From: Escherichia coli | Lineage (GTDB): Bacteria; Pseudomonadota; Gammaproteobacteria; Enterobacterales; Enterobacteriaceae | Length of the DNA: 60,030 nt | NCBI RefSeq assembly: GCF_003334405.1 | Contig: NZ_QOWM01000020.1 | Direction: 5' to 3' (one strand) | Shown here: positions 1 through 60,030 of the stretch, piece by piece | How positions within the stretch are numbered: position 1 is the first letter of the stretch | Layout: each line of letters opens with the position of its first letter | Notes under the pieces: generated by a model | What the model saw: the letters and a program-made list of their open reading frames with translations, nothing else | Told to the model about the DNA's origin: nothing | The model's database searches: none | Made by a program: the position numbers and the translations under genes

Positions 1-898
1 GTGGCTTGCGCAGTGCGGGCTGACGGTGGAGCAACTGGCCAGACAGGTGGAGCCGGAATACACACCGGCGCGAAAAGCTCATCTTTATCACTGCGACCAC
101 CGGGGACTGCCGCTGGCGCTTATCAGCGAAGACGGCAATACGGCGTGGAGCGCGGAATATGATGAATGGGGCAACCAGCTTAATGAGGAGAACCCGCATC
201 ATGTGTATCAGCCGTACCGTCTGCCAGGGCAGCAGCATGATGAGGAATCAGGGCTGTACTATAACCGTCACCGGTACTACGATCCGTTGCAGGGGCGGTA
301 TATTACTCAGGACCCGATGGGGTTGAAAGGGGGATGGAATTTATATCAGTATCCTTTAAATCCACTACAACAAATTGACCCTATGGGATTATTGCAGACT
401 TGGGATGATGCCAGATCTGGAGCATGTACGGGGGGAGTTTGTGGTGTTCTTTCACGTATAATAGGACCAAGTAAATTTGATAGTACTGCAGATGCTGCGT
501 TAGATGCTTTGAAAGAAACGCAGAATAGATCTCTATGTAATGATATGGAATACTCTGGTATTGTCTGTAAAGATACTAATGGAAAATATTTTGCATCTAA
601 GGCAGAAACTGATAATTTAAGAAAGGAGTCATATCCTCTGAAAAGAAAATGTCCCACAGGTACAGATAGAGTTGCTGCTTATCATACTCACGGTGCAGAT
701 AGTCATGGCGATTATGTTGATGAATTTTTTTCAAGTAGCGATAAAAATCTTGTAAGAAGTAAAGATAATAATCTTGAAGCATTTTATCTCGCAACACCTG
801 ATGGACGATTTGAGGCGCTTAATAATAAAGGAGAATATATTTTTATCAGAAATAGTGTCCCGGGATTGAGTTCAGTATGCATACCGTATCATGATTAA
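1..898 (+). CDS. rhsD: Rhs-family protein, 3' portion (gene continues upstream of window): conserved Rhs core end followed by a ~168-aa variable C-terminal toxin domain
   Basis: Frame is open to base 1. Translation carries the conserved Rhs core-end block ([13 protein letters not shown]...[13 protein letters not shown], PxxxxDPxGL hallmark) then unrelated tip sequence. Locus assignment to rhsD is by synteny with ybbC/selU/allS. Confidence 0.75.
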
Positions 899-937
899 TT
901 TTAGTGCTTTTATTAGTGGGGCCTATAAGGAGATTCA

Positions 938-1306
938 ATGAAATATAGTTCAATATTTTCGATGCTTTCATTTTTTATACTATTTGCCTGTAATGAGACA
1001 GCTGTTTACGGTTCTGATGAAAACATTATTTTTATGAGGTATGTGGAAAAATTACATTTAGATAAATACTCTGTTAAAAATACGGTAAAAACTGAAACAA
1101 TGGCGATACAATTAGCTGAAATATATGTTAGGTATCGCTATGGCGAACGGATTGCAGAAGAAGAAAAACCATATTTAATTACGGAACAACCAGATAGTTG
1201 GGTTGTTGAGGGAGCAAAGTTACCTTATGAAGTTGCGGGTGGTGTATTTATTATAGAAATTAATAAGAAAAATGGATGTGTTTTGAATTTCCTACATAGT
1301 AAATAA
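938..1306 (+). CDS. ybbC: Rhs-associated immunity protein (YbbC-like), 122 aa, N-terminal signal-peptide-like segment
   Basis: Small ORF immediately 3' of the Rhs tip, the typical toxin-immunity arrangement; hydrophobic N-terminus [10 protein letters not shown]. Confidence 0.65.
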
Positions 1307-2016
1307 TGCTGGCGCTGATGGATGCGGATGGAAACATTGCGTGGAGCGGGGAGTATGATGAGTGGGGCAACCAGCTGAATGAAGAGAACCCGCATCACCT
1401 GCACCAGCCGTACCGGCTGCCGGGGCAGCAGTATGATAAGGAGTCGGGGCTGTACTACAACCGGAACCGGTACTACGATCCGTTGCAGGGGCGGTATATC
1501 ACTCAGGACCCGATAGGGCTGGAGGGGGGATGGAGTCTGTATGCGTATCCGCTGAATCCGGTGAATGGTATTGATCCATTAGGGTTAAGTCCCGCAGATG
1601 TAGCGCTAATAAGAAGAAAAGATCAACTAAACCATCAAAGAGCATGGGATATATTATCTGATACTTATGAAGATATGAAGAGATTAAATTTAGGTGGGAC
1701 TGATCAATTTTTCCATTGTATGGCATTTTGTCGAGTGTCTAAATTAAATGACGCTGGTGTTAGCCGATCGGCGAAAGGGCTGGGTTATGAAAAAGAGATT
1801 AGAGATTACGGGTTAAATCTGTTCGGTATGTACGGCAGAAAAGTAAAGCTATCCCATTCTGAAATGATTGAAGATAATAAAAAAGACTTGGCTGTAAATG
1901 ACCATGGGTTGACATGTCCATCAACAACAGATTGCTCAGATAGATGTAGTGATTATATTAATCCAGAGCATAAAAAAACGATAAAGGCTTTACAAGATGC
2001 TGGCTATCTCAAGTAA
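1306..2016 (+). CDS. Orphan Rhs C-terminal fragment (YlbH-like): Rhs core-end remnant plus a different ~142-aa toxin tip
   Basis: Repeats the Rhs core-end block ([14 protein letters not shown]...[13 protein letters not shown]...[13 protein letters not shown]) at ~85% nucleotide identity to 128-360, then diverges. ATG overlaps the ybbC stop. Confidence 0.7.
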
Positions 2017-2026
2017 TCTATCAAAG

Positions 2027-2257
2027 ATGATAATATTTATTTTTGCTATTATAATCATTGTTGTTTTATGCGTAATTACTTATCTTTATTTATACAAAGA
2101 TGAATCTCTTGTAAGTAAACATTACATAAACTATATGGCAATACCAGAAAATGATGGAGTTTTTACATGGCTCCCAGATTTTTTTCCGCACGTAGCGGTG
2201 GATATATCAATATACACAAATGTAGAAGATGATTATTTTTTTCTTATTTTTCCCTAA
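2027..2257 (+). CDS. Putative immunity protein for the orphan Rhs tip (YbbD-like), small membrane protein
   Basis: ORF directly after the orphan tip; strongly hydrophobic N-terminus (MIIFIFAIIIIVVLCVITYLYLY). Alternative start at 1997. Confidence 0.5.
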   Translation: MIIFIFAIIIIVVLCVITYLYLYKDESLVSKHYINYMAIPENDGVFTWLPDFFPHVAVDISIYTNVEDDYFFLIFP

Positions 2258-2289
2258 CAAATGATGATGGGGGTAGGTTTAAGAAAACA

Positions 2290-2487
2290 TTGACAGTGAG
2301 GGCCAGGGAACAAGTGGCGAAAATCGTATCAAAGAATGATCCAGATACAAAAAAAGTGTGGTGTAAATATGGTAAGATACCAGGGCAAGGGGATGGTGTA
2401 AACCTTTTTTTTGTTGGTGAAATTAATGTTACGCATTATTTTATAACAAATATTGGAGCTGGATTGCCTGATGCTTGTGCAGAGTAA
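2290..2487 (+). CDS. Hypothetical small protein (65 aa), possibly a remnant of another immunity/orphan cassette
   Basis: ORF only; AT-rich Rhs-accessory context; no recognisable motif. Confidence 0.2.
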   Translation: MTVRAREQVAKIVSKNDPDTKKVWCKYGKIPGQGDGVNLFFVGEINVTHYFITNIGAGLPDACAE

Positions 2488-3001
2488 TTGCTTGAATTAA
2501 GAGTCTATCCCATATCGAAGTCGTCAACTTCGTAGTGAGGAAAAGTAAAATTCCTGACTGAGAAAAGACATGTCGGCTATTGTGTAAAGCCATATAGCTC
2601 AGACGATGAATATCTACTCGTATTCAGTTGTTTATTGAGGGTGAGTTCCGACCCTGAAACAACAAATAAAATGAACAGTCAGAGAGTTTACATAGAATTG
2701 CACTGGTCTTTTACGATATCTGACATTGTGTAATACATATTCAGCCATGCATTAATTAAAATGTTACGTGTTTAATGTGAGTCCCTATCTGAAAATAAAT
2801 AATCCTTCCGGATTAAAATAAATTCTTGCCGGGAAAGAAAGAGGAAATAAACCATTAGCGGAAAACCAGCGGCACGCCAGGGTGACATGCCCCAGTACGG
2901 CGGCCCGATAGTCCAGGGTTCAGCGGGGGTACTGATAGTCGCGCCGACTGCATCGAGAACTCCATACAACTTTTTACGGAACGTCACCTGATAAAATTTG
3001 T

Positions 3002-3409
3002 TCAGTATCGTCTTTTGAGATTCTCAAGGTTATGGAGTAACCAGACAGAACGGACACCACTGTCGGAGATAAAAACCCCCTGTTTACGCAGCTCGTTGCT
3101 GGCCCGGTGCTGACCATGTGTCGGGAAAGCGACGGCGTAATCAACAACAGCCTGTTCAGTTGCCTCATCGGTACGGTTCTTAAGGTTAGGAGCGCGGCGA
3201 CTACGATTAATCTGCGCATCCACACCGCCTTCAGCGACCAGTTCGCGGTAACGATAAAACGTATCACGCGAAACGCCCATGATTTTACAGGCTTTTGATA
3301 CGTTGCTGAGTTCTTCAGCCAGATTGAGCAAACCGGCTTTGTGTTTGATGACGGGATTGGCAGTATGAAGCATGAGAGTTACCTCTTGTTTTGGATAAGG
3401 ATTCGACAC
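3002..3409 (-). pseudogene. ylbG: Truncated transposase-like HTH protein fragment (YlbG-like), degenerate IS remnant
   Basis: 135-aa ORF with an N-terminal HTH resembling transposase N-termini (GVSRDTFYRYRELVAEGGVDA ... ELRKQGVFISDSGVRSVW); the reading frame breaks and continues in other frames (2772-3267), with no intact catalytic domain. Confidence 0.5.
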
Positions 3410-3488
3410 TCATATCAAAACCGGTAACTCTCAACCTTTCAAGGCCATGTGTCAGATCAAGTCGCGACTAATACAAATACGTCCCTCA

Positions 3489-4598
<1,110 letters not shown>

Positions 4599-4651
4599 TC
4601 AAATCAGCTTGCGCGCTATTTTACGCGCCAACGCGCAAGGAAACTTGATTT

Positions 4652-5578
4652 TTAACTGCGTGGGTTGCCGAAAATTTCTAAAAATCCGCTGATTTCCGGC
4701 CTGCGCTGGGTAAACAAGGTCACAATATCTTCTACCGCTTTGCCGCTGCCAAATTTGCGCCATGCCAGACTCAATGGCGAAGGAGGGCGCATCGTTGGGA
4801 TTACCCGGCTGACCAGTTGTTGATTATCGATCATTGACTGGCAAAGCGATTTTGGCAAAAAACCAATGCCAACGCCCGCCAGATGGGCGGCGATTTTCGT
4901 TTCCATATCGGGAACAATAATCTCTTTTTGCCCTGGCAATCGCCAGGCGACGCGTTTGGTTAAGGTGCGGGCGCTGTCTTCAATATTGACCGCCGGAAAG
5001 CGCCGCAACTGCGCTTCTGTTAGCGGCTCTTCAACGTTCGCCAGCGGATGATCCGCCGCCATGACAAAGCGCCATTGCACCGATCCTAAGGGATCAAGAC
5101 TAAAGGTATTTGCCAGCGCCTCAGTTCCCGTGACGCCGATAGCCAGCGAAAAACCTTCGTACAATAGCGAGTCCCAGACGCCCATATAGATTTGTCGGGA
5201 GATGTGAAACTGGGTAAAGGGGTAACGCTCATTCAGCCACGCCAGCAACTGGGCGACGGCCTGGGGGTTGTAGAGCAGGTTGTTGATGACAATATTCACC
5301 TGGCGTTCCACGCCATCATTCACCTGTTGCAGCTCGCTTGGCATACTTTCCAGCCAGCTCAGCCAGTCTCTGGCCTGGGAAAGTAGATGCTCGCCAGCCG
5401 CTGTCAACGTCACGCTGCGAGTCGTACGGAAAAACAGCGCTACTCCGGTATTCTCTTCCAGAAGTTTAATGCGATAACTGATCGTCGCCGTGGTTTTACA
5501 TAATCGTTCTGCCGCTTTTGAAAAACTTCCTGTTTCAGCAACCGCAATGAAAGTCCGCAAGGTTTCTGGATCGAACAT
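4652..5578 (-). CDS. allS: LysR-family transcriptional activator of allD
   Basis: 308 aa; N-terminal LysR HTH ([33 protein letters not shown]); divergent to allA. Confidence 0.9.
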
Positions 5579-5685
5579 CTTCAGGTATCCCCTTTTAAAT
5601 CCGCAAGTTGCGTGATTTTCTTATCCTCTGATTTATCAGTATTTTTACATGATAACCCTGTTCAATTTGTGGACTAAATCTAGTT

Positions 5686-5702
5686 TTGGAAAAATATTCC
5701 AA
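5686..5702. promoter_or_regulatory. Candidate AllR operator in the allS-allA intergenic region
   Basis: Near-perfect palindrome TTGGAAAAATATTCCAA; a paralogous palindrome lies upstream of gcl. Confidence 0.55.
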
Positions 5703-5807
5703 CTTTTGTATTGATGTTGTTCTCTTAAGGTTTTAGATTGCCTGTTATTGAAACCAAGCTGACCGGTCGGCGGTGGTTGAACGGAATTATGTTACAAGGA
5801 CAAAAAG

Positions 5808-6290
5808 ATGAAACTTCAGGTATTACCGTTAAGTCAGGAAGCCTTTAGTGCTTATGGCGACGTAATCGAAACGCAGCAACGGGATTTTTTCCATATTAAC
5901 AATGGCCTGGTGGAGCGTTACCACGATTTGGCGCTGGTTGAGATTCTTGAGCAAGACCGTACGCTTATCAGCATTAACCGCGCGCAACCGGCGAATCTGC
6001 CGCTGACCATTCACGAACTCGAACGTCATCCGCTGGGTACTCAGGCCTTTATCCCGATGAAAGGTGAGGTGTTTGTGGTGGTCGTGGCGTTAGGTGACGA
6101 CAAACCAGACCTGTCAACGCTGCGGGCGTTTATCACCAACGGCGAACAGGGAGTGAATTACCATCGTAACGTCTGGCATCACCCACTTTTCGCCTGGCAG
6201 CGCGTCACCGATTTTCTGACCATCGATCGCGGCGGCAGTGACAACTGTGATGTTGAAAGTATTCCTGAACAGGAACTCTGTTTTGCGTGA
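5808..6290 (+). CDS. allA: Ureidoglycolate lyase
   Basis: 160 aa; synteny between allS and allR. Confidence 0.9.
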
Positions 6291-6367
6291 CGCCTGCAAC
6301 CGACTTGCATAAGATAAACTAATTGTTCATTGTTTATGCTCACTTGTAGGTCGGAGTTAACGTAGGT

Positions 6368-7183
6368 ATGACGGAAGTTAGACGGCGCGGCAGGCCAGGA
6401 CAGGCGGAGCCTGTGGCACAGAAGGGCGCACAGGCGTTAGAGCGGGGAATTGCGATTCTGCAATATTTGGAAAAAAGTGGGGGAAGTTCGTCGGTTAGCG
6501 ATATTTCTCTCAATCTGGATTTGCCGCTCTCCACGACCTTTCGCTTGCTGAAGGTTTTACAGGCAGCGGATTTTGTCTATCAGGACAGTCAATTAGGCTG
6601 GTGGCATATAGGATTAGGTGTCTTTAACGTCGGTGCGGCGTACATCCATAACCGCGATGTCCTCTCCGTCGCCGGGCCGTTTATGCGCCGCCTGATGTTA
6701 CTTTCCGGCGAAACGGTCAATGTCGCGATCCGTAACGGCAATGAAGCGGTATTAATTGGTCAGTTAGAGTGTAAATCGATGGTCAGGATGTGTGCGCCAC
6801 TGGGCAGTCGTCTGCCACTGCATGCTTCCGGTGCGGGCAAAGCGCTGCTTTATCCGCTGGCGGAAGAGGAGTTGATGAGCATCATTCTGCAAACCGGTTT
6901 GCAGCAGTTTACGCCAACTACGCTTGTGGATATGCCCACCTTGCTGAAGGACCTGGAACAAGCGCGTGAACTGGGCTATACCGTAGATAAAGAAGAGCAT
7001 GTTGTAGGTCTGAATTGCATAGCTTCAGCAATTTACGATGATGTCGGTAGTGTTGTTGCCGCTATCTCCATCTCCGGGCCTTCATCAAGACTGACAGAAG
7101 ATCGTTTTGTCAGTCAGGGTGAGCTGGTCAGAGACACCGCCCGCGATATCAGCACGGCGTTGGGACTGAAAGCACATCCATAA
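6368..7183 (+). CDS. allR: IclR-family repressor of the allantoin regulon
   Basis: 271 aa; IclR-type N-terminal HTH and C-terminal effector domain. Confidence 0.9.
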
Positions 7184-7195
7184 TGTCTGTCGCAT

Positions 7196-7220
7196 CCCGC
7201 TCTGCGGAGCGGGTTTTTTT
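7196..7220 (+). terminator. Rho-independent terminator after allR
   Basis: GC stem CCCGCTC-tgcg-GAGCGGG followed by a run of seven T. Confidence 0.6.
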
Positions 7221-7235
7221 GACAAAATTTGAAAG

Positions 7236-7252
7236 TTGGAAAAATTTTCCAA
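7236..7252. promoter_or_regulatory. Candidate AllR operator in the gcl promoter
   Basis: Perfect palindrome TTGGAAAAATTTTCCAA about 20 bp upstream of the gcl start. Confidence 0.6.
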
Positions 7253-7272
7253 TAAATAGAGGTAGGAATAAA

Positions 7273-9054
7273 ATGGCAAAAATGAGAGCCGTTGACGCGG
7301 CAATGTATGTGCTGGAGAAAGAAGGTATCACTACCGCCTTCGGTGTTCCGGGAGCTGCAATCAATCCGTTCTACTCAGCGATGCGTAAGCACGGCGGTAT
7401 TCGTCACATTCTGGCGCGTCATGTGGAAGGTGCTTCGCACATGGCGGAAGGTTATACCCGCGCAACGGCAGGGAATATCGGCGTATGTCTGGGGACTTCC
7501 GGTCCTGCGGGCACGGACATGATCACCGCGCTCTATTCCGCTTCTGCTGATTCCATTCCTATTCTGTGCATTACCGGCCAGGCACCGCGCGCCCGTCTGC
7601 ATAAAGAAGATTTTCAGGCCGTAGATATTGAAGCAATTGCTAAACCGGTCAGCAAAATGGCGGTTACAGTTCGTGAAGCGGCGCTGGTGCCTCGCGTGCT
7701 GCAACAGGCATTTCACCTGATGCGTTCTGGTCGTCCGGGTCCGGTACTGGTGGATTTACCGTTCGACGTTCAGGTTGCGGAAATCGAGTTTGATCCTGAC
7801 ATGTACGAACCGCTGCCGGTCTACAAACCTGCTGCCAGCCGTATGCAGATCGAAAAAGCTGTAGAAATGTTAATCCAGGCCGAACGTCCGGTGATTGTTG
7901 CCGGGGGCGGGGTAATTAATGCTGACGCAGCTGCACTGTTACAACAGTTTGCTGAACTGACCAGCGTTCCGGTGATCCCAACGCTAATGGGCTGGGGCTG
8001 TATCCCGGACGATCATGAACTGATGGCCGGGATGGTGGGTCTGCAAACCGCGCATCGTTACGGTAACGCAACGCTGCTGGCGTCTGACATGGTGTTTGGT
8101 ATCGGTAACCGTTTTGCTAACCGTCATACCGGCTCGGTAGAGAAATACACCGAAGGGCGCAAAATCGTTCATATTGATATTGAGCCGACGCAAATTGGTC
8201 GCGTGCTGTGTCCGGATCTCGGTATTGTCTCTGATGCTAAAGCGGCGCTGACACTGCTGGTTGAAGTGGCGCAGGAGATGCAAAAAGCGGGTCGTCTGCC
8301 GTGTCGTAAAGAATGGGTCGCCGACTGCCAGCAGCGTAAACGCACTTTGCTGCGCAAAACCCACTTCGACAACGTGCCGGTGAAACCGCAGCGCGTGTAT
8401 GAAGAGATGAACAAAGCCTTTGGTCGCGATGTTTGTTATGTCACCACCATTGGTCTGTCACAAATCGCTGCGGCACAAATGCTGCATGTCTTTAAAGACC
8501 GCCACTGGATCAACTGTGGTCAGGCTGGTCCGTTAGGCTGGACGATTCCGGCTGCGCTAGGGGTTTGTGCCGCTGATCCGAAACGCAATGTGGTGGCGAT
8601 TTCTGGCGACTTTGACTTCCAGTTCCTGATTGAAGAGTTAGCTGTTGGCGCGCAGTTCAACATTCCGTACATCCATGTGCTGGTCAACAACGCTTATCTG
8701 GGGCTGATTCGTCAGTCACAACGCGCTTTTGACATGGACTACTGCGTGCAACTCGCTTTCGAGAATATCAACTCCAGTGAAGTGAATGGCTACGGTGTTG
8801 ACCACGTAAAAGTAGCGGAAGGTTTAGGTTGTAAAGCTATTCGGGTCTTCAAACCGGAAGATATTGCGCCAGCCTTTGAACAGGCGAAAGCCTTAATGGC
8901 GCAATATCGGGTACCGGTAGTCGTGGAAGTTATTCTCGAGCGTGTGACCAATATTTCGATGGGCAGCGAACTGGATAACGTCATGGAATTTGAAGATATC
9001 GCCGATAACGCAGCGGACGCACCGACTGAAACCTGCTTCATGCACTATGAATAA
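7273..9054 (+). CDS. gcl: Glyoxylate carboligase (tartronate-semialdehyde synthase), ThDP enzyme
   Basis: 593 aa from ATG 7273 ([19 protein letters not shown]); the track ORF starts 30 codons upstream, inside the terminator/operator region. Confidence 0.9.
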
Positions 9055-9066
9055 GGGAGATAAATA

Positions 9067-9843
9067 ATGTTACGTTTCTCTGCTAATTTATCGATGTTAT
9101 TTGGAGAATATGATTTTCTCGCCCGTTTTGAGAAAGCTGCGCAGTGTGGTTTTCGCGGCGTTGAATTTATGTTTCCTTATGACTACGACATTGAAGAATT
9201 AAAACATGTGCTGGCGAGTAATAAACTCGAACATACGCTGCACAATTTACCGGCGGGTGACTGGGCGGCGGGGGAGCGCGGTATTGCCTGTATTCCTGGC
9301 CGTGAAGAAGAGTTTCGGGATGGCGTAGCAGCAGCGATTCGTTATGCCCGTGCGCTGGGTAATAAAAAAATTAACTGTCTGGTCGGTAAAACGCCGGCTG
9401 GTTTCAGCAGTGAACAGATTCACGCAACGCTTGTAGAAAACCTGCGTTATGCCGCGAATATGCTGATGAAAGAAGATATTTTATTACTGATTGAACCTAT
9501 TAACCATTTTGATATTCCTGGTTTCCATCTCACCGGAACTCGGCAGGCGCTGAAATTGATTGATGATGTTGGTTGCTGCAATTTGAAAATTCAGTATGAC
9601 ATTTATCATATGCAGCGGATGGAAGGTGAATTAACCAACACCATGACTCAGTGGGCTGATAAAATTGGTCACCTGCAAATTGCCGATAATCCGCATCGCG
9701 GCGAACCGGGAACCGGAGAAATTAATTATGATTATCTCTTTAAGGTAATCGAAAATTCTGACTACAACGGTTGGGTTGGGTGTGAATATAAACCCCAAAC
9801 CACCACGGAAGCCGGTTTACGCTGGATGGATCCGTACCGTTAA
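9067..9843 (+). CDS. hyi: Hydroxypyruvate isomerase
   Basis: 258 aa; TIM-barrel xylose-isomerase-like; synteny. Confidence 0.9.
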   Translation: MLRFSANLSMLFGEYDFLARFEKAAQCGFRGVEFMFPYDYDIEELKHVLASNKLEHTLHNLPAGDWAAGERGIACIPGREEEFRDGVAAAIRYARALGNKKINCLVGKTPAGFSSEQIHATLVENLRYAANMLMKEDILLLIEPINHFDIPGFHLTGTRQALKLIDDVGCCNLKIQYDIYHMQRMEGELTNTMTQWADKIGHLQIADNPHRGEPGTGEINYDYLFKVIENSDYNGWVGCEYKPQTTTEAGLRWMDPYR

Positions 9844-9942
9844 AACGTAACGCTATTCAGACAATGCTTTTTTAGGCCGCTAAGTTGGCAGGGGATCGTG
9901 TTGTCTGAATTCAGGAAAAGCGAAATTTAAAAGAGGTTAATT

Positions 9943-10821
9943 ATGAAACTGGGATTTATTGGCTTAGGCATTATGGGTACACCGATGGCCATTAATCTGG
10001 CGCGTGCCGGTCATCAATTACATGTCACGACCATTGGACCGGTTGCTGATGAATTACTGTCACTGGGTGCCGTCAGTGTTGAAACTGCTCGCCAGGTAAC
10101 GGAAGCATCGGACATCATTTTTATTATGGTGCCGGACACACCTCAGGTTGAAGAAGTTCTGTTCGGTGAAAATGGTTGTACCAAAGCCTCGCTGAAGGGC
10201 AAAACCATTGTTGATATGAGCTCCATTTCCCCGATTGAAACTAAGCGTTTCGCTCGTCAGGTGAATGAACTGGGCGGCGATTATCTCGATGCGCCAGTCT
10301 CCGGCGGTGAAATCGGTGCGCGTGAAGGGACGTTGTCGATTATGGTTGGCGGTGATGAAGCGGTATTTGAACGTGTTAAACCGCTGTTTGAACTGCTCGG
10401 TAAAAATATCACCCTCGTGGGCGGTAACGGCGATGGTCAAACCTGCAAAGTGGCAAATCAGATTATCGTGGCGCTCAATATTGAAGCGGTTTCTGAAGCC
10501 CTGCTATTTGCTTCAAAAGCCGGTGCGGACCCGGTACGTGTGCGCCAGGCGCTGATGGGCGGCTTTGCTTCCTCACGTATTCTGGAAGTTCATGGCGAGC
10601 GTATGATTAAACGCACCTTTAATCCGGGCTTCAAAATCGCTCTGCACCAGAAAGATCTCAACCTGGCACTGCAAAGTGCGAAAGCACTTGCGCTGAACCT
10701 GCCAAACACTGCGACCTGCCAGGAGTTATTTAATACCTGTGCGGCAAACGGTGGCAGCCAGTTGGATCACTCTGCGTTAGTGCAGGCGCTGGAATTAATG
10801 GCTAACCATAAACTGGCCTGA
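9943..10821 (+). CDS. glxR: Tartronate semialdehyde reductase
   Basis: 292 aa; Rossmann motif GLGIMGTPMA; synteny. Confidence 0.9.
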   Translation: MKLGFIGLGIMGTPMAINLARAGHQLHVTTIGPVADELLSLGAVSVETARQVTEASDIIFIMVPDTPQVEEVLFGENGCTKASLKGKTIVDMSSISPIETKRFARQVNELGGDYLDAPVSGGEIGAREGTLSIMVGGDEAVFERVKPLFELLGKNITLVGGNGDGQTCKVANQIIVALNIEAVSEALLFASKAGADPVRVRQALMGGFASSRILEVHGERMIKRTFNPGFKIALHQKDLNLALQSAKALALNLPNTATCQELFNTCAANGGSQLDHSALVQALELMANHKLA

Positions 10822-10852
10822 TACCCGCAATAAAAATGGCCGATATCAGAAA

Positions 10853-11131
10853 ATGAATCGGCCAGCAATATTAAAAAAGAAAGCAGCCAAAGATGTTGCT
10901 TCAGTATTAAAAATAATATTTTTATTTTATTTGTTCCTCATAGCTAGATTAAAACAACGTTATTCGATACGTGAAATTAAGAGGGATTTATGGAACATCA
11001 GAGAAAACTATTCCAGCAACGCGGCTATAGCGAAGATCTATTGCCGAAAACGCAAAGCCAGCGGACCTGGAAAACATTTAACTATTTTACCTTATGGATG
11101 GGTTCGGTTCATAACGTTCCCAATTATGTGA
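10853..11131 (+). CDS. ybbV: Small ORF upstream of and overlapping the permease start (YbbV-like, 92 aa)
   Basis: ORF only; overlaps the ybbW start in another frame, so it may be non-coding leader. Confidence 0.25.
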   Translation: MNRPAILKKKAAKDVASVLKIIFLFYLFLIARLKQRYSIREIKRDLWNIRENYSSNAAIAKIYCRKRKASGPGKHLTILPYGWVRFITFPIM

Positions 11132-12444
11132 TGGTCGGCGGCTTTTTTATTCTCGGCTTGTCTACCTTTAGTATTATGCTGGCAATTATCCTCAGCGCCT
11201 TTTTCATTGCCGCGGTAATGGTATTAAACGGTGCTGCGGGCAGTAAATACGGTGTGCCTTTTGCCATGATCCTGCGTGCTTCTTACGGTGTACGTGGTGC
11301 ACTGTTTCCCGGATTATTAAGGGGCGGAATTGCCGCCATCATGTGGTTTGGTTTGCAATGTTACGCGGGGTCACTGGCCTGCTTGATTCTGATTGGCAAA
11401 ATCTGGCCGGGATTTTTAACTCTCGGTGGTGATTTCACTCTGTTAGGCCTTTCTCTACCGGGCTTAATTACTTTCTTAATCTTCTGGCTGGTCAACGTTG
11501 GTATAGGTTTTGGCGGTGGCAAAGTTTTAAATAAATTCACTGCCATTCTTAACCCGTGCATCTATATCGTTTTCGGCGGTATGGCGATTTGGGCGATTTC
11601 ACTGGTCGGGATCGGTCCAATCTTTGACTACATTCCGAGCGGTATTCAGAAAGCAGAAAACGGTGGCTTCCTGTTCCTGGTGGTGATTAACGCGGTAGTT
11701 GCGGTCTGGGCGGCACCGGCGGTGAGCGCATCCGACTTTACGCAAAACGCCCACTCGTTTCGTGAGCAGGCGCTGGGGCAAACGCTGGGTTTAGTTGTGG
11801 CCTATATTCTGTTTGCGGTCGCCGGGGTATGTATTATTGCCGGAGCCAGTATTCACTACGGCGCTGATACCTGGAACGTGCTGGATATTGTTCAGCGTTG
11901 GGACAGCCTGTTCGCCTCGTTCTTTGCGGTACTGGTTATTCTGATGACAACTATCTCCACTAACGCGACCGGTAATATTATTCCAGCCGGTTATCAGATT
12001 GCCGCCATTGCACCGACAAAACTGACCTATAAAAACGGCGTACTGATTGCCAGTATTATCAGCTTGCTGATCTGCCCGTGGAAATTAATGGAAAATCAGG
12101 ACAGCATTTATCTTTTCCTCGATATTATCGGCGGAATGCTTGGTCCGGTAATTGGTGTCATGATGGCGCATTATTTTGTGGTGATGCGCGGACAAATTAA
12201 TCTTGATGAACTGTATACCGCACCTGGCGATTATAAATATTACGATAACGGTTTTAACCTCACTGCGTTTTCAGTAACTCTGGTGGCCGTTATTTTATCT
12301 CTTGGCGGTAAGTTTATTCACTTTATGGAACCGTTATCGCGTGTTTCATGGTTTGTCGGCGTCATCGTCGCCTTTGCGGCCTACGCCTTATTAAAGAAAC
12401 GTACAACAGCAGAAAAAACAGGAGAGCAAAAAACCATAGGTTAA
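10990..12444 (+). CDS. ybbW: Allantoin permease, NCS1 family
   Basis: 484 aa polytopic membrane protein; synteny within the allantoin cluster. Confidence 0.9.
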   Translation: MEHQRKLFQQRGYSEDLLPKTQSQRTWKTFNYFTLWMGSVHNVPNYVMVGGFFILGLSTFSIMLAIILSAFFIAAVMVLNGAAGSKYGVPFAMILRASYGVRGALFPGLLRGGIAAIMWFGLQCYAGSLACLILIGKIWPGFLTLGGDFTLLGLSLPGLITFLIFWLVNVGIGFGGGKVLNKFTAILNPCIYIVFGGMAIWAISLVGIGPIFDYIPSGIQKAENGGFLFLVVINAVVAVWAAPAVSASDFTQNAHSFREQALGQTLGLVVAYILFAVAGVCIIAGASIHYGADTWNVLDIVQRWDSLFASFFAVLVILMTTISTNATGNIIPAGYQIAAIAPTKLTYKNGVLIASIISLLICPWKLMENQDSIYLFLDIIGGMLGPVIGVMMAHYFVVMRGQINLDELYTAPGDYKYYDNGFNLTAFSVTLVAVILSLGGKFIHFMEPLSRVSWFVGVIVAFAAYALLKKRTTAEKTGEQKTIG

Positions 12445-12503
12445 TTAATCCCGATATTGAACATTGAGTTAAAAACCAATCTGTATTTTACAAGGAGTTT
12501 GTT

Positions 12504-13865
12504 ATGTCTTTTGATTTAATCATTAAAAACGGCACCGTTATTTTAGAAAACGAAGCTCGCGTTGTAGATATCGCCGTTAAAGGCGGAAAAATTGCTGCTA
12601 TCGGTCAGGATCTGGGCGATGCAAAAGAAGTTATGGATGCGTCTGGTCTGGTGGTTTCGCCGGGCATGGTTGATGCGCACACCCATATTTCTGAACCGGG
12701 TCGTAGCCACTGGGAAGGTTATGAAACCGGTACTCGCGCAGCGGCAAAAGGTGGTATCACCACCATGATCGAAATGCCGCTCAACCAGCTGCCTGCAACG
12801 GTTGACCGCGCTTCAATTGAACTGAAGTTCGATGCCGCTAAAGGCAAGCTGACTATTGATGCGGCACAACTCGGTGGCCTGGTGTCTTACAACATCGACC
12901 GTCTGCATGAGCTGGATGAAGTGGGCGTTGTCGGCTTCAAATGCTTCGTTGCGACCTGTGGCGATCGCGGTATCGACAACGACTTCCGTGATGTAAACGA
13001 CTGGCAGTTCTTCAAAGGTGCGCAGAAGCTGGGCGAACTGGGTCAGCCGGTGCTGGTGCACTGCGAAAACGCGCTGATTTGTGACGAACTGGGCGAAGAA
13101 GCGAAGCGTGAAGGTCGCGTAACCGCTCATGACTATGTGGCTTCGCGTCCGGTATTTACCGAAGTGGAAGCAATTCGCCGCGTACTGTATCTGGCGAAAG
13201 TTGCTGGTTGCCGTCTGCACGTTTGCCACGTCAGCAGCCCGGAAGGTGTTGAGGAAGTGACTCGTGCACGTCAGGAAGGTCAGGACGTTACTTGTGAATC
13301 CTGCCCGCATTACTTTGTACTGGATACCGATCAGTTCGAAGAAATCGGTACTCTGGCGAAGTGTTCACCGCCGATCCGCGATCTGGAAAACCAGAAAGGC
13401 ATGTGGGAAAAACTGTTTAACGGTGAAATCGACTGCCTGGTTTCCGACCACTCTCCATGCCCGCCGGAAATGAAAGCCGGTAACATCATGAAAGCATGGG
13501 GCGGTATCGCCGGTCTGCAAAGCTGCATGGACGTGATGTTCGATGAAGCGGTACAGAAACGCGGTATGTCTCTGCCAATGTTCGGCAAATTAATGGCGAC
13601 TAACGCAGCAGATATTTTCGGTCTGCAGCAAAAAGGCCGTATCGCCCCAGGAAAAGATGCCGACTTCGTCTTCATTCAGCCGAATAGCAGCTATGTTCTT
13701 ACCAATGACGATCTGGAATATCGCCACAAAGTCAGCCCGTATGTTGGCCGTACCATTGGCGCGCGTATCACGAAAACCATCTTACGTGGTGATGTGATTT
13801 ACGACATTGAACAGGGCTTCCCTGTTGCGCCGAAAGGTCAATTTATCCTTAAACATCAGCAGTAA
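12504..13865 (+). CDS. allB: Allantoinase
   Basis: 453 aa; amidohydrolase metal-binding motifs (DAHTHI ... HVCHVSS). Confidence 0.9.
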
Positions 13866-13921
13866 TCTGGCCCCTGCAATGCCCGTCCTTGCGGCGGGCA
13901 TTCTCCGGTTAAGGTGTGTTT

Positions 13922-15223
13922 ATGTTCAATTTTGCAGTCAGCCGCGAAAGCCTGTTATCAGGATTTCAGTGGTTTTTCTTTATTTTTTGCAACACGGTTG
14001 TGGTTCCTCCTACGCTACTTTCTGCTTTTCAGTTGCCGCAAAGTAGCCTGCTTACGCTCACGCAATATGCTTTTCTTGCTACCGCACTGGCCTGCTTCGC
14101 TCAGGCGTTTTGCGGTCATCGTCGCGCTATTATGGAAGGGCCAGGTGGCCTGTGGTGGGGAACCATCCTTACTATCACCCTTGGTGAAGCATCGCGCGGG
14201 ACACCGATCAACGATATCGCCACCAGCCTGGCAGTGGGGATTGCACTCTCCGGCGTGCTGACGATGTTGATTGGTTTTAGCGGATTAGGCCATCGCCTGG
14301 CACGGTTATTTACGCCGTCGGTGATGGTCTTGTTTATGTTGATGCTGGGCGCGCAGCTGACCACTATCTTTTTCAAAGGTATGCTCGGGCTGCCGTTTGG
14401 CATAGCCGACCCGAATTTTAAAATTCAGTTACCGCCGTTCGCGCTCTCGGTGGCGGTGATGTGCCTGGTACTGGCGATGATTATCTTCCTGCCGCAACGT
14501 TTTGCCCGTTATGGCCTGCTGGTCGGCACCATAACCGGCTGGTTGTTGTGGTACTTTTGCTTTCCTTCTTCGCACTCGCTCTCCGGTGAGTTGCACTGGC
14601 AGTGGTTCCCGCTCGGCAGTGGCGGTGCTTTGTCGCCGGGAATTATTCTGACGGCGGTGATTACAGGTCTGGTAAATATCAGCAATACCTACGGTGCGAT
14701 TCGGGGCACGGATGTTTTTTATCCGCAGCAGGGCGCAGGGAATACGCGTTATCGTCGTAGCTTTGTGGCGACCGGATTTATGACGCTGATAACCGTACCG
14801 CTGGCGGTAATTCCATTTTCACCGTTTGTTTCATCCATTGGTTTATTAACCCAGACTGGCGATTACACGCGGCGTTCGTTTATTTATGGCAGCGTTATTT
14901 GCCTGCTGGTGGCGCTGGTTCCTGCACTCACGCGACTGTTTTGCAGTATCCCTTTACCCGTGAGTAGTGCGGTCATGCTGGTTTCTTATCTGCCTTTACT
15001 CTTTTCCGCGCTGGTGTTTAGCCAGCAAATAACGTTTACCGCTCGCAATATTTATCGACTCGCATTGCCGTTATTTGTCGGCATATTTTTAATGGCATTA
15101 CCGCCTGTGTATCTGCAAGACCTTCCATTAACGCTTCGTCCTCTGCTCAGTAACGGCTTATTGGTCGGGATTTTACTGGCTGTTCTTATGGATAACCTTA
15201 TTCCGTGGGAACGCATCGAATAA
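13922..15223 (+). CDS. ybbY: Putative purine/uracil permease (NCS2-like membrane protein)
   Basis: ~433 aa polytopic membrane protein; ATG at 13922 (track ORF uses GTG 13916). Confidence 0.85.
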   Translation: MFNFAVSRESLLSGFQWFFFIFCNTVVVPPTLLSAFQLPQSSLLTLTQYAFLATALACFAQAFCGHRRAIMEGPGGLWWGTILTITLGEASRGTPINDIATSLAVGIALSGVLTMLIGFSGLGHRLARLFTPSVMVLFMLMLGAQLTTIFFKGMLGLPFGIADPNFKIQLPPFALSVAVMCLVLAMIIFLPQRFARYGLLVGTITGWLLWYFCFPSSHSLSGELHWQWFPLGSGGALSPGIILTAVITGLVNISNTYGAIRGTDVFYPQQGAGNTRYRRSFVATGFMTLITVPLAVIPFSPFVSSIGLLTQTGDYTRRSFIYGSVICLLVALVPALTRLFCSIPLPVSSAVMLVSYLPLLFSALVFSQQITFTARNIYRLALPLFVGIFLMALPPVYLQDLPLTLRPLLSNGLLVGILLAVLMDNLIPWERIE

Positions 15224-15244
15224 TTTGTTGAAAAAGGATTGATA

Positions 15245-16390
15245 ATGAAGATTGTCATTGCGCCAGACTCTTTTAAAGAGAGCTTAAGTGCAGAAAAATG
15301 TTGTCAGGCAATTAAAGCCGGGTTTTCGACCCTCTTTCCCGATGCGAACTATATCTGTTTGCCGATAGCGGATGGCGGCGAAGGGACGGTGGATGCGATG
15401 GTCGCCGCGACGGGCGGCAACATCGTGACGCTTGAAGTCTGCGGGCCGATGGGCGAAAAAGTGAATGCTTTTTATGGCCTTACCGGCGACGGGAAAACGG
15501 CGGTGATTGAGATGGCGGCAGCAAGTGGCCTGATGCTGGTCGCGCCTGAAAAGCGTAATCCGTTGCTGGCCTCCAGTTTTGGTACGGGGGAGTTAATTCG
15601 TCATGCGCTGGATAACGACATTCGCCATATTATTCTCGGCATTGGCGGCAGTGCGACGGTCGACGGCGGTATGGGCATGGCGCAGGCGCTCGGTGTGCGT
15701 TTCCTTGATGCCGACGGTCAGGCGCTGGCGGCAAACGGTGGTAATTTAGCGCGCGTGGCAAGCATTGAGATGGATGAATGCGATCCGCGTCTGGCGAATT
15801 GCCATATTGAAGTAGCATGTGACGTTGATAACCCGCTGGTAGGGGCACGCGGCGCGGCGGCGGTGTTTGGCCCGCAAAAAGGGGCAACGCCGGAGATGGT
15901 CGAAGAACTTGAACAGGGGCTGCAAAATTACGCCCGTGTTTTACAACAGCAAACTGAAATTAATGTCTGCCAGATGGCGGGCGGCGGCGCTGCGGGCGGT
16001 ATGGGTATTGCGGCGGCGGTATTTCTCAATGCGGATATTAAACCGGGCATTGAAATTGTGTTGAATGCGGTCAATCTTGCGCAGGCAGTGCAGGGCGCAG
16101 CACTGGTGATTACCGGGGAAGGGCGCATCGACTCGCAAACGGCAGGCGGTAAAGCGCCGCTGGGTGTGGCGTCGGTGGCGAAGCAGTTTAATGTACCGGT
16201 GATTGGGATTGCTGGCGTATTGGGTGATGGCGTGGAAGTGGTGCACCAGTACGGCATTGACGCGGTATTCAGCATTTTGCCTCGTCTGGCACCTTTAGCC
16301 GAAGTGCTCGCCAGCGGTGAAACCAATCTCTTCAACAGCGCGCGAAATATTGCCTGCGCCATTAAAATAGGTCAGGGAATTAAAAACTAA
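15245..16390 (+). CDS. glxK: Glycerate kinase II
   Basis: ~381 aa, [14 protein letters not shown] start. Confidence 0.9.
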
Positions 16391-16439
16391 CCCTTACCTT
16401 TAAAGCGGATGCGATTTATATCGCATAAGAGTGCAGTAC

Positions 16440-16550
16440 TCATGCCGGATGCGGCATGAGTACCATATCCTTCCTGAAAATCGCGCAAATTCTATATATT
16501 GCAGAGATCATGTAGGCCTGATAAGCGAAGCGCATCAGGCAATGTTACAA
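16440..16550. repeat. REP (repetitive extragenic palindrome) elements
   Basis: REP-type palindromes (GCCGGATGCGGC; GTAGGCCTGATAAGCG...CGCATCAGGCA) between convergent glxK and allE. Confidence 0.7.
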
Positions 16551-16617
16551 AAAAAGCCACGGTATAAACCGTGGCAAAATCCAACATAGCTAAAAATAAT
16601 CAGGCGAGTGGTATGAC

Positions 16618-17403
16618 TTAAATCTCTACGTCGCGGTTACAATCTTTCGAGTAAATATAGCTGAACGCTTCACCACGCCCTACACCATAACCAGCCTGTA
16701 AAGAATAAGCGCCCATAAAGATGTAATCGCCTTTTTTCACCGGGATCCAGTTATTGTCGAGGTTATAAACCCCCTGACCGGAAAGAATATAGGCACCGTG
16801 TTCCTGAACGTGTGTTTCGATATAACCGTGGCTGGCACCTGGTGCAAAAGAGAGGATATGCATGTTCATATCAAAACCTAACTCTTTGGGCAGAAAATCC
16901 AGCAGAATAACATCGTCCATGCCTTCATAATGAATGCGTTCCAGTTCGCTGGCATTGCCAGAAACCAGCCACGGTGCATAGCCTTCTACCGGAACATAGC
17001 GGCGCTTATATAAAAAGATTTGGCTGTCTTCGGCCTGGGCGTTAACAAACGTCATTAAGGAGCCTGGCGGGCAATAAAGATAGCCACCTTCGCTTAAGGC
17101 AAATGTTTTGCCTTCGGCTTTGGCAGTGATATTTCCAGAGATCACATACAGGAACGTTTCAATGCCTTCGCCACCGAAGCCCTGTTGGTTGCCACCGTTT
17201 TGATGCAGTGTGACCAGATAATCAACAAAAGAGGCACCCAGCTTTGGCGTGGAGAGGATTGTCGCGTCACAATTTTCAAAGCCCGGAATAATATTTTTTA
17301 CCAGACCATCCGGGGTTAACAGTGCGAAATTACCGTGTTTAACAATCGCACGGTTAGCCAGTAAATCTTCGCGGTAACCGGTGACGTTATTTAAATATCC
17401 CAT
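16618..17403 (-). CDS. allE: (S)-ureidoglycine aminohydrolase, bicupin
   Basis: 261 aa; synteny. Confidence 0.9.
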   Translation of the reverse strand: MGYLNNVTGYREDLLANRAIVKHGNFALLTPDGLVKNIIPGFENCDATILSTPKLGASFVDYLVTLHQNGGNQQGFGGEGIETFLYVISGNITAKAEGKTFALSEGGYLYCPPGSLMTFVNAQAEDSQIFLYKRRYVPVEGYAPWLVSGNASELERIHYEGMDDVILLDFLPKELGFDMNMHILSFAPGASHGYIETHVQEHGAYILSGQGVYNLDNNWIPVKKGDYIFMGAYSLQAGYGVGRGEAFSYIYSKDCNRDVEI

Positions 17404-17413
17404 TTATGACTCC

Positions 17414-18649
17414 TTATTTCTGCCAGGCAAGTTGATAAAGCATGAGTGCCAACGTTTTGACCCCTTCGGCAAGGTCGGTAATATTGGTGCGTTCCGCCGG
17501 GTTATGGCTGATCCCGTTGATGCTGGGGATAAAAATCATGCAGGTTGGTACGCGAGGCGCGAAAATTTGCGCGTCGTGCCCGGCACCACTGTGCATCACC
17601 CGGTAATTCAGTTTTTCTCTTTCACACAATTCTGTCAGGGTGGCGACCAGCTCCTTATTCATCGGCACGGGTTCTTCGTCCATCCATAAATCGATATCAA
17701 TACCAATGTCCATTTCATCGCAAATCGCCCGCATGTCGTTTTCTAACTGTTGGGTGAAATCGCGCAGCACGGCAGCGTCGGTATGACGACAATCAATGGT
17801 GAACGTGGTTTTACCCGGCACCACATTTACCGTATTCGGGCGCGGCTCTACTTTGCCAAAGGTCAGAACCAGCGGATCGCCCATCCTTTTCGCTTTTTCG
17901 ACCGACTGATGGCAAATGCGACTGAAAGCGTAAACTGTATCACGACGATAACCCATCGGCGTGGTGCCTGCATGGTTTGATTCGCCGTTCAGCGTTACCG
18001 TATAACGACGCTGCCCGACAATTGCATTCACCACGCCAATTGATTGCCCATTACTTTCCAGCACACAGCCCTGTTCAATATGCAGTTCAACAAAGGCTTT
18101 AATATCCTGACGCGGAGTTAGTGGGGCGTTCGGAAGAGTAAATCCGCAAGCCTTCATCGCATCGACAAAACTATTTCCTTTGGCATCACAGATATTCCGC
18201 ACGTCGTCAGGATTCGCCAGCCCAAAAATATTTTTACTGCCCCAGAAGACATACGGGAAGCGGCTGCCTTCTTCTTCTGCCATCGCCACCACTTCGACCG
18301 TACGTAGCGGCGCGCCGTATTGCGTTTTCAGCCAGTCAATTGCCAGCCACGCCGCCAGCGCGCCGAATTGCCCGTCAAGGTTACCGCCGTTAACCACGGT
18401 ATCGATATGCGAACCGCTCAGAACCACTTCCTGTGGATATTCGGTGCCATTCAGGCGACCGTATAAATTCCCCACTTCATCGAAACGTGTTTCCAGCCCG
18501 CTTGCTGCCATTCTTTTTTTAAATTGCTGCTGGGTTTCCAGCCATTCCGGCGAATAAAGTAAACGGGTCATCCCACCCGCTGGGTCAGCGCCAAAAGAGG
18601 AAAGCCAGGGCAGCGTTTCTTCTATAGCTTGACGGAAATGTGTAATCAT
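17414..18649 (-). CDS. allC: Allantoate amidohydrolase (M20 peptidase family)
   Basis: ~411 aa from MITHFRQAIE. Confidence 0.9.
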   Translation of the reverse strand: MITHFRQAIEETLPWLSSFGADPAGGMTRLLYSPEWLETQQQFKKRMAASGLETRFDEVGNLYGRLNGTEYPQEVVLSGSHIDTVVNGGNLDGQFGALAAWLAIDWLKTQYGAPLRTVEVVAMAEEEGSRFPYVFWGSKNIFGLANPDDVRNICDAKGNSFVDAMKACGFTLPNAPLTPRQDIKAFVELHIEQGCVLESNGQSIGVVNAIVGQRRYTVTLNGESNHAGTTPMGYRRDTVYAFSRICHQSVEKAKRMGDPLVLTFGKVEPRPNTVNVVPGKTTFTIDCRHTDAAVLRDFTQQLENDMRAICDEMDIGIDIDLWMDEEPVPMNKELVATLTELCEREKLNYRVMHSGAGHDAQIFAPRVPTCMIFIPSINGISHNPAERTNITDLAEGVKTLALMLYQLAWQK

Positions 18650-18670
18650 AAGAAAGTCCTGTCTCAATAA

Positions 18671-19720
18671 TTATTGCGCAAAGGGATTTTTCGTTTCGTA
18701 TGACGTGTTATAAAGCGCGTCGGAAATTAAATACTGGTAAATATCATCAACAATTTCGATGCCTTCGACGGCGGCTTTGCGTTGTTTAATATCCTGATCC
18801 TGTCCGGGATAATAAACCTGATTAAAACCGGGCGCGGGGGTAATGGCATTTAATTCGCGCATGGTCTGGCTAAGATGTTGACGGAATAATTCGCTGGAGG
18901 AGAAAAAGTTCGGATTAATAACTATATGTAATTGCCCCAAATTACGCCCTGCGTGTAAATCGTCATACATCGAACTAACCTGTCGCCCGAACGGTAAGCC
19001 GAGTAAGACGCCTGAGAGGACGTCAATCATCATCATCAGGCCATACCCTTTTGGCCCGGCGGCGGGGAGCAGAGCATGTACCGCGAACGGATCGGTTGTT
19101 GGTACACCGTTTTTATCGACCGCCCAGGTATCCGGGATAGACATATTACGCGAGCGGGCGTCGAGCACTTTTCCCCATGCCTGTACGGTAGTCGCCATAT
19201 CAAAGGTAAGGATCTCGTCGCCTTCTCCCGGCGCGGCAAAGGCCAGGGGGTTAGTACCGTAGTAAATTTCCGCGCCGCCAAACGGCACCACCATTGGATC
19301 GGACTGGCACATCGAAATGCCAATGAATCCGGCGCGGGCTGCCTGCTGCACAAAATAAGAGATTGCGCCGCTGTGACCCATCCGGCTGATACCGACCACC
19401 GCAACGCCATTTTGCTGGGCGGTTTTGATGGCATGTTCCATACCCATTTTCGCCGCGACCTGTCCGGCGGCATTGTCGGCATGTAAAATTGCCGAGCACG
19501 GCCCGGTTTCCTCAAGACGAAACTCCGGTTCGCGGTTGGTGCCGCCTTTTGAAATGCGTTCCGCGTAGTATTCCACGCGCACCGCGCCATGAGAGTGGAT
19601 CCCTCTGGCATCGGCGTAAACCAATACTTCAGCCACGGTTGCAGCGTGCTCACGTTTTAACCCAGCCTGGCAGAGTTTATTCTCAATTAGCTGGTGGAGT
19701 GTTTCCCGACTGATTTTCAT
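18671..19720 (-). CDS. allD: Ureidoglycolate dehydrogenase
   Basis: 349 aa; synteny. Confidence 0.9.
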   Translation of the reverse strand: MKISRETLHQLIENKLCQAGLKREHAATVAEVLVYADARGIHSHGAVRVEYYAERISKGGTNREPEFRLEETGPCSAILHADNAAGQVAAKMGMEHAIKTAQQNGVAVVGISRMGHSGAISYFVQQAARAGFIGISMCQSDPMVVPFGGAEIYYGTNPLAFAAPGEGDEILTFDMATTVQAWGKVLDARSRNMSIPDTWAVDKNGVPTTDPFAVHALLPAAGPKGYGLMMMIDVLSGVLLGLPFGRQVSSMYDDLHAGRNLGQLHIVINPNFFSSSELFRQHLSQTMRELNAITPAPGFNQVYYPGQDQDIKQRKAAVEGIEIVDDIYQYLISDALYNTSYETKNPFAQ

Positions 19721-20036
19721 CTGTCTTCCTTTTTAACGACGGTGTGAAGCATGACTGCAATTAACATACAGGGAAAATATCTGGATTATGTGATCCAGAC
19801 AGGCAAGAAAATATAGTTAGAATTTATTTGATAATCCGCTCACTTTTAACCTGATTTTTAAAACAACCACGCTTATTAAAAAATAATGAGTAATAGCCTG
19901 GCGGTTATTTGAATTCTTTTGTTAATAATTCCTGTGTGATATTCATCACCTTATTTACTCGTTGTCATCGATACCGTAATCGCCACATTAACACTGCTCG
20001 TGCAATTGCCATGGGTGCAATTTTTAAGGAGTTGTT

Positions 20037-21704
20037 ATGATCCACGCCTTTATTAAAAAAGGGTGTTTTCAGGATTCGGTCAGTTTAATGATTATTTCAC
20101 GAAAACTCAGCGAATCAGAAAATGTTGATGATGTTTCCGTAATGATGGGTACGCCCGCCAATAAAGCGTTATTAGATACCACAGGTTTCTGGCATGACGA
20201 TTTTAATAACGCCACGCCGAACGATATTTGCGTGGCAATTCGTAGCGAAGCGGCGGATGCGGGGATCGCGCAGGCGATTATGCAGCAGCTTGAAGAGGCG
20301 CTAAAACAACTGGCGCAGGGGTCAGGCAGCAGCCAGGCGTTGACGCAGGTGCGTCGCTGGGACAGTGCCTGTCAGAAATTACCCGACGCCAGTCTGGCGC
20401 TGATTTCAGTGGCTGGCGAGTATGCGGCGGAGCTGGCGAACCAGGCGCTGGATCGCAACCTCAACGTGATGATGTTCTCCGATAACGTCACGCTGGAAGA
20501 TGAAATCCAACTTAAAAGCCGCGCGCGGGAAAAAGGCTTGCTGGTGATGGGGCCGGACTGCGGTACGTCGATGATTGCCGGCACGCCGCTGGCTTTTGCT
20601 AACGTGATGCCGGAAGGCAATATTGGCGTCATTGGCGCTTCCGGTACCGGGATTCAGGAACTGTGTTCGCAGATTGCGCTGGCAGGGGAGGGAATTACTC
20701 ACGCGATTGGCCTTGGCGGGCGCGACCTCAGCCGTGAAGTGGGCGGCATCAGTGCGCTGACGGCGCTGGAAATGCTCAGTGCAGACGAGAAAAGCGAAGT
20801 GCTGGCATTTGTTTCAAAACCGCCTGCCGAAGCTGTGCGTCTGAAAATTGTTAATGCCATGAAAGCAACCGGCAAACCGACGGTGGCGCTGTTTTTAGGT
20901 TATACCCCGGCGGTGGCCCGCGACGAGAATGTCTGGTTTGCCTCCTCGCTGGATGAGGCCGCACGCCTGGCTTGCCTGCTTTCACGCGTTACGGCGCGAC
21001 GTAACGCGATAACGCCTGCCAGCAGCGGATTTATTTGCGGTTTGTATACCGGCGGTACCCTGGCTGCCGAAGCGGCGGGATTACTTGCTGGACACCTTGG
21101 CGTGGAAGCCGACGATACCCATCATCACGGCATGATGCTCGACGCCGATGGTCACCAGATTATTGACCTCGGCGATGATTTCTACACCGTCGGGCGTCCC
21201 CATCCGATGATCGACCCAGCCTTACGCAATCAGTTAATTGCCGATCTCGGCGCTAAACCGCAAGTGCGCGTATTGCTGCTTGATGTCGTGATTGGCTTCG
21301 GTGCGACCGCCGATCCTGCCGCCTCGCTGGTAAGCGCCTGGCAAAAAGCCTGTGCTGCGCGTTCAGACAATCAACCACTGTATGCCATTGCCACGGTGAC
21401 AGGCACTGAACGTGACCCGCAATGCCGCTCGCAGCAAATCGCCACGCTGGAAGATGCGGGGATCGCGGTAGTGAGTTCGCTGCCGGAAGCCACCTTGCTG
21501 GCGGCGGCACTGATTCGTCCGCTTTCGCCTGCCACTCAGCAACACACACCGTCATTACTGGAAAACGTCGCCGTGATTAACATCGGATTACGCAGCTTTG
21601 CGCTGGAGCTACAAAGCGCCAGCAAACCGGTTGTGCATTACCAATGGTCGCCAGTCGCCGGCGGCAATAAAAAACTGGCTCGTTTATTAGAACGTTTGCA
21701 ATAA
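20037..21704 (+). CDS. fdrA: FdrA, succinyl-CoA-synthetase-alpha-like/CoA-binding protein; proposed subunit of oxamate carbamoyltransferase
   Basis: 555 aa; synteny with ylbE/ylbF/ybcF. Confidence 0.85.
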   Translation: MIHAFIKKGCFQDSVSLMIISRKLSESENVDDVSVMMGTPANKALLDTTGFWHDDFNNATPNDICVAIRSEAADAGIAQAIMQQLEEALKQLAQGSGSSQALTQVRRWDSACQKLPDASLALISVAGEYAAELANQALDRNLNVMMFSDNVTLEDEIQLKSRAREKGLLVMGPDCGTSMIAGTPLAFANVMPEGNIGVIGASGTGIQELCSQIALAGEGITHAIGLGGRDLSREVGGISALTALEMLSADEKSEVLAFVSKPPAEAVRLKIVNAMKATGKPTVALFLGYTPAVARDENVWFASSLDEAARLACLLSRVTARRNAITPASSGFICGLYTGGTLAAEAAGLLAGHLGVEADDTHHHGMMLDADGHQIIDLGDDFYTVGRPHPMIDPALRNQLIADLGAKPQVRVLLLDVVIGFGATADPAASLVSAWQKACAARSDNQPLYAIATVTGTERDPQCRSQQIATLEDAGIAVVSSLPEATLLAAALIRPLSPATQQHTPSLLENVAVINIGLRSFALELQSASKPVVHYQWSPVAGGNKKLARLLERLQ

Positions 21705-21713
21705 GGGGTTCCC

Positions 21714-22973
21714 ATGTTTACATCAGTGGCGCAAGCCAATGCTGCGGTTATCGAACAAATTCGTCGCGCTCGTCCACACTGGCTGGATGTGCAACCGGCT
21801 TCTTCACTTATCAGCGAACTAAACCAGGGCAAAACACTGCTTCACGCCGGGCCGCCAATGCGCTGGCAGGAGATGACCGGACCTATGAAAGGGGCGTGCG
21901 TGGGCGCATGTCTGTTCGAAGGTTGGGCGAAAGATGAAGCGCAGGCGCTGGCAATACTGGAGCAGGGGGAAGTGAACTTCATTCCTTGTCACCATGTGAA
22001 TGCCGTCGGGCCAATGGGCGGTATTACTTCTGCCAGTATGCCGATGCTGGTGGTCGAGAACGTGACCGACGGCAACCGGGCGTACTGCAACCTCAACGAA
22101 GGTATCGGCAAAGTGATGCGTTTTGGCGCTTATGGCGAAGATGTCCTGACTCGCCATCGCTGGATGCGCGATGTGTTAATGCCAGTATTAAGCGCGGCGC
22201 TGGGGCGCATGGAGCACGGTATCGATCTCACGGCGATGATGGCGCAGGGCATTACCATGGGCGATGAGTTCCATCAACGCAATATTGCTTCCTCAGCACT
22301 GTTAATGCGTACGCTGGCCCCACAAATTGCTCGCCTCGATCATGATAAACAGCACATTGCGGAAGTGATGGATTTCCTCAGCGTGACCGATCAGTTCTTC
22401 CTCAACCTCGCGATGGCCTACTGCAAGGCGGCGATGGATGCTGGCGCGATGATCCGCGCAGGCAGCATCGTTACGGCTATGACCCGCAACGGCAATATGT
22501 TCGGGATTCGGGTAAGCGGGCTGGGTGAACGCTGGTTTACTGCGCCTGTAAACACTCCGCAAGGTCTGTTTTTCACCGGCTTCTCGCAGGAGCAGGCGAA
22601 CCCGGATATGGGCGATAGCGCGATTACCGAAACCTTTGGTATCGGAGGTGCGGCAATGATCGCAGCGCCTGGCGTAACGCGCTTTGTCGGTGCGGGTGGC
22701 ATGGAAGCGGCCAGGGCGGTATCTGAAGAGATGGCGGAAATTTACCTTGAACGCAATATGCAGTTGCAGATCCCAAGCTGGGATTTTCAGGGCGCCTGCC
22801 TGGGACTGGACATTCGTCGCGTGGTAGAAACCGGTATTACGCCACTCATCAATACCGGTATCGCCCATAAAGAGGCGGGGATCGGGCAGATTGGCGCAGG
22901 CACCGTGCGGGCACCGCTGGCGTGTTTTGAACAGGCGCTGGAAGCACTGGCTGAAAGCATGGGGATTGGTTGA
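21714..22973 (+). CDS. ylbE: DUF1116-family protein, uninterrupted reading frame
   Basis: 419-aa continuous ORF; I recall it as frameshifted in MG1655. Confidence 0.85.
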
Positions 22974-22983
22974 GGAACGCACA

Positions 22984-23799
22984 ATGACGATCATCCATCC
23001 TCTGCTTGCCAGTAGTAGCGCACCGAATTATCGCCAGTCCTGGCGGTTAGCGGGAGTGTGGCGACGGGCGATTAACCTGATGACGGAAAGCGGCGAACTG
23101 TTAACGCTGCATCGTAAGGGTAGTGGTTTCGGCCCCGGAGGATGGGTGCTTCGCCGCGCGCAATTCGATGCGTTATGCGGTGGATTATGCGGCAATGAAC
23201 GACCGCAGGTTGTGGCTCAAGGGATTCGCCTCGGGCGTTTCACGGTTAAACAGCCACAGCGTTATTGTTTGCTGCGTATTACGCCGCCTGCGCATCCTCA
23301 ACCGCTTGCAGCTGCATGGATGCAACGCGCGGAGGAAACCGGGCTTTTCGGGCCACTGGCGATGGCGGCAAGCGATCCGCTGCCCGCTGAATTACGCCAG
23401 TTTCGTCACTGTTTTCAGGCCGCGCTCAATGGCGTTAAGACCGACTGGCGGCACTGGCTGGGTAAAGGACCCGGATTAACGCCAAGTCATGATGATACGC
23501 TGAGCGGAATGCTGCTGGCGGCCTGGTATTATGGCGCTTTAGATGCGCGCTCTGGTCGCCAGTTTTTTGCCTGTTCCGACAATCTTCAACTCGTTACCAC
23601 AGCGGTGAGCGTCAGTTATTTACGCTACGCCGCGCAAGGATATTTCGCCTCGCCACTCCTGCACTTTGTTCATGCTCTGAGTTGCCCGAAACGTACCGCT
23701 GTTGCGATTGATTCGCTGCTGGCGCTGGGGCACACGTCAGGGGCAGATACGCTGCTGGGGTTCTGGCTTGGTCAACAATTATTACAAGGAACACCATGA
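22984..23799 (+). CDS. ylbF: YlbF, conserved protein of the fdrA-ylbE-ylbF cluster
   Basis: 271 aa from ATG 22984 with GAGGAA RBS; stop overlaps the ybcF start. Confidence 0.8.
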
Positions 23800-24689
23800 A
23801 AACACTGGTTGTAGCTCTTGGGGGCAACGCCTTACTCCAGCGCGGCGAGGCGCTGACGGCAGAAAATCAATATCGCAATATCGCCAGTGCTGTACCCGCG
23901 CTGGCGCGCCTGGCCCGTTCTTATCGGCTGGCGATTGTTCACGGCAACGGGCCGCAGGTGGGGCTGCTGGCATTGCAGAATCTGGCGTGGAAAGAGGTAG
24001 AACCGTATCCGCTGGATGTGCTGGTGGCGGAAAGCCAGGGGATGATTGGCTATATGCTGGCACAGAGTTTGAGCGCACAGCCGCAGATGCCGCCCGTGAC
24101 GACGGTGCTGACGCGCATTGAGGTTTCGCCTGATGATCCGGCGTTTTTGCAGCCAGAGAAATTTATTGGTCCGGTTTATCAGCCAGAAGAACAAGAGGCA
24201 CTGGAAGCGGCTTACGGCTGGCAGATGAAACGTGATGGTAAATATTTGCGCCGGGTGGTGGCGTCTCCGCAACCGCGTAAAATTCTCGACAGCGAAGCCA
24301 TCGAGTTGTTGCTCAAAGAGGGGCATGTGGTGATTTGCAGTGGCGGCGGCGGTGTGCCTGTGACGGAAGATGGGGCAGGGAGTGAAGCGGTGATTGATAA
24401 AGATCTCGCTGCTGCGTTGCTCGCTGAGCAGATTAACGCCGATGGGCTGGTGATCCTCACTGATGCTGATGCGGTATATGAAAACTGGGGAACGCCGCAG
24501 CAACGCGCCATTCGCCATGCCACACCGGATGAGTTAGCGCCATTTGCCAAAGCCGATGGTTCGATGGGGCCGAAGGTAACGGCGGTGAGTGGTTATGTCA
24601 GAAGCCGTGGTAAACCCGCGTGGATTGGGGCGTTATCGCGAATTGAAGAGACGCTGGCGGGCGAAGCGGGGACCTGTATTTCGCTGTAG
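23796..24689 (+). CDS. ybcF: Carbamate kinase-like protein (ArcC paralogue)
   Basis: 297 aa; amino-acid kinase fold start [18 protein letters not shown]. Confidence 0.85.
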
Positions 24690-24699
24690 TCGTAGGCAT

Positions 24700-24880
<181 letters not shown>

Positions 24881-24883
24881 CAG

Positions 24884-25951
24884 TTAACCGAACTTACTCT
24901 GCGCCCAAATCACGCCGCTGGCATATTCCGGCGGCAGCAGCGGGATTAAGGCTTCCAGCGTCGCAGTCAGACGCGATGTGTCGCTGTCGGTCAAATTCAG
25001 ATGCCCCACTTTACGCCCCGGACGGACTTCTTTGTCGTACCAGTGCAGATGCACCAGCGGCAATTTCAGCCAGTCATAATTCACATCGCTACCAATCAGA
25101 TTGATCATCACCGACGGATTATTCACTACTGGTTGCGGTAACGGCAGATCGGTAATCGCCCGCAGATGCAGCTCAAACTGGCTGATGCTGGCACCGTTTT
25201 GCGTCCAGTGACCACTGTTATGCACACGCGGAGCCAGTTCGTTGATCAGCAGACCTTGCGGGGTGACAAAACACTCCATCGCCATCACGCCCACATAGCC
25301 CAGCTCCTGCATAATCGCCGACAGCATCTCTTCGGCTTGCGCCTGCTGCTGTGCGTTGGCCTGCGGAAAAGCGACGCTGGTGCGCAAAATACCGTCCTGA
25401 TGCAGGTTATGCGTCAGCGGATAAAACACGGTGCTGCCATCAAAGCCGCGCGCGCCAACCAGCGACACTTCACCAGAGAAGTTTATGCCCTGCTCGACAA
25501 TACATTCGCCGTAGCATTCAGCCGGTAACTGTTCGGTTTCATCGGCGCGTAAACGCCATTGACCGCGTCCGTCATAGCCACCAGTGCGACGCTTAACAAT
25601 CGCCAGTTCACCTAAACGATCAAACACCGCAGGCCACTCGCTGCGATCGGCAAGTAACTGCCACGGCGCGGTCGGCAGGTGGAGCTTATCGAAAAGCTGC
25701 TTCTGAGTCAGACGGTCGGCAATAATCGGGAACACATCGCGGTTCACAAAGGCCGGATGGCGTGCCAGCTCGCGGGTTAATGCGGTTTCCGGCCAACGTT
25801 CGATCTCAGCGGTAATCACGCTTTGTTGAAAAGGCACCGCCGCCGGTTCAGCGTCCAGCCCGACCGGCCAGACAGCAATGCCTAACGGTTCGCCTGCCTG
25901 ACGCAGCATACGGCCTAACTGCCCGTTACCGAGGACGCAAACCTGTTTCAT
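24884..25951 (-). CDS. purK: N5-carboxyaminoimidazole ribonucleotide synthase
   Basis: 355 aa; ATP-grasp; overlaps purE by 4 nt. Confidence 0.9.
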
Positions 25952-26457
25952 GCCGCACCTCGCGGGTCCGGGTTTTCCAGCACTTCATCAGTTTGTGCTT
26001 TGCGCCAGTCATTCAGACGTTGGTGCAGTTCTTTATCATGAGTCGCAAGAATTTGTGCTGCCAGTAATGCCGCGTTTGCCGCGCCAGCTTTACCAATCGC
26101 CAGCGTACCCACCGGAATGCCGCGCGGCATTTGTACGATTGAGTAGAGGCTATCGACACCGCTCAGTGCGGCGCTCTGTACTGGTACGCCCAGCACCGGC
26201 ACCAGCGTTTTGGCGGCAATCATGCCTGGCAGGTGCGCTGCGCCGCCTGCGCCCGCAATAATCACCTGATAACCGTTCTCTTCGGCGCTTTCGGCGAAGC
26301 TGAACAGTTTATCGGGGGTGCGGTGAGCAGAAACCACTTCAACGTGGTGCGGGACATTCAGGATTTCGAAGATTTCGGCGGCGAACTGCATGGTAGCCCA
26401 GTCGCTTTTGGACCCCATCACGATGGCGACACGCGCCGGATTATTGCGGGAAGACAT
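25948..26457 (-). CDS. purE: N5-CAIR mutase
   Basis: ~169 aa from [20 protein letters not shown]. Confidence 0.9.
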
Positions 26458-26527
26458 GCGTCTTAAAACTCCTGTGGTGCACAACTCTCGGCTTTAGAGG
26501 GCACAGAGAATAGCACGGAAAGAGAGT

Positions 26528-26544
26528 AAGGAAAACGGTTGCGT
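26528..26544 (-). promoter_or_regulatory. Candidate PurR operator upstream of purEK
   Basis: Minus-strand ACGCAACCGTTTTCCTT resembles the PurR box (ACGCAAACGTTTTCNT); it sits upstream of the purE start. Confidence 0.45.
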
Positions 26545-26574
26545 GGCTGTGAAATCAGCAAAGTTGCGGGTTTT

Positions 26575-27297
26575 TTAAAACGGAAAATGAATCAGCTCAA
26601 CGTCATCCGCCGTGACTTTCACCATCGAACCTTCCGTATGCCAGGCACCCAGTACCACGCGAAAAGCAGGTTGCTGGTTGGCGATAAGTTCATGTACCGC
26701 CGGGCGATGGGTATGCCCGTGAATCAGCCATTGCACCTGATGTTTTTCCATCGCACTGACCACCGCGTTTTGGTTAACGTCCATGATCGCCAGCGATTTA
26801 CTGCTGTTGGCTTCTTTGCTGTTCGCGCGCATTCGCGCGGCAATGCGTTTGCGCACAAACAATGGCAGAGCGAGGAATAGCGTCTGCAGCCAGGGTTTGT
26901 GGACTTTGGCGCGAAAAGCCTGATAACCCGCGTCATCGGTGCACAGCGTGTCGCCATGCATAATCAACACCCGACGACCATAAAGTTCGAGCACCTTTTC
27001 TTCCGGCAATAACGTCATGCCGCTTTCACGGGCAAAGCGTTTGCCGAGCAGAAAATCACGGTTGCCATGAATGAAATAACAGGGAACGCCGGAATCGGAC
27101 ACCGCTTTGATCGCTGCCGCCATCTGGCGATGGAGTGGGTTGGGATCGTCGTCGCCAATCCACGCTTCAAACAGATCGCCAAGAATATACAGCGCGTCGG
27201 CCTTGCGAGCTTCCCCCGCTAAAAAACGCAGAAAACCGGCGGTGATCGCCGGTTCTTCCACGCAGAGATGAAGATCTGCAATAAAGAGTGTCGCCAC
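26575..27297 (-). CDS. lpxH: UDP-2,3-diacylglucosamine hydrolase (lipid A biosynthesis)
   Basis: 240 aa; calcineurin-like phosphoesterase motifs (DLHL ... GNRD ... GHTH). Confidence 0.9.
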
Positions 27298-27299
27298 GA

Positions 27300-27794
27300 T
27301 TACTCGCTAACGGTCACGCTTTCAATGATAACGTCTTCTTTTGGCACGTCCTGGTGCATACCGCTACGACCGGTTGCAACACCTTTGATTTTGTCTACCA
27401 CGTCCATGCCTTCAACCACTTCAGCAAACACGCAGTAGCCCCAACCTTGCAGGCTTTCGCCAGAGAAGTTCAGGAAGTCGTTATCAACCACGTTGATGAA
27501 GAACTGTGCAGTTGCAGAGTGCGGAGCCTGAGTACGGGCCATTGCCAGCGTACCACGGGTATTTTTCAGACCGTTGTTGGCTTCGTTTTTGATCGGTTCT
27601 TTGGTGGCTTTTTGTTTCATGCCCGGTTCAAAACCGCCGCCCTGAATCATAAAGCCGTTGATAACACGGTGGAAAATGGTGTTGTTGTAAAAACCTTCGC
27701 GGCAGTAGTCCAGGAAGTTTTTAACTGTTTCAGGTGCTTTATCGTCAAAAGTTTTGATGACAATATCGCCGTGATTGGTGTGGAAAGTAACCAT
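27300..27794 (-). CDS. ppiB: Peptidyl-prolyl cis-trans isomerase B (cyclophilin)
   Basis: 164 aa; cyclophilin fold. Confidence 0.9.
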
Positions 27795-27967
27795 TTTTGC
27801 ATCCTGTTCCGTTTGATTGGTGCTTCAACCCGGTTCGGGTCATATATAGGGTGGTGTTATAGCATAACCGCACGATCGGATCATCACGCAATGTATGCTG
27901 ATTCGCGCGGGAAATATGGGTATTATACGCAACTCAATTACCCACACATGTCTAAACGGAATCTTCG

Positions 27968-29353
27968 ATGCTAAAAATCTTCAATACTCTGACACGCCAA
28001 AAAGAGGAATTTAAGCCTATTCACGCCGGGGAAGTCGGCATGTACGTGTGTGGAATCACCGTTTACGATCTCTGTCATATCGGTCACGGGCGTACCTTTG
28101 TTGCTTTTGACGTGGTTGCGCGCTATCTGCGTTTCCTCGGCTATAAGCTGAAGTATGTGCGCAACATTACCGATATCGACGACAAAATCATCAAACGCGC
28201 CAATGAAAATGGCGAAAGCTTTGTAGCGCTGGTGGATCGCATGATCGCCGAAATGCACAAAGATTTTGATGCGTTGAACATTCTGCGCCCGGATATGGAG
28301 CCGCGCGCGACGCACCATATCGCAGAAATTATTGAACTCACTGAACAACTGATCGCCAAAGGTCACGCTTATGTGGCGGACAACGGCGACGTGATGTTCG
28401 ACGTCCCGACCGATCCGACATATGGCGTGCTGTCGCGTCAGGATCTCGACCAGCTGCAGGCAGGCGCGCGCGTTGACGTGGTCGACGACAAACGCAACCC
28501 GATGGACTTCGTTCTGTGGAAGATGTCGAAAGAGGGCGAACCGAGCTGGCCGTCTCCGTGGGGCGCGGGCCGTCCAGGCTGGCACATTGAATGTTCGGCA
28601 ATGAACTGCAAGCAGCTGGGTAACCACTTTGATATCCACGGCGGCGGTTCAGACCTGATGTTCCCGCACCACGAGAACGAAATCGCGCAGTCCACCTGTG
28701 CCCATGATGGTCAGTATGTTAACTACTGGATGCACTCCGGAATGGTGATGGTTGACCGCGAGAAGATGTCCAAATCGCTGGGTAACTTCTTTACCGTGCG
28801 CGATGTGCTGAAATACTACGATGCTGAAACCGTGCGTTACTTCCTGATGTCGGGCCACTATCGCAGCCAGCTGAACTACAGCGAAGAGAACCTGAAGCAG
28901 GCGCGTGCGGCGCTGGAGCGTCTCTACACTGCGCTGCGCGGCACCGATAAAACCGTTGCGCCTGCCGGTGGCGAAGCGTTTGAAGCGCGCTTTATTGAAG
29001 CGATGGACGACGATTTCAACACCCCGGAAGCCTATTCCGTGCTGTTTGATATGGCGCGTGAAGTGAACCGTCTGAAAGCAGAAGATATGGCAGCGGCGAA
29101 TGCAATGGCATCTCACCTGCGTAAACTTTCCGCTGTATTGGGCCTGCTGGAGCAAGAACCGGAAGCGTTCCTGCAAAGCGGCGCGCAGGCAGACGGCAGC
29201 GAAGTGGCTGAGATTGAAGCGTTAATTCAACAGCGTCTGGATGCCCGTAAAGCGAAAGACTGGGCGGCGGCAGATGCGGCGCGTGACCGTCTTAACGAGA
29301 TGGGGATCGTGCTGGAAGATGGCCCGCAAGGGACCACCTGGCGTCGTAAGTAA
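27968..29353 (+). CDS. cysS: Cysteinyl-tRNA synthetase
   Basis: 461 aa; class I HIGH (HIGH) and KMSKS motifs present. Confidence 0.95.
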
Positions 29354-29360
29354 TTGCGCT

Positions 29361-29389
29361 ATTGCCGGATGCGAGTTTTCGCATCCGGT
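29361..29389. terminator. Hairpin between convergent cysS and ybcI (REP-like palindrome, likely bidirectional terminator)
   Basis: CCGGATGCG-agttttc-CGCATCCGG inverted repeat immediately after the cysS stop. Confidence 0.4.
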
Positions 29390-29910
29390 TATCGTCTGTG
29401 CCACCACAACATTCCCATCAGTAGAATCCCCGGCAACCACACCCACATCAATTCAGAAATAATCACCTGATGCCCGTACGGCGTGGTGTAACGAGACAAT
29501 GCAAACGGCGCGACTTTAATCACCTGCCAGGGAGCGAAAAAGCGTTCATCTGACCACGGCCACAGCCAGCCAACCCCTTTACCGCCAGTGGTTACCGAAT
29601 CCAGCAAGCTGTGCGATAGCAACGAGACGGTTAAAAACAGCCAGCAGCGAATCAGCCCAGCCCTGAACCATCGGCGTCCAATCAGCACACATAACAGCGG
29701 GACAACAAACGCAAACACCAGCGAATGGGTAAACCCGCGATGACCAAAAACATTGCCGTAAGCAATGCCAAATTTAAACGACAATACGTCGGCGTCGGGC
29801 AGCATCGCCAGGATGATTCCGGCAAATAACAGACGCGGAGGGATGACTTTCGAACCCAACCCTAAACCAATGCATAGGGGAACGGCGGCGTGCGTAATAA
29901 CGGTTGGCAT
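29389..29910 (-). CDS. ybcI: Inner-membrane metal-dependent hydrolase-like protein (DUF457)
   Basis: 173 aa membrane protein; synteny. Confidence 0.8.
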   Translation of the reverse strand: MPTVITHAAVPLCIGLGLGSKVIPPRLLFAGIILAMLPDADVLSFKFGIAYGNVFGHRGFTHSLVFAFVVPLLCVLIGRRWFRAGLIRCWLFLTVSLLSHSLLDSVTTGGKGVGWLWPWSDERFFAPWQVIKVAPFALSRYTTPYGHQVIISELMWVWLPGILLMGMLWWHRR

Positions 29911-30017
29911 GATGGTCGCTTCGGCAAAATGTCGATGCTATCAGCATGGATGAACGGGGCGTAGAGGGCAAAAGTCTGAAAAGAGAACCGGCCTGTTGAT
30001 ACAGGCCGGGAAAGGGA

Positions 30018-30230
30018 TCAGGCAACAACCTGTACGCTGTGACCTGCAAAACTCACTGTCTGACCGGCGACGATTTTGCAGCGTTTGCGCGTTTCAACCG
30101 CGCCATCGACTTTCACCTGGCCTTCGGCAATCGCGATTTTCGCCTGCGCGCCGCTTTCGCTCCAGCCTTCCAGTTTCAGCAAGTCGCACAGCTCAACGTG
30201 CGGATGTTTACCTAAAGAAAATGTCGCCAT
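30018..30230 (-). CDS. ybcJ: S4-like RNA-binding protein
   Basis: ~70 aa from MATFSLGKHPHVEL; directly downstream of folD. Confidence 0.75.
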   Translation of the reverse strand: MATFSLGKHPHVELCDLLKLEGWSESGAQAKIAIAEGQVKVDGAVETRKRCKIVAGQTVSFAGHSVQVVA

Positions 30231-30231
30231 G

Positions 30232-31098
30232 TTACTCACCCTGTGGATCATGATATTCAACGCACGCCTGTAGCGTGTTTTCAATCAGCGTGGCAACCGT
30301 CATCGGGCCAACGCCGCCGGGAACAGGCGTAATGTATGAGGCGCGTTTAGCCGCGTCTTCAAACACCACGTCGCCCACAACTTTGCCATTTTCCAGACGG
30401 TTGATGCCGACATCAATCACAATTGCGCCTTCTTTGATCCAGTCACCAGGAATAAAGCCCGGCTTGCCGACGGCAACGATCAACAGATCGGCATTTTCTA
30501 CGTGATGACGCAGATTTTTAGTGAAGCGGTGAGTCACGGTAGTGGTGCAACCTGCTAGCAGCAGTTCCATGCTCATCGGGCGGCCAACGATATTCGATGC
30601 GCCAATCACCACGGCGTTGAGGCCGAAGGTATCAATGTTGTAACGCTCAAGCAGCGTGACGATGCCGCGCGGGGTGCAGGGACGCAGACGCGGCGCGCGC
30701 TGGCACAGGCGACCGACGTTATAAGGATGGAAACCGTCTACGTCTTTGTCCGGGTGAATACGTTCCAGTACTTTGACGTTATCAATACCCGCCGGTAACG
30801 GCAGTTGAACCAGAATGCCATCAATGGTGTTGTCGGCATTCAGCGCATCGATAAGCTCCAGCAGCTCCGCTTCGCTGGTGGTTTCCGGGAGGTCATAAGA
30901 GCGGGAGACGAACCCGACTTCTTCACAAGCCTTGCGTTTGCTTGCGACATAAATTTGCGATGCAGGGTTACTACCCACCAGCACAACGGCCAGTCCTGGT
31001 GCCCGCAGTCCGGCTGCAATACGCGCCTGAACTTTTTGAGCAACTTCAGAGCGCACCTGCTGCGCAATCGTTTTACCGTCAATAATCTTTGCTGCCAT
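30232..31098 (-). CDS. folD: Bifunctional methylenetetrahydrofolate dehydrogenase/cyclohydrolase
   Basis: 288 aa from [13 protein letters not shown]. Confidence 0.9.
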
Positions 31099-31577
31099 CA
31101 GAGAGAGGATTCCATCTGTTACGTAGGTCGAAGGGGATGCGCCTATTTTGTCAGAAGCGGGGCGCGCTGTCAGGTTTCGTTTCAGATTTATCACGTGAAG
31201 CGACCTCTTGCGAAGGTTAGGCGCACCGTCGCTGAGGTCGCTGAGATTGAAAGCTTCATTTTTCGTCCATGATGGCGTTGTAAATCTGGAACTGACTTAT
31301 TTCCTTGTCTAAGGATTAAGATAATTTAAGAAATACCTGACAATATAAAAAGAATTTTCAGCCTGGTAATTTACCGCTTCAGGTCTATATTTGTGTTGAA
31401 TATATTTTGCGCGGAAGTATTCATCTAACGGGGCTCTCTATTTTTTAGAATAGAGTGCATATTTTCAATTAAGACATTCTTAGAGGATAAAAAGGAATTT
31501 ACTACTATCAGTGTCTTAAATAAAGTAATCGGTTATATACGGATGTGGAGTCGATAAATGAGATTGAAGGAATATAT

Positions 31578-32120
31578 ATGAAATTAAGATTTATTTCGTC
31601 TGCGCTGGCTGCCGCACTATTCGCCGCTACGGGTAGTTATGCTGCCGTTGTAGATGGCGGTACAATTCACTTTGAAGGCGAACTGGTGAATGCTGCCTGT
31701 TCAGTGAATACTGACTCGGCAGACCAAGTTGTCACACTCGGTCAATATCGTACCGATATTTTCAATGCTGTTGGTAATACCTCTGCATTAATTCCATTCA
31801 CCATTCAGTTGAACGACTGCGATCCTGTTGTTGCCGCTAATGCTGCCGTTGCATTTTCTGGTCAGGCTGATGCAATCAATGATAATTTATTGGCCATTGC
31901 ATCCAGTACCAATACAACAACAGCAACGGGTGTCGGTATTGAAATACTTGATAATACATCCGCAATTCTCAAACCTGATGGGAATAGCTTCTCAACCAAC
32001 CAGAACTTGATCCCCGGGACCAACGTTCTTCATTTTTCTGCACGTTATAAAGGCACCGGTACAAGTGCATCAGCAGGGCAAGCAAATGCTGACGCGACTT
32101 TTATTATGAGATACGAATAA
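31578..32120 (+). CDS. sfmA: Type 1-like fimbrial major subunit
   Basis: ~180 aa with signal peptide ([22 protein letters not shown]) and fimbrin fold. Confidence 0.85.
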
Positions 32121-32339
32121 TCAAAACCACGTTGTTTTGAATTATATATCACGTCTTATAACAAAGTAATGTACCGGTTGTCTGAAGCGGTATGGTGGCA
32201 ATGTAAATCGAAATCATGTTCACTTTGTATCATGCCGCTTTATTAAATGAAAAGGGAATGATGTGTTGTAAGAAACCAAAGCAATCATTTCTTTATATTT
32301 CTTATTTTTGCCGTCAGGAATACACAAGGCGTATTAACT

Positions 32340-33032
32340 ATGATGACTAAAATAAAGTTATTGATGCTCATTATATTTTATTTAATCATTTCGGCCAGCG
32401 CCCATGCTGCCGGAGGGATCGCATTAGGTGCCACGCGTATTATTTATCCCGCTGATGCTAAACAGACTGCGGTATGGATTAGAAATAGCCATACCAATGA
32501 GCGTTTTCTGGTCAATTCGTGGATTGAAAACAGCAGCGGTGTAAAAGAAAAGTCATTCATCATTACACCGCCACTATTTGTTAGTGAACCCAAAAGCGAA
32601 AATACTTTGCGTATTATTTACACCGGTCCACCGCTGGCGGCAGATCGTGAGTCTCTGTTCTGGATGAATGTTAAGACGATCCCTTCGGTAGATAAAAATG
32701 CATTGAACGGCAGGAATGTTTTGCAACTGGCGATTTTATCGCGCATGAAGTTATTTCTCCGTCCAATTCAATTACAAGAATTACCCGCAGAAGCGCCGGA
32801 CACACTCAAGTTTTCGCGATCCGGTAACTATATCAATGTTCATAATCCATCACCTTTTTATGTCACCCTGGTTAACTTACAAGTGGGCAGCCAAAAGTTG
32901 GGGAATGCTATGGCTGCACCCAGAGTTAATTCACAAATTCCCTTACCCTCAGGAGTGCAGGGAAAGCTGAAATTTCAGACCGTTAATGATTATGGTTCAG
33001 TAACCCCGGTCAGAGAAGTGAACTTAAACTAA
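32340..33032 (+). CDS. sfmC: Fimbrial periplasmic chaperone (PapD-like)
   Basis: 230 aa; signal peptide; chaperone-usher synteny. Confidence 0.9.
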
Positions 33033-33062
33033 CCGAATCATCTGACAATATCAGAGCTAATT

Positions 33063-35672
33063 ATGAAAATACCCACTACTACGGATATTCCGCAGAGGTA
33101 TACCTGGTGTCTGGCCGGAATTTGTTATTCATCTCTTGCCATTTTACCCTCCTTTTTAAGCTATGCGGAAAGTTATTTCAACCCGGCATTTTTATTAGAG
33201 AATGGCACATCCGTTGCTGATTTATCGCGCTTTGAGAGAGGTAATCATCAACCTGCGGGCGTGTATCGGGTGGATCTCTGGCGTAATGATGAGTTCATTG
33301 GTTCACAGGATATCGTATTTGAATCGACAACAGAAAATACAGGTGATAAATCAGGTGGGTTAATGCCCTGTTTTAACCAGGTACTCCTTGAACGAATTGG
33401 CCTTAATAGCAGTGCATTTCCCGAGTTAGCCCAGCAGCAAAATAATAAATGCATCAATTTACTGAAAGCTGTACCTGATGCCACAATTAACTTTGATTTT
33501 GCAGCGATGCGCCTGAACATCACTATTCCTCAGATAGCGTTGTTGAGTAGCGCTCACGGTTACATTCCGCCTGAAGAGTGGGATGAAGGTATTCCTGCTT
33601 TACTCCTGAATTATAATTTCACTGGTAACAGAGGTAATGGTAACGATAGCTATTTTTTTAGTGAGCTCAGCGGGATTAATATTGGCCCGTGGCGTTTACG
33701 CAACAATGGTTCCTGGAACTATTTTCGCGGAAATGGGTATCATTCAGAACAGTGGAATAATATTGGCACCTGGGTACAGCGCGCCATTATTCCGCTGAAA
33801 AGTGAACTGGTAATGGGAGACGGCAATACAGGAAGTGATATTTTCGATGGTGTTGGATTTCGTGGTGTACGGCTTTACTCTTCCGATAATATGTATCCTG
33901 ATAGCCAGCAAGGGTTTGCCCCAACAGTACGTGGGATTGCCCGTACGGCGGCCCAGCTAACGATTCGGCAAAATGGTTTTATTATCTATCAAAGCTATGT
34001 TTCCCCCGGCGCTTTTGAAATTACAGATTTGCACCCGACATCTTCAAATGGCGATCTGGACGTCACCATCGACGAGCGCGATGGCAATCAGCAGAATTAC
34101 ACTATTCCGTATTCAACAGTGCCAATTTTACAACGCGAAGGGCGTTTCAAATTTGACCTGACGGCGGGCGATTTTCGTAGCGGTAATAGTCAGCAATCAT
34201 CGCCTTTCTTTTTTCAGGGCACGGTACTCGGCGGTTTACCACAGGAATTTACTGCCTACGGCGGGACGCAATTATCTGCCAATTACACCGCCTTTTTATT
34301 AGGGCTGGGGCGCAACCTCGGGAACTGGGGCGCAGTGTCGCTGGATGTGACCCATGCGCGCAGTCAGTTAGCCGACGATAGTCGTCATGAGGGGGATTCT
34401 ATTCGCTTCCTCTATGCGAAATCGATGAACACCTTCGGCACCAATTTTCAGTTAATGGGTTACCGCTATTCGACACAAGGTTTTTATACCCTTGATGATG
34501 TTGCGTATCGTCGAATGGAGGGGTACGAATATGATTACGATTACGACGGTGAGCATCGCGATGAACCGATAATCGTGAATTACCACAATTTACGCTTTAG
34601 CCGTAAAGACCGTTTGCAGTTAAATATTTCACAATCACTTAATGACTTTGGCTCGCTTTATATCTCTGGTACCCATCAAAAATACTGGAATACATCGGAT
34701 TCAGATACGTGGTATCAGGTGGGGTATACCAGCAGCTGGGTTGGCATCAGTTATTCGCTCTCATTTTCGTGGAATGAATCTGTAGGGATCCCCGATAACG
34801 AACGTATTGTCGGACTTAATGTTTCAGTGCCTTTCAATGTTCTGACCAAACGTCGCTACACCCGGGAAAATGCGCTCGACCGCGCTTATGCCTCCTTTAA
34901 CGCCAACCGTAACAGCAACGGGCAAAATAGCTGGCTGGCAGGTGTAGGTGGGACCTTACTGGAAGGCCACAACCTGAGTTATCACGTAAGCCAGGGTGAT
35001 ACCTCGAATAATGGGTATACGGGCAGCGCCACGGCAAACTGGCAGGCCGCTTACGGTACGCTGGGGGTCGGGTATAACTACGACCGCGATCAACATGACG
35101 TTAACTGGCAGCTGTCTGGCGGTGTGGTCGGGCATGAAAATGGCATAACGCTGAGCCAGCCTTTAGGGGATACCAATGTTTTGATTAAAGCGCCTGGCGC
35201 AGGCGGTGTACGCATTGAAAATCAAACTGGCATTTTAACCGACTGGCGCGGCTATGCGGTGATGCCGTATGCCACGGTTTATCGGTATAACCGTATCGCG
35301 CTTGATACCAATACGATGGGGAATTCCATCGATGTTGAAAAAAATATTAGCAGCGTTGTGCCGACGCAAGGCGCGTTGGTTCGTGCCAATTTTGATACCC
35401 GCATAGGCGTGCGGGCGCTCATTACCGTTACCCAGGGCGGAAAACCGGTGCCGTTTGGATCACTGGTACGGGAAAACAGTACCGGAATAACCAGTATGGT
35501 GGGTGATGACGGGCAAGTTTATTTAAGTGGTGCGCCATTGTCTGGTGAATTACTGGTTCAGTGGGGAGACGGCGCGAACTCACGCTGCATTGCGCACTAT
35601 GTATTGCCGAAGCAAAGCTTACAGCAAGCCGTCACTGTTATTTCGGCAGTTTGCACACATCCTGGCTCATAA
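33063..35672 (+). CDS. sfmD: Fimbrial outer-membrane usher
   Basis: 869 aa; synteny. Confidence 0.9.
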
Positions 35673-35684
35673 AGGAAATTATCA

Positions 35685-36692
35685 ATGAAGATAATCTGCA
35701 GATTATTATTGGCGATGGCATGTTTGTGTCTGGCAAACATATCCTGGGCTACTGTTTGTGCAAATAGTACTGGCGTAGCAGAAGATGAACACTATGATCT
35801 CTCAAATATCTTTAATAGCACCAATAACCAGCCAGGGCAGATTGTTGTTTTACCGGAAAAATCCGGCTGGGTAGGTGTCTCAGCAATTTGTCCACCCGGC
35901 ACGCTGGTGAATTATACATACCGTAGTTATGTCACCAACTTTATTGTTCAGGAAACTATCGATAATTATAAATATATGCAATTAAATGATTATCTATTAG
36001 GTGCGATGAGTCTGGTTGATAGTGTTATGGATATTCAGTTCCCCCCGCAAAATTATATTCGGATGGGAACAGATCCTAACGTTTCGCAAAACCTTCCATT
36101 CGGGGTGATGGATTCTCGTTTAATATTTCGTTTAAAGGTTATTCGTCCCTTTATTAACATGGTGGAGATCCCCAGACAGGTGATGTTTACCGTGTATGTG
36201 ACATCAACGCCTTACGATCCGTTGGTTACACCTGTTTATACCATTAGTTTTGGTGGCCGGGTTGAAGTACCGCAAAACTGCGAATTAAATGCCGGGCAGA
36301 TTGTTGAATTTGATTTTGGTGATATCGGCGCATCGTTATTTAGTGCGGCAGGGCCGGGTAATCGACCTGCTGGTGTCATGCCGCAAACCAAGAGCATTGC
36401 GGTCAAATGTACGAATGTTGCTGCGCAGGCTTATTTAACAATGCGTCTGGAAGCCAGTGCCGTTTCTGGTCAGGCGATGGTGTCGGACAATCAGGATTTA
36501 GGTTTTATTGTCGCCGATCAGAACGATACGCCGATCACGCCTAACGATCTCAATAGCGTTATTCCTTTCCGTCTGGATGCAGCTGCGGCAGCCAATGTCA
36601 CACTTCGCGCCTGGCCTATCAGTATTACCGGTCAAAAACCGACCGAAGGGCCGTTTAGCGCGCTGGGGTATTTACGCGTCGATTATCAATGA
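35685..36692 (+). CDS. sfmH: Fimbrial adhesin-like subunit
   Basis: 335 aa with signal peptide; FimH-like position in the operon. Confidence 0.8.
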   Translation: MKIICRLLLAMACLCLANISWATVCANSTGVAEDEHYDLSNIFNSTNNQPGQIVVLPEKSGWVGVSAICPPGTLVNYTYRSYVTNFIVQETIDNYKYMQLNDYLLGAMSLVDSVMDIQFPPQNYIRMGTDPNVSQNLPFGVMDSRLIFRLKVIRPFINMVEIPRQVMFTVYVTSTPYDPLVTPVYTISFGGRVEVPQNCELNAGQIVEFDFGDIGASLFSAAGPGNRPAGVMPQTKSIAVKCTNVAAQAYLTMRLEASAVSGQAMVSDNQDLGFIVADQNDTPITPNDLNSVIPFRLDAAAAANVTLRAWPISITGQKPTEGPFSALGYLRVDYQ

Positions 36693-36702
36693 GGTACGGA
36701 GA

Positions 36703-37218
36703 ATGAGAAGAGTACTCTTTAGCTGTTTCTGCGGGCTACTGTGGAGTTCCAGTGGATGGGCAGTTGACCCTTTAGGAACGATTAATATCAATTTGCACGG
36801 TAACGTTGTTGATTTCTCCTGTACCGTAAACACAGCGGATATTGATAAGACGGTAGATTTAGGCAGATGGCCTACGACACAACTACTGAACGCTGGCGAT
36901 ACCACGGCACTCGTCCCTTTTAGCCTGCGGCTGGAGGGATGTCCTCCGGGTTCAGTTGCGATTTTATTTACGGGAACGCCGGCATCCGATACCAACCTGC
37001 TGGCTCTGGATGATCCCGCAATGGCACAAACCGTCGCCATCGAATTACGTAATAGCGATCGCTCCCGGCTCGCACTGGGGGAGGCGAGCCCGACTGAGGA
37101 AGTAGATGCAAATGGCAATGTCACACTAAACTTTTTTGCCAATTATCGAGCGTTAGCCAGCGGTGTTCGGCCAGGTGTGGCGAAAGCGGATGCGATATTT
37201 ATGATCAATTATAATTAA
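36703..37218 (+). CDS. sfmF: Fimbrial minor subunit
   Basis: ~171 aa from MRRVLFSCFCGLLWSSSGWA. Confidence 0.8.
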   Translation: MRRVLFSCFCGLLWSSSGWAVDPLGTININLHGNVVDFSCTVNTADIDKTVDLGRWPTTQLLNAGDTTALVPFSLRLEGCPPGSVAILFTGTPASDTNLLALDDPAMAQTVAIELRNSDRSRLALGEASPTEEVDANGNVTLNFFANYRALASGVRPGVAKADAIFMINYN

Positions 37219-37220
37219 TA

Positions 37221-37853
37221 TTATATTAATTCGTATAATTTGGCGTAGTCGATAAGCTCTACAATTGAATGCAAACCTAGCTTGCCATAAATATTAGATT
37301 TATGCGCACTAACTGTTTTATTGCTAAGTAATAACTTATCGGCAATTTCTTTATTAGATAATCCGCTAACCAGATAACGTAATATGGTCACTTCACGATT
37401 AGATAGCACAGTGACCGTTGAACTATTCGTACTACATTTATTGCTTTTTATATAGTTAAGCGTTTCGCTGGGAAAAAACGTGTATCCGGAGAGGATCATC
37501 TGAACGGCATGAAAAATATCATTCTGATCATTGCATTTACTGACAAAACCGTTAGCACCAGCTTGTATCGCTCTGCCAGCATAAAAGCATTCTGATTTCG
37601 ATGATAAAAATAACACTTTCACTGTGCTCTGGATTTGTTTGATCCTTTTCAGGAAGGTAAAACCGTCTGTTCCGGGCAAGTCTATATCCATAATGATTAA
37701 ATCAACAGGACGGGTTCGGAGATAATCGATGGTTATGCGATAATCATCCGTTTTCAGGACAATCTGCAATTCACTGTTTTTTTGCAACAGAACTTCAATA
37801 GACATTCTGATGATAGGATGAGTATCCATAATGATCACCGACGTTGGTTTCAT
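37221..37853 (-). CDS. fimZ: LuxR/NarL-family response regulator of fimbrial expression
   Basis: ~210 aa from MKPTSVIIMDTHPI; receiver domain plus C-terminal LuxR HTH. Confidence 0.85.
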   Translation of the reverse strand: MKPTSVIIMDTHPIIRMSIEVLLQKNSELQIVLKTDDYRITIDYLRTRPVDLIIMDIDLPGTDGFTFLKRIKQIQSTVKVLFLSSKSECFYAGRAIQAGANGFVSKCNDQNDIFHAVQMILSGYTFFPSETLNYIKSNKCSTNSSTVTVLSNREVTILRYLVSGLSNKEIADKLLLSNKTVSAHKSNIYGKLGLHSIVELIDYAKLYELI

Positions 37854-38036
37854 AGTTACCAGTCTCATAGGAGCGGACAATTTTCCGTTAGGTCGGGAAA
37901 TTGTACTTTGATACATGAAAATACGGGTTTTCTTGATTCAGACGCGCAGCGGTGTGCGTTTGTTTGCCGCTATAGCGAAATAAATCAGAAAATCAGACGC
38001 GGTCGTTCACTTGTTCAGCAACCAGATCAAAAGCCA

Positions 38037-38064
38037 TTGACTCAGCAAGGGTTGACCGTATAAT
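38037..38064 (+). promoter_or_regulatory. Candidate sigma70 promoter for argU
   Basis: TTGACT (38037-42), 16-bp spacer, TATAAT (38059-64), about 30 bp upstream of the tRNA 5' end. Confidence 0.45.
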
Positions 38065-38095
38065 TCACGCGATTACACCGCATTGCGGTATCAAC

Positions 38096-38172
38096 GCGCC
38101 CTTAGCTCAGTTGGATAGAGCAACGACCTTCTAAGTCGTGGGCCGCAGGTTCGAATCCTGCAGGGCGCGCCA
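38096..38172 (+). tRNA. argU: tRNA-Arg (anticodon UCU)
   Basis: 77-nt cloverleaf GCGCCCTTAGCTCAGTTGGATAGAGC...CTTCTAAGTCG...GGTTCGAATCCTGCAGGGCGCGCCA with anticodon loop cuUCUaa and encoded CCA. Confidence 0.9.
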
Positions 38173-38217
38173 TTTCTTCCTCATTTATGCCCGTCTTATC
38201 CGTTTCCGCTTTGCCCT

Positions 38218-38979
38218 TCACCACATCACTTTTTGTCGCTGTTTGGCGAGATAATTCAACGGTGTCAGGCCGTAAAACGCCTTAAAAACAGAGATAAAGT
38301 ACGACGTGCTGCTATAGCCACATAATTGCGCCACCTGAGTGATATTTTTGTTATCCATCAATAACATCTGTACGGCGTAACGCATACGACACTCTGTGAC
38401 AATCTGGCTATAGCTGGTATTTTCGTTTTTTAATTTCTTTTTGAGCAGGCTGGGGCTTAAACATAGCGAACTGGCGACAATTCGCAGATTCCAGTAATGC
38501 TGAATATCGCTTTGAATAATGCGGCAGACGCTGTCGCGGACGCTGCTGCGTAAGATATACATCAGTAGGGCAATAAACCGCGATTGCTCAAGAAAGTTAG
38601 ACAATACGGTAAAAAGCAATGCGCGCGTCAACTCCGCTTCGCAGGGTCTGCTGGGTTGCTGCTTGCTGTGGTTGGCGGCTAGCCGGAACACTTCCGGTGT
38701 ACGGCTATGACAAGCGATAACCGGGGTTGCCAGCCGCGACCAGGGCTTTACACAGGTTAAGTTCTTATTTAAAAACAACAGATAATCGTTGATGATGTTA
38801 CGGTTGATGTGGGTGATTAATACGTGATTTAACGTTGAGAGTTCAATGACGTTATTGTTGCACGCGAAGGCGGCCAGGTAGTTTTTCGGAAGGGTAAACG
38901 TAGCATGGTTATTGACGCTTACCTCTACCTCTTTTTCGGTCAGGATCACCACGCAAGGTTCACTGCTGCTCAATTGCAT
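38218..38979 (-). CDS. envY: AraC-family transcriptional regulator (porin thermoregulation)
   Basis: 253 aa; C-terminal AraC-type HTH. Confidence 0.85.
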   Translation of the reverse strand: MQLSSSEPCVVILTEKEVEVSVNNHATFTLPKNYLAAFACNNNVIELSTLNHVLITHINRNIINDYLLFLNKNLTCVKPWSRLATPVIACHSRTPEVFRLAANHSKQQPSRPCEAELTRALLFTVLSNFLEQSRFIALLMYILRSSVRDSVCRIIQSDIQHYWNLRIVASSLCLSPSLLKKKLKNENTSYSQIVTECRMRYAVQMLLMDNKNITQVAQLCGYSSTSYFISVFKAFYGLTPLNYLAKQRQKVMW

Positions 38980-39161
38980 TTCGCACTCCTCAGATATCAG
39001 AAACTCCGCTCAAAGGATCTATGCTTCCTGCATGAGTGATCGGCCCGTTCGCCGATAACGATCTTCTTTCTTTAGCACGCTTTTTAGCAATTAATCTTGA
39101 TGGAATTCTGATGAGAGCGAAAGAGGTAAGCCAGGTCGTACCCGACTTACCTGGAGGAGAT

Positions 39162-40052
39162 TTAATACTCGAGAATGCCGTGCGCGACGGGCAAATAGCG
39201 CAGAGAGAAATAGAGAGTGTCTTTACCGCAAGAGGAACGTTTCGCTAACAGCGAGGCAATTTCTGCGTCCGGTTTCGGTTTCGCTGTAAAGGTTTTGCCT
39301 TTGCCGGCGACAAAAAGTTCATAAACAACGCCGCTGGCAGGGGCGGGACTTTGGCAATCGGCGCTGGCCTGTAAATAACGTTCACGCTGTTCAGCGGTCA
39401 GTTTATCCACGCCGCTGCCATCCTGTACCCAGACATTAACGCCGGTTGCTTTAACGTGTTCCAGCAGTTGGCGATAGCCATCGGGCGACATGTTTCCGGC
39501 GAAAAAACTACTGATATAAACCGGTTTTGCTGAAACATCGCTAATCAGCCGCTGCGCGTTGTTTAACCATGTTAGCAAAGGCTGACGGGCGGCTTCGCTG
39601 CGCCAGTTCAGGTCGTCAATTTCCGCGCTGATGTACCAGCCATCCGGCGTTATGCCAGGCGCGGCGCTCCATAATCTGGCTTGCTGGAGATCGGCAGCCA
39701 GCAGGCGATTAAGATAGCTTTCCAGCGCTGCGGACGACTGTTTCTGGTGCATAAAAAATTCCGGATCGGCGTTCAGCCCGACAATAAGCTTCAGACCAGC
39801 CTGTTGCGCAGCTGCGGCCCGCTTAAACAATAACGTGCGCTGTTCTGGCTGGGTAAATGCATCGCCGTAACGGGTCCATTGCAAAACAAGGGTATCGAAG
39901 CCTTGCAAACGTAACTGACTCATCAGCCCCTGCCACTGGGTATCGGTAACCTGACTATCTCGGTTTTGTGGTTGCCAGATAATACCTTTCATCGCAAAGG
40001 AAAAAGGGCTGACCAAAAGCAGTGTCAGCAATACGAAAATGAACTTACGCAT
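39162..40052 (-). CDS. ybcH: Periplasmic protein of the nfr locus (YbcH), secreted
   Basis: 296 aa with signal peptide MRKFIFVLLTLLLVSPFSFA; directly downstream of nfrA. Confidence 0.8.
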   Translation of the reverse strand: MRKFIFVLLTLLLVSPFSFAMKGIIWQPQNRDSQVTDTQWQGLMSQLRLQGFDTLVLQWTRYGDAFTQPEQRTLLFKRAAAAQQAGLKLIVGLNADPEFFMHQKQSSAALESYLNRLLAADLQQARLWSAAPGITPDGWYISAEIDDLNWRSEAARQPLLTWLNNAQRLISDVSAKPVYISSFFAGNMSPDGYRQLLEHVKATGVNVWVQDGSGVDKLTAEQRERYLQASADCQSPAPASGVVYELFVAGKGKTFTAKPKPDAEIASLLAKRSSCGKDTLYFSLRYLPVAHGILEY

Positions 40053-43025
40053 TTACCAGTGCACTCCAATGGTGAGAAACGCGTTGTTGCGCTCTCCGTT
40101 ACGTTGATTAATCGCCTTAAAGGTATGTTGATACTCGACGCCGAGACTGACTTTGTGCGGCCAGGCGTCGTAGTGCGTCTCGCCGGTCCAGATATTCCAG
40201 CGGACCCCGACTCCGCCAAGCTGCGCGCCCTGAGTGCCTTTATCACGATAGCCGTTGTCCTGAACGTGAGCGTAAGGCTCAATAGTCTGTCCGTTAGCTA
40301 CCTTCTGATGCCAGCTGACGCGATAATCTGCCGTCCACGCCTGAATATCCTGGCGGATATATTGCGCCGCATCGAGGTACAGGTTTTGGGCAAACCAGCC
40401 TGAACCGTTCGGGTGCCATTCGTCGCTGTATTTGCCGCCATTAAAGAATGAGGCGCTGGCGCGCAGCATGGTATCGGATGCGCCATTTTGGCCGTTCAGC
40501 GGCAACTGCTGTTCGACGGCGATGAAAAAGATCTGATCGCGCAGCGGCTTCCAGCGCAGACCGGTGCCGGACATCGGATTTTTCACCGGCATCATCACCC
40601 CGTTTTCTCCGGTATCGGCAAAGACGCGGCTATAAACTGAGAGCAGGTCGCCTTCCAGCAGCATATTGCGTCCGATGCGGTACTCGGCTTCCAGTTGTCC
40701 GTAGCTACGATAGCTTTTCCCTGGCGCTGCGCCGCCGACATTATTGTTAGCGGTACTCATTGCGCCGGAACGCAAGCCGATGGAAGAATCGAAACTGAAC
40801 GTCCAGCGGCGACCGACCTCCTCATGCAAACGGCGGAAATTGAAGCGTTGTTGATTTTGTTCTGGGGTCAGTGGGGTTATCAGCGCCTGATTATCAATGT
40901 CATCAATCACCAGCCGGGCGTAGTGCTGCGTCGCAGGCATGTCATCCAGACGCTGGTTCACGTAGGCCAGTTGTCGGATCAGTGCCGGATCGTCCGGAAG
41001 CCCTTTATGCGCCGGTTCGAGCATTTCCCGCGACTGTGCGATATCACCGCTATCCCACAAGGCGTAACCAAGCGCTGCCTGGGTGTTGCTATTATTCGGT
41101 TCCAGTTCCAGCGCGGCGCGCAAATCACTCACCGCGGCCGGGACATTATGACGTTGGCGATAAATTGTCGCCCGCGCAACGTAAGCGTTGGCAGAAGGCG
41201 CAATATTGATTGAGCGCGTGAGATCGTTCAGTGCGAGTTCCGGCTGACCAGGAATGTAACGTTGCGCATGCAGCCACCAGTAGAGGGCATTGCTTCCCAG
41301 TCCACGTTTTTCTGCCTGTTGTAGCCAGCGATCGCGAGCCGCACCATTTCCTGCCGCCTGGGCGGTATTGGCAGCAGCAAGCAGATCCTCATTGCTCATG
41401 TCGTGAAGACTGATTTTCTGCCAGGCCGCCAGTGCGGTGGCGTAGTCCTCAACCTGATACGCCTGATAGGCTACCGCACGATGTTGCCAGGCGCTCGGTT
41501 GTCGTTGTTCGGCCTGAAGCCATGCATACAACGCCACACCGGGTAGCGTGTCCCGATAACACTTTGCCAGACGGTTCCAGGCGGCGGCATCGTAGGAAGG
41601 CGACATATCGCCCAGCAAGCGAACTATTGCCGGGCAATTATCTGCAATACCCGGCAACTGACTTTGCCACTGATGTTGCTCCGCCAGCGGTAAGGGTTTC
41701 GATAAAATCGCCACCTTCGCCGGCGTTGCCAGGTAAGGATGACTTTCCAGCAGAGACGCCAGTCGCGCCATTAAAGTCTGGCTGACACGCGCATCGCCCT
41801 GGAAAGGATAGCGTTGCAGCAATAAATCGGCAGCTTCGCGTGACTGCTCGTTCTGCATCAGTTGCCAGGTTAGTTGATCCAGGCGGGTAAGATTTGCCGG
41901 TTCTTGCTGATACAGCAATCGTGCCAGACGCAGAGCTTCAGCCTTGTTACGGGTCGCCACGCTGACAGCATAACGCTCCTCAAGCATTTCATTGGCGGGG
42001 AGGGTGGCGAGCAGTTTTTGCGCTGCGTCGTACTGACCTTCTTTTAACAGCACCGGTAGCGTCGCGCCAACAACATACTGGCGGTTGTCGGCAAACTGTA
42101 CCGTATAATTCGCCAACGCCTGAACGGGGTTAGCGCTGTATTTAGATAACAGATAGAGCCAACTTTTCTCTTGTGCGTCCGTGGTAAATAGTGGCTTATT
42201 TTCAATGAGATAATGCTGGAGGCGTGCTTTTTCGCCACGATAAGCCAGCGCGGTCGCGTAAGTAATATATGACTGAGGATCGGTGAAGATCCCCTGTGAT
42301 TGCAGTGCCAGGATCCGATCGTCCAGCTGCCCGGCAAGAAGCACGTCAAACCACTGACGGCGTTCTGCCGCGCTTAATGTGTTCTGCTGGCGTGCTTCAT
42401 TGTATAGCGTATCTGCCTGGGACCATTGTTTCAGGTAGATTGCCCGTTGCAGCAGATCGGTTCGCAGCGTTTTTCCTTCCGGCGATGCAGCAAACGTCGC
42501 ATCGTTCAGTTGCGCTCTGGCGACAGGTAACTGTGCCAGCCGCAGGGCATTCTGCCCGACTTCACTGCGACAACGCAGGGTCGGCGCAGCATCGCACGCT
42601 TTTTGCTGGGCAAGCAGTTCTTCAACTGTCGTAACGCTTTTCACTTCAACCGGAATAGCCGCCAGACTGCGCTCAAGTCGGGCATCTCCTGGGTGACGTT
42701 TCAGTTGATCCTCAAGCAACAGCCGCGCCCGGTCATCATGACCAAAATGGCGATAGGCTTCCGCAAGGTATAAAGTCAGCGGAATATTATCCGGCACCTG
42801 CTGGTGTATATATTCAAATTCGCGGATGGCGGTTGCTTCGTCGTTATTTTTCTGTGCCTTCAGCGCTTTATCGAGACGGGGATAAATAACAAAATGGCGA
42901 TAATCGCTCAGCCCCAGCTCTTCTGCGCTGGTGCCGATATTGTCTGCGAGTGCGCTGGTACTCAATAAAGACGTCAGCAGTAAACCAGACCATCCGATGA
43001 CGCGATTAAGGTTATTCTCCTTCAT
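40053..43025 (-). CDS. nfrA: Outer-membrane phage N4 adsorption protein A (TPR-rich periplasmic domain plus C-terminal beta-barrel)
   Basis: ~990 aa; signal peptide; ends ...FLTIGVHW (aromatic C-terminus typical of OM barrels). Confidence 0.85.
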   Translation of the reverse strand: MKENNLNRVIGWSGLLLTSLLSTSALADNIGTSAEELGLSDYRHFVIYPRLDKALKAQKNNDEATAIREFEYIHQQVPDNIPLTLYLAEAYRHFGHDDRARLLLEDQLKRHPGDARLERSLAAIPVEVKSVTTVEELLAQQKACDAAPTLRCRSEVGQNALRLAQLPVARAQLNDATFAASPEGKTLRTDLLQRAIYLKQWSQADTLYNEARQQNTLSAAERRQWFDVLLAGQLDDRILALQSQGIFTDPQSYITYATALAYRGEKARLQHYLIENKPLFTTDAQEKSWLYLLSKYSANPVQALANYTVQFADNRQYVVGATLPVLLKEGQYDAAQKLLATLPANEMLEERYAVSVATRNKAEALRLARLLYQQEPANLTRLDQLTWQLMQNEQSREAADLLLQRYPFQGDARVSQTLMARLASLLESHPYLATPAKVAILSKPLPLAEQHQWQSQLPGIADNCPAIVRLLGDMSPSYDAAAWNRLAKCYRDTLPGVALYAWLQAEQRQPSAWQHRAVAYQAYQVEDYATALAAWQKISLHDMSNEDLLAAANTAQAAGNGAARDRWLQQAEKRGLGSNALYWWLHAQRYIPGQPELALNDLTRSINIAPSANAYVARATIYRQRHNVPAAVSDLRAALELEPNNSNTQAALGYALWDSGDIAQSREMLEPAHKGLPDDPALIRQLAYVNQRLDDMPATQHYARLVIDDIDNQALITPLTPEQNQQRFNFRRLHEEVGRRWTFSFDSSIGLRSGAMSTANNNVGGAAPGKSYRSYGQLEAEYRIGRNMLLEGDLLSVYSRVFADTGENGVMMPVKNPMSGTGLRWKPLRDQIFFIAVEQQLPLNGQNGASDTMLRASASFFNGGKYSDEWHPNGSGWFAQNLYLDAAQYIRQDIQAWTADYRVSWHQKVANGQTIEPYAHVQDNGYRDKGTQGAQLGGVGVRWNIWTGETHYDAWPHKVSLGVEYQHTFKAINQRNGERNNAFLTIGVHW

Positions 43026-45249
43026 TTTCGGACTCCAGTTGCGCAACCTGTTCTGTGTTTAAACCTGCTTTGAGTAATAGTGATTGCATCGAAACTTGTA
43101 ATTCGCGTTGAATTGTCAGGACGCGATCCAACGTTTCCTGGCTGATAACGCCTTCGGTGACCAAAAACTTGCCGAGCGGCAGAGAACTGCGTTCATGGCG
43201 CAATAACAACACGTTAATTGCTGAACGATTAATATGACCGAGCGTGGTCAGTATTTCGGCGAACAGGAACTGATGCGGCACATATTGCCGCCAGATTTCA
43301 CCGGCCTGCTGTTCCGTGAGCCACTGATGCTGAACCGCATTGTACAACATTGCCCGCGGATCGTGACCGCGTCGGCGTGCATACCAGTGACGTAACCCTG
43401 TGACAATTTGTCCCCGCAGAACAATGACGTAACGCACTTTGCGTCCGACTTTACGCGTCAGGGCCGCCAGCGAAACCGGGTCAATACCATCTTCACTGCC
43501 GACAATTAACTCGTCATTTTCCAGACGCAGCGGCAGTACCGCATAATGCAGCGCCACGGAGGCCGGCATTTCGGCAATCAGCGAGGAAGGGATCTGCCAG
43601 GCATCGATGGATTCCCACGCCACGCCGTTTTGCTCTGCCAGCGCCTGTGCCAGCTGCTCGGCGCTAATCAGCCCCTGCATCAGCATTGAACCGCCCAGGC
43701 GTAGACCTTCGACGCGATTACGCAGTGCTGTATCGAGTTGTTCTTCAGTGATGACCTGATTTTCCAGCAGAATTTGACCTAACGGGCGCAACGAGCGGGT
43801 ATCGCCAGTCACGCTGGGGAAGTCATGCGTTGTTTTATCCCACGCCACGCGACGTGGATCGCCGTGTTGAAGTACCTGTTTTAGCGCGCGCCAGTTGGCC
43901 ATGAAGTTAATCAGGTTGCCCCAGAAAAGACGCAGGACGGAAAGCAGCCCCTGCGTCAGGCCGTAGTAGCCAGTAACGAAAATCACCCGCTGCACGATGC
44001 GGTTAACCATCAAACCAAAGTTTAGCCACAGCAGGGTCATTAACCATGCGCTGCCGCTGAAAATAGAAAGGAAATGCCAGGCATCGGGCCACAAACTTTC
44101 ATACGCCAGCAACAGCAAAAGCTGGATCATCACCAGCATCGCGAGGAAGCTGACAAAGTTACTGATTGCCCCTTTGCGGTCGCGCCAGAGAAAGTAGTTC
44201 AGCGTCAGGCTGGAGGTCCATTTATGGGTTTTAAAGCCTTGGAAAACAATGCCGATGATCCAGCGGGATTTTTGTCGAACCGCAGTCGAAAAGGTATCGG
44301 GGAAATATTCGCGCACGCAGATCATGTTTGATGTCCGCGCGTGCTGTAAAAATTTACGCTGCTCGCGTTCTTTGGCTTCGTCCACCACCGGAAAACGGAC
44401 AAAAATTTCCGTCATACCTTTTTCTTTCAGGCGGAAGCCAATGTCGTAATCTTCAGTAAGACTCTGCACGTCGAAAGCAATACCGTCACCGTCAGCTAAC
44501 AGTGCGGTCACGGCGCGGCGGCTGAAACAGGTGCCGACGCCTGCGCTGGGCACTTGTCCGGCGAGGGCTTCACGCACCGGAACATCTTTGCCATGCAGCT
44601 CTGAAAACTCATCAATGTAAGTCATGCTGGTGAAGTGCGTCCATTCGCGTTCGAACGGATACACCGGGATCTGAATCAGATCTTTACGCTCGACCAGATA
44701 GTTGAACAGACGCAATTCCATCGGTGAAATCACATCTTCGGCGTCATGCAGAATAAAACCAGCAAAAGCGAAATTGGCGCTACGCTCAAATTGGGTGATG
44801 GCGTCCAGCACGTTGTTCAGACAGTCGGCTTTGCTGGTGGGGCCAGGACGCGCGCAGACTACCTTATGCACATTCGGGAAGCGAGCGCACACTTCGTCAA
44901 CATCACGCTGAGTATCGGGGGCGTTGGGGTAGGTGCCAACAAAGATATGATAGTTTTCGTAGTCGAGCGTGGTCGCCGCCAGCTCGGCCATATTGCCGAT
45001 GACGCCCGTTTCATTCCACGCCGGAACCATAATCGCTAACGGTTTTTCATCTGGTTTATACAGTTCGCGGTAACTCATTCGCGGGTAGCGGCGATAAACA
45101 CTCAACTTGCGTTTAATGCGGCGTACCCAGTAGACGACATCAATAAAAAAATCGTCCAGCCCGCTGATGAACATGATGACCGCTAACGTTATCGCGATTA
45201 CTTTTAAGCCGTAGAGCCAGGTAGCAAAAACATCAAGAAGCCAGTCCAC
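43012..45249 (-). CDS. nfrB: Inner-membrane family-2 glycosyltransferase with C-terminal MshEN-type c-di-GMP-binding motifs (phage N4 adsorption protein B)
   Basis: 745 aa; N-terminal TM helix; GT2 D-x-D-type motif (ILHDAEDVIS); C-terminal repeats RLGGSMLMQGLISAEQLAQALAEQ and LGKFLVTEGVISQETLDRVLTIQ; 14-nt overlap with nfrA. Confidence 0.85.
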   Translation of the reverse strand: MDWLLDVFATWLYGLKVIAITLAVIMFISGLDDFFIDVVYWVRRIKRKLSVYRRYPRMSYRELYKPDEKPLAIMVPAWNETGVIGNMAELAATTLDYENYHIFVGTYPNAPDTQRDVDEVCARFPNVHKVVCARPGPTSKADCLNNVLDAITQFERSANFAFAGFILHDAEDVISPMELRLFNYLVERKDLIQIPVYPFEREWTHFTSMTYIDEFSELHGKDVPVREALAGQVPSAGVGTCFSRRAVTALLADGDGIAFDVQSLTEDYDIGFRLKEKGMTEIFVRFPVVDEAKEREQRKFLQHARTSNMICVREYFPDTFSTAVRQKSRWIIGIVFQGFKTHKWTSSLTLNYFLWRDRKGAISNFVSFLAMLVMIQLLLLLAYESLWPDAWHFLSIFSGSAWLMTLLWLNFGLMVNRIVQRVIFVTGYYGLTQGLLSVLRLFWGNLINFMANWRALKQVLQHGDPRRVAWDKTTHDFPSVTGDTRSLRPLGQILLENQVITEEQLDTALRNRVEGLRLGGSMLMQGLISAEQLAQALAEQNGVAWESIDAWQIPSSLIAEMPASVALHYAVLPLRLENDELIVGSEDGIDPVSLAALTRKVGRKVRYVIVLRGQIVTGLRHWYARRRGHDPRAMLYNAVQHQWLTEQQAGEIWRQYVPHQFLFAEILTTLGHINRSAINVLLLRHERSSLPLGKFLVTEGVISQETLDRVLTIQRELQVSMQSLLLKAGLNTEQVAQLESENEGE

Positions 45250-45398
45250 ACAAAAACCTTACATTAACGCTGGTTATGTTTAGGGTGGCGTATATTAAGG
45301 TTTTTTATGAATTGTGACAGCTTTTTACCATTAATAGGTATGACTATTGCGGCACGTTATTTTTACACTGGTTATAAAAGTTGCCGTTTGCTGAAGGA

Positions 45399-46841
45399 TT
45401 AAGCGGGTAATGTGATAACAAACCTTGTCCCCCGCGCATCCGACGTTACCGCAACCGTGCCTTTATGCGCGACAACAATCGATTTCACTATCGCCAGGCC
45501 AATACCGCTACCTTCACCTTTTCGCTGGCGGGAGGGGTCAACGCGATAGAAACGGTCAAACAATCGCGGTAAGTGCTCGGGCGCAATGGGCGTACCGGGG
45601 TTTTCGACGATAACTTGCACCAGGTGATCGACCGTCTGACAGCGCACTACAATTGTCTCTCCGGTTGGCGTATAACGCAGGGCGTTCGAAAGCAGGTTGC
45701 TTAGCGCCCGACGCAGCATCAGCGGATCGCCCGCGACCTGACACTTGTCGCCAACAAACCGCAACTCCACGCCGCGATCTTCCGCTAACGCCTCGAAAAA
45801 ATCGAACACTTTGCCGACTTCATCCGCCAGGTTGAGCATTTTCTTTTCGGGGATTAGCTGGTTGTTATCGGCCTGAGCGAGAAACAGCATATCGCTGACC
45901 ATTTTCGCCATTCGCGTCAGCTCTTCGAGATTAGAGTAGAGCACATCTTCCAGCTCCTTCTGGCTGCGCGACTGGCTGAGGGCGATTTCGGTTTGCGTTA
46001 TGAGATTCGTAATTGGTGTGCGAATTTCGTGAGCGATATCCGCTGAGAAATTGGACTGGCGGGTAAAGACATCCTCAATACGCTCGATCATATGGTTGAA
46101 CGACAGTACCAGCTGTTCCAGCTCAATGGGCACGGTCTGCGGGTCAAGGCGAACGTCGAGATCTTTCGAGGTAATATTCTGGATTTGACGGCTGACGCTG
46201 CGGATCGGCGCGTGACCTTTATGTACCGCCAACAGCACGATAAAGACGATCAGGATGCTGATTACCGATGCGGTCATAATAAGTTTATTCATCAAATCAT
46301 TTATGTAATGAAGATGAAAATCGATCGAAAGCGCGATGTAGAGCGTATAAATCGGTTTGCCGTCAACCAGCGGGCCAACCGGTAAGTTAATCATCCGCCA
46401 GTTGCTGTGTTCCATATGCCCGTGACCGTGCCCTGGCATCATAATCGTCGGGCCGGAAAGGAGATACACCTCGCCGCCCCGCGCGTCTTTATCGGGTATG
46501 GCGTCACGCGTAAACTCGCGGATATCGGGCGCACCGGGGGAGTGATACACCGTTTTACCCTGACTATCTGCCAGGGAAATCAACACATTGGAATAACCAC
46601 TGACGATATCTTCCAGCGTCATTAAGCGTCGGGCTTGCGTTTCGTCAGGGTGATTTAGTACCCGTTCAAGGGTGGCGCTAATCTCTTTTAAATCATTAAT
46701 ATCCTGCTCGGCAAAATGCACTTTTACTGAGTGGATCATGATCCATGCAAAGGCGAAAAACGCCGCGATGGTGGCCAGGCTGATAAAAAAGGTCAGGCGG
46801 GTTGCCAGCGAAAACGGGCGCTGAAATGGCTTACTGACCAT
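45399..46841 (-). CDS. cusS: Copper/silver-sensing histidine kinase
   Basis: ~480 aa; two TM segments, H-box ([10 protein letters not shown]) and HATPase domain; overlaps cusR. Confidence 0.9.
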
Positions 46842-47514
46842 CCGGCACCTCAAGCATGTAACCCACGCCGCGCACGGTTTGAATCAGCTTCGGCTCAAAG
46901 TCGTTGTCGATTTTGCCGCGTAGCCGCTTCACCGCCACATCAATGGCGTTAGTGTCGCTGTCGAAATTCATGTCCCATACCTGCGAGGCGATAAGCGAGC
47001 GGGGCAGCACTTCGCCCTGATGGCGAAGGAAAAACTCCAGCAGAGTAAATTCTTTACTGGTCAGAGTGATGCGCGTGCCGCTGCGGGTGACTTTGCGGCT
47101 GACGAGATCGACCATCAGATCGGCAACCTGAAACTGACTTTCGATAATCACCGCCGCCCCGCGCCGCAGGAGAGTGCGCACCCGCGCCAGCAGTTCAGCA
47201 AAAGCGAACGGCTTCACCAGATAGTCATCGGCCCCCAACTCCAGCCCCTTGACGCGATGTTCAATGGTGCCAAGCGCGGTAAGCAACAGAATCGGCATCC
47301 CTTTATTGGCGGAGCGCAACATGCGCACGATATCCCAGCCGTTCACGTCCGGCAGCATAATATCGAGGATTATCAGGTCATAATCTCCGGTCATCGCCAG
47401 ATGGTAGCCATTCAGCCCGTTGTCGGCCAAATCGACCACAAAACCGGCTTCGGTTAACCCTTTGGTCAAGTATTCTCCGGTTTTCTTTTCATCTTCGACA
47501 ATCAGCAGTTTCAT
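46831..47514 (-). CDS. cusR: OmpR-family response regulator of the cus operon
   Basis: 227 aa; receiver plus winged-helix domain. Confidence 0.9.
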
Positions 47515-47568
47515 ATTTCCTCCACATGTTGCCCGGGCAATTCTAGAGTAGCGGGATCAGATGGCAAT

Positions 47569-47590
47569 CGCTTATTGGCAAAATGACAAT
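47569..47590. promoter_or_regulatory. CusR box in the cusR-cusC divergent promoter
   Basis: Perfect inverted repeat AAAATGACAA-tt-TTGTCATTTT. Confidence 0.7.
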
Positions 47591-47670
47591 TTTGTCATTT
47601 TCCTGTCACCGGAAAATCAGAGGCTGGCGAGTAAAGTTGGCGGCATAAAATCACCAGAAATTATGAGCCT

Positions 47671-49050
47671 ATGTCTCCTTGTAAACTTCTGCCATTTTGT
47701 GTGGCCCTTGCGCTAACCGGTTGTTCACTGGCACCGGATTATCAGCGCCCGGCAATGCCCGTACCGCAGCAGTTCTCACTCAGCCAGAACGGCCTCGTTA
47801 ACGCAGCAGATAACTATCAGAACGCGGGCTGGCGCACCTTTTTTGTTGATAATCAGGTGAAGACGCTGATTAGCGAGGCGCTGGTGAATAACCGGGATTT
47901 GCGCATGGCGACGCTGAAAGTGCAGGAGGCACGGGCGCAATATCGTCTGACTGATGCCGACCGCTACCCACAGCTCAATGGCGAGGGCAGCGGCAGCTGG
48001 AGCGGTAATCTTAAAGGGAATACCGCCACGACACGGGAGTTTTCGACCGGCCTTAACGCCAGCCTTGACCTCGATTTTTTCGGTCGCTTAAAGAACATGA
48101 GCGAAGCCGAGCGACAAAATTATTTAGCCACTGAGGAAGCTCAGCGCGCGGTGCATATTCTGCTGGTTTCTAATGTCGCGCAAAGCTATTTCAATCAGCA
48201 ACTGGCGTATGCGCAATTGCAAATAGCCGAAGAAACGCTGCGTAATTATCAGCAGTCATATGCGTTTGTCGAAAAACAACTGTTGACCGGTAGCAGCAAT
48301 GTTCTGGCGCTGGAACAGGCTCGCGGGGTGATAGAAAGTACCCGCAGTGACATCGCTAAACGTCAGGGGGAACTGGCGCAGGCGAATAATGCATTGCAAC
48401 TGTTATTGGGAAGCTACGGCAAGCTGCCGCAAGCGCAGACAGTAAACAGCGACAGTCTGCAAAGCGTTAAATTACCGGCGGGCTTGTCGTCGCAAATCTT
48501 ATTGCAGCGCCCGGATATTATGGAAGCTGAACACGCGTTAATGGCGGCTAATGCCAATATTGGTGCTGCGCGTGCGGCATTTTTCCCGTCTATCAGCCTG
48601 ACCAGCGGAATATCGACCGCCAGCAGCGATCTGTCGTCATTATTTAACGCCAGCAGCGGGATGTGGAATTTTATACCCAAAATTGAGATCCCCATTTTTA
48701 ATGCCGGACGCAACCAGGCCAATCTGGATATCGCCGAAATTCGCCAGCAGCAGTCGGTAGTGAATTATGAACAGAAAATCCAGAACGCCTTTAAAGAAGT
48801 GGCAGATGCGCTGGCATTACGTCAAAGCCTGAACGATCAAATCAGCGCCCAGCAGCGTTATCTGGCGTCGCTGCAAATTACTTTGCAACGGGCGCGGGCA
48901 TTATATCAGCACGGCGCGGTAAGTTATCTGGAAGTGCTGGATGCCGAGCGTTCTTTATTTGCAACCCGACAAACCTTACTTGACCTGAATTATGCCCGTC
49001 AGGTCAACGAAATTTCTTTATATACCGCACTTGGTGGCGGTTGGCAGTAG
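47671..49050 (+). CDS. cusC: Outer-membrane factor of the Cu/Ag RND efflux system (lipoprotein)
   Basis: 459 aa; lipobox LTGC. Confidence 0.9.
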   Translation: MSPCKLLPFCVALALTGCSLAPDYQRPAMPVPQQFSLSQNGLVNAADNYQNAGWRTFFVDNQVKTLISEALVNNRDLRMATLKVQEARAQYRLTDADRYPQLNGEGSGSWSGNLKGNTATTREFSTGLNASLDLDFFGRLKNMSEAERQNYLATEEAQRAVHILLVSNVAQSYFNQQLAYAQLQIAEETLRNYQQSYAFVEKQLLTGSSNVLALEQARGVIESTRSDIAKRQGELAQANNALQLLLGSYGKLPQAQTVNSDSLQSVKLPAGLSSQILLQRPDIMEAEHALMAANANIGAARAAFFPSISLTSGISTASSDLSSLFNASSGMWNFIPKIEIPIFNAGRNQANLDIAEIRQQQSVVNYEQKIQNAFKEVADALALRQSLNDQISAQQRYLASLQITLQRARALYQHGAVSYLEVLDAERSLFATRQTLLDLNYARQVNEISLYTALGGGWQ

Positions 49051-49076
49051 TAATTTTTAACTCCAGGAGAGAATAA

Positions 49077-49409
49077 ATGAAAAAAGCACTGCAAGTCGCA
49101 ATGTTCAGTCTGTTTACCGTTATTGGCTTTAATGCCCAGGCTAACGAACATCATCATGAAACCATGAGCGAAGTACAACCGCAGGTTATTAGCGCCACTG
49201 GCGTGGTAAAAGGTGTTGATCTGGAAAGCAAAAAAATCACCATCCATCACGATCCGATTGCTGCCGTGAACTGGCCGGAGATGACCATGCGCTTTACCAT
49301 CACCCCGCAGACGAAAATGAGTGAAATTAAAACCGGCGACAAAGTGGCGTTTAATTTTGTCCAGCAGGGCAACCTTTCTTTATTACAGGATATTAAAGTC
49401 AGCCAGTAA
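49077..49409 (+). CDS. cusF: Periplasmic Cu(I)/Ag(I) metallochaperone
   Basis: 110 aa; signal peptide; His/Met/Trp ligand region. Confidence 0.9.
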   Translation: MKKALQVAMFSLFTVIGFNAQANEHHHETMSEVQPQVISATGVVKGVDLESKKITIHHDPIAAVNWPEMTMRFTITPQTKMSEIKTGDKVAFNFVQQGNLSLLQDIKVSQ

Positions 49410-49424
49410 CCCAGGTTTAATGAT

Positions 49425-50648
49425 ATGAAAAAAATCGCGCTTATTATCGGCAGCATGATCGCGGGCGGTATTATTTCTGCGGCAGGTTTTAACTGGTTTG
49501 CAAAGGCTGAACCGCCCGCAGAAAAAACGTCGACCGCAGAACGTAAAGTCTTATTCTGGTACGACCCGATGTATCCCAATACGCGGTTCGATAAACCAGG
49601 TAAATCGCCGTTTATGGATATGGATCTGGTGCCGAAATATGCCGATGAAGAGAGTTCTGCGTCTGGTGTGCGCATTGACCCGACTCAGACGCAGAATCTG
49701 GGGGTGAAAACGGCTACCGTCACGCGCGGGCCGCTGACTTTTGCCCAGAGTTTCCCGGCGAATGTCAGTTACAACGAGTATCAGTATGCCATTGTGCAGG
49801 CTCGCGCTGCCGGGTTTATCGACAAGGTGTATCCGCTTACCGTGGGCGATAAAGTGCAAAAGGGCACACCGCTTCTCGACCTGACCATTCCCGACTGGGT
49901 GGAAGCGCAGAGTGAGTATTTACTGCTGCGCGAAACCGGCGGTACGGCGACCCAGACTGAAGGCATTCTTGAGCGGCTGCGACTGGCGGGAATGCCGGAG
50001 GCGGATATTCGCCGCCTGATCGCCACGCAAAAAATCCAGACTCGCTTTACGCTCAAAGCGCCCATTGATGGCGTGATCACCGCGTTTGATCTGCGCGCGG
50101 GAATGAATATCGCCAAAGATAACGTGGTCGCGAAAATTCAGGGTATGGACCCGGTGTGGGTCACTGCTGCGATCCCGGAGTCCATCGCCTGGCTGGTGAA
50201 AGATGCCTCGCAGTTTACGCTCACCGTTCCGGCGCGACCTGATAAAACACTCACCATCCGCAAATGGACCCTGCTACCCGGCGTGGATGCCGCGACCCGC
50301 ACGCTACAACTGCGTCTGGAAGTCGACAACGCCGACGAGGCGCTAAAACCAGGCATGAACGCCTGGTTGCAACTCAATACCGCCAGCGAACCGATGCTGC
50401 TCATTCCGTCACAGGCGCTGATTGATACCGGCAACGAACAGCGGGTGATTACCGTTGATGCCGACGGGCGCTTTGTACCGAAACGCGTTGCCGTTTTCCA
50501 GGCATCGCAAGGTGTCACCGCATTACGCTCTGGTCTGGCGGAAGGTGAAAAGGTGGTTTCCAGCGGCCTGTTCCTGATTGATTCCGAAGCCAATATTTCT
50601 GGCGCACTGGAGCGGATGCGCTCTGAAAGTGCTACCCATGCGCATTGA
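49425..50648 (+). CDS. cusB: Membrane fusion protein of the CusCBA efflux pump
   Basis: 407 aa; synteny. Confidence 0.9.
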   Translation: MKKIALIIGSMIAGGIISAAGFNWFAKAEPPAEKTSTAERKVLFWYDPMYPNTRFDKPGKSPFMDMDLVPKYADEESSASGVRIDPTQTQNLGVKTATVTRGPLTFAQSFPANVSYNEYQYAIVQARAAGFIDKVYPLTVGDKVQKGTPLLDLTIPDWVEAQSEYLLLRETGGTATQTEGILERLRLAGMPEADIRRLIATQKIQTRFTLKAPIDGVITAFDLRAGMNIAKDNVVAKIQGMDPVWVTAAIPESIAWLVKDASQFTLTVPARPDKTLTIRKWTLLPGVDAATRTLQLRLEVDNADEALKPGMNAWLQLNTASEPMLLIPSQALIDTGNEQRVITVDADGRFVPKRVAVFQASQGVTALRSGLAEGEKVVSSGLFLIDSEANISGALERMRSESATHAH

Positions 50649-50659
50649 GGGAATAACCA

Positions 50660-53600
50660 ATGATTGAATGGATTATTCGTCGCTCGGTGGCGAACCGTTT
50701 TCTGGTGCTGATGGGCGCGTTATTTCTGAGTATCTGGGGCACCTGGACCATCATTAACACGCCAGTGGATGCGCTGCCGGATCTCTCCGATGTGCAGGTG
50801 ATTATTAAAACCAGCTATCCCGGCCAGGCACCGCAAATCGTTGAAAATCAGGTGACTTATCCGCTAACCACCACCATGTTGTCGGTGCCTGGCGCGAAGA
50901 CTGTGCGTGGTTTCTCGCAGTTTGGCGACTCTTATGTGTATGTCATTTTCGAAGATGGTACCGATCCGTACTGGGCGCGTTCGCGGGTGCTGGAATACCT
51001 CAACCAGGTACAGGGTAAGCTGCCTGCGGGAGTCAGCGCCGAGCTGGGGCCAGATGCCACGGGTGTTGGCTGGATCTATGAATATGCACTGGTGGATCGC
51101 AGCGGTAAGCACGATCTGGCCGATTTACGCTCATTGCAGGACTGGTTTCTCAAATATGAGCTAAAAACCATCCCTGACGTTGCGGAAGTAGCGTCGGTGG
51201 GCGGTGTGGTGAAAGAGTATCAGGTGGTTATCGATCCTCAGCGCCTGGCACAGTATGGCATCAGTCTAGCCGAAGTAAAAAGCGCGCTGGATGCTTCAAA
51301 CCAGGAAGCGGGCGGTTCGTCGATCGAACTGGCGGAAGCGGAATATATGGTGCGCGCCAGCGGCTATCTGCAAACGCTCGACGACTTTAATCACATCGTT
51401 TTAAAAGCCAGTGAAAATGGCGTGCCTGTTTATCTGCGTGATGTTGCGAAGGTCCAGATTGGACCGGAAATGCGCCGGGGCATTGCCGAACTGAACGGCG
51501 AAGGCGAAGTGGCAGGCGGGGTGGTGATCCTGCGCTCCGGCAAAAACGCCCGTGAAGTGATCGCCGCCGTGAAGGACAAACTGGAAACGCTGAAAAGTAG
51601 TCTGCCGGAAGGCGTGGAGATAGTTACAACATACGATCGCAGCCAGCTCATTGACCGCGCCATCGACAACCTCAGCGGCAAGTTGCTGGAAGAGTTTATT
51701 GTGGTGGCGGTAGTCTGTGCGCTGTTTCTCTGGCATGTGCGCTCGGCGCTGGTGGCGATTATTTCGTTGCCGCTGGGGTTGTGTATTGCTTTTATTGTCA
51801 TGCACTTCCAGGGACTGAATGCCAATATTATGTCGTTGGGTGGCATTGCGATTGCCGTCGGGGCGATGGTCGATGCTGCTATCGTCATGATCGAGAATGC
51901 GCATAAACGGCTGGAAGAGTGGCAGCACCAGCATCCTGACGCCACGCTGGATAATAAAACGCGCTGGCAGGTGATCACCGATGCGTCTGTTGAAGTGGGT
52001 CCGGCGTTGTTTATCAGTCTGCTGATTATCACGTTGTCGTTTATCCCGATCTTCACCCTGGAAGGGCAGGAAGGGCGTCTGTTTGGCCCGCTGGCGTTCA
52101 CTAAAACCTATGCGATGGCGGGCGCGGCGCTGCTGGCGATCGTAGTGATCCCGATCCTGATGGGCTACTGGATCCGTGGCAAAATTCCGCCGGAAAGCAG
52201 TAACCCGCTCAATCGCTTTTTGATTCGTGTTTATCATCCTCTATTGCTGAAAGTACTGCACTGGCCGAAAACCACGCTGTTGGTGGCAGCGCTTTCGGTG
52301 CTGACGGTTCTCTGGCCGCTCAATAAAGTTGGCGGGGAATTTTTACCGCAGATCAATGAAGGCGACTTGTTGTATATGCCATCGACGCTGCCGGGGATTT
52401 CCGCAGCAGAGGCGGCGAGTATGCTGCAAAAAACCGACAAGCTAATTATGAGCGTACCTGAAGTGGCGCGGGTATTTGGCAAAACCGGGAAAGCGGAAAC
52501 CGCCACCGATTCTGCTCCGCTGGAGATGGTAGAAACGACCATCCAGCTTAAGCCGCAGGAGCAGTGGCGGCCAGGCATGACGATGGACAAAATCATTGAG
52601 GAACTGGATAACACCGTGCGTCTGCCGGGGCTGGCGAATCTGTGGGTGCCGCCAATTCGTAACCGTATCGATATGCTCTCAACCGGCATTAAAAGCCCCA
52701 TCGGCATTAAAGTTTCCGGCACTGTGCTGGCGGATATCGACGCGATGGCGGAGCAAATTGAAGAAGTGGCACGAACGGTGCCAGGCGTAGCTTCTGCGCT
52801 TGCCGAGCGGCTGGAAGGTGGGCGCTATATCAACGTTGAGATTAACCGTGAAAAAGCCGCACGTTACGGTATGACGGTGGCGGATGTGCAGTTGTTTGTG
52901 ACTTCTGCGGTGGGCGGGGCGATGGTTGGCGAAACGGTGGAAGGGATTGCCCGTTATCCAATTAATCTGCGTTATCCGCAAAGCTGGCGCGATAGTCCGC
53001 AGGCACTGCGCCAGTTGCCGATCCTGACGCCGATGAAGCAGCAAATCACCCTGGCAGACGTGGCCGACGTTAAAGTCTCTACCGGACCGTCGATGCTGAA
53101 AACCGAGAATGCGCGCCCGACGAGCTGGATTTATATCGATGCCCGCGATCGTGACATGGTGTCGGTGGTTCACGATTTGCAAAAAGCGATAGCTGAAAAA
53201 GTGCAGTTAAAACCAGGCACCAGCGTGGCGTTTTCCGGGCAGTTCGAGTTGCTGGAGCGCGCCAACCATAAGCTGAAACTCATGGTGCCGATGACGCTGA
53301 TGATCATCTTCGTGCTGTTGTATCTGGCGTTCCGTCGGGTGGGCGAAGCGTTGCTGATTATCAGCAGCGTACCGTTTGCGCTGGTGGGCGGCATCTGGTT
53401 GCTGTGGTGGATGGGCTTTCATCTTTCCGTGGCGACGGGCACTGGCTTTATCGCCCTCGCCGGGGTCGCCGCCGAATTTGGCGTGGTGATGCTGATGTAT
53501 TTACGTCACGCCATAGAGGCCGAGCCGTCGTTGAATAATCCGCAAACATTCAGTGAGCAGAAGCTGGATGAGGCGTTGTATCACGGCGCGGTACTGCGCG

Positions 53601-53803
53601 TGCGCCCGAAAGCGATGACGGTGGCGGTGATTATCGCCGGTCTGCTGCCGATTCTGTGGGGAACGGGGGCTGGTTCAGAGGTGATGAGCCGGATTGCCGC
53701 ACCGATGATTGGCGGCATGATCACCGCACCTTTGCTGTCGCTGTTTATTATCCCGGCGGCGTATAAGCTGATGTGGCTGCACCGACATCGGGTACGGAAA
53801 TAA
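50660..53803 (+). CDS. cusA: RND heavy-metal efflux transporter
   Basis: 1047 aa, 12-TM RND architecture. Confidence 0.95.
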
Positions 53804-53904
53804 AAGCAGGATACCCCGTTTAACCGTGTGGATTGTGTCTTGCGACGATGGGCACTAAATGTTAAAAGGTGCCCCTCAACAAAAAAGACACACAGGGGAA
53901 AGGC

Positions 53905-55281
53905 GTGAAAAACGCGTCAACCGTATCGGAAGATACTGCGTCGAATCAAGAGCCGACGCTTCATCGCGGATTACATAACCGTCATATTCAACTGATTGCG
54001 CTGGGTGGCGCAATTGGTACTGGTCTGTTTCTTGGCATTGGTCCGGCGATTCAGATGGCGGGTCCGGCTGTATTGCTGGGCTACGGCGTCGCCGGGATCA
54101 TCGCTTTCCTGATTATGCGCCAGCTTGGCGAGATGGTGGTCGAAGAGCCGGTATCCGGTTCATTTGCCCACTTTGCCTATAAATACTGGGGACCGTTTGC
54201 GGGCTTCCTCTCTGGCTGGAACTACTGGGTAATGTTCGTGCTGGTGGGAATGGCAGAGCTGACCGCTGCGGGCATCTATATGCAGTACTGGTTCCCGGAT
54301 GTTCCAACGTGGATTTGGGCTGCCGCCTTCTTTATTATCATCAACGCCGTTAACCTGGTGAACGTGCGCTTATATGGCGAAACCGAGTTCTGGTTTGCGT
54401 TGATTAAAGTGCTGGCAATCATCGGTATGATCGGCTTTGGCCTGTGGCTGCTGTTTTCTGGTCACGGCGGCGAGAAAGCCAGTATCGACAACCTCTGGCG
54501 CTACGGTGGTTTCTTCGCCACCGGCTGGAATGGGCTGATTTTGTCGCTGGCGGTAATTATGTTCTCCTTCGGCGGTCTGGAGCTGATTGGGATTACTGCC
54601 GCTGAAGCGCGCGATCCGGAAAAAAGCATTCCAAAAGCGGTAAATCAGGTGGTGTATCGCATCCTGCTGTTTTACATCGGTTCACTGGTGGTTTTACTGG
54701 CGCTCTATCCGTGGGTGGAAGTGAAATCCAACAGTAGCCCGTTTGTGATGATTTTCCATAATCTCGACAGCAACGTGGTAGCTTCTGCGCTGAACTTCGT
54801 CATTCTGGTAGCATCGCTGTCAGTGTATAACAGCGGGGTTTACTCTAACAGCCGCATGCTGTTTGGCCTTTCTGTGCAGGGTAATGCGCCGAAGTTTTTG
54901 ACTCGCGTCAGCCGTCGCGGTGTGCCGATTAACTCGCTGATGCTTTCCGGAGCGATCACTTCGCTGGTGGTGTTAATCAACTATCTGCTGCCGCAAAAAG
55001 CGTTTGGTCTGCTGATGGCGCTGGTGGTAGCAACGCTGCTGTTGAACTGGATTATGATCTGTCTGGCGCATCTGCGTTTTCGTGCAGCGATGCGACGTCA
55101 GGGGCGTGAAACACAGTTTAAGGCGCTGCTCTATCCGTTCGGCAACTATCTCTGCATTGCCTTCCTCGGCATGATTTTGCTGCTGATGTGCACGATGGAT
55201 GATATGCGCTTGTCAGCGATCCTGCTGCCGGTGTGGATTGTATTCCTGTTTATGGCATTTAAAACGCTGCGTCGGAAATAA
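53905..55281 (+). CDS. pheP: Phenylalanine-specific permease (APC family)
   Basis: ~458 aa from GTG 53905 (VKNASTVSEDT...), RBS-like GGGGAAAGG upstream. Confidence 0.85.
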   Translation: MKNASTVSEDTASNQEPTLHRGLHNRHIQLIALGGAIGTGLFLGIGPAIQMAGPAVLLGYGVAGIIAFLIMRQLGEMVVEEPVSGSFAHFAYKYWGPFAGFLSGWNYWVMFVLVGMAELTAAGIYMQYWFPDVPTWIWAAAFFIIINAVNLVNVRLYGETEFWFALIKVLAIIGMIGFGLWLLFSGHGGEKASIDNLWRYGGFFATGWNGLILSLAVIMFSFGGLELIGITAAEARDPEKSIPKAVNQVVYRILLFYIGSLVVLLALYPWVEVKSNSSPFVMIFHNLDSNVVASALNFVILVASLSVYNSGVYSNSRMLFGLSVQGNAPKFLTRVSRRGVPINSLMLSGAITSLVVLINYLLPQKAFGLLMALVVATLLLNWIMICLAHLRFRAAMRRQGRETQFKALLYPFGNYLCIAFLGMILLLMCTMDDMRLSAILLPVWIVFLFMAFKTLRRK

Positions 55282-55323
55282 GGCATTCACGCTACATCCG
55301 ACAAAACGATGTCAACCATCCGA

Positions 55324-55359
55324 AACCGCTCTCATCCATTCGATGAGAGCGGTTTTTTT
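55324..55359. terminator. Bidirectional rho-independent terminator between convergent pheP and ybdG
   Basis: AACCGCTCTCATC-cattc-GATGAGAGCGGTT followed by a run of seven T. Confidence 0.7.
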
Positions 55360-55361
55360 AA

Positions 55362-56657
<1,296 letters not shown>

Positions 56658-56716
56658 TTATGCAAATCAGGAGAATCTGAGAGGAAATAGCCGGGCAGAT
56701 GCCCGGCAAGAGAGAA

Positions 56717-57370
56717 TTACACTTCGGTTAAGGTGATGTTTTGCGGCAGACGAGATTTCGGCAGCGTAGCGTTAAAATCTTCAACGCTGTGATGACCTAC
56801 CGGAACAACCACCAGACTGGTGTAGCCTTTCTCTTTCAGACCAAATTCTGCATCGAGGATGGCGGCGTCAAAACCTTCGATGGGTACCGCGTCCAGACCC
56901 AGAGCCGCCACGCCGAGCAGGAAGTTACCGACGTTGAGATAAACCTGTTTTGCCATCCACTCTGCATCATCATGCAGATCTTTACGGTGCATATCAGCGA
57001 AGAACTTGCGACCTTTATCGTTCGCGGCTTTCGCTTCCGGCGTGGCAAAGCGGCCATCGGCATCTTCCTGGTCAACAACCAGCTTCAGCCAGACATCGTC
57101 CATCGCGGTTTTTGCACAGAACACCACGACGTGCGAGGCATCAAGCATTTTACGCTCGTTGAACACGTAATTACCGGCAGCGGATTTGGCAACACGCGCT
57201 TTACCTTCTTCCGTGCTGGCAACAATAAAATGCCACGGCTGGGAGTTGGTGCTGGATGGGCTGTATTGCAGTAGCGTTTTGATCTGCTCGGCCTGTTCCG
57301 GGGTAAGTTTTTTGCTGGCATCAAATGCCTTAGTGGAATGACGCTTTAAGGCGACAGAAATGATATCCAT
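56717..57370 (-). CDS. nfsB: Oxygen-insensitive NAD(P)H nitroreductase
   Basis: 217 aa from [17 protein letters not shown]. Confidence 0.9.
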
Positions 57371-57463
57371 AAAGACTCCATGTGAAAGTAATTTTGCGTG
57401 CCAGCAGATTACAAGGTTCAACGAGAAATGGTAAGCGAGAAAAATGCGCTATAGATTTCCGCT

Positions 57464-57832
57464 TTAGCCTGGACGCACTCTTTTTTGATCGCGTTTAGCC
57501 AGACCATCAACCACCAGATTCCACGAATCGTTGATCAGATCGCGAAGTAACGCTTCGGAGATTTCTTCGCCGGGATACACTGAAATCCAGTGCTTTTTAT
57601 TCATGTGATACCCTGGCTTAATGCTTGGGTATATTTGCTGATTTAACAGGGATTTTTGTGGATCGGACTTCAGATTGATAAAGGGGACGCCGCGTAGCTC
57701 CGACGACAGCATAAAAATCTTGCCGCCAATTTTAAAAACATCGAACTCCGGGCCAAAAGGCCAGCAAAGCTCGACAAAGGGTAACTCAAGGGCCAGGCGT
57801 TTCGCCGTTTCGTGCAGTGATTGCTTATCCAT
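57464..57832 (-). CDS. ybdF: Conserved protein YbdF (DUF419)
   Basis: ~122 aa from [18 protein letters not shown]. Confidence 0.75.
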
Positions 57833-57896
57833 AAACGTTCCTTTAGGCGAAGGAGAATAAGCAAAGTATGCCGCGAAGTACGGCGATAATCGACGT

Positions 57897-58145
57897 TTAA
57901 TCCGCCAGCGAGAACCAGCGTCGCCAGATAAAGCGCAGAACAAAATACTCAATAGCGCCCAGCACTAAAAACCACAGACAAAACAATAAAGTGTAAAGCT
58001 GACTAAGATCCATCAGATGGAACATGGTCACCAGTTTTTGTGCCAGCGCCAGCCCCAGTGCGGGGGCGGGCAGCAGCAGGCAAGAGAGGAAAGCCATCAG
58101 CAAAATGCCTGCTGCGGTGGTCAAGGTTTCTAAAGGGTGTTTCAT
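57897..58145 (-). CDS. ybdJ: Small inner-membrane protein YbdJ
   Basis: 82 aa, two hydrophobic helices. Confidence 0.7.
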
Positions 58146-58210
58146 AACATTGTTAAATGTAAGTTAAAACACCATTGTCAGGGATATTCTTCTGTAAGGC
58201 AATTCCCGGC

Positions 58211-59338
<1,128 letters not shown>

Positions 59339-59639
59339 TTATGTTGGCGTTTTCTATTCAGTATAGAAGTCGGAGCGGCTGGGCGAGATGCGGAAGTTCT
59401 GGAATGTTTCTTTTTTTTGGTGATGGTGAACTGATGGTGCCTGAAGCAATTTGGCTACTTTTGCAATGTGACAAGTTATGGCAGTGCTGACTGGTGGCGA
59501 AGAATTTTGACGATTGAGTCATGCAGAAAAAAACGGGTTCAGCTTCAGTTGATTAAATGAGGAGTGAGAAGTCCGAAACAGGACTCACTGTATAAATAAA
59601 CAGCTATTTTGTTGAGGAAGGGTAAGATAACGGCGGGTG

Positions 59640-59705
59640 CCTGAAGCTTTCCGGTTTCAGGTTTACTCTGAGGTCTGGAAAGATGAAGCCCCAGGAGATA
59701 TTTCT
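59640..59705 (-). ncRNA. sokE: Putative Sok-type antisense RNA (sokE), position approximate
   Basis: Inferred only from hok/sok architecture (antisense to the mok leader/start); no independent signal seen in the sequence. Confidence 0.2.
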
Positions 59706-59781
59706 ATCAACCCTGGGGCTGCCACTCCAAACCCGAACAATTTGGATGGTAGTCCCTTCTTCGCATGGAGGCAATATAAAC

Positions 59782-59934
59782 ATGCTGACGAAATATGCCC
59801 TTGCGGCAGTCATAGTGCTGTGTTTAACGGTGCTGGGATTTACGCTTCTGGTCGGAGACTCGCTGTGTGAGTTTACGGTGAAGGAACGTAATATTGAGTT
59901 TAAGGCTGTTCTCGCTTACGAACCGAAGAAGTAG
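59782..59934 (+). CDS. hokE: Hok-family type I toxin (small membrane peptide)
   Basis: 50-aa [53 protein letters not shown]; the in-frame upstream extension (59683) corresponds to the mok-like leader ORF. Confidence 0.85.
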
Positions 59935-59955
59935 CCGTTGTGCGGGGAGTAATCC

Positions 59956-60030
59956 CATAAGCGCTAACTTAAGGGTTGTGGTATTACGCCTGATATGATT
60001 TAACGTGCCGATGAATTACTCTCACGATAA
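59956..60030 (+). mobile_element. insL: IS186 left end (partial; element continues beyond the window), including the first codons of its transposase
   Basis: CATAAGCGCTAACTTAAGGGTTG... terminal sequence, then ATG AAT TAC TCT CAC GAT AA (MNYSHD...) at 60011. Confidence 0.65.

What the first reader, a model, noticed from the sequence alone, without database searches (positions are those of the whole stretch)
16440..16550. REP palindromes between convergent glxK and allE
Imperfect REP-type inverted repeats fill this convergent gap. They are ordinary for E. coli but can act as mRNA stabilisers, terminators or IS target sites.
Basis: seen in the sequence. Interest (0 to 1): 0.15.

Follow-up and report, generated by a model that had tools for sequence, protein, structure and literature searches.

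The report
Decayed BIME-1 repeat behind glxK
The palindromes between glxK and allE are one worn copy of an ordinary E. coli intergenic repeat (a BIME-1: two inverted REP units around an IHF-type linker) that replaced the tail of the glxK terminator in about 44% of E. coli genomes.

Summary
It can be made more exact.

- **Location:** The window is identical here to E. coli K-12 MG1655, in the convergent glxK/allE gap.
- **Identity:** Bases 16427-16546 are a single BIME-1 (RIB/RIP) element. It consists of a decayed y REP (26/35 to family consensus, GTAG lost), a conserved L linker (30/34, weakened IHF core) and an intact z1 REP (29/30, GTAG kept).
- **Copy number:** The family has at least 40 copies in every E. 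coli genome searched.
- **Polymorphism:** The 120-bp allele is in 2361 of 5426 complete genomes. 2953 carry a 21-bp allele that completes a glxK intrinsic terminator. K-12 keeps that terminator's hairpin but has lost its T-run.
- **Direction:** Other enterobacterial genera lack the element, so it is a derived insertion or replacement.
- **Hairpin:** A perfect 12-bp hairpin (16436-16463) is a reinforced version of a latent hairpin at the element's left junction. All seven changes from the family consensus improve pairing.
- **Likely role (inferred):** selfish relic whose hairpins now shape the glxK mRNA 3' end.
- **By-product:** The adjacent allE terminator is the Hfq-enriched STnc480 region, which Rfam models on the opposite strand.

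The kind is already known and interest is low.

The parts
16409..16426 (+). Former glxK intrinsic-terminator hairpin (7-bp stem ATGCGAT/ATCGCAT, loop TTAT). Its T-run is missing in this allele.
   Evidence: Fold. The short allele (L002) has the same hairpin followed by T7 and is called as a + strand terminator. No + strand terminator is called in the window. See the alignments.
16427..16546 (.). The 120-bp long-allele-specific segment, a single decayed BIME-1 element. In other genomes the 21-bp sequence CTTTTTTTACCTGAATTTACT stands in its place.
   Evidence: Alignments. The long allele is in 2361 of 5426 genomes and the short allele in 2953 of 5426. Family alignment.
16427..16442 (+). Remnant of the family's left flanking (A) motif, AAGAGTGCAGTACTCA.
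   Evidence: Aligned to the 28-locus consensus ...AAAGTGCGCTTTGTTCA. 12/30 of the whole A motif is retained.
16443..16477 (-). Decayed y-type REP (read as iREP on the + strand). GTAG has become TCAG and the 3' arm and inner stem are broken.
   Evidence: 26/35 identity to the y consensus, lower than all 28 family copies (median 97%, minimum 86%). Sequence read.
16436..16463 (.). Perfect 12-bp hairpin GTACTCATGCCG-GATG-CGGCATGAGTAC, made of the A-motif remnant plus the 5' half of the y REP.
   Evidence: I2, 100% complementary. Folds. Single copy per genome. The consensus arms give 9 Watson-Crick pairs; 7 substitutions give 12, with P = 4e-6 under random substitution. One compensatory pair in Escherichia sp. 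E1V33.
16478..16511 (+). L linker of BIME-1, with an IHF-like core ATTCTATATATTG at 16489-16501.
   Evidence: 30/34 to the family consensus. Rfam ES036 match at 16477-16519, 38.1 bits against a gathering score of 37.6. The IHF core has 2 mismatches to WATCAANNNNTTR, against 1 in the family consensus.
16512..16541 (+). Intact z1-type REP with 5' GTAG, GTAGGCCTGATAAGCGAAGCGCATCAGGCA.
   Evidence: 29/30 to the z1 consensus. Pattern match. Predicted bulged stem-loop.
16542..16548 (+). Remnant of the right flanking (B) motif, ATGTTAC against the consensus ATTTTGC.
   Evidence: 7/18 of the B motif retained.
16549..16575 (-). allE intrinsic terminator. The hairpin GCCACGGTTTATACCGTGGC (16575-16556) is followed by U7 (16555-16549). 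It bounds the element but is not part of it.
   Evidence: Conserved in the short allele and in other genera.
16545..16611 (-). allE 3'UTR, the STnc480 region. It is adjacent context and not part of the BIME.
   Evidence: Rfam RF02068 at 87.6 bits against a gathering score of 72, reported on the + strand. Sittka 2008 Table S3 places STnc480 on the ylbA (allE) strand, with 18.5-fold Hfq co-IP enrichment.

Best explanation
**Identity (shown).** Window 16427-16546 is one old, partly decayed copy of the E. coli BIME-1 repeat, also called RIB or RIP. It consists of a y REP and a z1 REP in inverse orientation around the conserved L linker that carries an IHF-type site, with stubs of the family's flanking motifs.

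**Origin (strong inference).** In an ancestor of part of the genus Escherichia the element replaced 21 bp directly after the glxK terminator hairpin. That removed the terminator's T-run. Both alleles still segregate, at 43.5% long and 54.4% short.

**Mobility (inferred).** The y side can no longer be recognised by the REP-associated Y1 transposase, because its GTAG has become TCAG and its palindrome is broken. The z1 side is intact and remains a potential substrate for that transposase and a potential target for IS621-type insertion sequences.

**Function at this locus (moderate inference).** The element is selfish or neutral DNA. Its two strong stem-loops, the 12-bp hairpin and the z1 REP, now lie in the 3' end of gcl-operon/glxK transcripts that are no longer stopped by an intrinsic terminator. 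There they most likely act in the generic REP way. They would block 3'-to-5' exonucleases and so set a stable mRNA 3' end, and they would partially attenuate read-through, with Rho assistance, before it runs antisense into allE.
For: **Identity**
- The BIME-1 definition is y plus z1 in inverse orientation, a long conserved L linker that often carries an IHF site, single copies, and a required GTAG (PMC3333891; PMC2817692).
- A family consensus was built from 28 distinct loci. The window copy scores z1 29/30, L 30/34 and y 26/35.
- Rfam ES036, which in effect models the L linker plus GTAGGCCT, matches at 38.1 bits.
- The sister copy at chiP-glnS is 86% identical.
- The family has at least 40 places per genome in all 5426 genomes.

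**Polymorphism and terminator loss**
- See the alignments.
- The long allele is in 2361 genomes and the short allele in 2953.
- A + strand terminator is called in the short allele and not in the window.

**Direction of change**
- Klebsiella, Raoultella, Citrobacter and Superficieibacter lack the element. The Salmonella gap is only 79 bp.
- Superficieibacter and E. coli E69 keep a hairpin followed by TTTTTTACC, like the short allele.
- In the BL21, HS and E1V33 haplotype, the orphaned terminator hairpin has 3 stem-breaking substitutions.

**Hairpins**
- Four hairpins are predicted in the glxK 3' region, with z = -6.75.
- The 12-bp hairpin is locus-specific. It was reached from the consensus by 7 pairing-improving changes, P = 4e-6.

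**IS targeting in sister copies:**
Against: - No expression or 3'-end data for this locus were found, so the RNA-level role is inferred from family properties only.
- The allantoin genes are normally poorly expressed (established knowledge), so selection on the glxK 3' end may be weak.
- The IHF core has an extra mismatch (CAA to CTA), so IHF binding may be lost.
- The allele difference is a 21-bp to 120-bp replacement with no target duplication. The insertion mechanism is therefore not shown.
- The ancestral state rests on few outgroups. E. whittamii and Escherichia sp. E1V33 carry the long allele, so the polymorphism is either old or exchanged by recombination.
- The hairpin statistic assumes that the family consensus equals the ancestor of this copy, and it was computed after the hairpin had been noticed.
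Confidence: 0.8

Rival explanations
1. **Exapted 3'-end module.** After the BIME destroyed the glxK terminator, selection remodelled the dead y REP into a perfect 12-bp hairpin. On this reading the hairpin is now a maintained, functional glxK mRNA stabiliser or transcription barrier that protects allE and its 3'UTR RNA from convergent read-through. It would not be a mere by-product.
For: - All 7 differences from the family consensus in the 24 arm positions improve pairing: 2 double-compensatory pairs and 3 upgrades, P = 4e-6.
- One further compensatory pair (A-T against G-C) separates the E. coli and Escherichia sp. E1V33 alleles.
- The hairpin is invariant in most long-allele genomes: 1802 of 2078 are at least 99% identical.
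- Meanwhile the neighbouring orphan terminator hairpin decays in one haplotype.
Against: - Templated correction of a quasi-palindrome during replication can create and maintain perfect palindromes with no function at all (established mutational mechanism).
- HS and E1V33 each carry one stem-disrupting change.
- No U-run follows the hairpin, so it is not an intrinsic terminator.
- 54% of genomes do without the element.
- Another decayed family copy (L041) shows the same switch to the alternative hairpin. That points to a structural tendency of the family and away from locus-specific selection.
Confidence: 0.25
2. **IHF-binding architectural site.** The element's main present role would be on DNA. 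IHF would bind the L linker and bend the DNA at the end of two convergent operons, as described for RIB/RIP elements.
For: - The L linker is the best-conserved non-REP part (30/34).
- The literature states that BIME-1 L linkers frequently carry an IHF site and that RIBs sit at the 3' ends of transcription units.
- An IHF-like core lies at 16489-16501.
Against: - The core ATTCTATATATTG has 2 mismatches to WATCAANNNNTTR, including the CAA triplet (CTA here). The family consensus has only 1 mismatch.
- No binding data were obtained here.
- More than half of E. coli genomes lack the site.
Confidence: 0.15
3. **Independent small-RNA gene.** The region would encode its own small RNA, because Rfam ES036 (CssrF) matches 16477-16519.
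For: The Rfam hit is just above the gathering score, at 38.1 against 37.6 bits.
Against: - The ES036 consensus is simply the BIME-1 L linker plus the first 8 bases of the z1 REP (one search compared). Any BIME-1 copy would therefore match it.
- The promoter-like count in 16200-16800 is not above shuffles (1 found, 1.2 expected), and that site lies downstream at 16571-16600.
- No terminator lies on the + strand.
- The score is marginal.
Confidence: 0.04
4. **Chance.** The inverted repeats would be chance palindromes with no relation to REP elements.
For: None beyond the degeneracy of the left unit.
Against: See:
- The patterns are strongly enriched over shuffles.
- The z1 unit is 97% identical to its consensus.
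- The whole 107-bp unit recurs 40 or more times per genome.
Confidence: 0.01

Closest known systems
BIME-1 (also called RIB, reiterative IHF-BIME, or RIP) elements of E. coli (Gilson, Bachellier and Hofnung; Boccard and Prentki; Oppenheim)
   Same: - One y REP and one z1 REP in inverse orientation, with GTAG/CTAC facing a conserved linker of about 34 nt that carries an IHF-type core.
- A single copy, not a tandem array.
- Located at the 3' ends of transcription units.
- Polymorphic between strains.
   Different: - The y REP is the most degenerate of the 29 copies compared (74% against a family median of 97%).
- Its GTAG is lost.
- The IHF core has one extra mismatch.
- The flanking A and B motifs are reduced to stubs.
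- The left junction has become a perfect 12-bp hairpin.
Solitary REP / palindromic units acting as mRNA 3' stabilisers and transcription attenuators (malE-malF type; BIME attenuation described by Espeli and colleagues)
   Same: Stable GC-rich stem-loops lie in the 3' untranslated end of an operon, without a U-run.
   Different: - No experimental data exist for this locus.
- Here the element replaced a pre-existing intrinsic terminator and was not added to an unstructured spacer.
BIME-2 arrays (y/z2 tandem arrays that bind gyrase), for example window 24711-24867 between ybcF and purK
   Same: The same REP superfamily and the same y unit.
   Different: BIME-2 arrays use z2 (a longer REP) and short linkers, come as tandem copies, and have no L linker or IHF site. 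The glxK-allE element has none of these features.
Non-autonomous MITE-like elements mobilised by REP-associated Y1 transposases (RAYT / TnpA_REP)
   Same: REP with a 5' GTAG and a bulged stem on the z1 side. Presence/absence polymorphism.
   Different: No target-site duplication or clean empty site. One end is inactivated. Mobilisation of BIME-1 has never been shown directly (PMC3333891 reports cleavage and strand exchange in vitro only).

Membership tests
REP (palindromic unit), z1 type: right unit 16512-16541 | 30-40 nt imperfect palindrome matching the type consensus | tested here: met
   29/30 to the z1 consensus from 28 loci. Predicted bulged stem-loop.
REP (palindromic unit), z1 type: right unit 16512-16541 | Conserved GTAG tetranucleotide 5' of the stem foot (PMC3333891) | tested here: met
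   GTAG at 16512-16515.
REP (palindromic unit), z1 type: right unit 16512-16541 | Extragenic and highly repeated in the genome | tested here: met
   Lies in the glxK-allE gap. At least 40 related places in the median genome, which is the reporting cap.
REP, y type: left unit 16443-16477 | Consensus match, with GTAG (CTAC on this strand) and its own imperfect palindrome | tested here: not met
   26/35 to consensus, lower than all 28 family copies. CTAC reads CTGA, so GTAG is TCAG. The arm ATCCGGC has become ATCCTTC and the inner GGCG/CGCC stem is lost. It is a relic of a y REP and not a functional member.
BIME-1 (RIB/RIP) | y and z1 REPs in inverse orientation, as a single copy | tested here: met
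   (I4). There is no tandem repetition in the gap.
BIME-1 (RIB/RIP) | Conserved long L linker between the two REPs | tested here: met
   30/34 to the family consensus. The 20-mer matches with 1 mismatch against 0.01 expected. Rfam ES036 at 38.1 bits.
BIME-1 (RIB/RIP) | IHF binding site in L | tested here: inconclusive
   The core ATTCTATATATTG has 2 mismatches to WATCAANNNNTTR, against 1 in the family consensus. Actual binding cannot be tested with these tools.
BIME-1 (RIB/RIP) | Flanking A and B motifs (seen as conserved flanks in the family alignment made here) | tested here: inconclusive
   Only stubs remain, A 12/30 and B 7/18. Several bona fide family copies are equally poor.
Substrate of the REP-associated Y1 transposase (TnpA_REP / RAYT) | REP with GTAG and a stem mismatch, bound and cleaved by the enzyme | not testable with these tools
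   The sequence requirements (PMC3333891) are present on the z1 unit and absent on the y unit.
Intrinsic (Rho-independent) terminator of glxK | GC-rich hairpin followed directly by a U-run on the + strand | tested here: not met
   No + strand terminator is called in the window at 16200-16800. The short allele does have one.
Rfam ES036 (CssrF) sRNA | Score at or above the gathering threshold, and an independent transcript | tested here: inconclusive
   38.1 against 37.6 bits. However, the model equals the BIME-1 linker, and no promoter or terminator supports a separate gene.
Rfam STnc480 (adjacent, 16545-16611) | Score at or above the gathering threshold, and the strand of the RNA | tested here: met
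   87.6 against 72 bits. The source paper places the RNA on the allE strand, which is the window's - strand and opposite to the Rfam hit strand.

The most novel reading that the evidence does not exclude
The dead y REP has been rebuilt into a perfect 12-bp hairpin by a run of compensatory changes, because the BIME insertion destroyed the glxK intrinsic terminator. On this reading the long and short alleles (43.5% and 54.4% of E. coli) are a natural, roughly balanced experiment. An intrinsic terminator has been swapped for a REP-derived RNA barrier at a convergent junction whose other arm makes an Hfq-bound 3'UTR RNA (STnc480). The two alleles would then differ in glxK mRNA stability and in antisense interference with allE and STnc480.
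Probability: 0.12. Interest if true: 0.35.

Novelty: already known. Interest (0 to 1): 0.1.

Why it matters
It matters little, because this is a textbook class of E. coli intergenic repeat in the best-studied genome. Three modest points come out of it.

- It is a clean example of a BIME replacing the U-run of an intrinsic terminator. Both alleles are common, so they could be used to measure what a REP does to a real operon end.
- A decaying REP can switch to an alternative hairpin with its flank and be perfected there. This is relevant to how such repeats age.
- An annotation point follows: the Rfam ES036 family is in effect the BIME-1 linker, and the Rfam STnc480 model appears to be on the strand opposite to the published RNA.

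Tried and rejected
- **ES036 and CssrF paper searches.** Full-text searches for "ES036" and "CssrF" returned only unrelated papers, such as grant numbers and materials science.
- **STnc480 paper search.** "STnc480" gave no hit in main texts. It was then found in the supplement of PMC2515195.
- **Primary papers not held.** The primary RIB and BIME-polymorphism papers (PMC413762, PMC1207841) are not held. The family definitions were therefore taken from PMC3333891 and PMC2817692.
- **glxK terminator papers.** A search for papers on the glxK terminator or its 3' ends found nothing relevant. A search for ylbA, Hfq and sRNA also found nothing relevant.
- **K-12 annotation.** The MG1655 RefSeq record in this collection carries no REP features, even at the obvious ybcF-purK cluster. 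Absence of annotation is therefore uninformative.
- **Short-allele megablast.** Megablast with the short-allele junction gave no match, probably because of low-complexity masking. It was repeated in distant mode.
- **E69 insert.** The different insert in E. coli E69 at the same spot is not a high-copy repeat, with 1-3 partial places per genome. It was not pursued.
- **CCTGAA alignment.** MAFFT aligned the short-allele 21 bp to the end of the y REP through a shared CCTGAA. A 6-mer match between 21 and 120 bases is expected by chance about half the time (my estimate), so it was rejected as evidence of homology.
- **52-aa ORF.** A 52-aa GTG ORF at 16431-16589 spans the repeat and the terminator. 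It was dismissed as mechanical.
- **Failed scripts.** Two Python runs failed, one on a file path and one on time-out. Both were rerun.

Full report
**1. What is at the coordinates**

The window around the finding is 100% identical to E. coli K-12 MG1655. Window coordinate + 526,643 gives the MG1655 coordinate.

glxK (b0514, + strand) stops at 16388-16390. allE (b0515, formerly ylbA, - strand) occupies 16618-17403.

- a perfect 12-bp hairpin, 16436-16447 paired with 16452-16463;
- inverted arms TGCCGGATGCG and CGCATCAGGCA at 16443-16453 and 16531-16541.

Reading the sequence gives GTAGGCCTGATAAGCGAAGCGCATCAGGCA at 16512-16541. This is a REP with its hallmark 5' GTAG.

**2. More than chance, and a repeat family**

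- REP half-site patterns occur 5 and 4 times in the 60-kb window, against 0.70 and 0.02 expected from shuffles. All the other matches are in a second REP cluster at 24711-24867.
- The 107-bp unit 16441-16547 finds related sequence in all 5426 complete E. coli genomes. The median is 40 places per genome, which is the reporting cap.
- A sister copy in the chiP-glnS spacer (L003 1500-1605) is 86% identical over the whole unit.

**3. It is a BIME-1, not just REPs**

The literature held here defines BIME-1 as follows: one y and one z1 REP in inverse orientation, separated by a long, well-conserved L linker that frequently carries an IHF site, and occurring as single copies. The GTAG and a stem mismatch are required for recognition by the REP-associated Y1 transposase (PMC3333891; PMC2817692).

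To avoid relying on a remembered consensus, I scanned metagenome contigs for the linker 20-mer. I extracted 113 instances and reduced them to 28 distinct loci with different flanks. The consensus by module is:

| Module | Consensus |
|---|---|
| A | TCAGATTGCTGACAAAGTGCGCTTTGTTCA |
| y | TGCCGGATGCGGCGTGAACGCCTTATCCGGCCTAC |
| L | AAAAnCATGCAAATTCAATATATTGCAGAAATCAT |
| z1 | GTAGGCCTGATAAGCGTAGCGCATCAGGCA |
| B | ATTTTGCGTTTGTCATCA |

Against this consensus the window copy scores as follows:

| Module | Window copy |
|---|---|
| z1 | 29/30 |
| L | 30/34 |
| y | 26/35 |
| A | 12/30 |
| B | 7/18 |

The y score is lower than in every one of the 28 family copies, whose median is 97% and minimum 86%. 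The copy's CTAC reads CTGA, so on the other strand GTAG is TCAG. Its 3' arm ATCCGGC has become ATCCTTC.

One caveat applies. The family was ascertained through the linker 20-mer, so variation inside that 20-mer is not sampled.

Rfam's ES036 (CssrF) model matches 16477-16519 at 38.1 bits, against a gathering score of 37.6. Its consensus is simply the L linker plus GTAGGCCU. That hit therefore restates BIME-1 membership and is not evidence of a separate sRNA gene.

The IHF-type core at 16489-16501, ATTCTATATATTG, has two mismatches to WATCAANNNNTTR. The family consensus ATTCAATATATTG has one. The extra mismatch falls in the CAA triplet, so IHF binding may be weakened. This is an inference.

**4. 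A presence/absence polymorphism that removed a terminator tail**

Two alleles exist across 5426 complete genomes.
- 2361 genomes carry the long allele seen in the window.
- 2953 genomes carry a short allele.

In the short allele the 21-bp sequence CTTTTTTTACCTGAATTTACT stands in place of the 120 bp at 16427-16546.

In the short allele the hairpin GGATGCGAT-ttat-ATCGCATCT is followed by a T-run and is called as a + strand intrinsic terminator. In the window the same hairpin survives at 16409-16426, but the T-run is gone and no + strand terminator is called anywhere in 16200-16800.

In the BL21, HS and E1V33 long-allele haplotype the orphaned hairpin carries three stem-breaking substitutions. 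This is consistent with relaxed constraint.

**5. Direction of change**

A single scan of species-representative genomes with a 22-mer from the allE terminator region retrieved 10 loci.
- Klebsiella (three species), Raoultella, Citrobacter and Superficieibacter have no BIME. In most of them glxK's stop is followed almost directly by the allE terminator hairpin.
- The Salmonella gap is 79 bp.
- Superficieibacter and the divergent E. coli E69 have a hairpin followed by TTTTTTACC, like the short allele.

The short allele is therefore the ancestral type and the BIME allele is derived.

Escherichia sp. E1V33 and E. whittamii (locus truncated) carry the long allele. The replacement is therefore either old or has spread by recombination. 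There is no target duplication, so the insertion mechanism is not shown.

**6. The 12-bp hairpin**

Its left arm comes from the stub of the A motif and its right arm from the 5' half of the y REP. It is single-copy per genome.

In consensus family copies the same positions form a latent alternative hairpin with 9 Watson-Crick pairs plus wobbles. This hairpin loses to the canonical REP fold. In copies whose y REP has decayed (L041, L045, L049, L132) the predicted fold switches to the alternative.

The window copy differs from the consensus at 7 of the 24 arm positions, and every change improves pairing:
- two double-compensatory pairs, T-A to C-G and G-C to A-T;
- three upgrades of wobbles or mismatches.

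Random placement of 7 substitutions gives 12/12 pairs with P = 4e-6. This is a post-hoc statistic and it assumes that the consensus equals the ancestor of this copy.

E1V33 has G-C where E. coli has A-T at one pair, but it also carries one disruptive change, as does strain HS.

Two explanations remain open. One is selection for a stable hairpin once the terminator was lost. The other is function-free templated correction of a quasi-palindrome. I cannot separate them with sequence alone.

**7. How it most likely works**

Shown:
- the element's identity;
- the polymorphism;
- the loss of the glxK T-run;
- strong predicted hairpins in the glxK 3' region, four in all, with a fold z-score of -6.75.

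Inferred: transcripts of the gcl-glxK operon run into the element. There the 12-bp hairpin and the z1 REP act as 3'-exonuclease barriers and partial, Rho-assisted attenuators. These are the roles the literature gives REP/BIME elements.

On DNA, the z1 unit remains a potential TnpA_REP substrate and IS target. In two different sister loci (L065, L072) an insertion begins at the GTAG of the z1 REP. In L065 that insertion encodes a 326-aa IS110-family RNA-guided transposase (NF033542, 254.5 bits).

No expression or 3'-end data for this locus were found.

**8. Surroundings**

On the - strand, GCCACGGTTTATACCGTGGC followed by U7 (16575-16549) is the allE terminator.

Rfam STnc480 matches 16545-16611 at 87.6 bits, against a gathering score of 72, on the + strand. 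The original Salmonella report differs on strand (Sittka 2008, Table S3):
- It lists STnc480 in the glxK/ylbA gap with orientation "-> <- <-", that is, on the ylbA strand.
- It records 74 Hfq co-IP reads against 4 control reads, and the Northern entry reads "nd".
- The probe sequence GCCACGGTTCTCACCG equals the Rfam sense sequence, so it detects the opposite strand.

The real RNA is therefore the allE 3'UTR on the - strand, and the Rfam model seems inverted. The BIME's right edge abuts this terminator's U-run.

**9. Verdict**

The locus-specific details have minor interest. They are the terminator-tail replacement, the reinforced hairpin and the roughly balanced dimorphism. Interest is 0.1.

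Noticed in passing
window 16545-16611 (RNA on the - strand, 16617 down to 16549): Rfam STnc480 matches on the + strand at 87.6 bits. The source paper's Table S3 places STnc480 on the ylbA (allE) strand, with 18.5-fold Hfq co-IP enrichment, and the Northern probe equals the Rfam sense sequence. The RNA is therefore the allE 3'UTR with its terminator, and the Rfam model appears strand-inverted. The 19 nt upstream of the hairpin (UUUAGCUAUGUUGGAUUUU) are identical in 6 genera, although those loci were ascertained with a 22-mer that includes 15 of those 19 nt.
   Followed up: partly
window 24711-24867 (ybcF-purK gap): A second REP cluster holds four REPs in alternating orientation (z2, y, z2, y types) with short linkers, which makes it a BIME-2-like array. 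It accounts for all other REP pattern matches in the window.
   Followed up: partly
L065 about 7150-8270 and L072 (metagenome contigs; sister BIME-1 loci): The same inserted sequence (ATACTGTTATGGCCTGCAAG...) starts at the GTAG of the z1 REP in two different BIME-1 loci. In L065 it encodes a 326-aa IS110-family RNA-guided transposase (NF033542, 254.5 bits), probably IS621-like. The window's z1 REP carries the same site, GTAGGCCTGAT.
   Followed up: partly
L013 (E. coli E69, CP089930.1), glxK-allE gap: This is a third allele. The glxK terminator hairpin is duplicated around an insert of about 80 bp that contains a CCCCTCTCCCC/GGGGCGAGGGG hairpin. The right part is of the short-allele type. The insert is not a high-copy repeat in E. 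coli, with 1-3 partial places per genome. The spot just after the glxK terminator hairpin seems insertion-prone.
   Followed up: partly
L004 (BL21), L005 (HS) and L014 (Escherichia sp. E1V33), positions homologous to window 16409-16426: In this long-allele haplotype the orphaned glxK terminator hairpin carries three stem-breaking substitutions (GCGAT...ATCGC has become GCTAT...TTCGT). K-12 keeps it intact and identical to the short allele. This suggests relaxed constraint, or recombination between haplotypes.
   Followed up: no
Family alignment of 28 BIME-1 loci: Most BIME-1 copies carry conserved flanks of about 30 and 24 nt, TCAGATTGCTGACAAAGTGCGCTTTGTTCA and ATTTTGCGTTTGTCATCAnTCTCA. By eye the two flanks look partly inverted-repeat-like (not scored), which would make the full element about 165 bp and MITE-like. 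In copies with a decayed y REP (L041, L045, L049, L132) the predicted fold switches to an alternative hairpin between the A-motif end and the 5' half of y.
   Followed up: partly
NC_000913.3 540000-546000 and 550800-552000 (L001, L020): The MG1655 RefSeq record as held in this collection lists no repeat features, even over the obvious REP cluster. REP/BIME annotation cannot be checked from it.
   Followed up: yes
window 16431-16589 (+): A 52-aa GTG ORF spans the BIME and the allE terminator. It is almost certainly a mechanical ORF and no further test was made.
   Followed up: no

What the first reader, a model, noticed from the sequence alone, without database searches (positions are those of the whole stretch)
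19771..19788. 18-bp palindrome in the allD-fdrA divergent control region
CTGGAT-tatgtg-ATCCAG has exactly inverted 6-bp arms and lies between divergent allD and fdrA. It is a candidate binding site for a dimeric regulator; AllS is the obvious one but that is unverified.
Basis: inference. Interest (0 to 1): 0.3.

Follow-up and report, generated by a model that had tools for sequence, protein, structure and literature searches.

The report
Chance palindrome over a conserved CRP-like half-site
The palindrome upstream of the E. coli allantoin gene allD is real, but only its right half is conserved in other bacteria, and that half looks like one arm of a binding site for the global sugar-sensing regulator CRP at the allD promoter, not a site for the local regulator AllS.

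Summary
The 18-bp palindrome exists, but at 19781-19798, 10 bp right of the stated coordinates. It extends to 7-nt arms (19780-19799). It lies in the 316-bp allD-fdrA(allF) spacer of E. coli. A palindrome this good appears in 27% (7-nt arms) or 72% (6-nt arms) of shuffles of the spacer.

Across 35 orthologous Enterobacterales loci, the two arms are complementary only in Escherichia (1-4 of 7 positions elsewhere). The conserved element is asymmetric: the invariant heptamer TGTGATC (19789-19795), with an A/T flank and a YRGA tail. This matches the first 14-15 bases of the CRP consensus. A conserved -10-like TAnnnT hexamer lies exactly 20 nt further towards allD, which is class II geometry at about -41.

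The allF side has the mirror arrangement, with a full TGTGA-N6-TCAC site (19935-19950) that a 2026 preprint reports as an in-vitro CRP site (Kd 9.8 nM). The published AllS-bound fragment is 19834-19893 and does not include the palindrome.

Verdict: the symmetry is most likely an Escherichia-specific coincidence lying over a probable CRP-type activator half-site. AllS binding here is not supported. The allD start site and CRP binding at this half-site are inferred, not shown. This is an ordinary finding of low to moderate interest.

The parts
19780..19799 (.). The palindrome: TCTGGAT-tatgtg-ATCCAGA with 7-nt arms. The centre, 19789.5, is about -33.5 from the inferred allD start site.
   Evidence: Chance expectation. 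Arms complementary only in Escherichia.
19780..19786 (.). Left arm. It is not conserved outside Escherichia and falls in the promoter spacer at about -24 to -30.
   Evidence: Mean information 0.58 bit across 34 distinct orthologues; alignment.
19789..19795 (.). Invariant heptamer TGTGATC (GATCACA on the allD strand). It is the promoter-proximal half of a CRP-type site.
   Evidence: Invariant in the unanchored 17-species MAFFT alignment. Present upstream of allD in all 35 divergent allD-fdrA loci, and also in Proteus, Rahnella, Budvicia diplopodorum and Photobacterium; 2 chance-level occurrences among roughly 30 Firmicutes control loci. The half-site scores 12.2 bits, and only 2 positions in the window score as well.
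19787..19806 (.). 20-bp CRP-type frame: taTGTGAtccagaCAGGCaa, axis 19796.5. The distal pentamer CAGGC matches TCACA at 0 of 5 positions in E. coli.
   Evidence: CRP matrix score is 1.25 bits in E. coli (rank 228 of 60,011). The median over orthologues is 7.4 bits, range -1.1 to 13.8.
19763..19768 (-). Inferred allD -10 hexamer TATGTT. The implied start site is about 19755-19756 and has not been measured.
   Evidence: A TAnnnT hexamer lies exactly 20 nt downstream of TCACA in 33 of 35 loci, 19 nt in one and absent in one. The T1, A2, T3 and T6 positions are invariant in the 17-species alignment.
19935..19950 (.). Full CRP site TGTGAtattcaTCACC on the allF side, axis 19942.5, 146 bp from the allD-side axis.
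   Evidence: Highest CRP matrix score in the window, 18.5 bits. Listed as a novel in-vitro CRP site, NC_000913.3 centre 546586, Kd 9.8 nM, 'allD / fdrA', in PMC12871828 Table 1. GTGA-N6-TCAC is present in 32 of 35 loci.
19972..19977 (+). Inferred allF -10 hexamer TACCGT. The implied start site is about 19984.
   Evidence: A TAnnnT hexamer lies 21 nt (20 nt in two loci) downstream of TCAC in every locus that has the site.
19834..19893 (.). Published AllS EMSA fragment (allFp -203/-144), with a predicted AllS motif centre near 19856. It contains the dyad TTTTAA-N8-TTAAAA at 19844-19863.
   Evidence: PMC12535856. Dyad found. Coordinates converted from the allF ATG at 20037.
19811..19836 (.). The most conserved block of the spacer, ATAGTTAGAATTTATTTGATAATC, with an LTTR-like ATA-N9-TAT at 19811-19825. 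It may be a promoter-proximal AllS contact.
   Evidence: Alignment. PRODORIC called OxyR, which is also an LTTR, at -224 (about 19813) in PMC12535856.
18671..19720 (-). allD, ureidoglycolate dehydrogenase, first gene of allDCE.
20037..21704 (+). fdrA, also called allF, first gene of allFGHK.
   Evidence: PMC12535856.

Best explanation
The palindromic symmetry is a lineage-specific coincidence. The functional element under it is asymmetric: a conserved CRP-type half-site, (A/T)3-TGTGATC-YRGA at 19785-19799. It forms the promoter-proximal half of an activator site whose axis (19796.5) lies about 41 bp upstream of the allD start, inferred at about 19755-19756 from the -10 hexamer TATGTT at 19768-19763. 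I propose that a cAMP-CRP dimer binds there weakly through one good half-site. It would contact RNA polymerase as at class II promoters and act together with AllS bound further upstream (19834-19893). The allF promoter on the other side of the spacer mirrors this layout with a full CRP site at about -41.5. The palindrome's left arm lies in the unconstrained spacer between the activator site and the -10. Shown here: the sequence, the conservation pattern, the fixed spacing, and the match to the CRP consensus. Taken from the literature: in-vitro CRP binding at the allF-side site, AllS binding to 19834-19893, and CRP binding at the allS promoter in K. pneumoniae. Inferred: the allD start site, CRP occupancy of the allD-side half-site, and activation.
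For: 1. TGTGATC is invariant in an unanchored alignment of 17 Enterobacteriaceae. It is present at the same place in all 35 divergent allD-fdrA loci from five families, and in Proteus, Rahnella and Photobacterium. Only 2 chance-level occurrences were seen among roughly 30 Firmicutes loci.
2. The orthologue consensus AAWWTGTGATCYRGAT matches positions 1-15 of the CRP consensus AAATGTGATCTAGATCACATTT (consensus as quoted in PMC5521740).
3. A TAnnnT hexamer lies exactly 20 nt downstream in 33 of 35 loci, although the intervening sequence is unconserved between families.
4. The allF side has the same layout with a full site (21 nt to TAnnnT). That site has the top CRP matrix score in the window (18.5 bits) and a reported in-vitro CRP Kd of 9.8 nM (PMC12871828).
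5. The same preprint states that the weakest of its 1,217 CRP sites rely mainly on a single half-site. Its table includes strong sites sharing TGTGAtccag with poor second halves, namely galS TCGTT and yagA/yagE TTAAA.
6. CRP-cAMP is reported to bind the allS promoter in K. pneumoniae (Xue 2016, as cited in PMC5521740).
7. The left arm is unconserved, and arm complementarity is 1-4/7 outside Escherichia.
Against: - The distal pentamer is 0/5 in E. coli, and the full-site matrix score is only 1.25 bits, rank 228 of 60,011.
- The site is not among the published sites with Kd below 10 nM. The full site list was not available to me.
- The invariance of the TC after TGTGA across 34 distinct sequences is stronger than CRP usually demands; the allF-side site varies at these positions.
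- The allD start site was not available to me, because Rintoul 2002 and Cusa 1999 are not held. An alternative -10, CATAAT at 19790-19785 inside the palindrome, cannot be formally excluded.
- allD expression is described as strictly anaerobic and AllS-dependent (PMC12535856). I found no report of crp dependence in E. coli.
- The matrix was built from 39 high-affinity sites only, so it penalises half-site-type sites.
Confidence: 0.5

Rival explanations
1. The right arm and TGTGATC are the promoter-proximal activation site of an AllS tetramer, so the first reader would be half right. The tetramer's primary recognition site would lie upstream, either the 19844-19863 dyad or the conserved LTTR-like box at 19811-19825. 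One dimer would reach down to about -40.
For: AllS is required for allD and allF expression and binds this spacer (PMC12535856). A conserved ATA-N9-TAT box at 19811-19825 is centred about 21 bp, or two helical turns, from 19796.5. LysR-type tetramers typically cover 50-60 bp (established knowledge of the family).
Against: The AllS-shifted fragment 19834-19893 excludes both the box and the palindrome. TGTGATC has no similarity to either candidate AllS recognition site. It is more conserved than they are, the reverse of what is usual for LysR activation sites. The same TGTGA motif recurs as a full CRP palindrome at the allF promoter, where purified CRP binds. The even spacing is incompatible with a T-N11-A box.
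Confidence: 0.12
2. A different factor recognises the invariant GATCACA heptamer. Candidates are the still-unidentified regulator that makes allD strictly anaerobic (FNR-like or ArcA-like), or a factor sensitive to Dam methylation of the embedded GATC.
For: The heptamer is more tightly conserved than a CRP half-site needs to be. The regulator responsible for anaerobic control of allDp is stated to be unknown (PMC12535856). GTGAT-N4-AT partly matches the FNR consensus TTGAT-N4-ATCAA on the same axis. In several genera a second TTGAT/TTGGT/TGGAT lies 11 bp downstream, as expected for direct-repeat response regulators.
Against: The G in GTGAT is the base that distinguishes CRP sites from FNR sites (established knowledge). 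No FNR site was predicted by PRODORIC. The second repeat is absent in E. coli (CAGGC). The ArcA-like motifs are elsewhere, at 19874-19923.
Confidence: 0.15
3. The palindrome is a genuine Escherichia-specific operator. A dimeric protein would bind both arms over the -35 region (centre about -33.5) and repress allD, for example under aerobic conditions.
For: A perfect 7+7 palindrome lies exactly over the -24 to -43 region of the inferred promoter. At least three Escherichia-lineage substitutions relative to Citrobacter all increase complementarity. It is retained in the E. coli strains sampled.
Against: It is statistically unremarkable. It is already weakened in E. whittamii (6/7) and broken in E. 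coli 2017.01.04CC. No second copy exists in the 60-kb window, which contains the whole allantoin cluster. I know of no regulator with this motif.
Confidence: 0.08
4. The palindrome acts as an RNA hairpin on the allD strand, serving as a terminator, attenuator or leader structure. The hairpin would be UCUGGAU-CACAUA-AUCCAGA followed by UAUUUU.
For: The consensus scan flags it as terminator-like on the - strand. The predicted fold is -10.9 kcal/mol with z = -3.3.
Against: It lies upstream of the inferred allD start, so it would not be transcribed. The pairing is not conserved outside Escherichia. There are only 3 G-C pairs and a short interrupted U run. There is no Rfam match. No upstream gene is transcribed in this direction.
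Confidence: 0.03

Closest known systems
Class II CRP-dependent promoters (galP1 and melR types: CRP centred near -41.5 and overlapping the -35 region)
   Same: A consensus TGTGA pentamer with an A/T flank and a TCTAGA-like spacer. The proximal pentamer is 20 nt from a conserved TAnnnT -10-like hexamer. There is no recognisable -35 hexamer. The geometry is fixed across 33 of 35 orthologues.
   Different: Only one half-site is present; the distal pentamer is 0/5 in E. coli. The spacing is 20 nt rather than 21, giving an axis at -40.5 to -41.5. The start site, CRP binding and crp dependence have not been measured.
The allD/fdrA CRP site found by Footprint-seq (Wang, Stringer and Wade 2026 preprint, PMC12871828; NC_000913.3 centre 546586, Kd 9.8 nM)
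   Same: It lies in the same spacer, has the same TGTGAT motif and the same distance to a -10-like hexamer, and is conserved in the same set of species.
   Different: It is a separate site at 19935-19950, 146 bp away on the allF side, and it is a full 9/10 palindrome.
AllS (LysR-type) site of the allD/allF control region (Rintoul 2002; Kim and Kim 2025, PMC12535856)
   Same: Same spacer and the same target operons. AllS is required for expression of both operons.
   Different: The bound fragment is 19834-19893 with a motif centre near 19856, 35-66 bp from the palindrome. The palindrome's even spacing does not fit a T-N11-A box, and its dyad is not conserved.
CRP control of allS in Klebsiella pneumoniae (Xue et al. 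2016, as cited in PMC5521740)
   Same: It links cAMP-CRP to the allantoin regulon in a species whose allD promoter carries the same TGTGATC element (K. grimontii, K. oxytoca and K. spallanzanii loci).
   Different: It concerns a different promoter (allS) in a different organism. I know it only from a citation and did not read the paper.

Membership tests
CRP binding site / class II CRP-dependent promoter | Two inverted TGTGA/TCACA pentamers separated by 6 bp | tested here: not met
   E. coli has TGTGA-tccaga-CAGGC, which is 5/5 plus 0/5. The matrix score is 1.25 bits against 9.6-21.9 for the 39 training sites. Orthologues score better (median 7.4 bits, up to 13.8) but mostly retain only the T of the second pentamer.
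CRP binding site / class II CRP-dependent promoter | Consensus half-site with an A/T-rich flank and a TCTAGA-like spacer | tested here: met
   The orthologue consensus AAWWTGTGATCYRGAT matches AAATGTGATCTAGAT. The half-site scores 12.2 bits, and only 2 positions in the 60-kb window on both strands score as well.
CRP binding site / class II CRP-dependent promoter | Site axis about 41.5 bp upstream of the start site, with about 21 nt between the proximal pentamer and the -10 hexamer | tested here: inconclusive
   A conserved TAnnnT hexamer lies 20 nt downstream in 33 of 35 loci, giving an axis at -40.5 to -41.5. The start site is inferred, because the papers that mapped it are not held.
CRP binding site / class II CRP-dependent promoter | Binding by cAMP-CRP and crp-dependent transcription | not testable with these tools
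   Published in-vitro binding exists only for the allF-side site (PMC12871828). The supplement listing all 1,217 sites is not held. I found no crp-dependence data for E. coli allD.
LysR-type regulator (AllS) binding site | Interrupted dyad containing T-N11-A, centred on a base pair | tested here: not met
   The palindrome has a 6-nt spacer and is centred between base pairs, so its symmetric T...A pairs are T-N6-A and T-N14-A. LTTR-like boxes are found elsewhere in the spacer: ATA-N9-TAT at 19811-19825 and TTTTAA-N8-TTAAAA at 19844-19863.
LysR-type regulator (AllS) binding site | Bound by AllS | not testable with these tools
   The published EMSA-positive fragment is 19834-19893 and excludes the palindrome (PMC12535856). 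No experiment has tested a fragment covering 19780-19799.
LysR-type regulator (AllS) binding site | Dyad conserved in orthologous control regions | tested here: not met
   Arm complementarity is 1-4/7 in every genus other than Escherichia.
Palindromic operator of a dimeric regulator (generic) | Inverted repeat better than chance, with both arms under selection | tested here: not met
   The repeat is perfect (7+7) but occurs in 27% of shuffles. Mean information is 0.58 bit for the left arm against 1.38 bits for the right arm.
Intrinsic terminator / leader hairpin | Stable G+C-rich stem followed by a U run, lying within a transcript, with pairing conserved | tested here: not met
   The site is flagged by the scan and folds at -10.9 kcal/mol. 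However, it has only 3 G-C pairs, lies upstream of the inferred start, the pairing is not conserved and there is no Rfam match.

The most novel reading that the evidence does not exclude
The invariant GATCACA heptamer, conserved more tightly than a CRP half-site requires and carrying a Dam GATC, is not a CRP site. Instead it is the recognition element of the still-unidentified factor that restricts allD expression to anaerobiosis. In Escherichia, the acquired left arm would turn it into a symmetric operator for that factor.
Probability: 0.1. Interest if true: 0.55.

Novelty: new member of a known kind. Interest (0 to 1): 0.22.

Why it matters
If the reading is right, both operons of the oxamate branch of allantoin breakdown (allDCE and allFGHK) start from mirror-image class II promoters. 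These would need cAMP-CRP in addition to AllS, and for allF also ArcA. That would place anaerobic purine-nitrogen scavenging under carbon-status control across Enterobacterales.

It would also add a well-conserved example of a promoter that works with a single CRP half-site. The published ArcA band-shift fragment also contains a high-affinity CRP site, which should be borne in mind when interpreting that experiment.

This is an incremental refinement of a well-studied regulon, not a new kind of system.

Tried and rejected
1. AllS site. Rejected as the main reading. The published AllS fragment is 35 bp away, the dyad is not conserved, and the spacing does not fit T-N11-A.

2. Statistical significance of the palindrome. 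It is not significant. The apparent enrichment of the relaxed pattern is explained by matches inside ORFs.

3. RNA hairpin or terminator. Rejected because the pairing is not conserved, the site lies upstream of the inferred start, and there is no Rfam match.

4. Structured leaders of allD and allF. The fold z-scores are 0.61 and 0.04, so there is nothing there.

5. Sigma-54 promoter. By eye, neither strand of the palindrome has a GG-N10-GC arrangement.

6. A sigma-70 promoter using ATCACA as the -35 hexamer. The spacer to the -10 would be about 21 nt, which is too long.

7. An alternative -10, CATAAT (19790-19785), inside the palindrome. It is not formally excluded. It is disfavoured because the fixed 20-nt link between GATCACA and a downstream TAnnnT holds even where the intervening sequence has diverged completely. 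The simple promoter scan found no - strand sigma-70 promoter at all, which is consistent with an activator-dependent promoter.

8. SoxS and OxyR, predicted by PRODORIC at -237 and -224. The authors found only about 30% increases in the deletion mutants and judged them indirect.

9. Obtaining the mapped allD start site. Rintoul 2002 and Cusa 1999 are not held, and a search for 'allDp' found nothing further.

10. The Footprint-seq and Kim and Kim supplements are not held.

Full report
**Observation**

The window is an E. coli chromosome segment. Positions 18600-21800 are 100% identical to several complete genomes that annotate allC, allD, fdrA and ylbE there. allD is at 18671-19720 on the - strand, and fdrA (renamed allF) is at 20037-21704 on the + strand. 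The spacer between them is 19721-20036, 316 bp.

The sequence CTGGATTATGTGATCCAG occurs once, at 19781-19798. The inverted repeat extends by one base to 7-nt arms, TCTGGAT/ATCCAGA, at 19780-19799. The sequence is therefore real and lies between the two divergent genes.

It is not statistically remarkable:
- In 500 dinucleotide-preserving shuffles of the spacer, a 6-nt-arm palindrome with a 0-12 nt spacer appears in 72% and a 7-nt-arm one in 27%.
- The window contains 259 and 82 such palindromes.
- The relaxed pattern with up to 2 mismatches gave 7 matches against 1.56 expected. The other six are all imperfect and all lie inside long ORFs. I attribute this to codon bias.

**What is already published for this spacer**

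Kim and Kim 2025 (PMC12535856) showed that allF'-lacZ needs AllS and ArcA.
- A 60-bp fragment from -203 to -144 relative to the allF ATG is shifted by an AllS-containing lysate. The predicted AllS motif is centred at -181.
- A fragment from -142 to -83 is shifted by a phosphorylated ArcA lysate.
- With the ATG at 20037, these fragments are window 19834-19893 (motif near 19856) and 19895-19954.
- The palindrome is at -256 to -239, which is 35 bp outside the AllS fragment.
- PRODORIC predictions for SoxS (-237) and OxyR (-224) fall next to the palindrome, but the deletion mutants changed expression only slightly and the authors judged the effects indirect.
- The authors state that the factor making allDp anaerobic is unknown.

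The papers that mapped the allD promoter, Rintoul 2002 and Cusa 1999, are not held. I therefore have no measured allD start site.

**Comparative evidence**

A scan of one genome per species with AllD returned 80 loci. Of these, 34 have the divergent allD-fdrA arrangement. They span Enterobacteriaceae, Yersiniaceae, Erwiniaceae, Morganellaceae and Budviciaceae.

In an unanchored MAFFT alignment of 17 Enterobacteriaceae spacers, the left arm is not conserved even in Citrobacter (ATTGAT, TCTAAT) or Klebsiella (CTTAAA). In contrast, TGTGATC (19789-19795) is invariant. This heptamer consists of the last four spacer bases plus the first three bases of the right arm.

The heptamer is present upstream of allD in all 35 sequences, at 64-80 nt from the ATG except where insertions intervene. 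It is also found in Proteus mirabilis, P. hauseri, P. myxofaciens, Rahnella, Budvicia diplopodorum and Photobacterium. Among roughly 30 Firmicutes loci, which serve as a control, it occurs only twice, at chance level.

Anchored on the heptamer, arm complementarity is 7/7 in E. coli, 6/7 in E. whittamii and 1-4/7 in every other genus. Mean information is 0.58 bit for the left arm, 1.71 for the spacer and 1.38 for the right arm. The heptamer columns are invariant by construction in that table, but not.

Within E. coli the palindrome is mostly intact. One sampled strain has TGTGCTC instead.

**What the conserved element looks like**

The orthologue consensus is AAWWTGTGATCYRGAT. This matches positions 1-15 of the CRP consensus AAATGTGATCTAGATCACATTT. 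The second pentamer is not conserved; it reads CAGGC in E. coli and TTGGT, TGGAT or TGCGT elsewhere.

I built a CRP matrix from 39 in-vitro sites. With it:
- The 20-mer 19787-19806 scores only 1.25 bits (rank 228 of 60,011).
- The half-site alone scores 12.2 bits, and only two positions in the window do as well.
- The orthologous sites score a median of 7.4 bits, range -1.1 to 13.8.

**Geometry**

On the allD strand, a TAnnnT hexamer follows GATCACA after exactly 20 nt in 33 of 35 loci; it is at 19 nt in one locus and absent in one. The hexamer is TATGTT in E. coli (19768-19763), TATTTT in Klebsiella, TACATT in Serratia, Erwinia, Providencia and Proteus, and TATTGT or TATGGT in Budviciaceae. 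The 20 nt in between are unrelated between families.

In the 17-species alignment, the conservation pattern of that hexamer is the signature of a -10 element: T1, A2, T3 and T6 are invariant while positions 4 and 5 vary. This implies a start near 19755-19756. The axis of the CRP-type frame (19796.5) then sits at -40.5 to -41.5, which is the class II position.

The simple sigma-70 scan finds no - strand promoter in the spacer. That is expected for an activator-dependent promoter with no -35 hexamer.

**The other side of the spacer**

At 19935-19950 there is a full site, TGTGAtattcaTCACC. It has the highest CRP matrix score in the window, 18.5 bits. The GTGA-N6-TCAC core is conserved in 32 of 35 loci, with a TAnnnT hexamer 21 nt downstream (TACCGT at 19972-19977). 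Its axis is typically 146 bp from the allD-side axis.

This site is listed as a novel in-vitro CRP site in a 2026 Footprint-seq preprint (PMC12871828, Table 1). The entry gives centre NC_000913.3 546586, Kd 9.8 nM and genes 'allD / fdrA'. The coordinate matches the window offset of +526,643 seen in a K-12-like genome.

The same preprint says the weakest of its 1,217 sites rely mainly on a single half-site. The full list is not held, so I cannot say whether the allD-side half-site was detected.

CRP-cAMP is also reported to bind the allS promoter in K. pneumoniae (Xue 2016, cited in PMC5521740).

**Most likely mechanism (confidence about 0.5)**

The palindrome is an Escherichia-specific coincidence. 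Its right half belongs to a conserved CRP-type half-site that forms the promoter-proximal part of a class II activator site for allDp. AllS acts from further upstream, and the allF promoter mirrors the arrangement. The left arm sits at about -24 to -30, in the unconstrained promoter spacer.
- Shown: the sequence, conservation, spacing and consensus match.
- From the literature: CRP binding at the allF-side site and AllS binding at 19834-19893.
- Inferred: the start site, CRP occupancy at the half-site, and activation.

**Rival explanations**

- An AllS activation site reaching the right arm (0.12). A conserved LTTR-like ATA-N9-TAT box at 19811-19825 lies two helical turns away. However, the AllS-shifted fragment excludes it, and TGTGATC resembles neither candidate AllS box.
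- Another factor recognising GATCACA (0.15). The TC is more constrained than CRP normally requires, the heptamer contains a Dam GATC, and the anaerobic regulator of allDp is unknown.
- A true Escherichia-specific operator over the -35 region (0.08).
- An RNA hairpin or terminator (0.03). The site is flagged and folds at -10.9 kcal/mol. However, it is not conserved, probably not transcribed, and has no Rfam match.

**Comparison with known systems and novelty**

The element behaves like a class II CRP promoter site but fails the two-pentamer criterion, so I do not file it as a canonical CRP site. It fails the LTTR-box criteria: it has an even spacer and an unconserved dyad. The allF-side CRP site is already published. 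I found no description of the allD-side half-site or of the mirror-image architecture.

I rate it a new member of a known kind, of low to moderate interest. The specific first-stage idea, that the palindrome is an AllS operator, is not supported.

Noticed in passing
window 19895-19954: The 60-bp fragment used as the ArcA band-shift probe in Kim and Kim 2025 (-142/-83 from the allF ATG) contains the entire high-affinity CRP site 19935-19950. Crude lysates were used, so CRP could contribute to or interfere with that shift.
   Followed up: partly
window 19811-19836: The most conserved block of the spacer across 17 Enterobacteriaceae is ATAGTTAGAATTTATTTGATAATC, with an LTTR-like ATA-N9-TAT at 19811-19825. 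It lies almost wholly outside the published AllS EMSA fragment. PRODORIC called OxyR here. It may be a promoter-proximal AllS contact, centred about -62 from the inferred allD start.
   Followed up: partly
window 19836-19895: The region inside the AllS EMSA fragment is the most variable part of the spacer, both among E. coli strains and between genera. The TTTTAA-N8-TTAAAA dyad (19844-19863) is altered in strain E69 and absent in Klebsiella and Citrobacter.
   Followed up: partly
window 19995-20022: The allF leader contains a strongly conserved TGCAATTGCCATGGGTGCAATT, with the dyad AATTGC-N7-GCAATT at 20004-20022 just before the Shine-Dalgarno sequence. It is flagged as terminator-like, but the RNA fold is no better than shuffles (z = 0.04). 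A DNA-level site seems more likely than an RNA structure.
   Followed up: partly
window 16408-16427: A near-perfect palindrome, GATGCGATTTATATCGCATA, lies between the convergent ends of glxK and allE. It has the third-best score on the CRP matrix (13.7 bits) but lacks the TGTGA core.
   Followed up: no
L083 (E. coli 2017.01.04CC), equivalent to window 19793: This strain carries an A-to-C change giving TGTGCTC, which breaks both the CRP-type pentamer and the palindrome. Its allD is annotated 3 nt shorter. It could serve as a natural test of the element.
   Followed up: no
L018 (K. spallanzanii), L027 (Serratia sp. Ag1), L033 (Pragia fontium) spacers: Insertions of about 30-125 bp separate the two CRP-type axes (271 bp in L018) or move TGTGATC away from the allD ATG (199 nt in L027, 104 nt in L033). 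In the L027 and L033 cases the GATCACA-N20-TAnnnT unit stays intact.
   Followed up: no
window 19757-19769, - strand: GTATGTTAATTGC overlaps the inferred allD -10 hexamer and start site. It contains TGTTAATTG, which resembles the ArcA direct-repeat element. If ArcA-P bound here it would be positioned to repress rather than activate.
   Followed up: no

Follow-up and report, generated by a model that had tools for sequence, protein, structure and literature searches.

An intact allFGHK operon in an Escherichia coli chromosome and its difference from K-12 at AllK residue 260

Organization of the locus and its control region

The stretch of DNA analyzed here (the window, 60,030 nt) is E. coli chromosome. 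From position 37 to 44689 it is 99.987% identical to strain PK6 with a fixed offset of 36, and this near-identity at a constant offset allowed the PK6 annotation to be transferred to the window. Positions 20037–24689 hold four intact, closely spaced genes on the + strand, fdrA, ylbE, ylbF and ybcF, and none of their translated frames contains an internal stop. The features of the locus are as follows.

16618–17403, − strand: allE, (S)-ureidoglycine aminohydrolase (PK6 annotation transfer, offset +36, and ORF)
17414–18649, − strand: allC, allantoate deiminase/amidohydrolase (PK6 annotation transfer and ORF)
18671–19720, − strand: allD, ureidoglycolate dehydrogenase (ORF and transferred annotation)
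19721–20036, unstranded: allD–allF intergenic control region, 316 nt
20037–21704, + strand: allF (fdrA), 555 aa, predicted oxamic transcarbamylase (OXTCase) subunit
21714–22973, + strand: allG (ylbE), 419 aa, predicted OXTCase subunit, uninterrupted
21965–21969, + strand: run of five G (G5) in ylbE, site of the historical K-12 "frameshift" (G4 allele)
22984–23799, + strand: allH (ylbF), 271 aa, predicted OXTCase subunit
23796–24689, + strand: allK (ybcF), 297 aa, predicted catabolic carbamate kinase
24573–24575, + strand: ybcF codon 260, AAG (Lys), in a GSMxPK motif
24710–24832, unstranded: two REP-like direct copies, 53 nt each, 89% identical

An earlier note on this DNA had described four packed, co-directional genes with 10-nt gaps. 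The layout and the second gap stand (10 nt from the ylbE TGA to the ylbF ATG), but the junction as read from the sequence places only 9 nt between the fdrA TAA and the ylbE ATG (GGGGTTCCC). The ylbF TGA overlaps the ybcF ATG in an ATGA at 23796–23799, as had been noticed, and each of the four starts is preceded by a Shine–Dalgarno-like purine run. Gaps of 9 and 10 nt and a 4-nt overlap are consistent with a single transcript in the window. The genes ybcF and purK are convergent. The two REP-like copies lie in the 194-nt spacer that separates them, and a terminator scan of this spacer detected no canonical intrinsic terminator 3′ of ybcF.

The four genes had also been said to follow allD. They are indeed adjacent to it, but allD lies on the − strand, so that the operon and allDCE point away from each other on either side of the 316-nt region and the operon is not transcriptionally downstream of allD. 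In allDCE the third gene is allE, which together with allC encodes upstream pathway steps. The wider neighborhood is that of the allantoin regulon, with allS, allA, allR, gcl, hyi, glxR, allW, allB, ybbY, glxK, allE, allC and allD. Activation of the allF promoter by AllS and ArcA has been shown in MG1655 (Kim & Kim 2025, PMC12535856), and the corresponding predicted AllS/ArcA region is present upstream of allF in the window: the fragment bound by AllS in electrophoretic mobility shift assays (EMSA; −203/−144) maps to 19834–19893 and the fragment bound by phosphorylated ArcA (−142/−83) to 19895–19954. Alignment of the intergenic region with that of MG1655 gives 313 of 316 identical positions, with single-nucleotide differences at 19807, 19868 and 19902. 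Because the second of these falls within the AllS fragment and the third within the ArcA fragment, regulation in the window strain could differ in degree from that in MG1655. A sigma-70 consensus scan returned three promoter-like sites where 3.8 are expected by chance, and we assigned no promoter.

The operon is core to E. coli, and its chromosomal position is fixed in essentially all strains. The 4,653-nt region finds a match in 5,424 of 5,426 complete genomes, with 5,408 of these matches covering at least 80% of it, and it is 100% identical to the corresponding region of many natural E. coli isolates.

Assignment of the four gene products

All four proteins belong to curated families and align without gaps to their MG1655 counterparts. 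AllF matches NCBIfam NF004760 (1043.6 bits), is identical to MG1655 FdrA at 545 of 555 residues, contains the Pfam domains CoA_binding (PF02629, E = 2e-11) and Ligase_CoA (PF00549, E = 6.3e-35), and has a solved match in PDB entry 3DMY. AllG (416/419 identical to MG1655 YlbE) matches PF06545, "Oxamate carbamoyltransferase subunit AllG" (E = 1.9e-97). Its homolog of solved structure, PDB entry 3CLQ, is listed as an "uncharacterized protein" (E = 2.9e-111); the single-sequence AlphaFold2 model of AllG has a mean pLDDT of 42, which makes it unusable for fold comparison. AllH (267/271) matches PF11392, "Oxamate carbamoyltransferase subunit AllH" (E = 2.1e-29), and two motifs are invariant among 56 homologs, G160-x-G-x-G-L-T-P-x-x-D-D and G249-H-T-S-G-A-D-x-x-x-G. 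Its AlphaFold2 model has a pLDDT of 95.7, and comparison of this model with solved structures returned no informative relative. AllK (295/297) scores 621.1 bits against NF006926 (cut-off 416) and 426.7 bits against TIGR00746 arcC (cut-off 358.25), and matches carbamate kinases in the PDB with E values of 1.3e-89 to 3.7e-37, the closest solved chain being 8CRV. The window thus differs from K-12 by 19 substitutions, 10 in AllF, three in AllG, four in AllH and two in AllK.

A chance run of open reading frames, or a function outside allantoin metabolism (defense or a mobile element, for example), has no point in its favor. Matches of all four proteins far above family thresholds, the absence of any match to PADLOC defense-system models and the fixed chromosomal position argue against it, and we regard it as vanishingly improbable.

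The four genes are almost certainly the allFGHK operon, which serves the oxamate branch of allantoin (purine) breakdown under anaerobic conditions. In this pathway AllD would oxidize ureidoglycolate to oxalurate, the substrate of AllFGH; the AllF–AllG–AllH heteromer (FdrA–YlbE–YlbF) would act as an oxamic transcarbamylase, with phosphorolysis of oxalurate yielding oxamate together with carbamoyl phosphate; and AllK (YbcF) would use carbamoyl phosphate and ADP to give ATP and carbamate, the latter decaying to NH3 and CO2. OXTCase activity would need each of the three subunits, the four genes would be carried on one transcript, and transcription would require both AllS (the allantoin signal) and ArcA (anaerobiosis), each binding the allD–allF intergenic region.

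The steps of this pathway have been demonstrated by others in MG1655, the source of all the published biochemistry and genetics. Purified AllF–AllG–AllH has OXTCase activity, oxamate production is lost in ΔallF, ΔallG and ΔallH mutants, and complementation of ΔallG with allG alone failed, giving 0 mM oxamate (Kim & Kim 2024, PMC11326118). YbcF, once purified, acts as a catabolic carbamate kinase, and RT-PCR in MG1655 shows one transcript for the four genes (Kim & Kim 2022, PMC9843812). The window contains adjacent genes of the FdrA, PF06545 (AllG/DUF1116) and PF11392 (AllH/DUF2877) types, which is the OXTCase gene set, and their ungapped identity and syntenic position make them orthologs of the characterized MG1655 allF, allG and allH. 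Given that the proteins are 98–99% identical without gaps, that gene order and junctions are alike and that only three single-nucleotide differences separate the control regions, we infer that the window proteins share the MG1655 functions, OXTCase catalysis included. The earlier note was thus right to propose an oxamate carbamoyltransferase made of FdrA, YlbE and YlbF and a carbamate kinase in YbcF; the experiments that it called for had already been published (PMC11326118, PMC9843812), so that the assignment is no longer a hypothesis. The carbamate kinase was assigned to its gene in 2022, and in 2024 allFGH were found to account for the long-orphan activity oxamate carbamoyltransferase (EC 2.1.3.5); Pfam, the newer PGAP annotations and metagenome studies already use the names.

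A different division of labor has been proposed, in which FdrA is an acyl-CoA synthetase or oxamate:CoA ligase acting after the transcarbamylase, and YlbE and/or YlbF alone make up the OXTCase. It was put forward with CanOE in 2012 (PMC3364942) and is implied by the PGAP name "acyl-CoA synthetase FdrA". The CoA_binding and Ligase_CoA domains speak for it, as does similarity to the succinyl-CoA synthetase (SCS) alpha subunit (NCBIfam, E = 4.3e-14; BLASTP to SucD, E = 6e-9). AllF residues 118–290 align with SucD 66–238, that is, with the CoA-binding and flavodoxin-like ligase-CoA domains. However, the alignments to SucD and to the archaeal SCS alpha subunit 2YV2 end at G288-Y-T290, equivalent to G-V-T238 of SucD, and so stop before the phosphohistidine loop M-G-H246-A-G-A; in these alignments the approximately 25 SucD residues that carry this loop have no AllF counterpart, and the sequence after residue 290 (PAVARDENVWFASSLDEAARL) contains no GHAG. 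Nor does the operon encode an ATP-grasp partner: NCBIfam and Pfam scans found no ATP-grasp family in any of the four proteins, and BLASTP found no similarity between FdrA and SucC, the SCS beta subunit. Genetic and biochemical results also disagree with a ligase role, since ΔallF makes 0 mM oxamate, a ΔallFGH strain given allGH regains only ~16% of wild-type oxamate, and activity was measured on a purified three-protein preparation for which carbamoyl phosphate and oxamate are the only named substrates (PMC11326118). We consider a ligase role for FdrA very improbable.

Lacking, as judged from sequence, both the phosphohistidine loop and an ATP-grasp partner, AllF is more plausibly an SCS-alpha-like scaffold that has lost the loop than a CoA ligase, and the PGAP name is misleading for a protein without that loop. 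A global MAFFT alignment pairs AllF GHLG352–355 with GHAG; this pairing is probably an artifact and falls inside a second Ligase_CoA-type domain at 336–491, which AllF has in addition to an extra ~80 N-terminal residues. This second domain might correspond to the C-terminal domain of the SCS beta subunit, an idea taken solely from the Pfam Ligase_CoA match. By analogy with the conversion of succinyl-CoA and Pi to succinyl phosphate, it is possible that AllF supplies a phosphate/acyl site for phosphorolysis of the carbamoyl–N bond. SucD and the NDP-forming acyl-CoA synthetases share CoA-binding and ligase-CoA domains with AllF, whereas AllF, without loop or ATP-grasp partner, works as a transcarbamylase subunit. 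The classical transcarbamylases (PyrB, ArgF/ArgI, YgeW) belong to the same reaction class as OXTCase, reversible carbamoyl transfer between phosphate and an amine or amide N, but need one or two gene products where OXTCase needs three (PMC11326118). They have no sequence relationship to it; Pfam scans found neither OTCace_N nor OTCace domains in AllF, AllG or AllH, in line with the conclusion of PMC11326118.

The ylbE frameshift in K-12 records

The continuous 419-codon ylbE frame reported in the earlier note is present at 21714–22973. The same note took the gene to be frameshifted in MG1655 and suggested that a pathway cryptic in the reference may be functional in this strain. If ylbE were broken in the K-12 reference, the oxamate branch would be cryptic there and the window strain would be unusual in its functional copy. 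One base is indeed missing from older K-12 records: the G5 run at 21965–21969 is a G4 run in them, the loss of one G truncates YlbE after 85 codons, and the W3110 record NC_007779.1 annotates the gene as "frameshifted". In NC_000913.3 (MG1655), however, ylbE is an intact 1260-nt coding sequence that aligns to the window without gaps. Correction of the reference presumably came with the U00096.3 release.

The G4 allele belongs to older K-12 sequence versions. No more than 5 of the 5,426 complete genomes match it exactly, and the four listed are the W3110 record and three K-12 derivatives whose coordinates resemble those of the old MG1655 sequence. The missing G of the G5 run is listed at 547,832 (Lyons 2011, Table S5), and CanOE in 2012 noted that no other E. 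coli had the frameshift and judged it a probable sequencing error (PMC3364942). MG1655 itself converts 19.5 mM allantoin to 17.7 mM oxamate, and ΔallG makes none (PMC11326118). A broken ylbE is thus refuted for MG1655, and we hold a cryptic reference pathway to be highly unlikely. Because ylbE is intact in NC_000913.3 and the G4 allele is so rare, an uninterrupted ylbE is the norm and not a property of this strain. Nearly all E. coli, the current K-12 reference included, have the operon in intact form, and its recognition in the window is correct but ordinary. The "ylbE pseudogene in K-12" goes back to older sequence versions and provides no argument for strain differences.

Residue 260 of AllK

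The allFGHK operons of K-12 and of the window agree in gene content, gene order, junctions and chromosomal position. Among the 19 substitutions and three promoter differences that separate the two, the notable one is at AllK residue 260, which is Lys in the window and Asn in K-12. K202-D203 and K260 of the window protein, the last in a GSMGPK motif, correspond to K209, D210 and K271 of the Enterococcus faecalis carbamate kinase. Lys209, Asp210 and Lys271 of that enzyme are catalytic or nucleotide-binding residues, and Lys271 (Lys278 in Giardia) is salt-bridged to the nucleotide beta-phosphate and to Asp210 (PMC3659122, PMC3474736). Among the alignments listed, Lys occupies the equivalent position in all five solved carbamate kinases. 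The window AllK has this conserved residue (AAG), as do all six of the diverse non-K-12 E. coli sampled; the K-12 protein lacks it, with Asn (AAT) in every K-12-lineage genome among the matches listed.

The only AllK that has been characterized is the K-12 Asn260 protein, expressed from an ASKA clone, with a Vmax of 1.8–1.9 U/mg and a Km(ADP) of 0.43 mM (PMC9843812). For comparison, Lactococcus lactis ArcC1 reaches 310–330 U/mg and the E. faecalis enzyme has a Km(ADP) of 0.04 mM. The ArcC carbamate kinases (E. faecalis 1B7B/2WE5, Pyrococcus furiosus 1E19, Giardia 3KZF) share the amino-acid-kinase fold family and the reaction with AllK. They differ in the source of carbamoyl phosphate, which is ornithine transcarbamylase for ArcC and the oxalurate-cleaving enzyme for AllK, and in gene context, allK being clustered with allantoin genes and the ArcC genes with arcAB.

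We therefore put forward, tentatively and at slightly less than an even chance, that the real difference between the K-12 and wild operons lies in allK rather than in ylbE, and that K-12 AllK is a hypomorph. The residue-260 difference is a new lead. If this reading is correct, natural E. coli such as the window strain would obtain considerably more ATP through the oxamate branch, and the K-12 allele would explain in part why ΔybcF has almost no phenotype in MG1655. That the K-12 AllK behind the enzyme's published kinetics has an Asn at a conserved active-site Lys position matters for modeling and engineering the ATP yield of purine catabolism.

Organization and distribution of the allFGHK operon

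The genes fdrA (allF), ylbE (allG), ylbF (allH) and ybcF (allK) occupy window 20037-24689 as four plus-strand open reading frames, exactly where the earlier note had placed them, and no internal stops are present in any of the four translations. A Shine-Dalgarno-like run lies ahead of every start. The cluster is tightly packed, as the earlier note had said: ylbE and ylbF are 10 nt apart and ylbF overlaps ybcF as ATGA; the fdrA/ylbE gap is 9 nt rather than 10. The cluster had also been said to follow allD; allD is instead on the minus strand, and allDCE and the cluster are thus transcribed away from each other, with 316 nt of intergenic DNA between them. The surrounding genes are those of the allantoin regulon: allS, allA, allR, gcl, hyi, glxR, allW, allB, ybbY, glxK, allE, allC and allD. 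Within this cluster, the glxK-allE spacer contains Rfam gathering-score matches to two sRNAs.

Allantoin-cluster features within the window
16477-16519, ES036 sRNA (Rfam, 38.1 bits)
16545-16611, STnc480 sRNA (Rfam, 87.6 bits)
18671-19720, minus strand, allD (ORF table and annotation of strain PK6)
20037-21704, plus strand, fdrA, 555 aa (ORF table)
21714-22973, plus strand, ylbE, 419 aa (ORF table)
22984-23799, plus strand, ylbF, 271 aa (ORF table)
23796-24689, plus strand, ybcF, 297 aa (ORF table)

The 4,653-nt region 20037-24689 is matched in 5,424 of 5,426 complete RefSeq genomes, with coverage of at least 80% in 5,408; many natural isolates, ML35, UMNF18 and PK6 among them, share it at 100% identity. 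The window is E. coli chromosome. Because PK6 aligns to window 37-44689 at 99.987% identity with a constant offset of 36, its annotation is directly transferable. On the 3' side, ybcF and purK are convergent, and their spacer is filled by a pair of REP-like direct copies, each of 53 nt and 89% identical to the other, and a repeated GCCGCATCCGGCAA (window 24710-24832); no canonical intrinsic terminator was found 3' of the operon in this spacer.

Elsewhere in the window, its start holds the 3' part of rhsD (37-898), frameshifted according to the PK6 record; ybbC and an incomplete RHS core fragment come next. A tRNA-Arg at the argU position (38096-38169) is followed within ~50 nt by envY (38218-38979); the DLP12 prophage, appY and ompT, which lie between the two in K-12, are absent in this strain. 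Beyond the cus genes, near the window end, an Rfam match to the sok antitoxin RNA (59635-59790, 84.4 bits) implies a hok/sok-type toxin-antitoxin locus.

Function and control of the encoded pathway

The proposal that FdrA, YlbE and YlbF form an oxamate carbamoyltransferase (OXTCase) and that YbcF is a carbamate kinase is correct, but it is already experimentally established in MG1655 (PMC11326118, PMC9843812) and incorporated in databases. The match of FdrA to NCBIfam NF004760 spans the full length (1043.6 bits), and YbcF scores 621.1 bits with the carbamate kinase equivalog NF006926, whose cut-off is 416. YlbE and YlbF fall into former DUFs that are now named as oxamate carbamoyltransferase subunits, AllG (Pfam PF06545, E 1.9e-97) and AllH (PF11392, E 2.1e-29), respectively, and newer PGAP annotations call the ylbF product "oxamate carbamoyltransferase subunit AllH family protein".

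According to the CanOE proposal of 2012 (PMC3364942), ylbE, ylbF and fdrA were candidates to encode the oxamate carbamoyltransferase, then an orphan enzyme, and ybcF to encode the carbamate kinase. Kim & Kim (2022) showed that purified YbcF is a carbamate kinase with a Vmax of 1.82-1.94 U/mg and a Km of 0.47 mM towards carbamoyl phosphate and 0.43 mM towards ADP, detected a single four-gene transcript by RT-PCR and proposed the name allK (PMC9843812). Purified AllF-AllG-AllH has OXTCase activity, its Km being 1.3 mM with carbamoyl phosphate and 36.9 mM with oxamate, and only allFGH together restored the wild-type level (Kim & Kim 2024, PMC11326118). By 2025, a metagenome study was using allFGHK as routine annotation (PMC12625717). 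Every check that the earlier note proposed is thus already in published work, all of it in MG1655.

In the pathway established by others, AllD supplies oxalurate, AllFGH phosphorolyses it to oxamate and carbamoyl phosphate, and AllK yields ATP plus carbamate, the latter breaking down to NH3 and CO2. Ungapped alignment of the window and K-12 proteins gives 545/555 identical residues for AllF, 416/419 for AllG, 267/271 for AllH and 295/297 for AllK. Anaerobiosis together with allantoin is needed for allF'-'lacZ expression, as are AllS and ArcA, which bind the -203/-144 and -142/-83 fragments, respectively (Kim & Kim 2025, PMC12535856). The control region is identical to that of MG1655 at 313 of 316 positions.

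Single-nucleotide differences from MG1655 in the allD-allF intergenic region (alignment)
19807, intergenic region
19868 (-169), C in this strain, inside the published AllS-binding EMSA fragment
19902 (-135), C in this strain, inside the published ArcA-P-binding EMSA fragment

Because proteins and control region are near-identical, we infer that the operon in the window carries the K-12 functions: AllD would produce oxalurate, AllFGH would phosphorolyse it to oxamate and carbamoyl phosphate, and AllK would convert the latter to ATP and carbamate, with decay to NH3 and CO2.

The name that PGAP gives to the product of 20037-21704, "acyl-CoA synthetase FdrA", appears to be incorrect. Residues 118-290 of AllF can be aligned with residues 66-238 of SucD, the succinyl-CoA synthetase (SCS) alpha subunit, but the alignment stops just before the SucD phosphohistidine loop (MGH246AGA), to which nothing in AllF corresponds. 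No ATP-grasp partner is encoded in the operon, as judged from family searches of the four proteins and from comparison of FdrA with SCS beta. The missing loop and partner make "acyl-CoA synthetase" an apparent misnomer; judged from the alignment, AllF keeps only a predicted CoA/phosphate-site scaffold. By analogy with the conversion of succinyl-CoA and Pi to succinyl phosphate, this scaffold could serve as the site for phosphorolysis of the carbamoyl-N bond. AllG has an uncharacterised homologue of solved structure (3CLQ, E 2.9e-111). In AllH, residues D170, D171, T205, H250, S252 and D255 are invariant.

The ylbE reading frame

The earlier note contrasted the uninterrupted ylbE with a frameshifted copy in MG1655 and suggested that this strain may have a working form of a pathway cryptic there. 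Neither claim is supported by comparison with the current reference (NC_000913.3), where ylbE (b4572) is annotated as a normal CDS of 1260 nt that aligns to the window gene with zero gaps; the pathway is demonstrably active in MG1655. The frame depends on a run of five G (G5) at ylbE nt 252-256 (window 21965-21969), and computed deletion of one G leads to a stop after 85 codons. Of 5,426 genomes, only 5 contain an exact copy of a 60-mer carrying the resulting G4 allele; four of these were listed, namely W3110 (NC_007779.1) and, with old MG1655-like coordinates, strains CIT, LIM and CAR. The other genomes listed have at least one difference from this 60-mer (at most 98.4% identity), as a G5 run would give. 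The frameshift named in the earlier note belongs to a superseded sequence version, and intact ylbE is the species norm. In the W3110 RefSeq record NC_007779.1 (L003, 2278-3536), where the G4 allele persists, ylbE is still annotated as a "frameshifted" pseudogene.

Lysine or asparagine at AllK residue 260

One of the two positions at which AllK differs between the window and K-12 is residue 260, which is Lys here (AAG, window 24573-24575) and Asn in MG1655 (AAT). Counted from the D208-K209-D210 register in the HMMER alignment, this residue is equivalent to Lys271 of the E. faecalis enzyme, in the GSMxPK motif, and is Lys in all five solved carbamate kinases with alignments shown. Structures of the Giardia and E. 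faecalis enzymes show the Lys at this position in salt bridges with the nucleotide beta-phosphate and Asp210. A 61-mer with AAG matches exactly in 2,435 genomes, O157:H7 among them, versus 357 for the AAT version, the best 60 of which are all K-12 laboratory derivatives; six of six strains drawn from the other identity bands (042, ATCC 25922, AR_0015, 0H15, RM14723 and a UTI isolate) also carry AAG. Lys260 of the window is the consensus allele, and the K-12 difference does look real.

The published AllK kinetics were obtained with the K-12 ASKA clone (Kim & Kim 2022, PMC9843812), and the sole characterised E. coli AllK is the Asn260 variant. Its ~1.9 U/mg is ~170-fold below the 310-330 U/mg of L. 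lactis ArcC1 (PMC7818446), a gap that, as the assays differ, is only suggestive. K-12 AllK may be a hypomorph. The Lys260/Asn260 contrast is the only item here that might merit a bench test.

What the first reader, a model, noticed from the sequence alone, without database searches (positions are those of the whole stretch)
26528..26544. PurR-box-like sequence upstream of purEK
Minus-strand ACGCAACCGTTTTCCTT matches the PurR operator consensus at most positions and sits in the purE promoter region, as expected for purine-repressed purEK.
Basis: partly seen in the sequence, partly recalled or inferred. Interest (0 to 1): 0.15.

Follow-up and report, generated by a model that had tools for sequence, protein, structure and literature searches.

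The report
Known PurR operator of purEK promoter

Summary
The sequence is there. The window is E. coli chromosome (ybcF, purK, purE, lpxH, ppiB, cysS). The box lies 72-87 nt upstream of the purE ATG, in the 117-bp lpxH-purE spacer.

The plus-strand 16-mer AGGAAAACGGTTGCGT is letter-for-letter the PurR motif that Cho et al. 2011 (PMC3159470, Table 1) report under the purE-purK ChIP-chip peak. That peak is stronger with adenine than without (log2 2.08 vs 0.86).

A leave-one-out weight matrix built from the other 27 ChIP motifs scores the box at 19.7 bits. This is the best hit in the 60-kb window, with about 2e-5 expected by chance in the spacer.

In 54 of 55 Enterobacterales purE loci the box sits in the same orientation and place. 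It is 96% conserved, against 40% for the 30 nt just upstream of it.

A conserved extended -10 (TGcTATTCT) lies 16 nt downstream. This places the box over the -35 region, so the likely mechanism is repression of transcription initiation by promoter occlusion.

Verdict: observation confirmed, interpretation supported, already known, low interest.

Side notes: a minority G-to-A SNP two bases from the box, a strain-variable insertion ending 3 nt upstream of it, and a conserved PurR-like site inside folD.

The parts
26529..26544 (-). PurR operator (PUR box) of purEK: ACGCAACCGTTTTCCT, a pseudo-palindrome with the central CpG at 26537/26536
   Evidence: sequence and consensus; 19.7 bits, best hit in the window; identical to the ChIP-chip motif 552395-552410 of Cho 2011; 96% conserved in 55 enterobacterial upstream regions; variation only at positions 1 and 7
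26530..26535 (-). Weak -35-like hexamer TTTTCC (3/6 to TTGACA, 17-nt spacer), lying inside the operator
   Evidence: Read directly from the sequence relative to the -10 hexamer. Inferred; the consensus promoter scan does not accept it
26507..26515 (-). Extended -10 element TGcTATTCT (TG 26515-26514; hexamer TATTCT 26512-26507)
   Evidence: the hexamer is 98.5% identical across 55 upstream regions. TG is at least 90% identical to the window across the 55 sequences, and by eye it is present in every row of the alignment. Function is inferred from position and conservation
26498..26502 (-). Inferred transcription start zone of purEK
   Evidence: Inferred from the -10 position. My recollection of Tiedeman et al. 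1989 is a 5' end 41 nt upstream of the ATG (= 26498); that paper could not be read here
26469..26473 (-). Shine-Dalgarno AGGAG of purE
   Evidence: CACAGGAG is conserved in nearly all aligned sequences
25948..26457 (-). purE (N5-CAIR mutase), the first regulated gene; ATG at 26457
   Evidence: RefSeq annotation of an identical E. coli sequence
24884..25951 (-). purK (N5-CAIR synthase), the second gene of the operon; it overlaps the purE stop
26575..27297 (-). lpxH, the upstream co-directional neighbour. It is not part of the regulon; it marks the upstream edge of the 117-bp control region
   Evidence: No terminator-like hairpin between lpxH and the box

Best explanation
The 16 bp at 26529-26544 are the PurR operator of the E. 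coli purEK promoter.

When hypoxanthine or guanine accumulates, it binds the PurR dimer, a LacI/GalR-family repressor, as corepressor. The liganded dimer then binds this pseudo-palindrome. Its helix-turn-helix motifs read the two half-sites (ACGCAAC and its imperfect mirror AGGAAAA), and the hinge region opens and bends the minor groove at the central CpG.

The operator covers roughly -46/-43 to -31/-28 of a promoter that has a weak -35 and relies on an extended -10 (TGcTATTCT). Bound PurR therefore keeps RNA polymerase off the promoter, and purE-purK transcription falls. When purines are scarce PurR leaves and the operon is expressed.

Shown: Inferred: the exact transcription start and hence the exact promoter coordinates, and steric occlusion as the mode of repression.
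For: (1): Cho et al. 2011 Table 1 lists a PurR ChIP-chip region 552127-552626 for purE-purK, with motif AGGAAAACGGTTGCGT at 552395-552410. Log2 enrichment is 2.08 with adenine and 0.86 without. The window plus strand at 26529-26544 is identical, with the same 72-nt offset from the purE ATG.

(2): the same paper places purEK among the IMP-biosynthesis operons repressed by PurR-hypoxanthine. It states that PurR sites generally lie over the -35/-10 region.

(3): 19.7-19.9 bits on a matrix built without this site. It is the top hit of the window, with about 2e-5 expected in the spacer.

(4): 54 of 55 Enterobacterales purE loci carry a box of at least 17.9 bits. These include Escherichia, Salmonella, Citrobacter, Enterobacter, Leclercia, Lelliottia, Pluralibacter, Yokenella, Rosenbergiella, Morganella and Enterobacillus. 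The box has the same orientation and a fixed distance from the coding sequence. Most loci from other orders score below 10 bits.

(5): identity to the window is 0.96 in the box, 0.40 in the 30 nt upstream and 0.57 in the spacer. The only variable box positions are 1 (A/G) and 7 (C/T/A). Conservation starts at the box even where the upstream neighbour is not lpxH.

(6): the review PMC10912719 summarises the corepressors, helix-turn-helix binding, minor-groove opening and loss of RNA polymerase access.

(7): PurR entries, including 1pnr and 1qpz, are in the PDB. That these are complexes with operator DNA and corepressor is from my own knowledge.
Against: No binding or expression experiment was done on this exact allele. 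The window carries A instead of the common G at 26527, 2 nt outside the box.

The sigma-70 consensus scan finds no promoter here, so the promoter assignment rests on the conserved extended -10 and on literature I could not open.

The match to the ideal palindrome is only 13/16, and simple consensus counting is not significant on its own.

One Enterobacterales symbiont (Ca. Fukatsuia, L061) has purE without any box.
Confidence: 0.97

Rival explanations
1. The block is conserved because it is core promoter DNA (-35 region or upstream contacts for RNA polymerase), and its resemblance to a PurR box is secondary.
For: The box overlaps the only plausible -35 position. It is conserved together with the -10 element.
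Against: The -35-like hexamer is poor (3/6), and a promoter with an extended -10 needs little from it. Conservation covers all 16 bp, including the promoter-distal ACGCAA half-site and the central CpG, which matches the PurR matrix. PurR occupies this place in vivo in an adenine-responsive manner. The two roles are not exclusive; overlap is the mechanism of repression.
Confidence: 0.02
2. The site belongs mainly to another LacI-family regulator, for example the PurR paralogue RbsR, which represses purHD.
For: RbsR is the closest solved relative of PurR. It is reported to act on purine genes. LacI-family operators share the central CG and A/T-rich core.
Against: The site scores in the middle of the range of bona fide PurR sites. 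It lies under a PurR ChIP peak. From memory, it matches only about half of the RbsR operator positions. No report of RbsR at purEK was met in the papers read.
Confidence: 0.01
3. It is a chance match with no function.
For: Consensus counting at the mismatch limits searched expects 0.2-0.5 such matches per 60-kb window.
Against: The weight-matrix expectation is about 2e-5 in the spacer. The site is invariant in position and almost invariant in sequence across genera whose flanking DNA has diverged or been replaced. There is published in vivo occupancy.
Confidence: 0.005

Closest known systems
E. coli K-12 purEK PurR operator (PUR box), as mapped by ChIP-chip in Cho et al. 2011 (PMC3159470). From my own knowledge, it was first described by Tiedeman et al. 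1989 and shown to bind PurR by He et al. 1990
   Same: Identical 16-bp sequence. Same distance to the purE ATG, same flanking genes, same species.
   Different: Nothing within the operator. The window strain has A instead of G two bases downstream of it (26527), an allele seen in 133 of 5426 complete E. coli genomes.
purF operator, the site used in the PurR-hypoxanthine-DNA crystal structures (that 1pnr and related entries are such complexes is from my own knowledge); genomic form ACGCAAACGTTTTCTT
   Same: 16-bp pseudo-palindrome, central CpG, the same strong ACGCAA half-site and T-rich weaker half. It overlaps the promoter and is repressed through the same corepressors.
   Different: The purE box has C instead of A at position 7 and CC instead of CT at positions 14-15. 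The leave-one-out score is 19.7 bits against 21.5 for purF.
Intragenic PurR sites of purB and purR (roadblock type)
   Same: Same protein and same motif.
   Different: Those sites lie inside coding sequence and block elongation. The purE site lies upstream of the inferred transcription start, over the -35 region, so it should act on initiation.

Membership tests
PurR (LacI/GalR-type) operator of the enterobacterial pur regulon | 16-bp pseudo-palindrome matching ACGNAAACGTTTGCNT / ACGCAAACGTTTGCGT | tested here: met
   13/16 to the palindrome and 1 mismatch to ACGCAAACGTTTTCNT. 19.7 bits on a leave-one-out matrix, rank 12 of 28 among known sites.
PurR (LacI/GalR-type) operator of the enterobacterial pur regulon | Central CpG step, where the hinge helices open the minor groove | tested here: met
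   C8-G9 of the box is at 26537/26536. It is invariant in all 55 aligned sequences.
PurR (LacI/GalR-type) operator of the enterobacterial pur regulon | Location overlapping the promoter of a purine or nucleotide-metabolism gene | tested here: met
   The box is 72-87 nt upstream of the purE ATG and 16 nt upstream of a conserved extended -10. The exact transcription start is inferred, not measured here.
PurR (LacI/GalR-type) operator of the enterobacterial pur regulon | Conserved upstream of orthologous genes in genomes that use this PurR | tested here: met
   54 of 55 Enterobacterales purE loci have it at the same place. Weaker boxes occur in two Pasteurellaceae. It is absent from Alteromonadales, Verrucomicrobia and others.
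PurR (LacI/GalR-type) operator of the enterobacterial pur regulon | Occupied by PurR, with occupancy increased by purines | not testable with these tools
It is reported for the identical K-12 sequence: ChIP-chip log2 2.08 with adenine and 0.86 without.
PurR (LacI/GalR-type) operator of the enterobacterial pur regulon | PurR-dependent repression of the downstream operon | not testable with these tools
   The literature lists purEK among operons repressed by PurR-hypoxanthine. From memory, He et al. 1990 measured 5- to 17-fold purR-dependent regulation of pur-lacZ fusions including purEK; that paper is not held.
PurR (LacI/GalR-type) operator of the enterobacterial pur regulon | Cognate purR gene in the same genome | not tested
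   By offset from the K-12 coordinates, the window corresponds to roughly K-12 positions 525.9-585.9 kb, while purR lies near 1.74 Mb. It is therefore expected to be outside the window. purR is a core E. coli gene by established knowledge.

The most novel reading that the evidence does not exclude
Besides occluding the purE promoter, PurR bound here could act as a roadblock to read-through transcription from ppiB-lpxH. In about 19% of E. coli it could do the same for the small inserted ORF that ends about 9 nt upstream of the box. No terminator-like hairpin separates the upstream gene from the operator. The minority G-to-A allele at 26527 in this strain might also shift promoter strength or PurR affinity slightly.
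Probability: 0.1. Interest if true: 0.2.

Novelty: already known. Interest (0 to 1): 0.04.

Why it matters
It matters little beyond annotation. It confirms that a bare-sequence reader can recognise a textbook operator. It also gives a clean positive control: a site with published in vivo occupancy, a strong weight-matrix score and a sharp phylogenetic footprint. The purEK operator is one of the classic sites that define the pur regulon, in which purine levels feed back on de novo IMP synthesis. The alignment made here also shows that the purE promoter consists of just two conserved islands, the operator and an extended -10. It shows that genome rearrangements upstream stop within a few bases of the operator.

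Tried and rejected
(a) The sigma-70 consensus scan of 26300-26800 found no promoter and no terminator. The promoter was therefore deduced from conservation, because the -35 is too weak for that scan.

(b) An Rfam scan of 25900-27400 at E<=1 gave only one meaningless sub-threshold hit, inside purE. There is no riboswitch or sRNA here, unlike the purE leader of Bacillus.

(c) The primary papers could not be read: He 1990, Tiedeman 1989, Watanabe 1989. Statements from them are marked as memory.

(d) The supplementary expression tables of Cho 2011 are not held.

(e) Two literature searches failed on syntax, and a third brought no paper with a mapped purE transcription start.

(f) Counting consensus mismatches alone was rejected as a significance test, since 0.2-0.5 hits are expected per window. 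It was replaced by a leave-one-out weight matrix.

(g) The idea that 'all Enterobacterales have the box' was corrected. Ca. Fukatsuia symbiotica has an intact purE but no box within 1.5 kb. Zophobihabitans, also without a box, belongs to Orbales.

Full report
**Observation.** The window at 26200-26900 was read on both strands. The PurR operator is conventionally 16 bp, so the feature proper is 26529-26544. The extra T at 26528 is flank.

The box matches the perfect palindrome ACGCAAACGTTTGCGT at 13 of 16 positions. It matches the older consensus ACGCAAACGTTTTCNT with a single mismatch. Both searches return this site as the only hit in the 60-kb window. At the mismatch limits searched, 0.47 and 0.23 hits are expected by chance per window, so consensus counting alone proves little.

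**Context.** ORF listing and a megablast against complete E. coli genomes show that the window is E. coli chromosome. The 501 bp around the site are 100% identical to many strains and are present in 5426 of 5426 genomes. RefSeq annotation of an identical strain gives the order ybcI, cysS, ppiB, lpxH, purE, purK, ybcF.

In window coordinates:
- purK is 24884-25951 (-).
- purE is 25948-26457 (-), with its ATG at 26457.
- lpxH is 26575-27297 (-).

The box therefore lies in the 117-bp lpxH-purE spacer, 72-87 nt upstream of the purE start codon.

**Already documented.** Cho et al. 2011, 'The PurR regulon in Escherichia coli K-12 MG1655' (PMC3159470), list a PurR ChIP-chip region for purE-purK at 552127-552626 in their Table 1. 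The motif is AGGAAAACGGTTGCGT at 552395-552410. That 16-mer is identical to the window plus strand at 26529-26544.

From my own knowledge of the K-12 coordinates, the purE start lies at 552323. On that basis the offset from the purE ATG (72 nt) is the same as in the window.

The log2 enrichment was 2.08 with adenine and 0.86 without, so occupancy responds to purine supply. The paper names purEK among the IMP-pathway operons repressed by the PurR-hypoxanthine complex. It counts purEK among the sites known before that study.

From my own knowledge, the box was noted when the operon was sequenced (Tiedeman et al. 1989). He et al. 1990 showed PurR binding to it and purR-dependent repression of a purEK-lacZ fusion. 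Those papers are not in the held library.

**Independent statistics.** I built a weight matrix from the 27 other motifs of that table, leaving purE out, and scanned the window. The box scores 19.7 bits, the best of about 120,000 positions. It ranks 12th of 28 among the known sites when each is scored leave-one-out.

23 of 500 first-order Markov shuffles of the window reach that score. Exact enumeration of the score distribution gives p = 9.5e-8 per position and strand. That is 0.011 expected per window and 2e-5 within the 117-bp spacer.

**Comparative evidence.** A degenerate DNA pattern for the purE codons [11 protein letters not shown] was scanned against one genome per species and returned 120 loci.

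In 54 of the 55 loci from Enterobacterales, the best matrix hit in the 330 nt upstream scores at least 17.9 bits. These include Escherichia, Salmonella, Citrobacter, Enterobacter, Leclercia, Lelliottia, Pluralibacter, Yokenella, Superficieibacter, Intestinirhabdus, Silvania, Pseudenterobacter, Enterobacillus, Rosenbergiella and Morganella. The box has the same orientation as in the window. It sits at a fixed distance from the coding pattern: -113 to -115 in most, -128 in Rosenbergiella and -156 in Morganella.

Other taxa:
- Two Pasteurellaceae have weaker boxes (13.8 and 16.2 bits).
- Most loci from other orders (Alteromonadales, Verrucomicrobia, Kiritimatiellales, lactobacilli and others) score below 10 bits and serve as a negative control.
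- The one exception within Enterobacterales is the aphid symbiont Ca. Fukatsuia symbiotica, which has an intact purE and no box within 1.5 kb.

A MAFFT alignment of the 55 box-bearing upstream regions gives a sharp footprint. Mean identity to the window is:

| Segment | Identity |
|---|---|
| 30 nt upstream of the box | 0.40 |
| 16 bp of the box | 0.96 |
| Following 16-nt spacer | 0.57 |
| TATTCT (26512-26507) | 0.985 |

Within the box only position 1 (A or G) and position 7 (C, T or A; A is the consensus base) vary. The central CpG is invariant.

The upstream neighbour is not lpxH in several genera, and the sequences there are unalignable. Conservation nevertheless begins at the box.

**Promoter and mechanism.** The conserved TATTCT is preceded by TG one base upstream (TGcTATTCT, 26515-26507). 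TG is at least 90% identical to the window across the 55 sequences and by eye is present in every row of the alignment. This is the form of an extended -10 promoter.

The hexamer 17 nt upstream, TTTTCC (26535-26530), matches TTGACA at only 3 of 6 positions and lies inside the operator. This explains why the consensus promoter scan reports nothing.

The -10 position predicts a start near 26500. My recollection of Tiedeman et al. is a 5' end 41 nt before the ATG, which is 26498. Either way the operator spans about -46/-43 to -31/-28.

This agrees with the general statement that PurR sites lie over the -35/-10 region and act on initiation. It also agrees with the mechanistic summary in PMC10912719:
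- Hypoxanthine and guanine are corepressors.
- They enable the helix-turn-helix domain to bind the palindrome.
- The minor groove is opened and the DNA bent.
- RNA polymerase loses access to the promoter.

PurR entries are in the PDB, including 1pnr and 1qpz. That these are complexes with operator DNA is from my own knowledge.

The exact start site and steric occlusion as the mode of repression are inferred.

**Rivals.**
- Conservation as pure promoter DNA does not explain the promoter-distal half-site, the CpG or the ChIP signal.
- A paralogous regulator such as RbsR is not supported by any data met here, and the site scores as a mid-range PurR site.
- Chance is excluded by the conservation.
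- No RNA family matches the region, so there is no riboswitch of the kind that precedes purE in Bacillus.

**Things seen in passing.**

(1) The window has A at 26527, two bases downstream of the box. Other Escherichia and most Enterobacteriaceae have G there. The exact 30-mer with A occurs in 133 of 5426 complete E. coli genomes, and the one with G in 4218.

(2) In about 1026 of 5426 E. coli genomes, homology to the window starts only at 26547, 3 nt upstream of the box. In IHE3034 the extra DNA of about 450 bp between lpxH and purE carries a 109-aa hypothetical ORF, co-directional with purE and ending about 9 nt before the box. E. albertii, E. whittamii and another Escherichia species share this arrangement.

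(3) The second-best matrix hit in the window is GGTAAAACGATTGCGC at 31062-31077 (-), 15.3 bits. It lies in codons 8-13 of folD. It is identical in 11 other Enterobacteriaceae loci, including all synonymous third positions, while the flanking codons show seven synonymous changes. It is not among the ChIP-chip regions of Cho 2011. From memory, folD was proposed as a candidate regulon member in a comparative study (Ravcheev et al. 2002).

(4) A locus labelled Chryseobacterium sp. 18061 (L075) has a typical Enterobacteriaceae purE control region, which suggests a mislabelled or contaminated assembly.

**Verdict.** This is the known purEK PurR operator, so novelty is nil and interest is low.

Noticed in passing
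window 26527: The window has A here (minus strand CCTTACTCT), two bases downstream of the operator, in the -35/-10 spacer. Other Escherichia and most Enterobacteriaceae have G. The exact 30-mer with A occurs in 133 of 5426 complete E. coli genomes and the one with G in 4218. Effect unknown, probably neutral.
   Followed up: partly
window 26545-26574; L122 3557-4005: In about 1026 of 5426 E. coli genomes (e.g. IHE3034), and in E. albertii, E. whittamii and Escherichia sp. MOD1, the lpxH-purE spacer holds about 450 bp of extra DNA. It carries a 109-aa hypothetical ORF on the purE strand. Homology to the window resumes 3 nt upstream of the PurR box.
   Followed up: partly
window 31062-31077 (-), inside folD (30232-31098, -): This is the second-best PurR-matrix hit of the window: GGTAAAACGATTGCGC, 15.3 bits, in folD codons 8-13. 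It is identical in 11 other Enterobacteriaceae, including all synonymous third positions, while neighbouring codons show synonymous changes. It is not in the ChIP-chip list of Cho 2011. It may be a weak or roadblock-type PurR site, or simply a conserved 5' coding region.
   Followed up: partly
window 26545-26577: There is no terminator-like hairpin between the lpxH stop codon and the purE operator. Read-through from ppiB-lpxH into purEK is therefore conceivable.
   Followed up: no
L075 (CACSKA010000001.1, labelled Chryseobacterium sp. 18061): Its purE control region and 5' coding sequence are typical of Enterobacteriaceae: the same box, -10 and Shine-Dalgarno. The assembly is probably mislabelled or contaminated.
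   Followed up: no
L061 (Ca. Fukatsuia symbiotica) 9600-11140: This is the only Enterobacterales locus in the sample with an intact purE but no PurR-like box within 1.5 kb upstream (best hit 7.8 bits). This is consistent with loss of regulation in a symbiont.
   Followed up: partly

Follow-up and report, generated by a model that had tools for sequence, protein, structure and literature searches.

The AT-rich tract upstream of the cryptic sfm operon in an Escherichia coli strain, a probable diverged counterpart of the Salmonella fimA promoter region

The spacer between folD (− strand) and sfmA (+ strand) of Escherichia coli K-12 has been described by Panyukov and Ozoline as promoter island 557105_351 and aligned by them with the folD–fimA spacer of Salmonella (PMC3661553). 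According to a table in that paper, H-NS binds this island in the ChIP sets of Kahramanoglou and Oshima (code 'K'), while the code leaves it unreported by the H-NS ChIP of Grainger. The operon downstream, sfmACDHF, is poorly expressed in the laboratory and repressed by H-NS, as PMC5797941 and PMC3649669 state with reference to Korea 2010, and under a constitutive promoter it mediates adhesion to eukaryotic cells according to the same sources. Over-production of SlyA raises sfmHF 2.6-fold in the account given in PMC5797941, and the orphan regulator FimZ, when phosphorylated, induces the sfm pili genes according to Ogawa 2022, cited in PMC12711010 and PMC12471899. The sfmA gene is under purifying selection, with dN of 0.002 and dS of 0.025 (PMC3604780).

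By its position, the sfm locus is orthologous to the type 1 fimbrial (fim) cluster of Salmonella, as already stated in PMC3604780 and PMC3559732. The Salmonella enterica promoter region PfimA, which precedes fimAICDHF, resembles the E. coli region in its position between folD and the pilin gene, in a number of conserved blocks, in its AT-richness, and in the linked fimZ and tRNA-Arg genes. The two are, however, only ~55–60% identical, with 36.5% GC in Salmonella and 30.6% in E. coli, and the Salmonella FimZ site has its distal half replaced or re-spaced in E. coli. Further differences are that fimI, fimY, and fimW are absent from E. coli, that the region upstream of fimZ is unrelated, and that Salmonella fim is readily expressed in static broth, whereas E. 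coli sfm is not.

Two other kinds of system bear comparison. The cryptic yad, yeh, elf/ycb, yra, and yfc chaperone-usher operons of K-12 also have AT-rich upstream DNA, and yadN, yehD, and elfA are H-NS-bound promoter islands in the same table. These operons share with sfm a poor laboratory expression, function when forced on, and an increase by SlyA, but sfm differs in that an activator, FimZ, is encoded next to it and that its ortholog in Salmonella is expressed and has been studied well. The fimS switch of E. coli is likewise AT-rich, H-NS-bound, and located upstream of a fimA-type pilin gene; at the sfm region, in contrast, flanking recombination repeats and a FimB/FimE-type recombinase are lacking, and ~4,200 genomes show no inverted form.

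In the present work, we have analyzed the folD–sfmA region of an E. coli strain within a stretch of 60,030 nucleotides (GCF_003334405.1, NZ_QOWM01000020.1), called the window in the following. The locus and its gene order are the same as in K-12, for which H-NS binding, crypticity, and FimZ induction are described, and the AT-rich core is 99.7% identical. The strain differs from K-12 in a second copy of GTCGCTGAG, a few SNPs, and the lack of the DLP12 prophage next to argU. The composition, boundaries, gene integrity, orthology, conserved blocks, gene absences, and distribution reported below have been computed here.

A previous sequence-only reading had placed an AT-rich leader of about 380 bp, with homopolymer runs, at 31195–31577. 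The end of this interval holds, being the base before the ATG of sfmA (31578), while its start has to be moved, because the longest possible folD ORF, beginning with a GTG at 31194, had been taken. The folD start at 31098 is backed by the RefSeq annotation of near-identical genomes and by the match to the NCBIfam FolD equivalog (541.7 bits, residues 1–284), and it follows that the spacer extends from 31099 to 31577 (Table 1). The AT-richness itself is well founded but confined to the sfmA-proximal 287 bp, the first ~95 bp of the proposed interval having ~50% GC. This core has 30.6% GC as compared to 50.6% in the window, which places it in the bottom 0.56% of 287-bp windows, while 31195–31577 as a whole has 35.8% GC, a value at least as low being found for 2.6% of all 383-bp windows. 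The left part, 31099–31290, has 51% GC. In all genera considered, the 288 bp upstream of the ATG have 31–38% GC, with E. coli the lowest. Equal or stronger AT-richness is also seen elsewhere in the window, at 427–2869 and 19672–20195, the minimum being 29.5% GC near 1867–2249. The homopolymer runs, on the other hand, do not stand out as a feature: the longest is T6, and the four A/T runs of at least 5 are unexceptional against composition-matched shuffles (P=0.09 for their number, P=0.43 for the maximum length). Their lengths are constant across five E. coli strains.

Outside the core, the spacer consists of two parts. From 31099 to ~31182, the sequence (~51% GC) is near-invariant in the alignment of E. 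coli, E. albertii, Salmonella, and Citrobacter, and it is kept up to ~31182 in strains that have no sfm genes. The sigma-70-like block that it contains (31138–31182) is probably the promoter and leader of folD, and would thus lie outside the sfm control region. The adjoining variable spacer harbors, in its GC-normal sequence, a perfect 9-bp tandem duplication of GTCGCTGAG at 31228–31245. The copy number is polymorphic: the window, BEC1, and S40 have the 9-mer twice, K-12 J53 and Ecol_881 once. The duplication extends an inverted repeat pairing with 31199–31207.

Table 1. Coordinates of the features of the sfm region, counted from the first nucleotide of the window
Feature	Position	Strand	Remarks
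folD	30232–31098	−	divergent left neighbour; start codon 31096–31098, not GTG 31194
folD–sfmA spacer	31099–31577		479 bp
folD-proximal block	31138–31182	−	sigma-70-like: −35 CTGACA 31173–31168, TG-extended −10 CAAAAT 31150–31145
Variable spacer, left edge of sfm block	31183–31290	.	~50% GC, not alignable between genera
AT-rich core: probable sfmA promoter, upstream activator region, and 5′ leader	31291–31577	+	30.6% GC; inside the K-12 island
Putative FimZ-region segment	31309–31349	+	aligned to Salmonella FimZ-protected region (−98 to −47)
AAAAAGAATTTTCAGCC	31347–31363	+	best-conserved block in all three genera; ~−51 to −35 of Salmonella PfimA
−10-like TATATT (31386–31391) and predicted start (31393–31400)	31386–31400	+	aligned to mapped Salmonella fimA start
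Predicted ~180-nt AT-rich 5′ untranslated leader of sfmA	31394–31577	+	Salmonella fimA leader is 194 nt
sfmA	31578–32120	+	major pilin, 180 aa; NCBIfam NF011741, 317 bits, 1–180 vs 1–185
sfmC	32340–33032	+	periplasmic chaperone; NF011742, 477.7 bits, full length
sfmD	33063–35672	+	outer-membrane usher; NF011745, 1886.6 bits
sfmH	35685–36692	+	tip adhesin homolog; NF011746, 724.7 bits, full length
sfmF	36703–37218	+	minor/adaptor subunit; NF007402, 334.2 bits, full length
fimZ	37221–37853	−	orphan NarL/FixJ-type response regulator; NF007403, 447 bits; 36.7% GC
argU tRNA-Arg (fimU equivalent)	38096–38169	+	Rfam tRNA 72.1 bits; right end of fim/sfm cluster

The orthologous loci have been gathered via homologs of SfmA and exact-protein look-ups; a contig search with FimZ gave mostly unspecific regulators of the NarL family, E. 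albertii being the only locus obtained in this way. The order folD, major pilin, chaperone, usher, adhesin, minor subunit, fimZ (on the opposite strand), and tRNA-Arg is common to Salmonella, Citrobacter, E. albertii, and a divergent Escherichia. In Salmonella and Citrobacter, fimI follows fimA, and fimY and fimW lie beyond fimZ, while these three genes are absent in E. coli and E. albertii.

To transfer the mapped Salmonella elements onto the E. coli sequence, we used the data of PMC3203922, namely the footprinting probe from −334 to +54 with its primers, the FimZ-protected region from −98 to −47, and the positions of the Lrp motifs. The Salmonella fimA start has been fixed by the primers in locus L083 and by three GNNNTTTT motifs at the published positions. 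It is located at nucleotide 8807 of that locus, 194 nt upstream of the ATG, and the −10 element reads TTTAAT. An alignment of eight genomes shows that the E. coli core has blocks in common with Salmonella and Citrobacter, which correspond to −51..−35, the −10 element, a proximal box, a leader block, and the ribosome-binding site. The first of these, best conserved of all, follows the pattern AAAAAG.ATTT.C.G, with AAAAAGAATTTTC at 31347–31359 and invariant alignment columns A109–G122. The leader block reads TCTTAGAGGAT in E. coli vs CTTTACAGGAT, and the ribosome-binding site is AAGGA at 31567–31571. The start site, the FimZ box positions, and the role of the loss of fimY and fimW discussed below are inferred.

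The proximal box TAAGAAATA is conserved, with TAAGAATTA/G in Salmonella and Citrobacter and TAAGAA(A/T)TA at 31327–31335. Two TTAAGA repeats, 10 bp apart, are found at 31316–31321 and 31326–31331. In E. coli, the FimZ site known from Salmonella has diverged in its distal half, the repeat spacing differs, and the alignment there is ambiguous. The TAAGA motif is present 5 times vs 1.8 expected (P=0.03, uncorrected), a weak excess that would not survive multiple testing. The FimZ boxes assigned to 31309–31349 are accordingly putative, and should be taken as a lead and not a result.

The transcription start of sfmA, transferred from Salmonella, is predicted near 31393–31400. The −35 element that goes with TATATT is poor (CTGGTA), as expected for an activator-dependent promoter, and a simple consensus scan of the core locates no strong sigma-70 site on the + strand. 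With the start at this position, the designation of the AT-rich tract as a leader would apply to about two thirds of the core, on its right-hand side. In Salmonella, an ORF of 61–64 aa without a Pfam match has been called over the fimA leader, overlapping the fimA start (8817–9011 in L083, 2826–3011 in L091). This ORF is probably spurious, and it has no counterpart in E. coli.

The structural part of the operon agrees with the expectation of an intact, complete chaperone-usher system. The sfmA, sfmC, sfmD, sfmH, sfmF, and fimZ genes match their NCBIfam equivalogs end to end and above the curated cut-off, and the sfm operon and its regulator are therefore intact. The set of pilin, chaperone, usher, adhesin, and adaptor is complete, but the regulatory set of the Salmonella ortholog is not, since fimI, fimY, and fimW are missing. 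No remnant of fimI is found in the sfmA–sfmC spacer, and tblastn with the Salmonella FimY and FimW proteins gives no match anywhere in the window (E<=1). Between FimZ and its Salmonella counterpart, the identity is 72%; both share the receiver Asp and the HTH, and their recognition helices are nearly identical. The region upstream of fimZ, on the other hand, cannot be aligned with its Salmonella counterpart. On that side, fimZ is followed by a spacer of 242 bp and then by argU, with no fimY or fimW beside it.

A few other observations on the cluster can be made here. The sfmA–sfmC spacer (32121–32339, 219 bp) is also AT-rich, with 33.8% GC, and sits where Salmonella and Citrobacter have fimI. 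For K-12, a genomic SELEX study lists a peak of the RpoH holoenzyme in the sfmA–sfmC interval and, at sfmF/fimZ, a strong one of RpoS (PMC5493296). The sfm structural genes have 45.9% GC and fimZ has 36.7%, the respective values in Salmonella being 54.0% and 40.9% and that of the cysS–folD flank 54.5%, so that the AT shift in E. coli spans the whole cluster (31578–37853) and not the promoter alone. Relative to Salmonella FimA, SfmA is without five residues right after the predicted signal-peptide cleavage site (31644–31658 in the window, residues 23–27). At the same site, five residues are missing in E. albertii, four in another Escherichia, and two in one Citrobacter. A shorter donor strand has been suggested as the result (PMC3604780). 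Directly beyond argU, envY (38218–38979, −) and ybcH (39162–40052, −) follow, and the argU attachment site has no DLP12-type prophage, intD, or ompT, unlike K-12. The contiguous argU–envY–ybcH arrangement is found with at least 80% query coverage in 2,415 of the 5,426 complete genomes.

Taken with the K-12 literature, the comparison makes it very probable that the tract is the cis-regulatory region of sfmACDHF and that, although diverged, it is orthologous to the promoter region of Salmonella fimA. H-NS occupancy, H-NS repression, and FimZ induction are here transferred to the strain from K-12, where the island maps, after conversion of the coordinates, to ~31248–31598 of the window. The suggestion that a silenced, nucleoid-protein-bound region precedes an intact cryptic operon is thus upheld by the K-12 publications by way of the 99.7%-identical core. 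The core contains a single near-consensus match to the H-NS motif, TCGATAAATG at 31551–31560 (TCGATAAATT-like, 9/10); such near-matches occur 5 times in the window vs 4.9 expected, i.e. at chance level.

In the mechanism that we propose, the segment at ~31309–31363 would act as the upstream activator region to which the response regulator FimZ binds. It would be followed by a weak activator-dependent sigma-70 promoter, with TATATT as the −10 element and a start at the position predicted above, and by an unstructured AT-rich leader of ~180 nt reaching the sfmA ribosome-binding site. In ordinary growth, H-NS would coat the promoter and the leader, because these are ~70% A+T, and the operon would be off. 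Spreading of H-NS would probably take place from the promoter and leader and from the AT-rich fimZ end. Expression would then require phosphorylated FimZ and/or an antagonist of H-NS, such as SlyA. The self-amplifying FimY/FimZ loop, which is the on-switch of the Salmonella type 1 fimbriae, would be missing in E. coli, owing to the loss of fimY and fimW and to the different region upstream of fimZ, and its absence may help to explain the crypticity of sfm.

We have also considered an alternative in which the region is a promoter island in the sense of a trap for RNA polymerase. Overlapping promoter-like sites would here bind RNA polymerase and H-NS and give rise only to abortive RNAs of 9–14 nt, a behavior that we consider possible but doubtful for this locus. 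We are similarly hesitant about the associated proposal of Panyukov and Ozoline that the AT-enrichment evolved to hold an acquired operon in a heterochromatin-like state. The K-12 data provide the main argument for this alternative: the island is listed with six short RNAs, and the promoter-dense profile is present in every E. coli tested and not in Salmonella, with a net AT-enrichment relative to the latter (PMC3661553). The direction of the enrichment agrees with our own values, 30.6% GC in E. coli as compared to 32–37% in Salmonella and Citrobacter. However, the region 30900–32500 contains 4 sigma-70 sites vs 4.2 +/- 2.1 in dinucleotide-preserving shuffles, as counted with a scanner simpler than PlatProm, and the promoter 'density' is therefore an effect of composition alone. 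The idea of an acquired operon is at odds with the vertical inheritance of the locus, which occupies the same site in four genera and is ancestral according to PMC3559732. Moreover, since phosphorylated FimZ induces the operon, as the accounts in PMC12711010 and PMC12471899 have it, a productive promoter exists. The promoter-island alternative is in any case largely compatible with the cis-regulatory mechanism proposed above, the difference being that the functional unit would consist of many sites and not of one FimZ-dependent promoter.

The distribution of the locus bears on a second alternative, in which the spacer belongs to a dying operon and its AT-richness is mutational drift in a dead promoter that has no selected function. 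A 701-bp query over the region finds a match in 5,425 of the 5,426 complete genomes of E. coli. Its identity with AH21 is 100% if the IS1 of that strain is disregarded, and with J53, which derives from K-12, it is 98%. Of the complete genomes, 4,252 (~78%) contain the core, with an identity of at least 99% in 3,121 and of 95–99% in 1,130, such that 4,251 of the 4,252 matches reach at least 95%. The remaining 1,174 genomes (~22%) have no match to the core. In the genomes that do not have sfm, the folD promoter block is joined at ~31183 to ~37910, just upstream of the fimZ start, and argU follows. This is a clean absence of ~6.7 kb comprising the sfm promoter, sfmACDHF, and fimZ, after which folD lies ~270 bp from argU (locus L087). 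It is consistent with the published absence of sfm from phylogroup B2, sfm being missing from E. fergusonii as well (PMC3604780, PMC3559732). In at least two strains, IS1 has entered the region. In AH21, it interrupts the core promoter predicted above, the 9 bp at 31366–31374 being duplicated at the target, and in JX21CE35 an IS1 at ~31289 is accompanied by the loss of sfmA and sfmC together with the 5′ portion of sfmD (loci L093 and L088, respectively).

Both the absence of the block from ~22% of the complete genomes, from phylogroup B2, and from E. fergusonii and the IS1 insertions and deletions would fit such a decay, as would the loss of fimI, fimY, and fimW and the fact that natural expression of Sfm fimbriae has not been reported (PMC3604780). 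We nevertheless regard decay as improbable. All six genes are intact in the window, the dN/dS of sfmA is ~0.08 (PMC3604780), and blocks are still held in common with Salmonella and Citrobacter after ~100 My. In addition, according to the published accounts, the operon once switched on confers adhesion, and it reacts to FimZ, to SlyA, and to stress.

The ~180-nt 5′ UTR of sfmA, a length assigned by homology, could in principle also be a structured RNA leader, that is, a riboswitch, a thermosensor, or a leader-peptide attenuator, and an ORF has been called over the Salmonella leader. We consider this very unlikely. The minimum free energy fold of the single sequence has a z-score of −1.23, and no conserved structure emerges for the leader from six orthologs, the consensus amounting to −3.5 kcal/mol with almost no covariation. 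A search of 28000–41000 against Rfam at permissive thresholds (E<=1) returns argU only, and there is no ORF of at least 20 aa on either strand within 31313–31544. A structured leader is thus unsupported by fold, covariation, Rfam, or ORF evidence.

Finally, phase variation, by an invertible fimS-like switch or by slipped-strand changes at homopolymer runs, is frequent among fimbrial operons; homopolymer runs were mentioned in the sequence-only reading, and short inverted repeats occur in the spacer. Phase variation is nevertheless disfavoured and very unlikely here: the runs do not exceed T6, are at chance level, and are invariant in five strains, the sole 1-bp indel being T3/T4 at 31496–31499; folD–spacer–sfmA and core-only queries cover at least 80% in 4,192 and 4,194 genomes, always co-linear, and these near-equal counts mean that no inverted form is seen; the annotation of the cluster contains no recombinase gene; and the Salmonella ortholog is known as non-inverting (PMC3203922).

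In K-12, the feature is already known in all essentials, the spacer, the H-NS binding, and the activator having been published, and the locus, which carries little weight beyond bookkeeping, is a textbook-type case of an AT-rich fimbrial promoter silenced by H-NS. What the present analysis adds are the corrected boundaries, which separate the folD promoter block, the variable spacer, and the AT-rich core; the transfer of the mapped PfimA elements of Salmonella onto the E. coli sequence at the level of single bases; and the absence of fimI, fimY, and fimW without remnants, together with the population figures (~78% of 5,426 genomes, with the ~6.7-kb absence otherwise).

More tentatively, the crypticity of sfm might represent an evolved re-wiring and not simple silencing. 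Once separated from Salmonella, Escherichia would have lost fimI, fimY, and fimW, replaced the region upstream of fimZ, re-spaced the FimZ boxes, and gained A+T in the promoter and leader, and a self-amplifying switch would in this way have been converted into an H-NS-locked promoter. The re-spaced FimZ boxes would be the TTAAGA pair, separated by one helical turn, and the promoter would open only when FimZ is phosphorylated by some donor. If such a re-wiring has indeed taken place, the region would be a tractable model of a regulatory circuit decaying into conditional silence.

Follow-up and report, generated by a model that had tools for sequence, protein, structure and literature searches.

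Inherited gene order and the codon usage of AT-rich genes probably account for the pairing of fimZ with the tRNA gene argU in Escherichia coli

The proximity of fimZ to the tRNA-Arg(UCU) gene argU in Escherichia coli, together with the AGA codon found near the 5' end of fimZ, is probably the product of an inherited gene order and of the compositional codon usage of AT-rich genes, and the locus appears to carry no sign of a dedicated translational gate based on adjacency. The analysis was centred on a window of 60,030 nucleotides (contig NZ_QOWM01000020.1), which is E. coli chromosome and in which positions 37000–39200 are 100% identical to many strains. The original prediction had proposed that this adjacency suggests a control similar to that exerted by the tRNA gene fimU in Salmonella. 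The underlying observation is correct, its interpretation is partly supported, and the matter as a whole is ordinary and already known. The AGA codon, the adjacent tRNA, the Salmonella precedent and a raw excess of AGA and AGG codons (AGR hereafter) all stand. The step to a similar control is not supported, since the AGR content matches GC3, a tRNA acts in trans, the adjacency seems to derive from a deletion, fimY is missing, argU is essential and single early AGR codons are common. From the codon identities and counts, the synteny, the deletion junction and the composition-matched null we infer that a locus-specific regulatory role is absent.

The locus would thus represent the E. coli remnant of a Salmonella-type fim cluster placed between folD and argU, with an ancestral order that may have been fimA-I-C-D-H-F, fimZ, fimY, an EAL gene (STM0551), fimW and tRNA-Arg(UCU). 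In Escherichia everything from fimY to fimW would have been deleted, along with the sequence that originally preceded fimZ, and fimZ would thereby have come to lie 242 bp from the tRNA gene. The AGA and AGG codons of fimZ and of the sfm genes would correspond to the normal usage of AT-rich E. coli genes, combined with a tendency for AGR to occur in the first 25 codons. As every AGA codon needs tRNA-Arg(UCU), FimZ and Sfm would depend on argU like all such genes.

The fimZ gene and its AGR codons are placed as follows:

37221..37853, minus strand: fimZ coding sequence, 210 aa, LuxR/FixJ-type response regulator (RefSeq annotation and translation)
37806–37808, minus strand: fimZ codon 16, AGA (Arg16; TCT on the plus strand)
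37644–37646, minus strand: fimZ codon 70, AGG
37572–37574, minus strand: fimZ codon 94, AGA

FimZ matches the NCBIfam equivalog NF007403 over residues 1–210 of 210 with 447 bits (cut-off 271), and the receiver and GerE domains (Pfam PF00072 and PF00196) are present on a protein identical to it. The gene is convergent with sfmF, the last subunit gene of a fimA..F-type cluster beside folD, and the order around it is the same as in Salmonella, Citrobacter koseri and Kosakonia, so that gene order also supports its orthology. Eight arginine codons are found in fimZ, two AGA, one AGG and five CGN (AGR 3/8). Arg16 is encoded by AGA exactly as originally described, and the four arginine codons that had been read by hand (AGA, CGC, CGA and CGT) are right and correspond to codons 16, 39, 46 and 48; codons 153 and 159 are both CGT. 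Codon 16 is the only AGR within the first 25 codons. The GC content is ~0.40 across the gene and its GC3 is 0.38.

The tRNA gene and the interval that separates it from fimZ contain the following features:

38096..38172, plus strand: argU, tRNA-Arg(UCU), which reads AGA and AGG (ARAGORN, anticodon tct; Rfam tRNA, 72 bits)
37854..38095, no strand: divergent fimZ–argU intergenic region, 242 bp
38037..38064, plus strand: sigma-70 promoter-like site, near-consensus TTGACT-16 nt-TATAAT, 11/12 matches (consensus scan)

The claim that a tRNA-Arg(UCU) gene adjoins fimZ was borne out by both ARAGORN and Rfam, which place argU 242 bp upstream of the fimZ start and on the opposite strand, the two genes being divergently transcribed. 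This gene, at 38096–38172, is the sole tRNA detected by ARAGORN in the whole window. It shares 74 of its 77 bases with Salmonella fimU (3 mismatches) and shows 0 mismatches with the E. albertii gene; by sequence and position it is assigned as the orthologue of Salmonella fimU. A closer look at the interval revealed two parts of different origin. The tRNA-proximal part (38003–38095) shares homology with the DNA that precedes fimU in Salmonella. The fimZ-proximal part (37858–38002) has no detectable similarity to the DNA preceding fimZ in Salmonella, Citrobacter or Kosakonia. The interval marks the junction left by the loss of the fimY-to-fimW segment. The promoter-like site precedes the 5' end of the mature tRNA by ~30 nt and lies 184 bp from the fimZ start; it matches the consensus and, judging from its position, is taken as the putative argU promoter. 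Rfam reported nothing besides the tRNA in the interval and in the neighbourhood of codon 16.

The fimbrial genes themselves occupy the other side of fimZ:

31578..37218, plus strand: sfmA-sfmC-sfmD-sfmH-sfmF, chaperone-usher fimbrial genes, orthologous to Salmonella fimA, C, D, H and F
31578–32120, plus strand: sfmA, AGR in 2/4 Arg codons, AGR at codon 4
32340–33032, plus strand: sfmC, AGR in 4/11 Arg codons
33063–35672, plus strand: sfmD, AGR in 3/48 Arg codons, AGR at codon 12
35715–36692, plus strand: sfmH, AGR in 1/12 Arg codons
36703–37218, plus strand: sfmF, AGR in 3/9 Arg codons, tandem AGA AGA at codons 2–3
36706..36711, plus strand: the tandem AGA AGA of sfmF (start ATG at 36703, preceded by GGAG)

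According to the RefSeq annotation of a strain identical in this region, the local order is folD, sfmA-C-D-H-F, fimZ (opposite strand), tRNA-Arg, envY, ybcH and nfrA. The orthology of sfm with Salmonella fim has been published. The complete Salmonella-type cluster (fimAICDHF-fimZ-fimY-STM0551-fimW-fimU) is reduced in E. coli to A, C, D, H, F and Z plus the tRNA: no fimI is annotated between sfmA and sfmC, none of fimI, fimY, the EAL gene and fimW is annotated in E. coli, and the intergenic intervals are too small to hold them. The GC3 values of sfmA-F range between 0.35 and 0.47, with AGR in 13/84 Arg codons. The tandem AGA AGA of sfmF is the strongest local AGR cluster at the locus and is not conserved in other genera.

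The inherited nature of this arrangement could be seen on comparing fimZ loci from two Salmonella enterica strains, C. koseri, Cedecea, 'Enterobacter sp. Ap-916' (a close relative of Cedecea), Kosakonia, Buttiauxella and E. albertii, which were gathered via homologous proteins and then the contigs encoding them. A scan of contigs with E. coli FimZ had returned E. albertii as the only close relative; a further 79 loci, which encode distant LuxR-type response regulators, were set aside. In Salmonella, C. koseri and Kosakonia the cluster lies between folD and tRNA-Arg(UCU), as in E. coli, with fimY and the EAL-domain gene (STM0551) between the tRNA and fimZ, joined in Salmonella and C. koseri by fimW. 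These three genes, fimY, the EAL gene and fimW, are absent from the E. coli and E. albertii loci, and among the loci compared the close spacing of fimZ and the tRNA is found in Escherichia only. Cedecea, 'Enterobacter sp. Ap-916' and Buttiauxella have the entire cluster, with fimZ, fimY and fimW, at other chromosomal sites, and the 10 kb retrieved to each side of fimZ contain no tRNA gene; despite this, codon 16 of fimZ is still AGA in all three. The presence of the cluster without the tRNA in these lineages, together with the deletion junction, argues that the tRNA is not part of the cluster and that the tight spacing of fimZ and argU is a by-product of the Escherichia deletion. Since a tRNA acts in trans, and three lineages carry a fimZ with AGR at codon 16 and no tRNA in the flanks retrieved, adjacency is not required. 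A comparison with lineages in which the tRNA and the fimbrial genes are not adjacent is thus advisable before regulation is inferred from such a pairing.

The second component of this explanation, codon usage, was evaluated from the AGA and AGG codons across fimZ and the sfm genes, a count that the original prediction had proposed. A raw excess is clear: AGR accounts for 16 of the 92 Arg codons of sfm and fimZ, whereas the remaining 38 genes of the window have 26 in 740 (odds ratio 5.8, p = 2e-6). The cluster is however poor in GC (0.39–0.47, vs ~0.55 in the flanks), and the excess is gone after GC3 matching. For the composition control ~220 ORFs were greedily called in this window and in four 50-kb regions chosen arbitrarily from one E. 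coli genome, so that the control represents 260 kb rather than the whole genome. In the non-sfm E. coli genes of this set the fraction of Arg codons that are AGR is 0.36 at GC3 <0.40, 0.32 at 0.40–0.45, 0.137 at 0.45–0.50, 0.096 at 0.50–0.55, 0.038 at 0.55–0.60 and 0.048 at >0.60. The GC3-matched expectation is 19.5 AGR for sfm plus fimZ (16 observed) and 2.9 for fimZ alone (3 of 8 observed), and no single sfm or fimZ gene is significantly above its GC3-matched rate. Therefore, the enrichment is what any E. coli gene of such composition shows. A gate of the fimU type would call for AGR above composition in its target, which is seen neither in fimZ nor in the cluster. Rare AGA and AGG codons in AT-rich fimbrial genes beside a tRNA are best judged against composition-matched genes before regulation is deduced from them.

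The position of the AGR codons is likewise that of a general E. coli tendency, and the 5'-proximal AGR of fimZ is not special. [quoted passage not shown] AGA and AGG are known to favour this 5' stretch: Chen and Inouye (1990, 1994), as cited in later work, reported over 100 E. coli genes in which a single AGR falls among the first 25 codons; codon 16 of fimZ, codon 4 of sfmA and codon 12 of sfmD, with a single AGR each, conform to this pattern.

The Salmonella precedent invoked for the locus is real. According to later papers that summarise Swenson (1994) and Tinker and Clegg (2001), fimU (tRNA-Arg UCU) is needed for the translation of FimY because of its AGR codons. Salmonella fimY contains 5–8 AGR codons in all, with AGR at codons 7, 9 and 14, and Salmonella fimZ has AGA at codons 16, 94 and 97. 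The E. coli locus resembles this system in its tRNA gene, which is orthologous, carries the same anticodon and sits at the same end of the folD-proximal fim cluster, and in its fimZ, which is orthologous (~72% amino-acid identity) and has AGA at codon 16 too. It differs in that the target fimY, fimW and the EAL gene are all absent from E. coli, and in the position of the tRNA, which in Salmonella is placed ~2.5 kb from fimZ and adjoins fimW (~250 bp away) and in E. coli is found 242 bp from fimZ. A review states that fimU deficiency affects FimY only in Salmonella. As FimY is the sole demonstrated target, fimY is absent from E. coli and FimZ is reported to be unresponsive in Salmonella, the target of the precedent is missing here. 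A gate of this type would also need a regulator with a cluster of AGR within its first ~15 codons; the 242-bp interval contains no fimY and fimZ has a single AGR in its first 25 codons. A further difference concerns the tRNA gene itself. argU is the single UCU tRNA gene of E. coli MG1655 and its transcription unit is essential in E. coli K-12. Since argU is both sole and essential, a graded tuning would be possible and an on/off gate would not.

The rare-codon count of fimZ and its link with argU have been known since 2008. Garcia-Contreras et al. (2008, PLoS One, PMC2408971) gave for K-12 fimZ 2 AGA and 1 AGG, against an expected 0.3 and 0.16 (Table S4), and described a 5.6-fold repression of argU on Hha overproduction, with Hha bound at both argU and fimZ; they proposed that the supply of rare-codon tRNAs limits the translation of fimbrial genes. 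AGA enrichment was described there also for fimB, fimE and fimAICDFGH. That work concerned the same E. coli locus, with the same fimZ count and the same idea that argU limits fimbrial regulators; it differs in its baseline, which was genome-average codon usage and not composition-matched genes, and the recoding of fimZ formed no part of it. The same paper cites the control of fimB by leuX (tRNA-Leu) in uropathogenic E. coli, which also links a rare-codon tRNA to the translation of a fimbrial regulator, with a different tRNA, codon and regulator and no adjacency component. The fimB, fimE and fimAICDFGH cluster is presumably placed far from argU on the K-12 map, which would make its AGA enrichment unrelated to adjacency.

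The supply of tRNA may weakly tune how much FimZ or Sfm is made, but we regard a genuine effect of this kind as unlikely. It would arise if the synthesis of FimZ and Sfm were made unusually sensitive to charged tRNA-Arg(UCU) by the ancestral AGR at codon 16 of fimZ, aided by codons 70 and 94, by the AGR codons near the start of sfmA and sfmD, and by the AGA AGA of sfmF. The supply could drop under Hha repression of argU or through competition from AGR-rich mRNAs, and fimZ would be the tRNA-sensitive regulator that remains after the loss of fimY. If argU supply did tune FimZ, the Salmonella fimU model would be extended to E. coli and argU tuning would give a clue to when the sfm fimbriae, normally silent, are produced. 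[quoted passage not shown] The AGA AGA of sfmF at +2,+3 recalls the pairs of the early-AGR reporter studies (AGA AGG at +3,+4 of lambda int; AGA AGA in lacZ), in which AGA AGA at +2,+3 led to accumulation of peptidyl-tRNA-Arg4 and to inhibition. This effect was however seen only when the tRNA or peptidyl-tRNA hydrolase (Pth) was limiting; in wild-type cells the same pair was as efficient as AAA AAA and thus favourable for expression, and those studies relied on engineered reporters, on overexpression, or on Pth-defective or tRNA-limited systems. The lack of conservation of the sfmF pair, the position of codon 16 beyond those where early AGR acted most strongly, the total AGR content, which is not above that of GC3-matched genes, and the statement of the review that FimZ is unaffected in a Salmonella fimU mutant despite its AGA16 also weigh against it.

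The most suggestive evidence for tuning is the persistence of AGR at codon 16. This codon is AGA in seven and AGG in two of 9 orthologues (AGR 9/9), and, of the 73 conserved Arg columns across eight fim gene families, column 16 of FimZ alone is entirely AGR, with 53 all-CGN and 19 mixed. In a metagenome scan that left out E. coli and whose search pattern did not constrain codon 16, AGA was found 72 times, AGG 5 and CGC 3 (AGR in 77/80 loci). After grouping of the 71 distinct full-length genes at 92% nucleotide identity, AGR was present at this codon in 31 of 32 clusters, from at least 7 genera. The near-constancy of AGR at this position is, as a comparative observation, new but minor. The other AGR codons of fimZ are less constant. 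At column 70 AGA prevails in other genera, with CGA or CGG instead in Salmonella and Citrobacter; AGA at codon 94 is common to Salmonella and C. koseri, with CGN in E. albertii and most other lineages. The synonymous sites of the codons around codon 16 are scrambled, which indicates no block conservation at the nucleotide level. A constraint of this kind, such as an sRNA site or an embedded motif, was discarded, codons 14, 15, 18 and 19 varying freely at their synonymous sites and Rfam detecting only the tRNA. A role of AGA16 in keeping the initiation region unstructured is not supported either, all six synonymous variants giving a mean unpaired probability of 0.44–0.50 over positions -15 to +15. 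The 61-base segment around codon 16 is found in 4230 of 5426 complete E. coli genomes, 4185 of them at ≥99% identity, a divergence at which it is little informative.

A special selection on codon 16, first suggested by its being the only all-AGR column, was weakened when the changes were counted on a tree. By parsimony on a neighbour-joining tree of 71 tips, column 16 shows 1 switch between AGR and CGN, and the other Arg columns show 0, 0, 2, 3, 3 and 4, so that its rate is no outlier; third-position changes at four-fold degenerate sites amount to ~12 on the same tree. Column 16 is conserved no more than the CGN columns 39 and 46. The slow turnover between codon families of an ancestral AGR would explain these data as well as selection does. 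If AGR is mildly disfavoured, loss should outpace gain, and the count of 1 loss at column 16 vs 2–4 gains at CGN columns would then leave room for weak selection for AGR. The wider proposal, that AGR at position 16 (and perhaps 70) of FimZ is ancient and kept by selection across the clade, coupling the production of the master fimbrial activator to how much tRNA-Arg(UCU) is available, wherever the tRNA gene sits, and constituting, after the loss of fimY, the only remaining tRNA-sensitive step in Sfm regulation, appears highly improbable.

The reading in which inherited order and composition explain the pairing is even less challenged by a coupling at the level of transcription, in which the 242-bp divergent region would act as shared control and either H-NS/Hha on the AT-rich fimZ side or the strong argU promoter (e.g. 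through local supercoiling) would couple fimZ to argU. The near-consensus predicted argU promoter at 184 bp from the fimZ start, the reported binding of Hha to both loci (PMC2408971), the GC content of fimZ and the loss of the Salmonella-type upstream region, after which the fimZ promoter would have to fall in the short shared interval, are consistent with it, but the consensus scan detected no promoter-like site for fimZ, the close spacing exists in Escherichia only, the literature searched yielded no supporting experiment and the AGA codon plays no part in it, so that we consider it very improbable.

The position of the cluster relative to the tRNA gene also bears on its origin. Integrase-borne elements usually sit on the 3' side of tRNA genes. 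The fim cluster is on the 5' (promoter) side of argU, and its insertion as an island at the tRNA is not favoured; the 3' side is occupied by an integrase in Kosakonia, by gtr genes in Salmonella and by a SopA-like gene in E. albertii.

The start of the fimbrial gene sfmF (window positions 36703–36711) reads ATG AGA AGA, with GGAG before the ATG. This tandem pair of rare arginine codons at positions +2 and +3 resembles the lacZ and lambda int constructs with which peptidyl-tRNA-Arg4 drop-off has been studied. The sfmF orthologue of Citrobacter koseri carries a single AGA, at codon 2, and neither AGA nor AGG is found at codons 2–3 in any of the seven other sfmF orthologues. AGA codons also stand close to the start of the following genes in the window:

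4572–4574, codon 4 of mnmH, AGA
6380–6382, codon 5 of allR, AGA
7285–7287, codon 5 of gcl, AGA
11002–11004, codon 5 of allW, AGA

In allR, codon 9 is in addition AGG. The presence of AGA at codon 4 or 5 of these four unrelated genes exemplifies the general bias of AGA and AGG towards the 5' end of genes in E. coli.

For the response regulator gene fimZ, a single full-length FimZ lineage was found in which codon 16 is not AGA or AGG. This lineage, from the metagenome contig Ga0105244_10002952, has CGC at that position and retains AGA at codon 70. For the segment of approximately 145 bp that lies upstream of fimZ in E. coli (37858–38002), no similarity was detected with the fimZ upstream sequences of Salmonella, Citrobacter or Kosakonia, and a consensus scan found no sigma-70-like site for the gene.

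The reading frames of sfmD (33063–35672) and cusC (47671–49050) are both intact in the window. Compared with strain 4/2-1, the former shows an in-frame length difference of 6 bases and the latter encodes 459 instead of 457 amino acids. In the Escherichia albertii locus (L090) no gene was called at the place expected for the usher gene sfmD (12172–14802), and it may therefore be a disrupted pseudogene there.

The region between argU, the tRNA-Arg(UCU) gene, and the stop codon of envY measures only 45 bp (38173–38217). Since in the K-12 map this position is occupied by the DLP12 prophage together with appY and ompT, the site appears to be unoccupied in the strain of the window. Of 5426 complete E. 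coli genomes, 2444 have one single place that covers at least 80% of a query spanning sfmF-fimZ-argU-envY-ybcH. Across several genera the tRNA-Arg(UCU) gene appears to be a repeatedly used insertion site.

In Cedecea (L086), 'Enterobacter sp. Ap-916' (L087) and Buttiauxella (L089) the complete fimAICDHF-fimZ-fimY-fimW cluster, with an EAL gene in the first two, sits elsewhere on the chromosome than at folD, and the 10 kb fetched to each side of fimZ contained no tRNA. In these three the cluster has therefore been moved, or acquired, independently of the tRNA.

On the 3' side of the tRNA-Arg(UCU) gene, Kosakonia carries a phage-type integrase gene (L088, 6284–7453), and Salmonella (L085, 3190–6108) has genes of the GtrA family and for glycosyltransferases (PF04138, PF00535 and PF19528) that are taken to be gtr-like. 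In E. albertii a gene for a SopA-like pentapeptide-repeat effector (L090, 6593–8410) lies between the tRNA and envY.

Matches to Rfam in the window, above the gathering score, include the following:

16477–16519, ES036 (CssrF) sRNA
16545–16611, STnc480 sRNA
59635–59790, antitoxin RNA sok from a hok/sok-type locus
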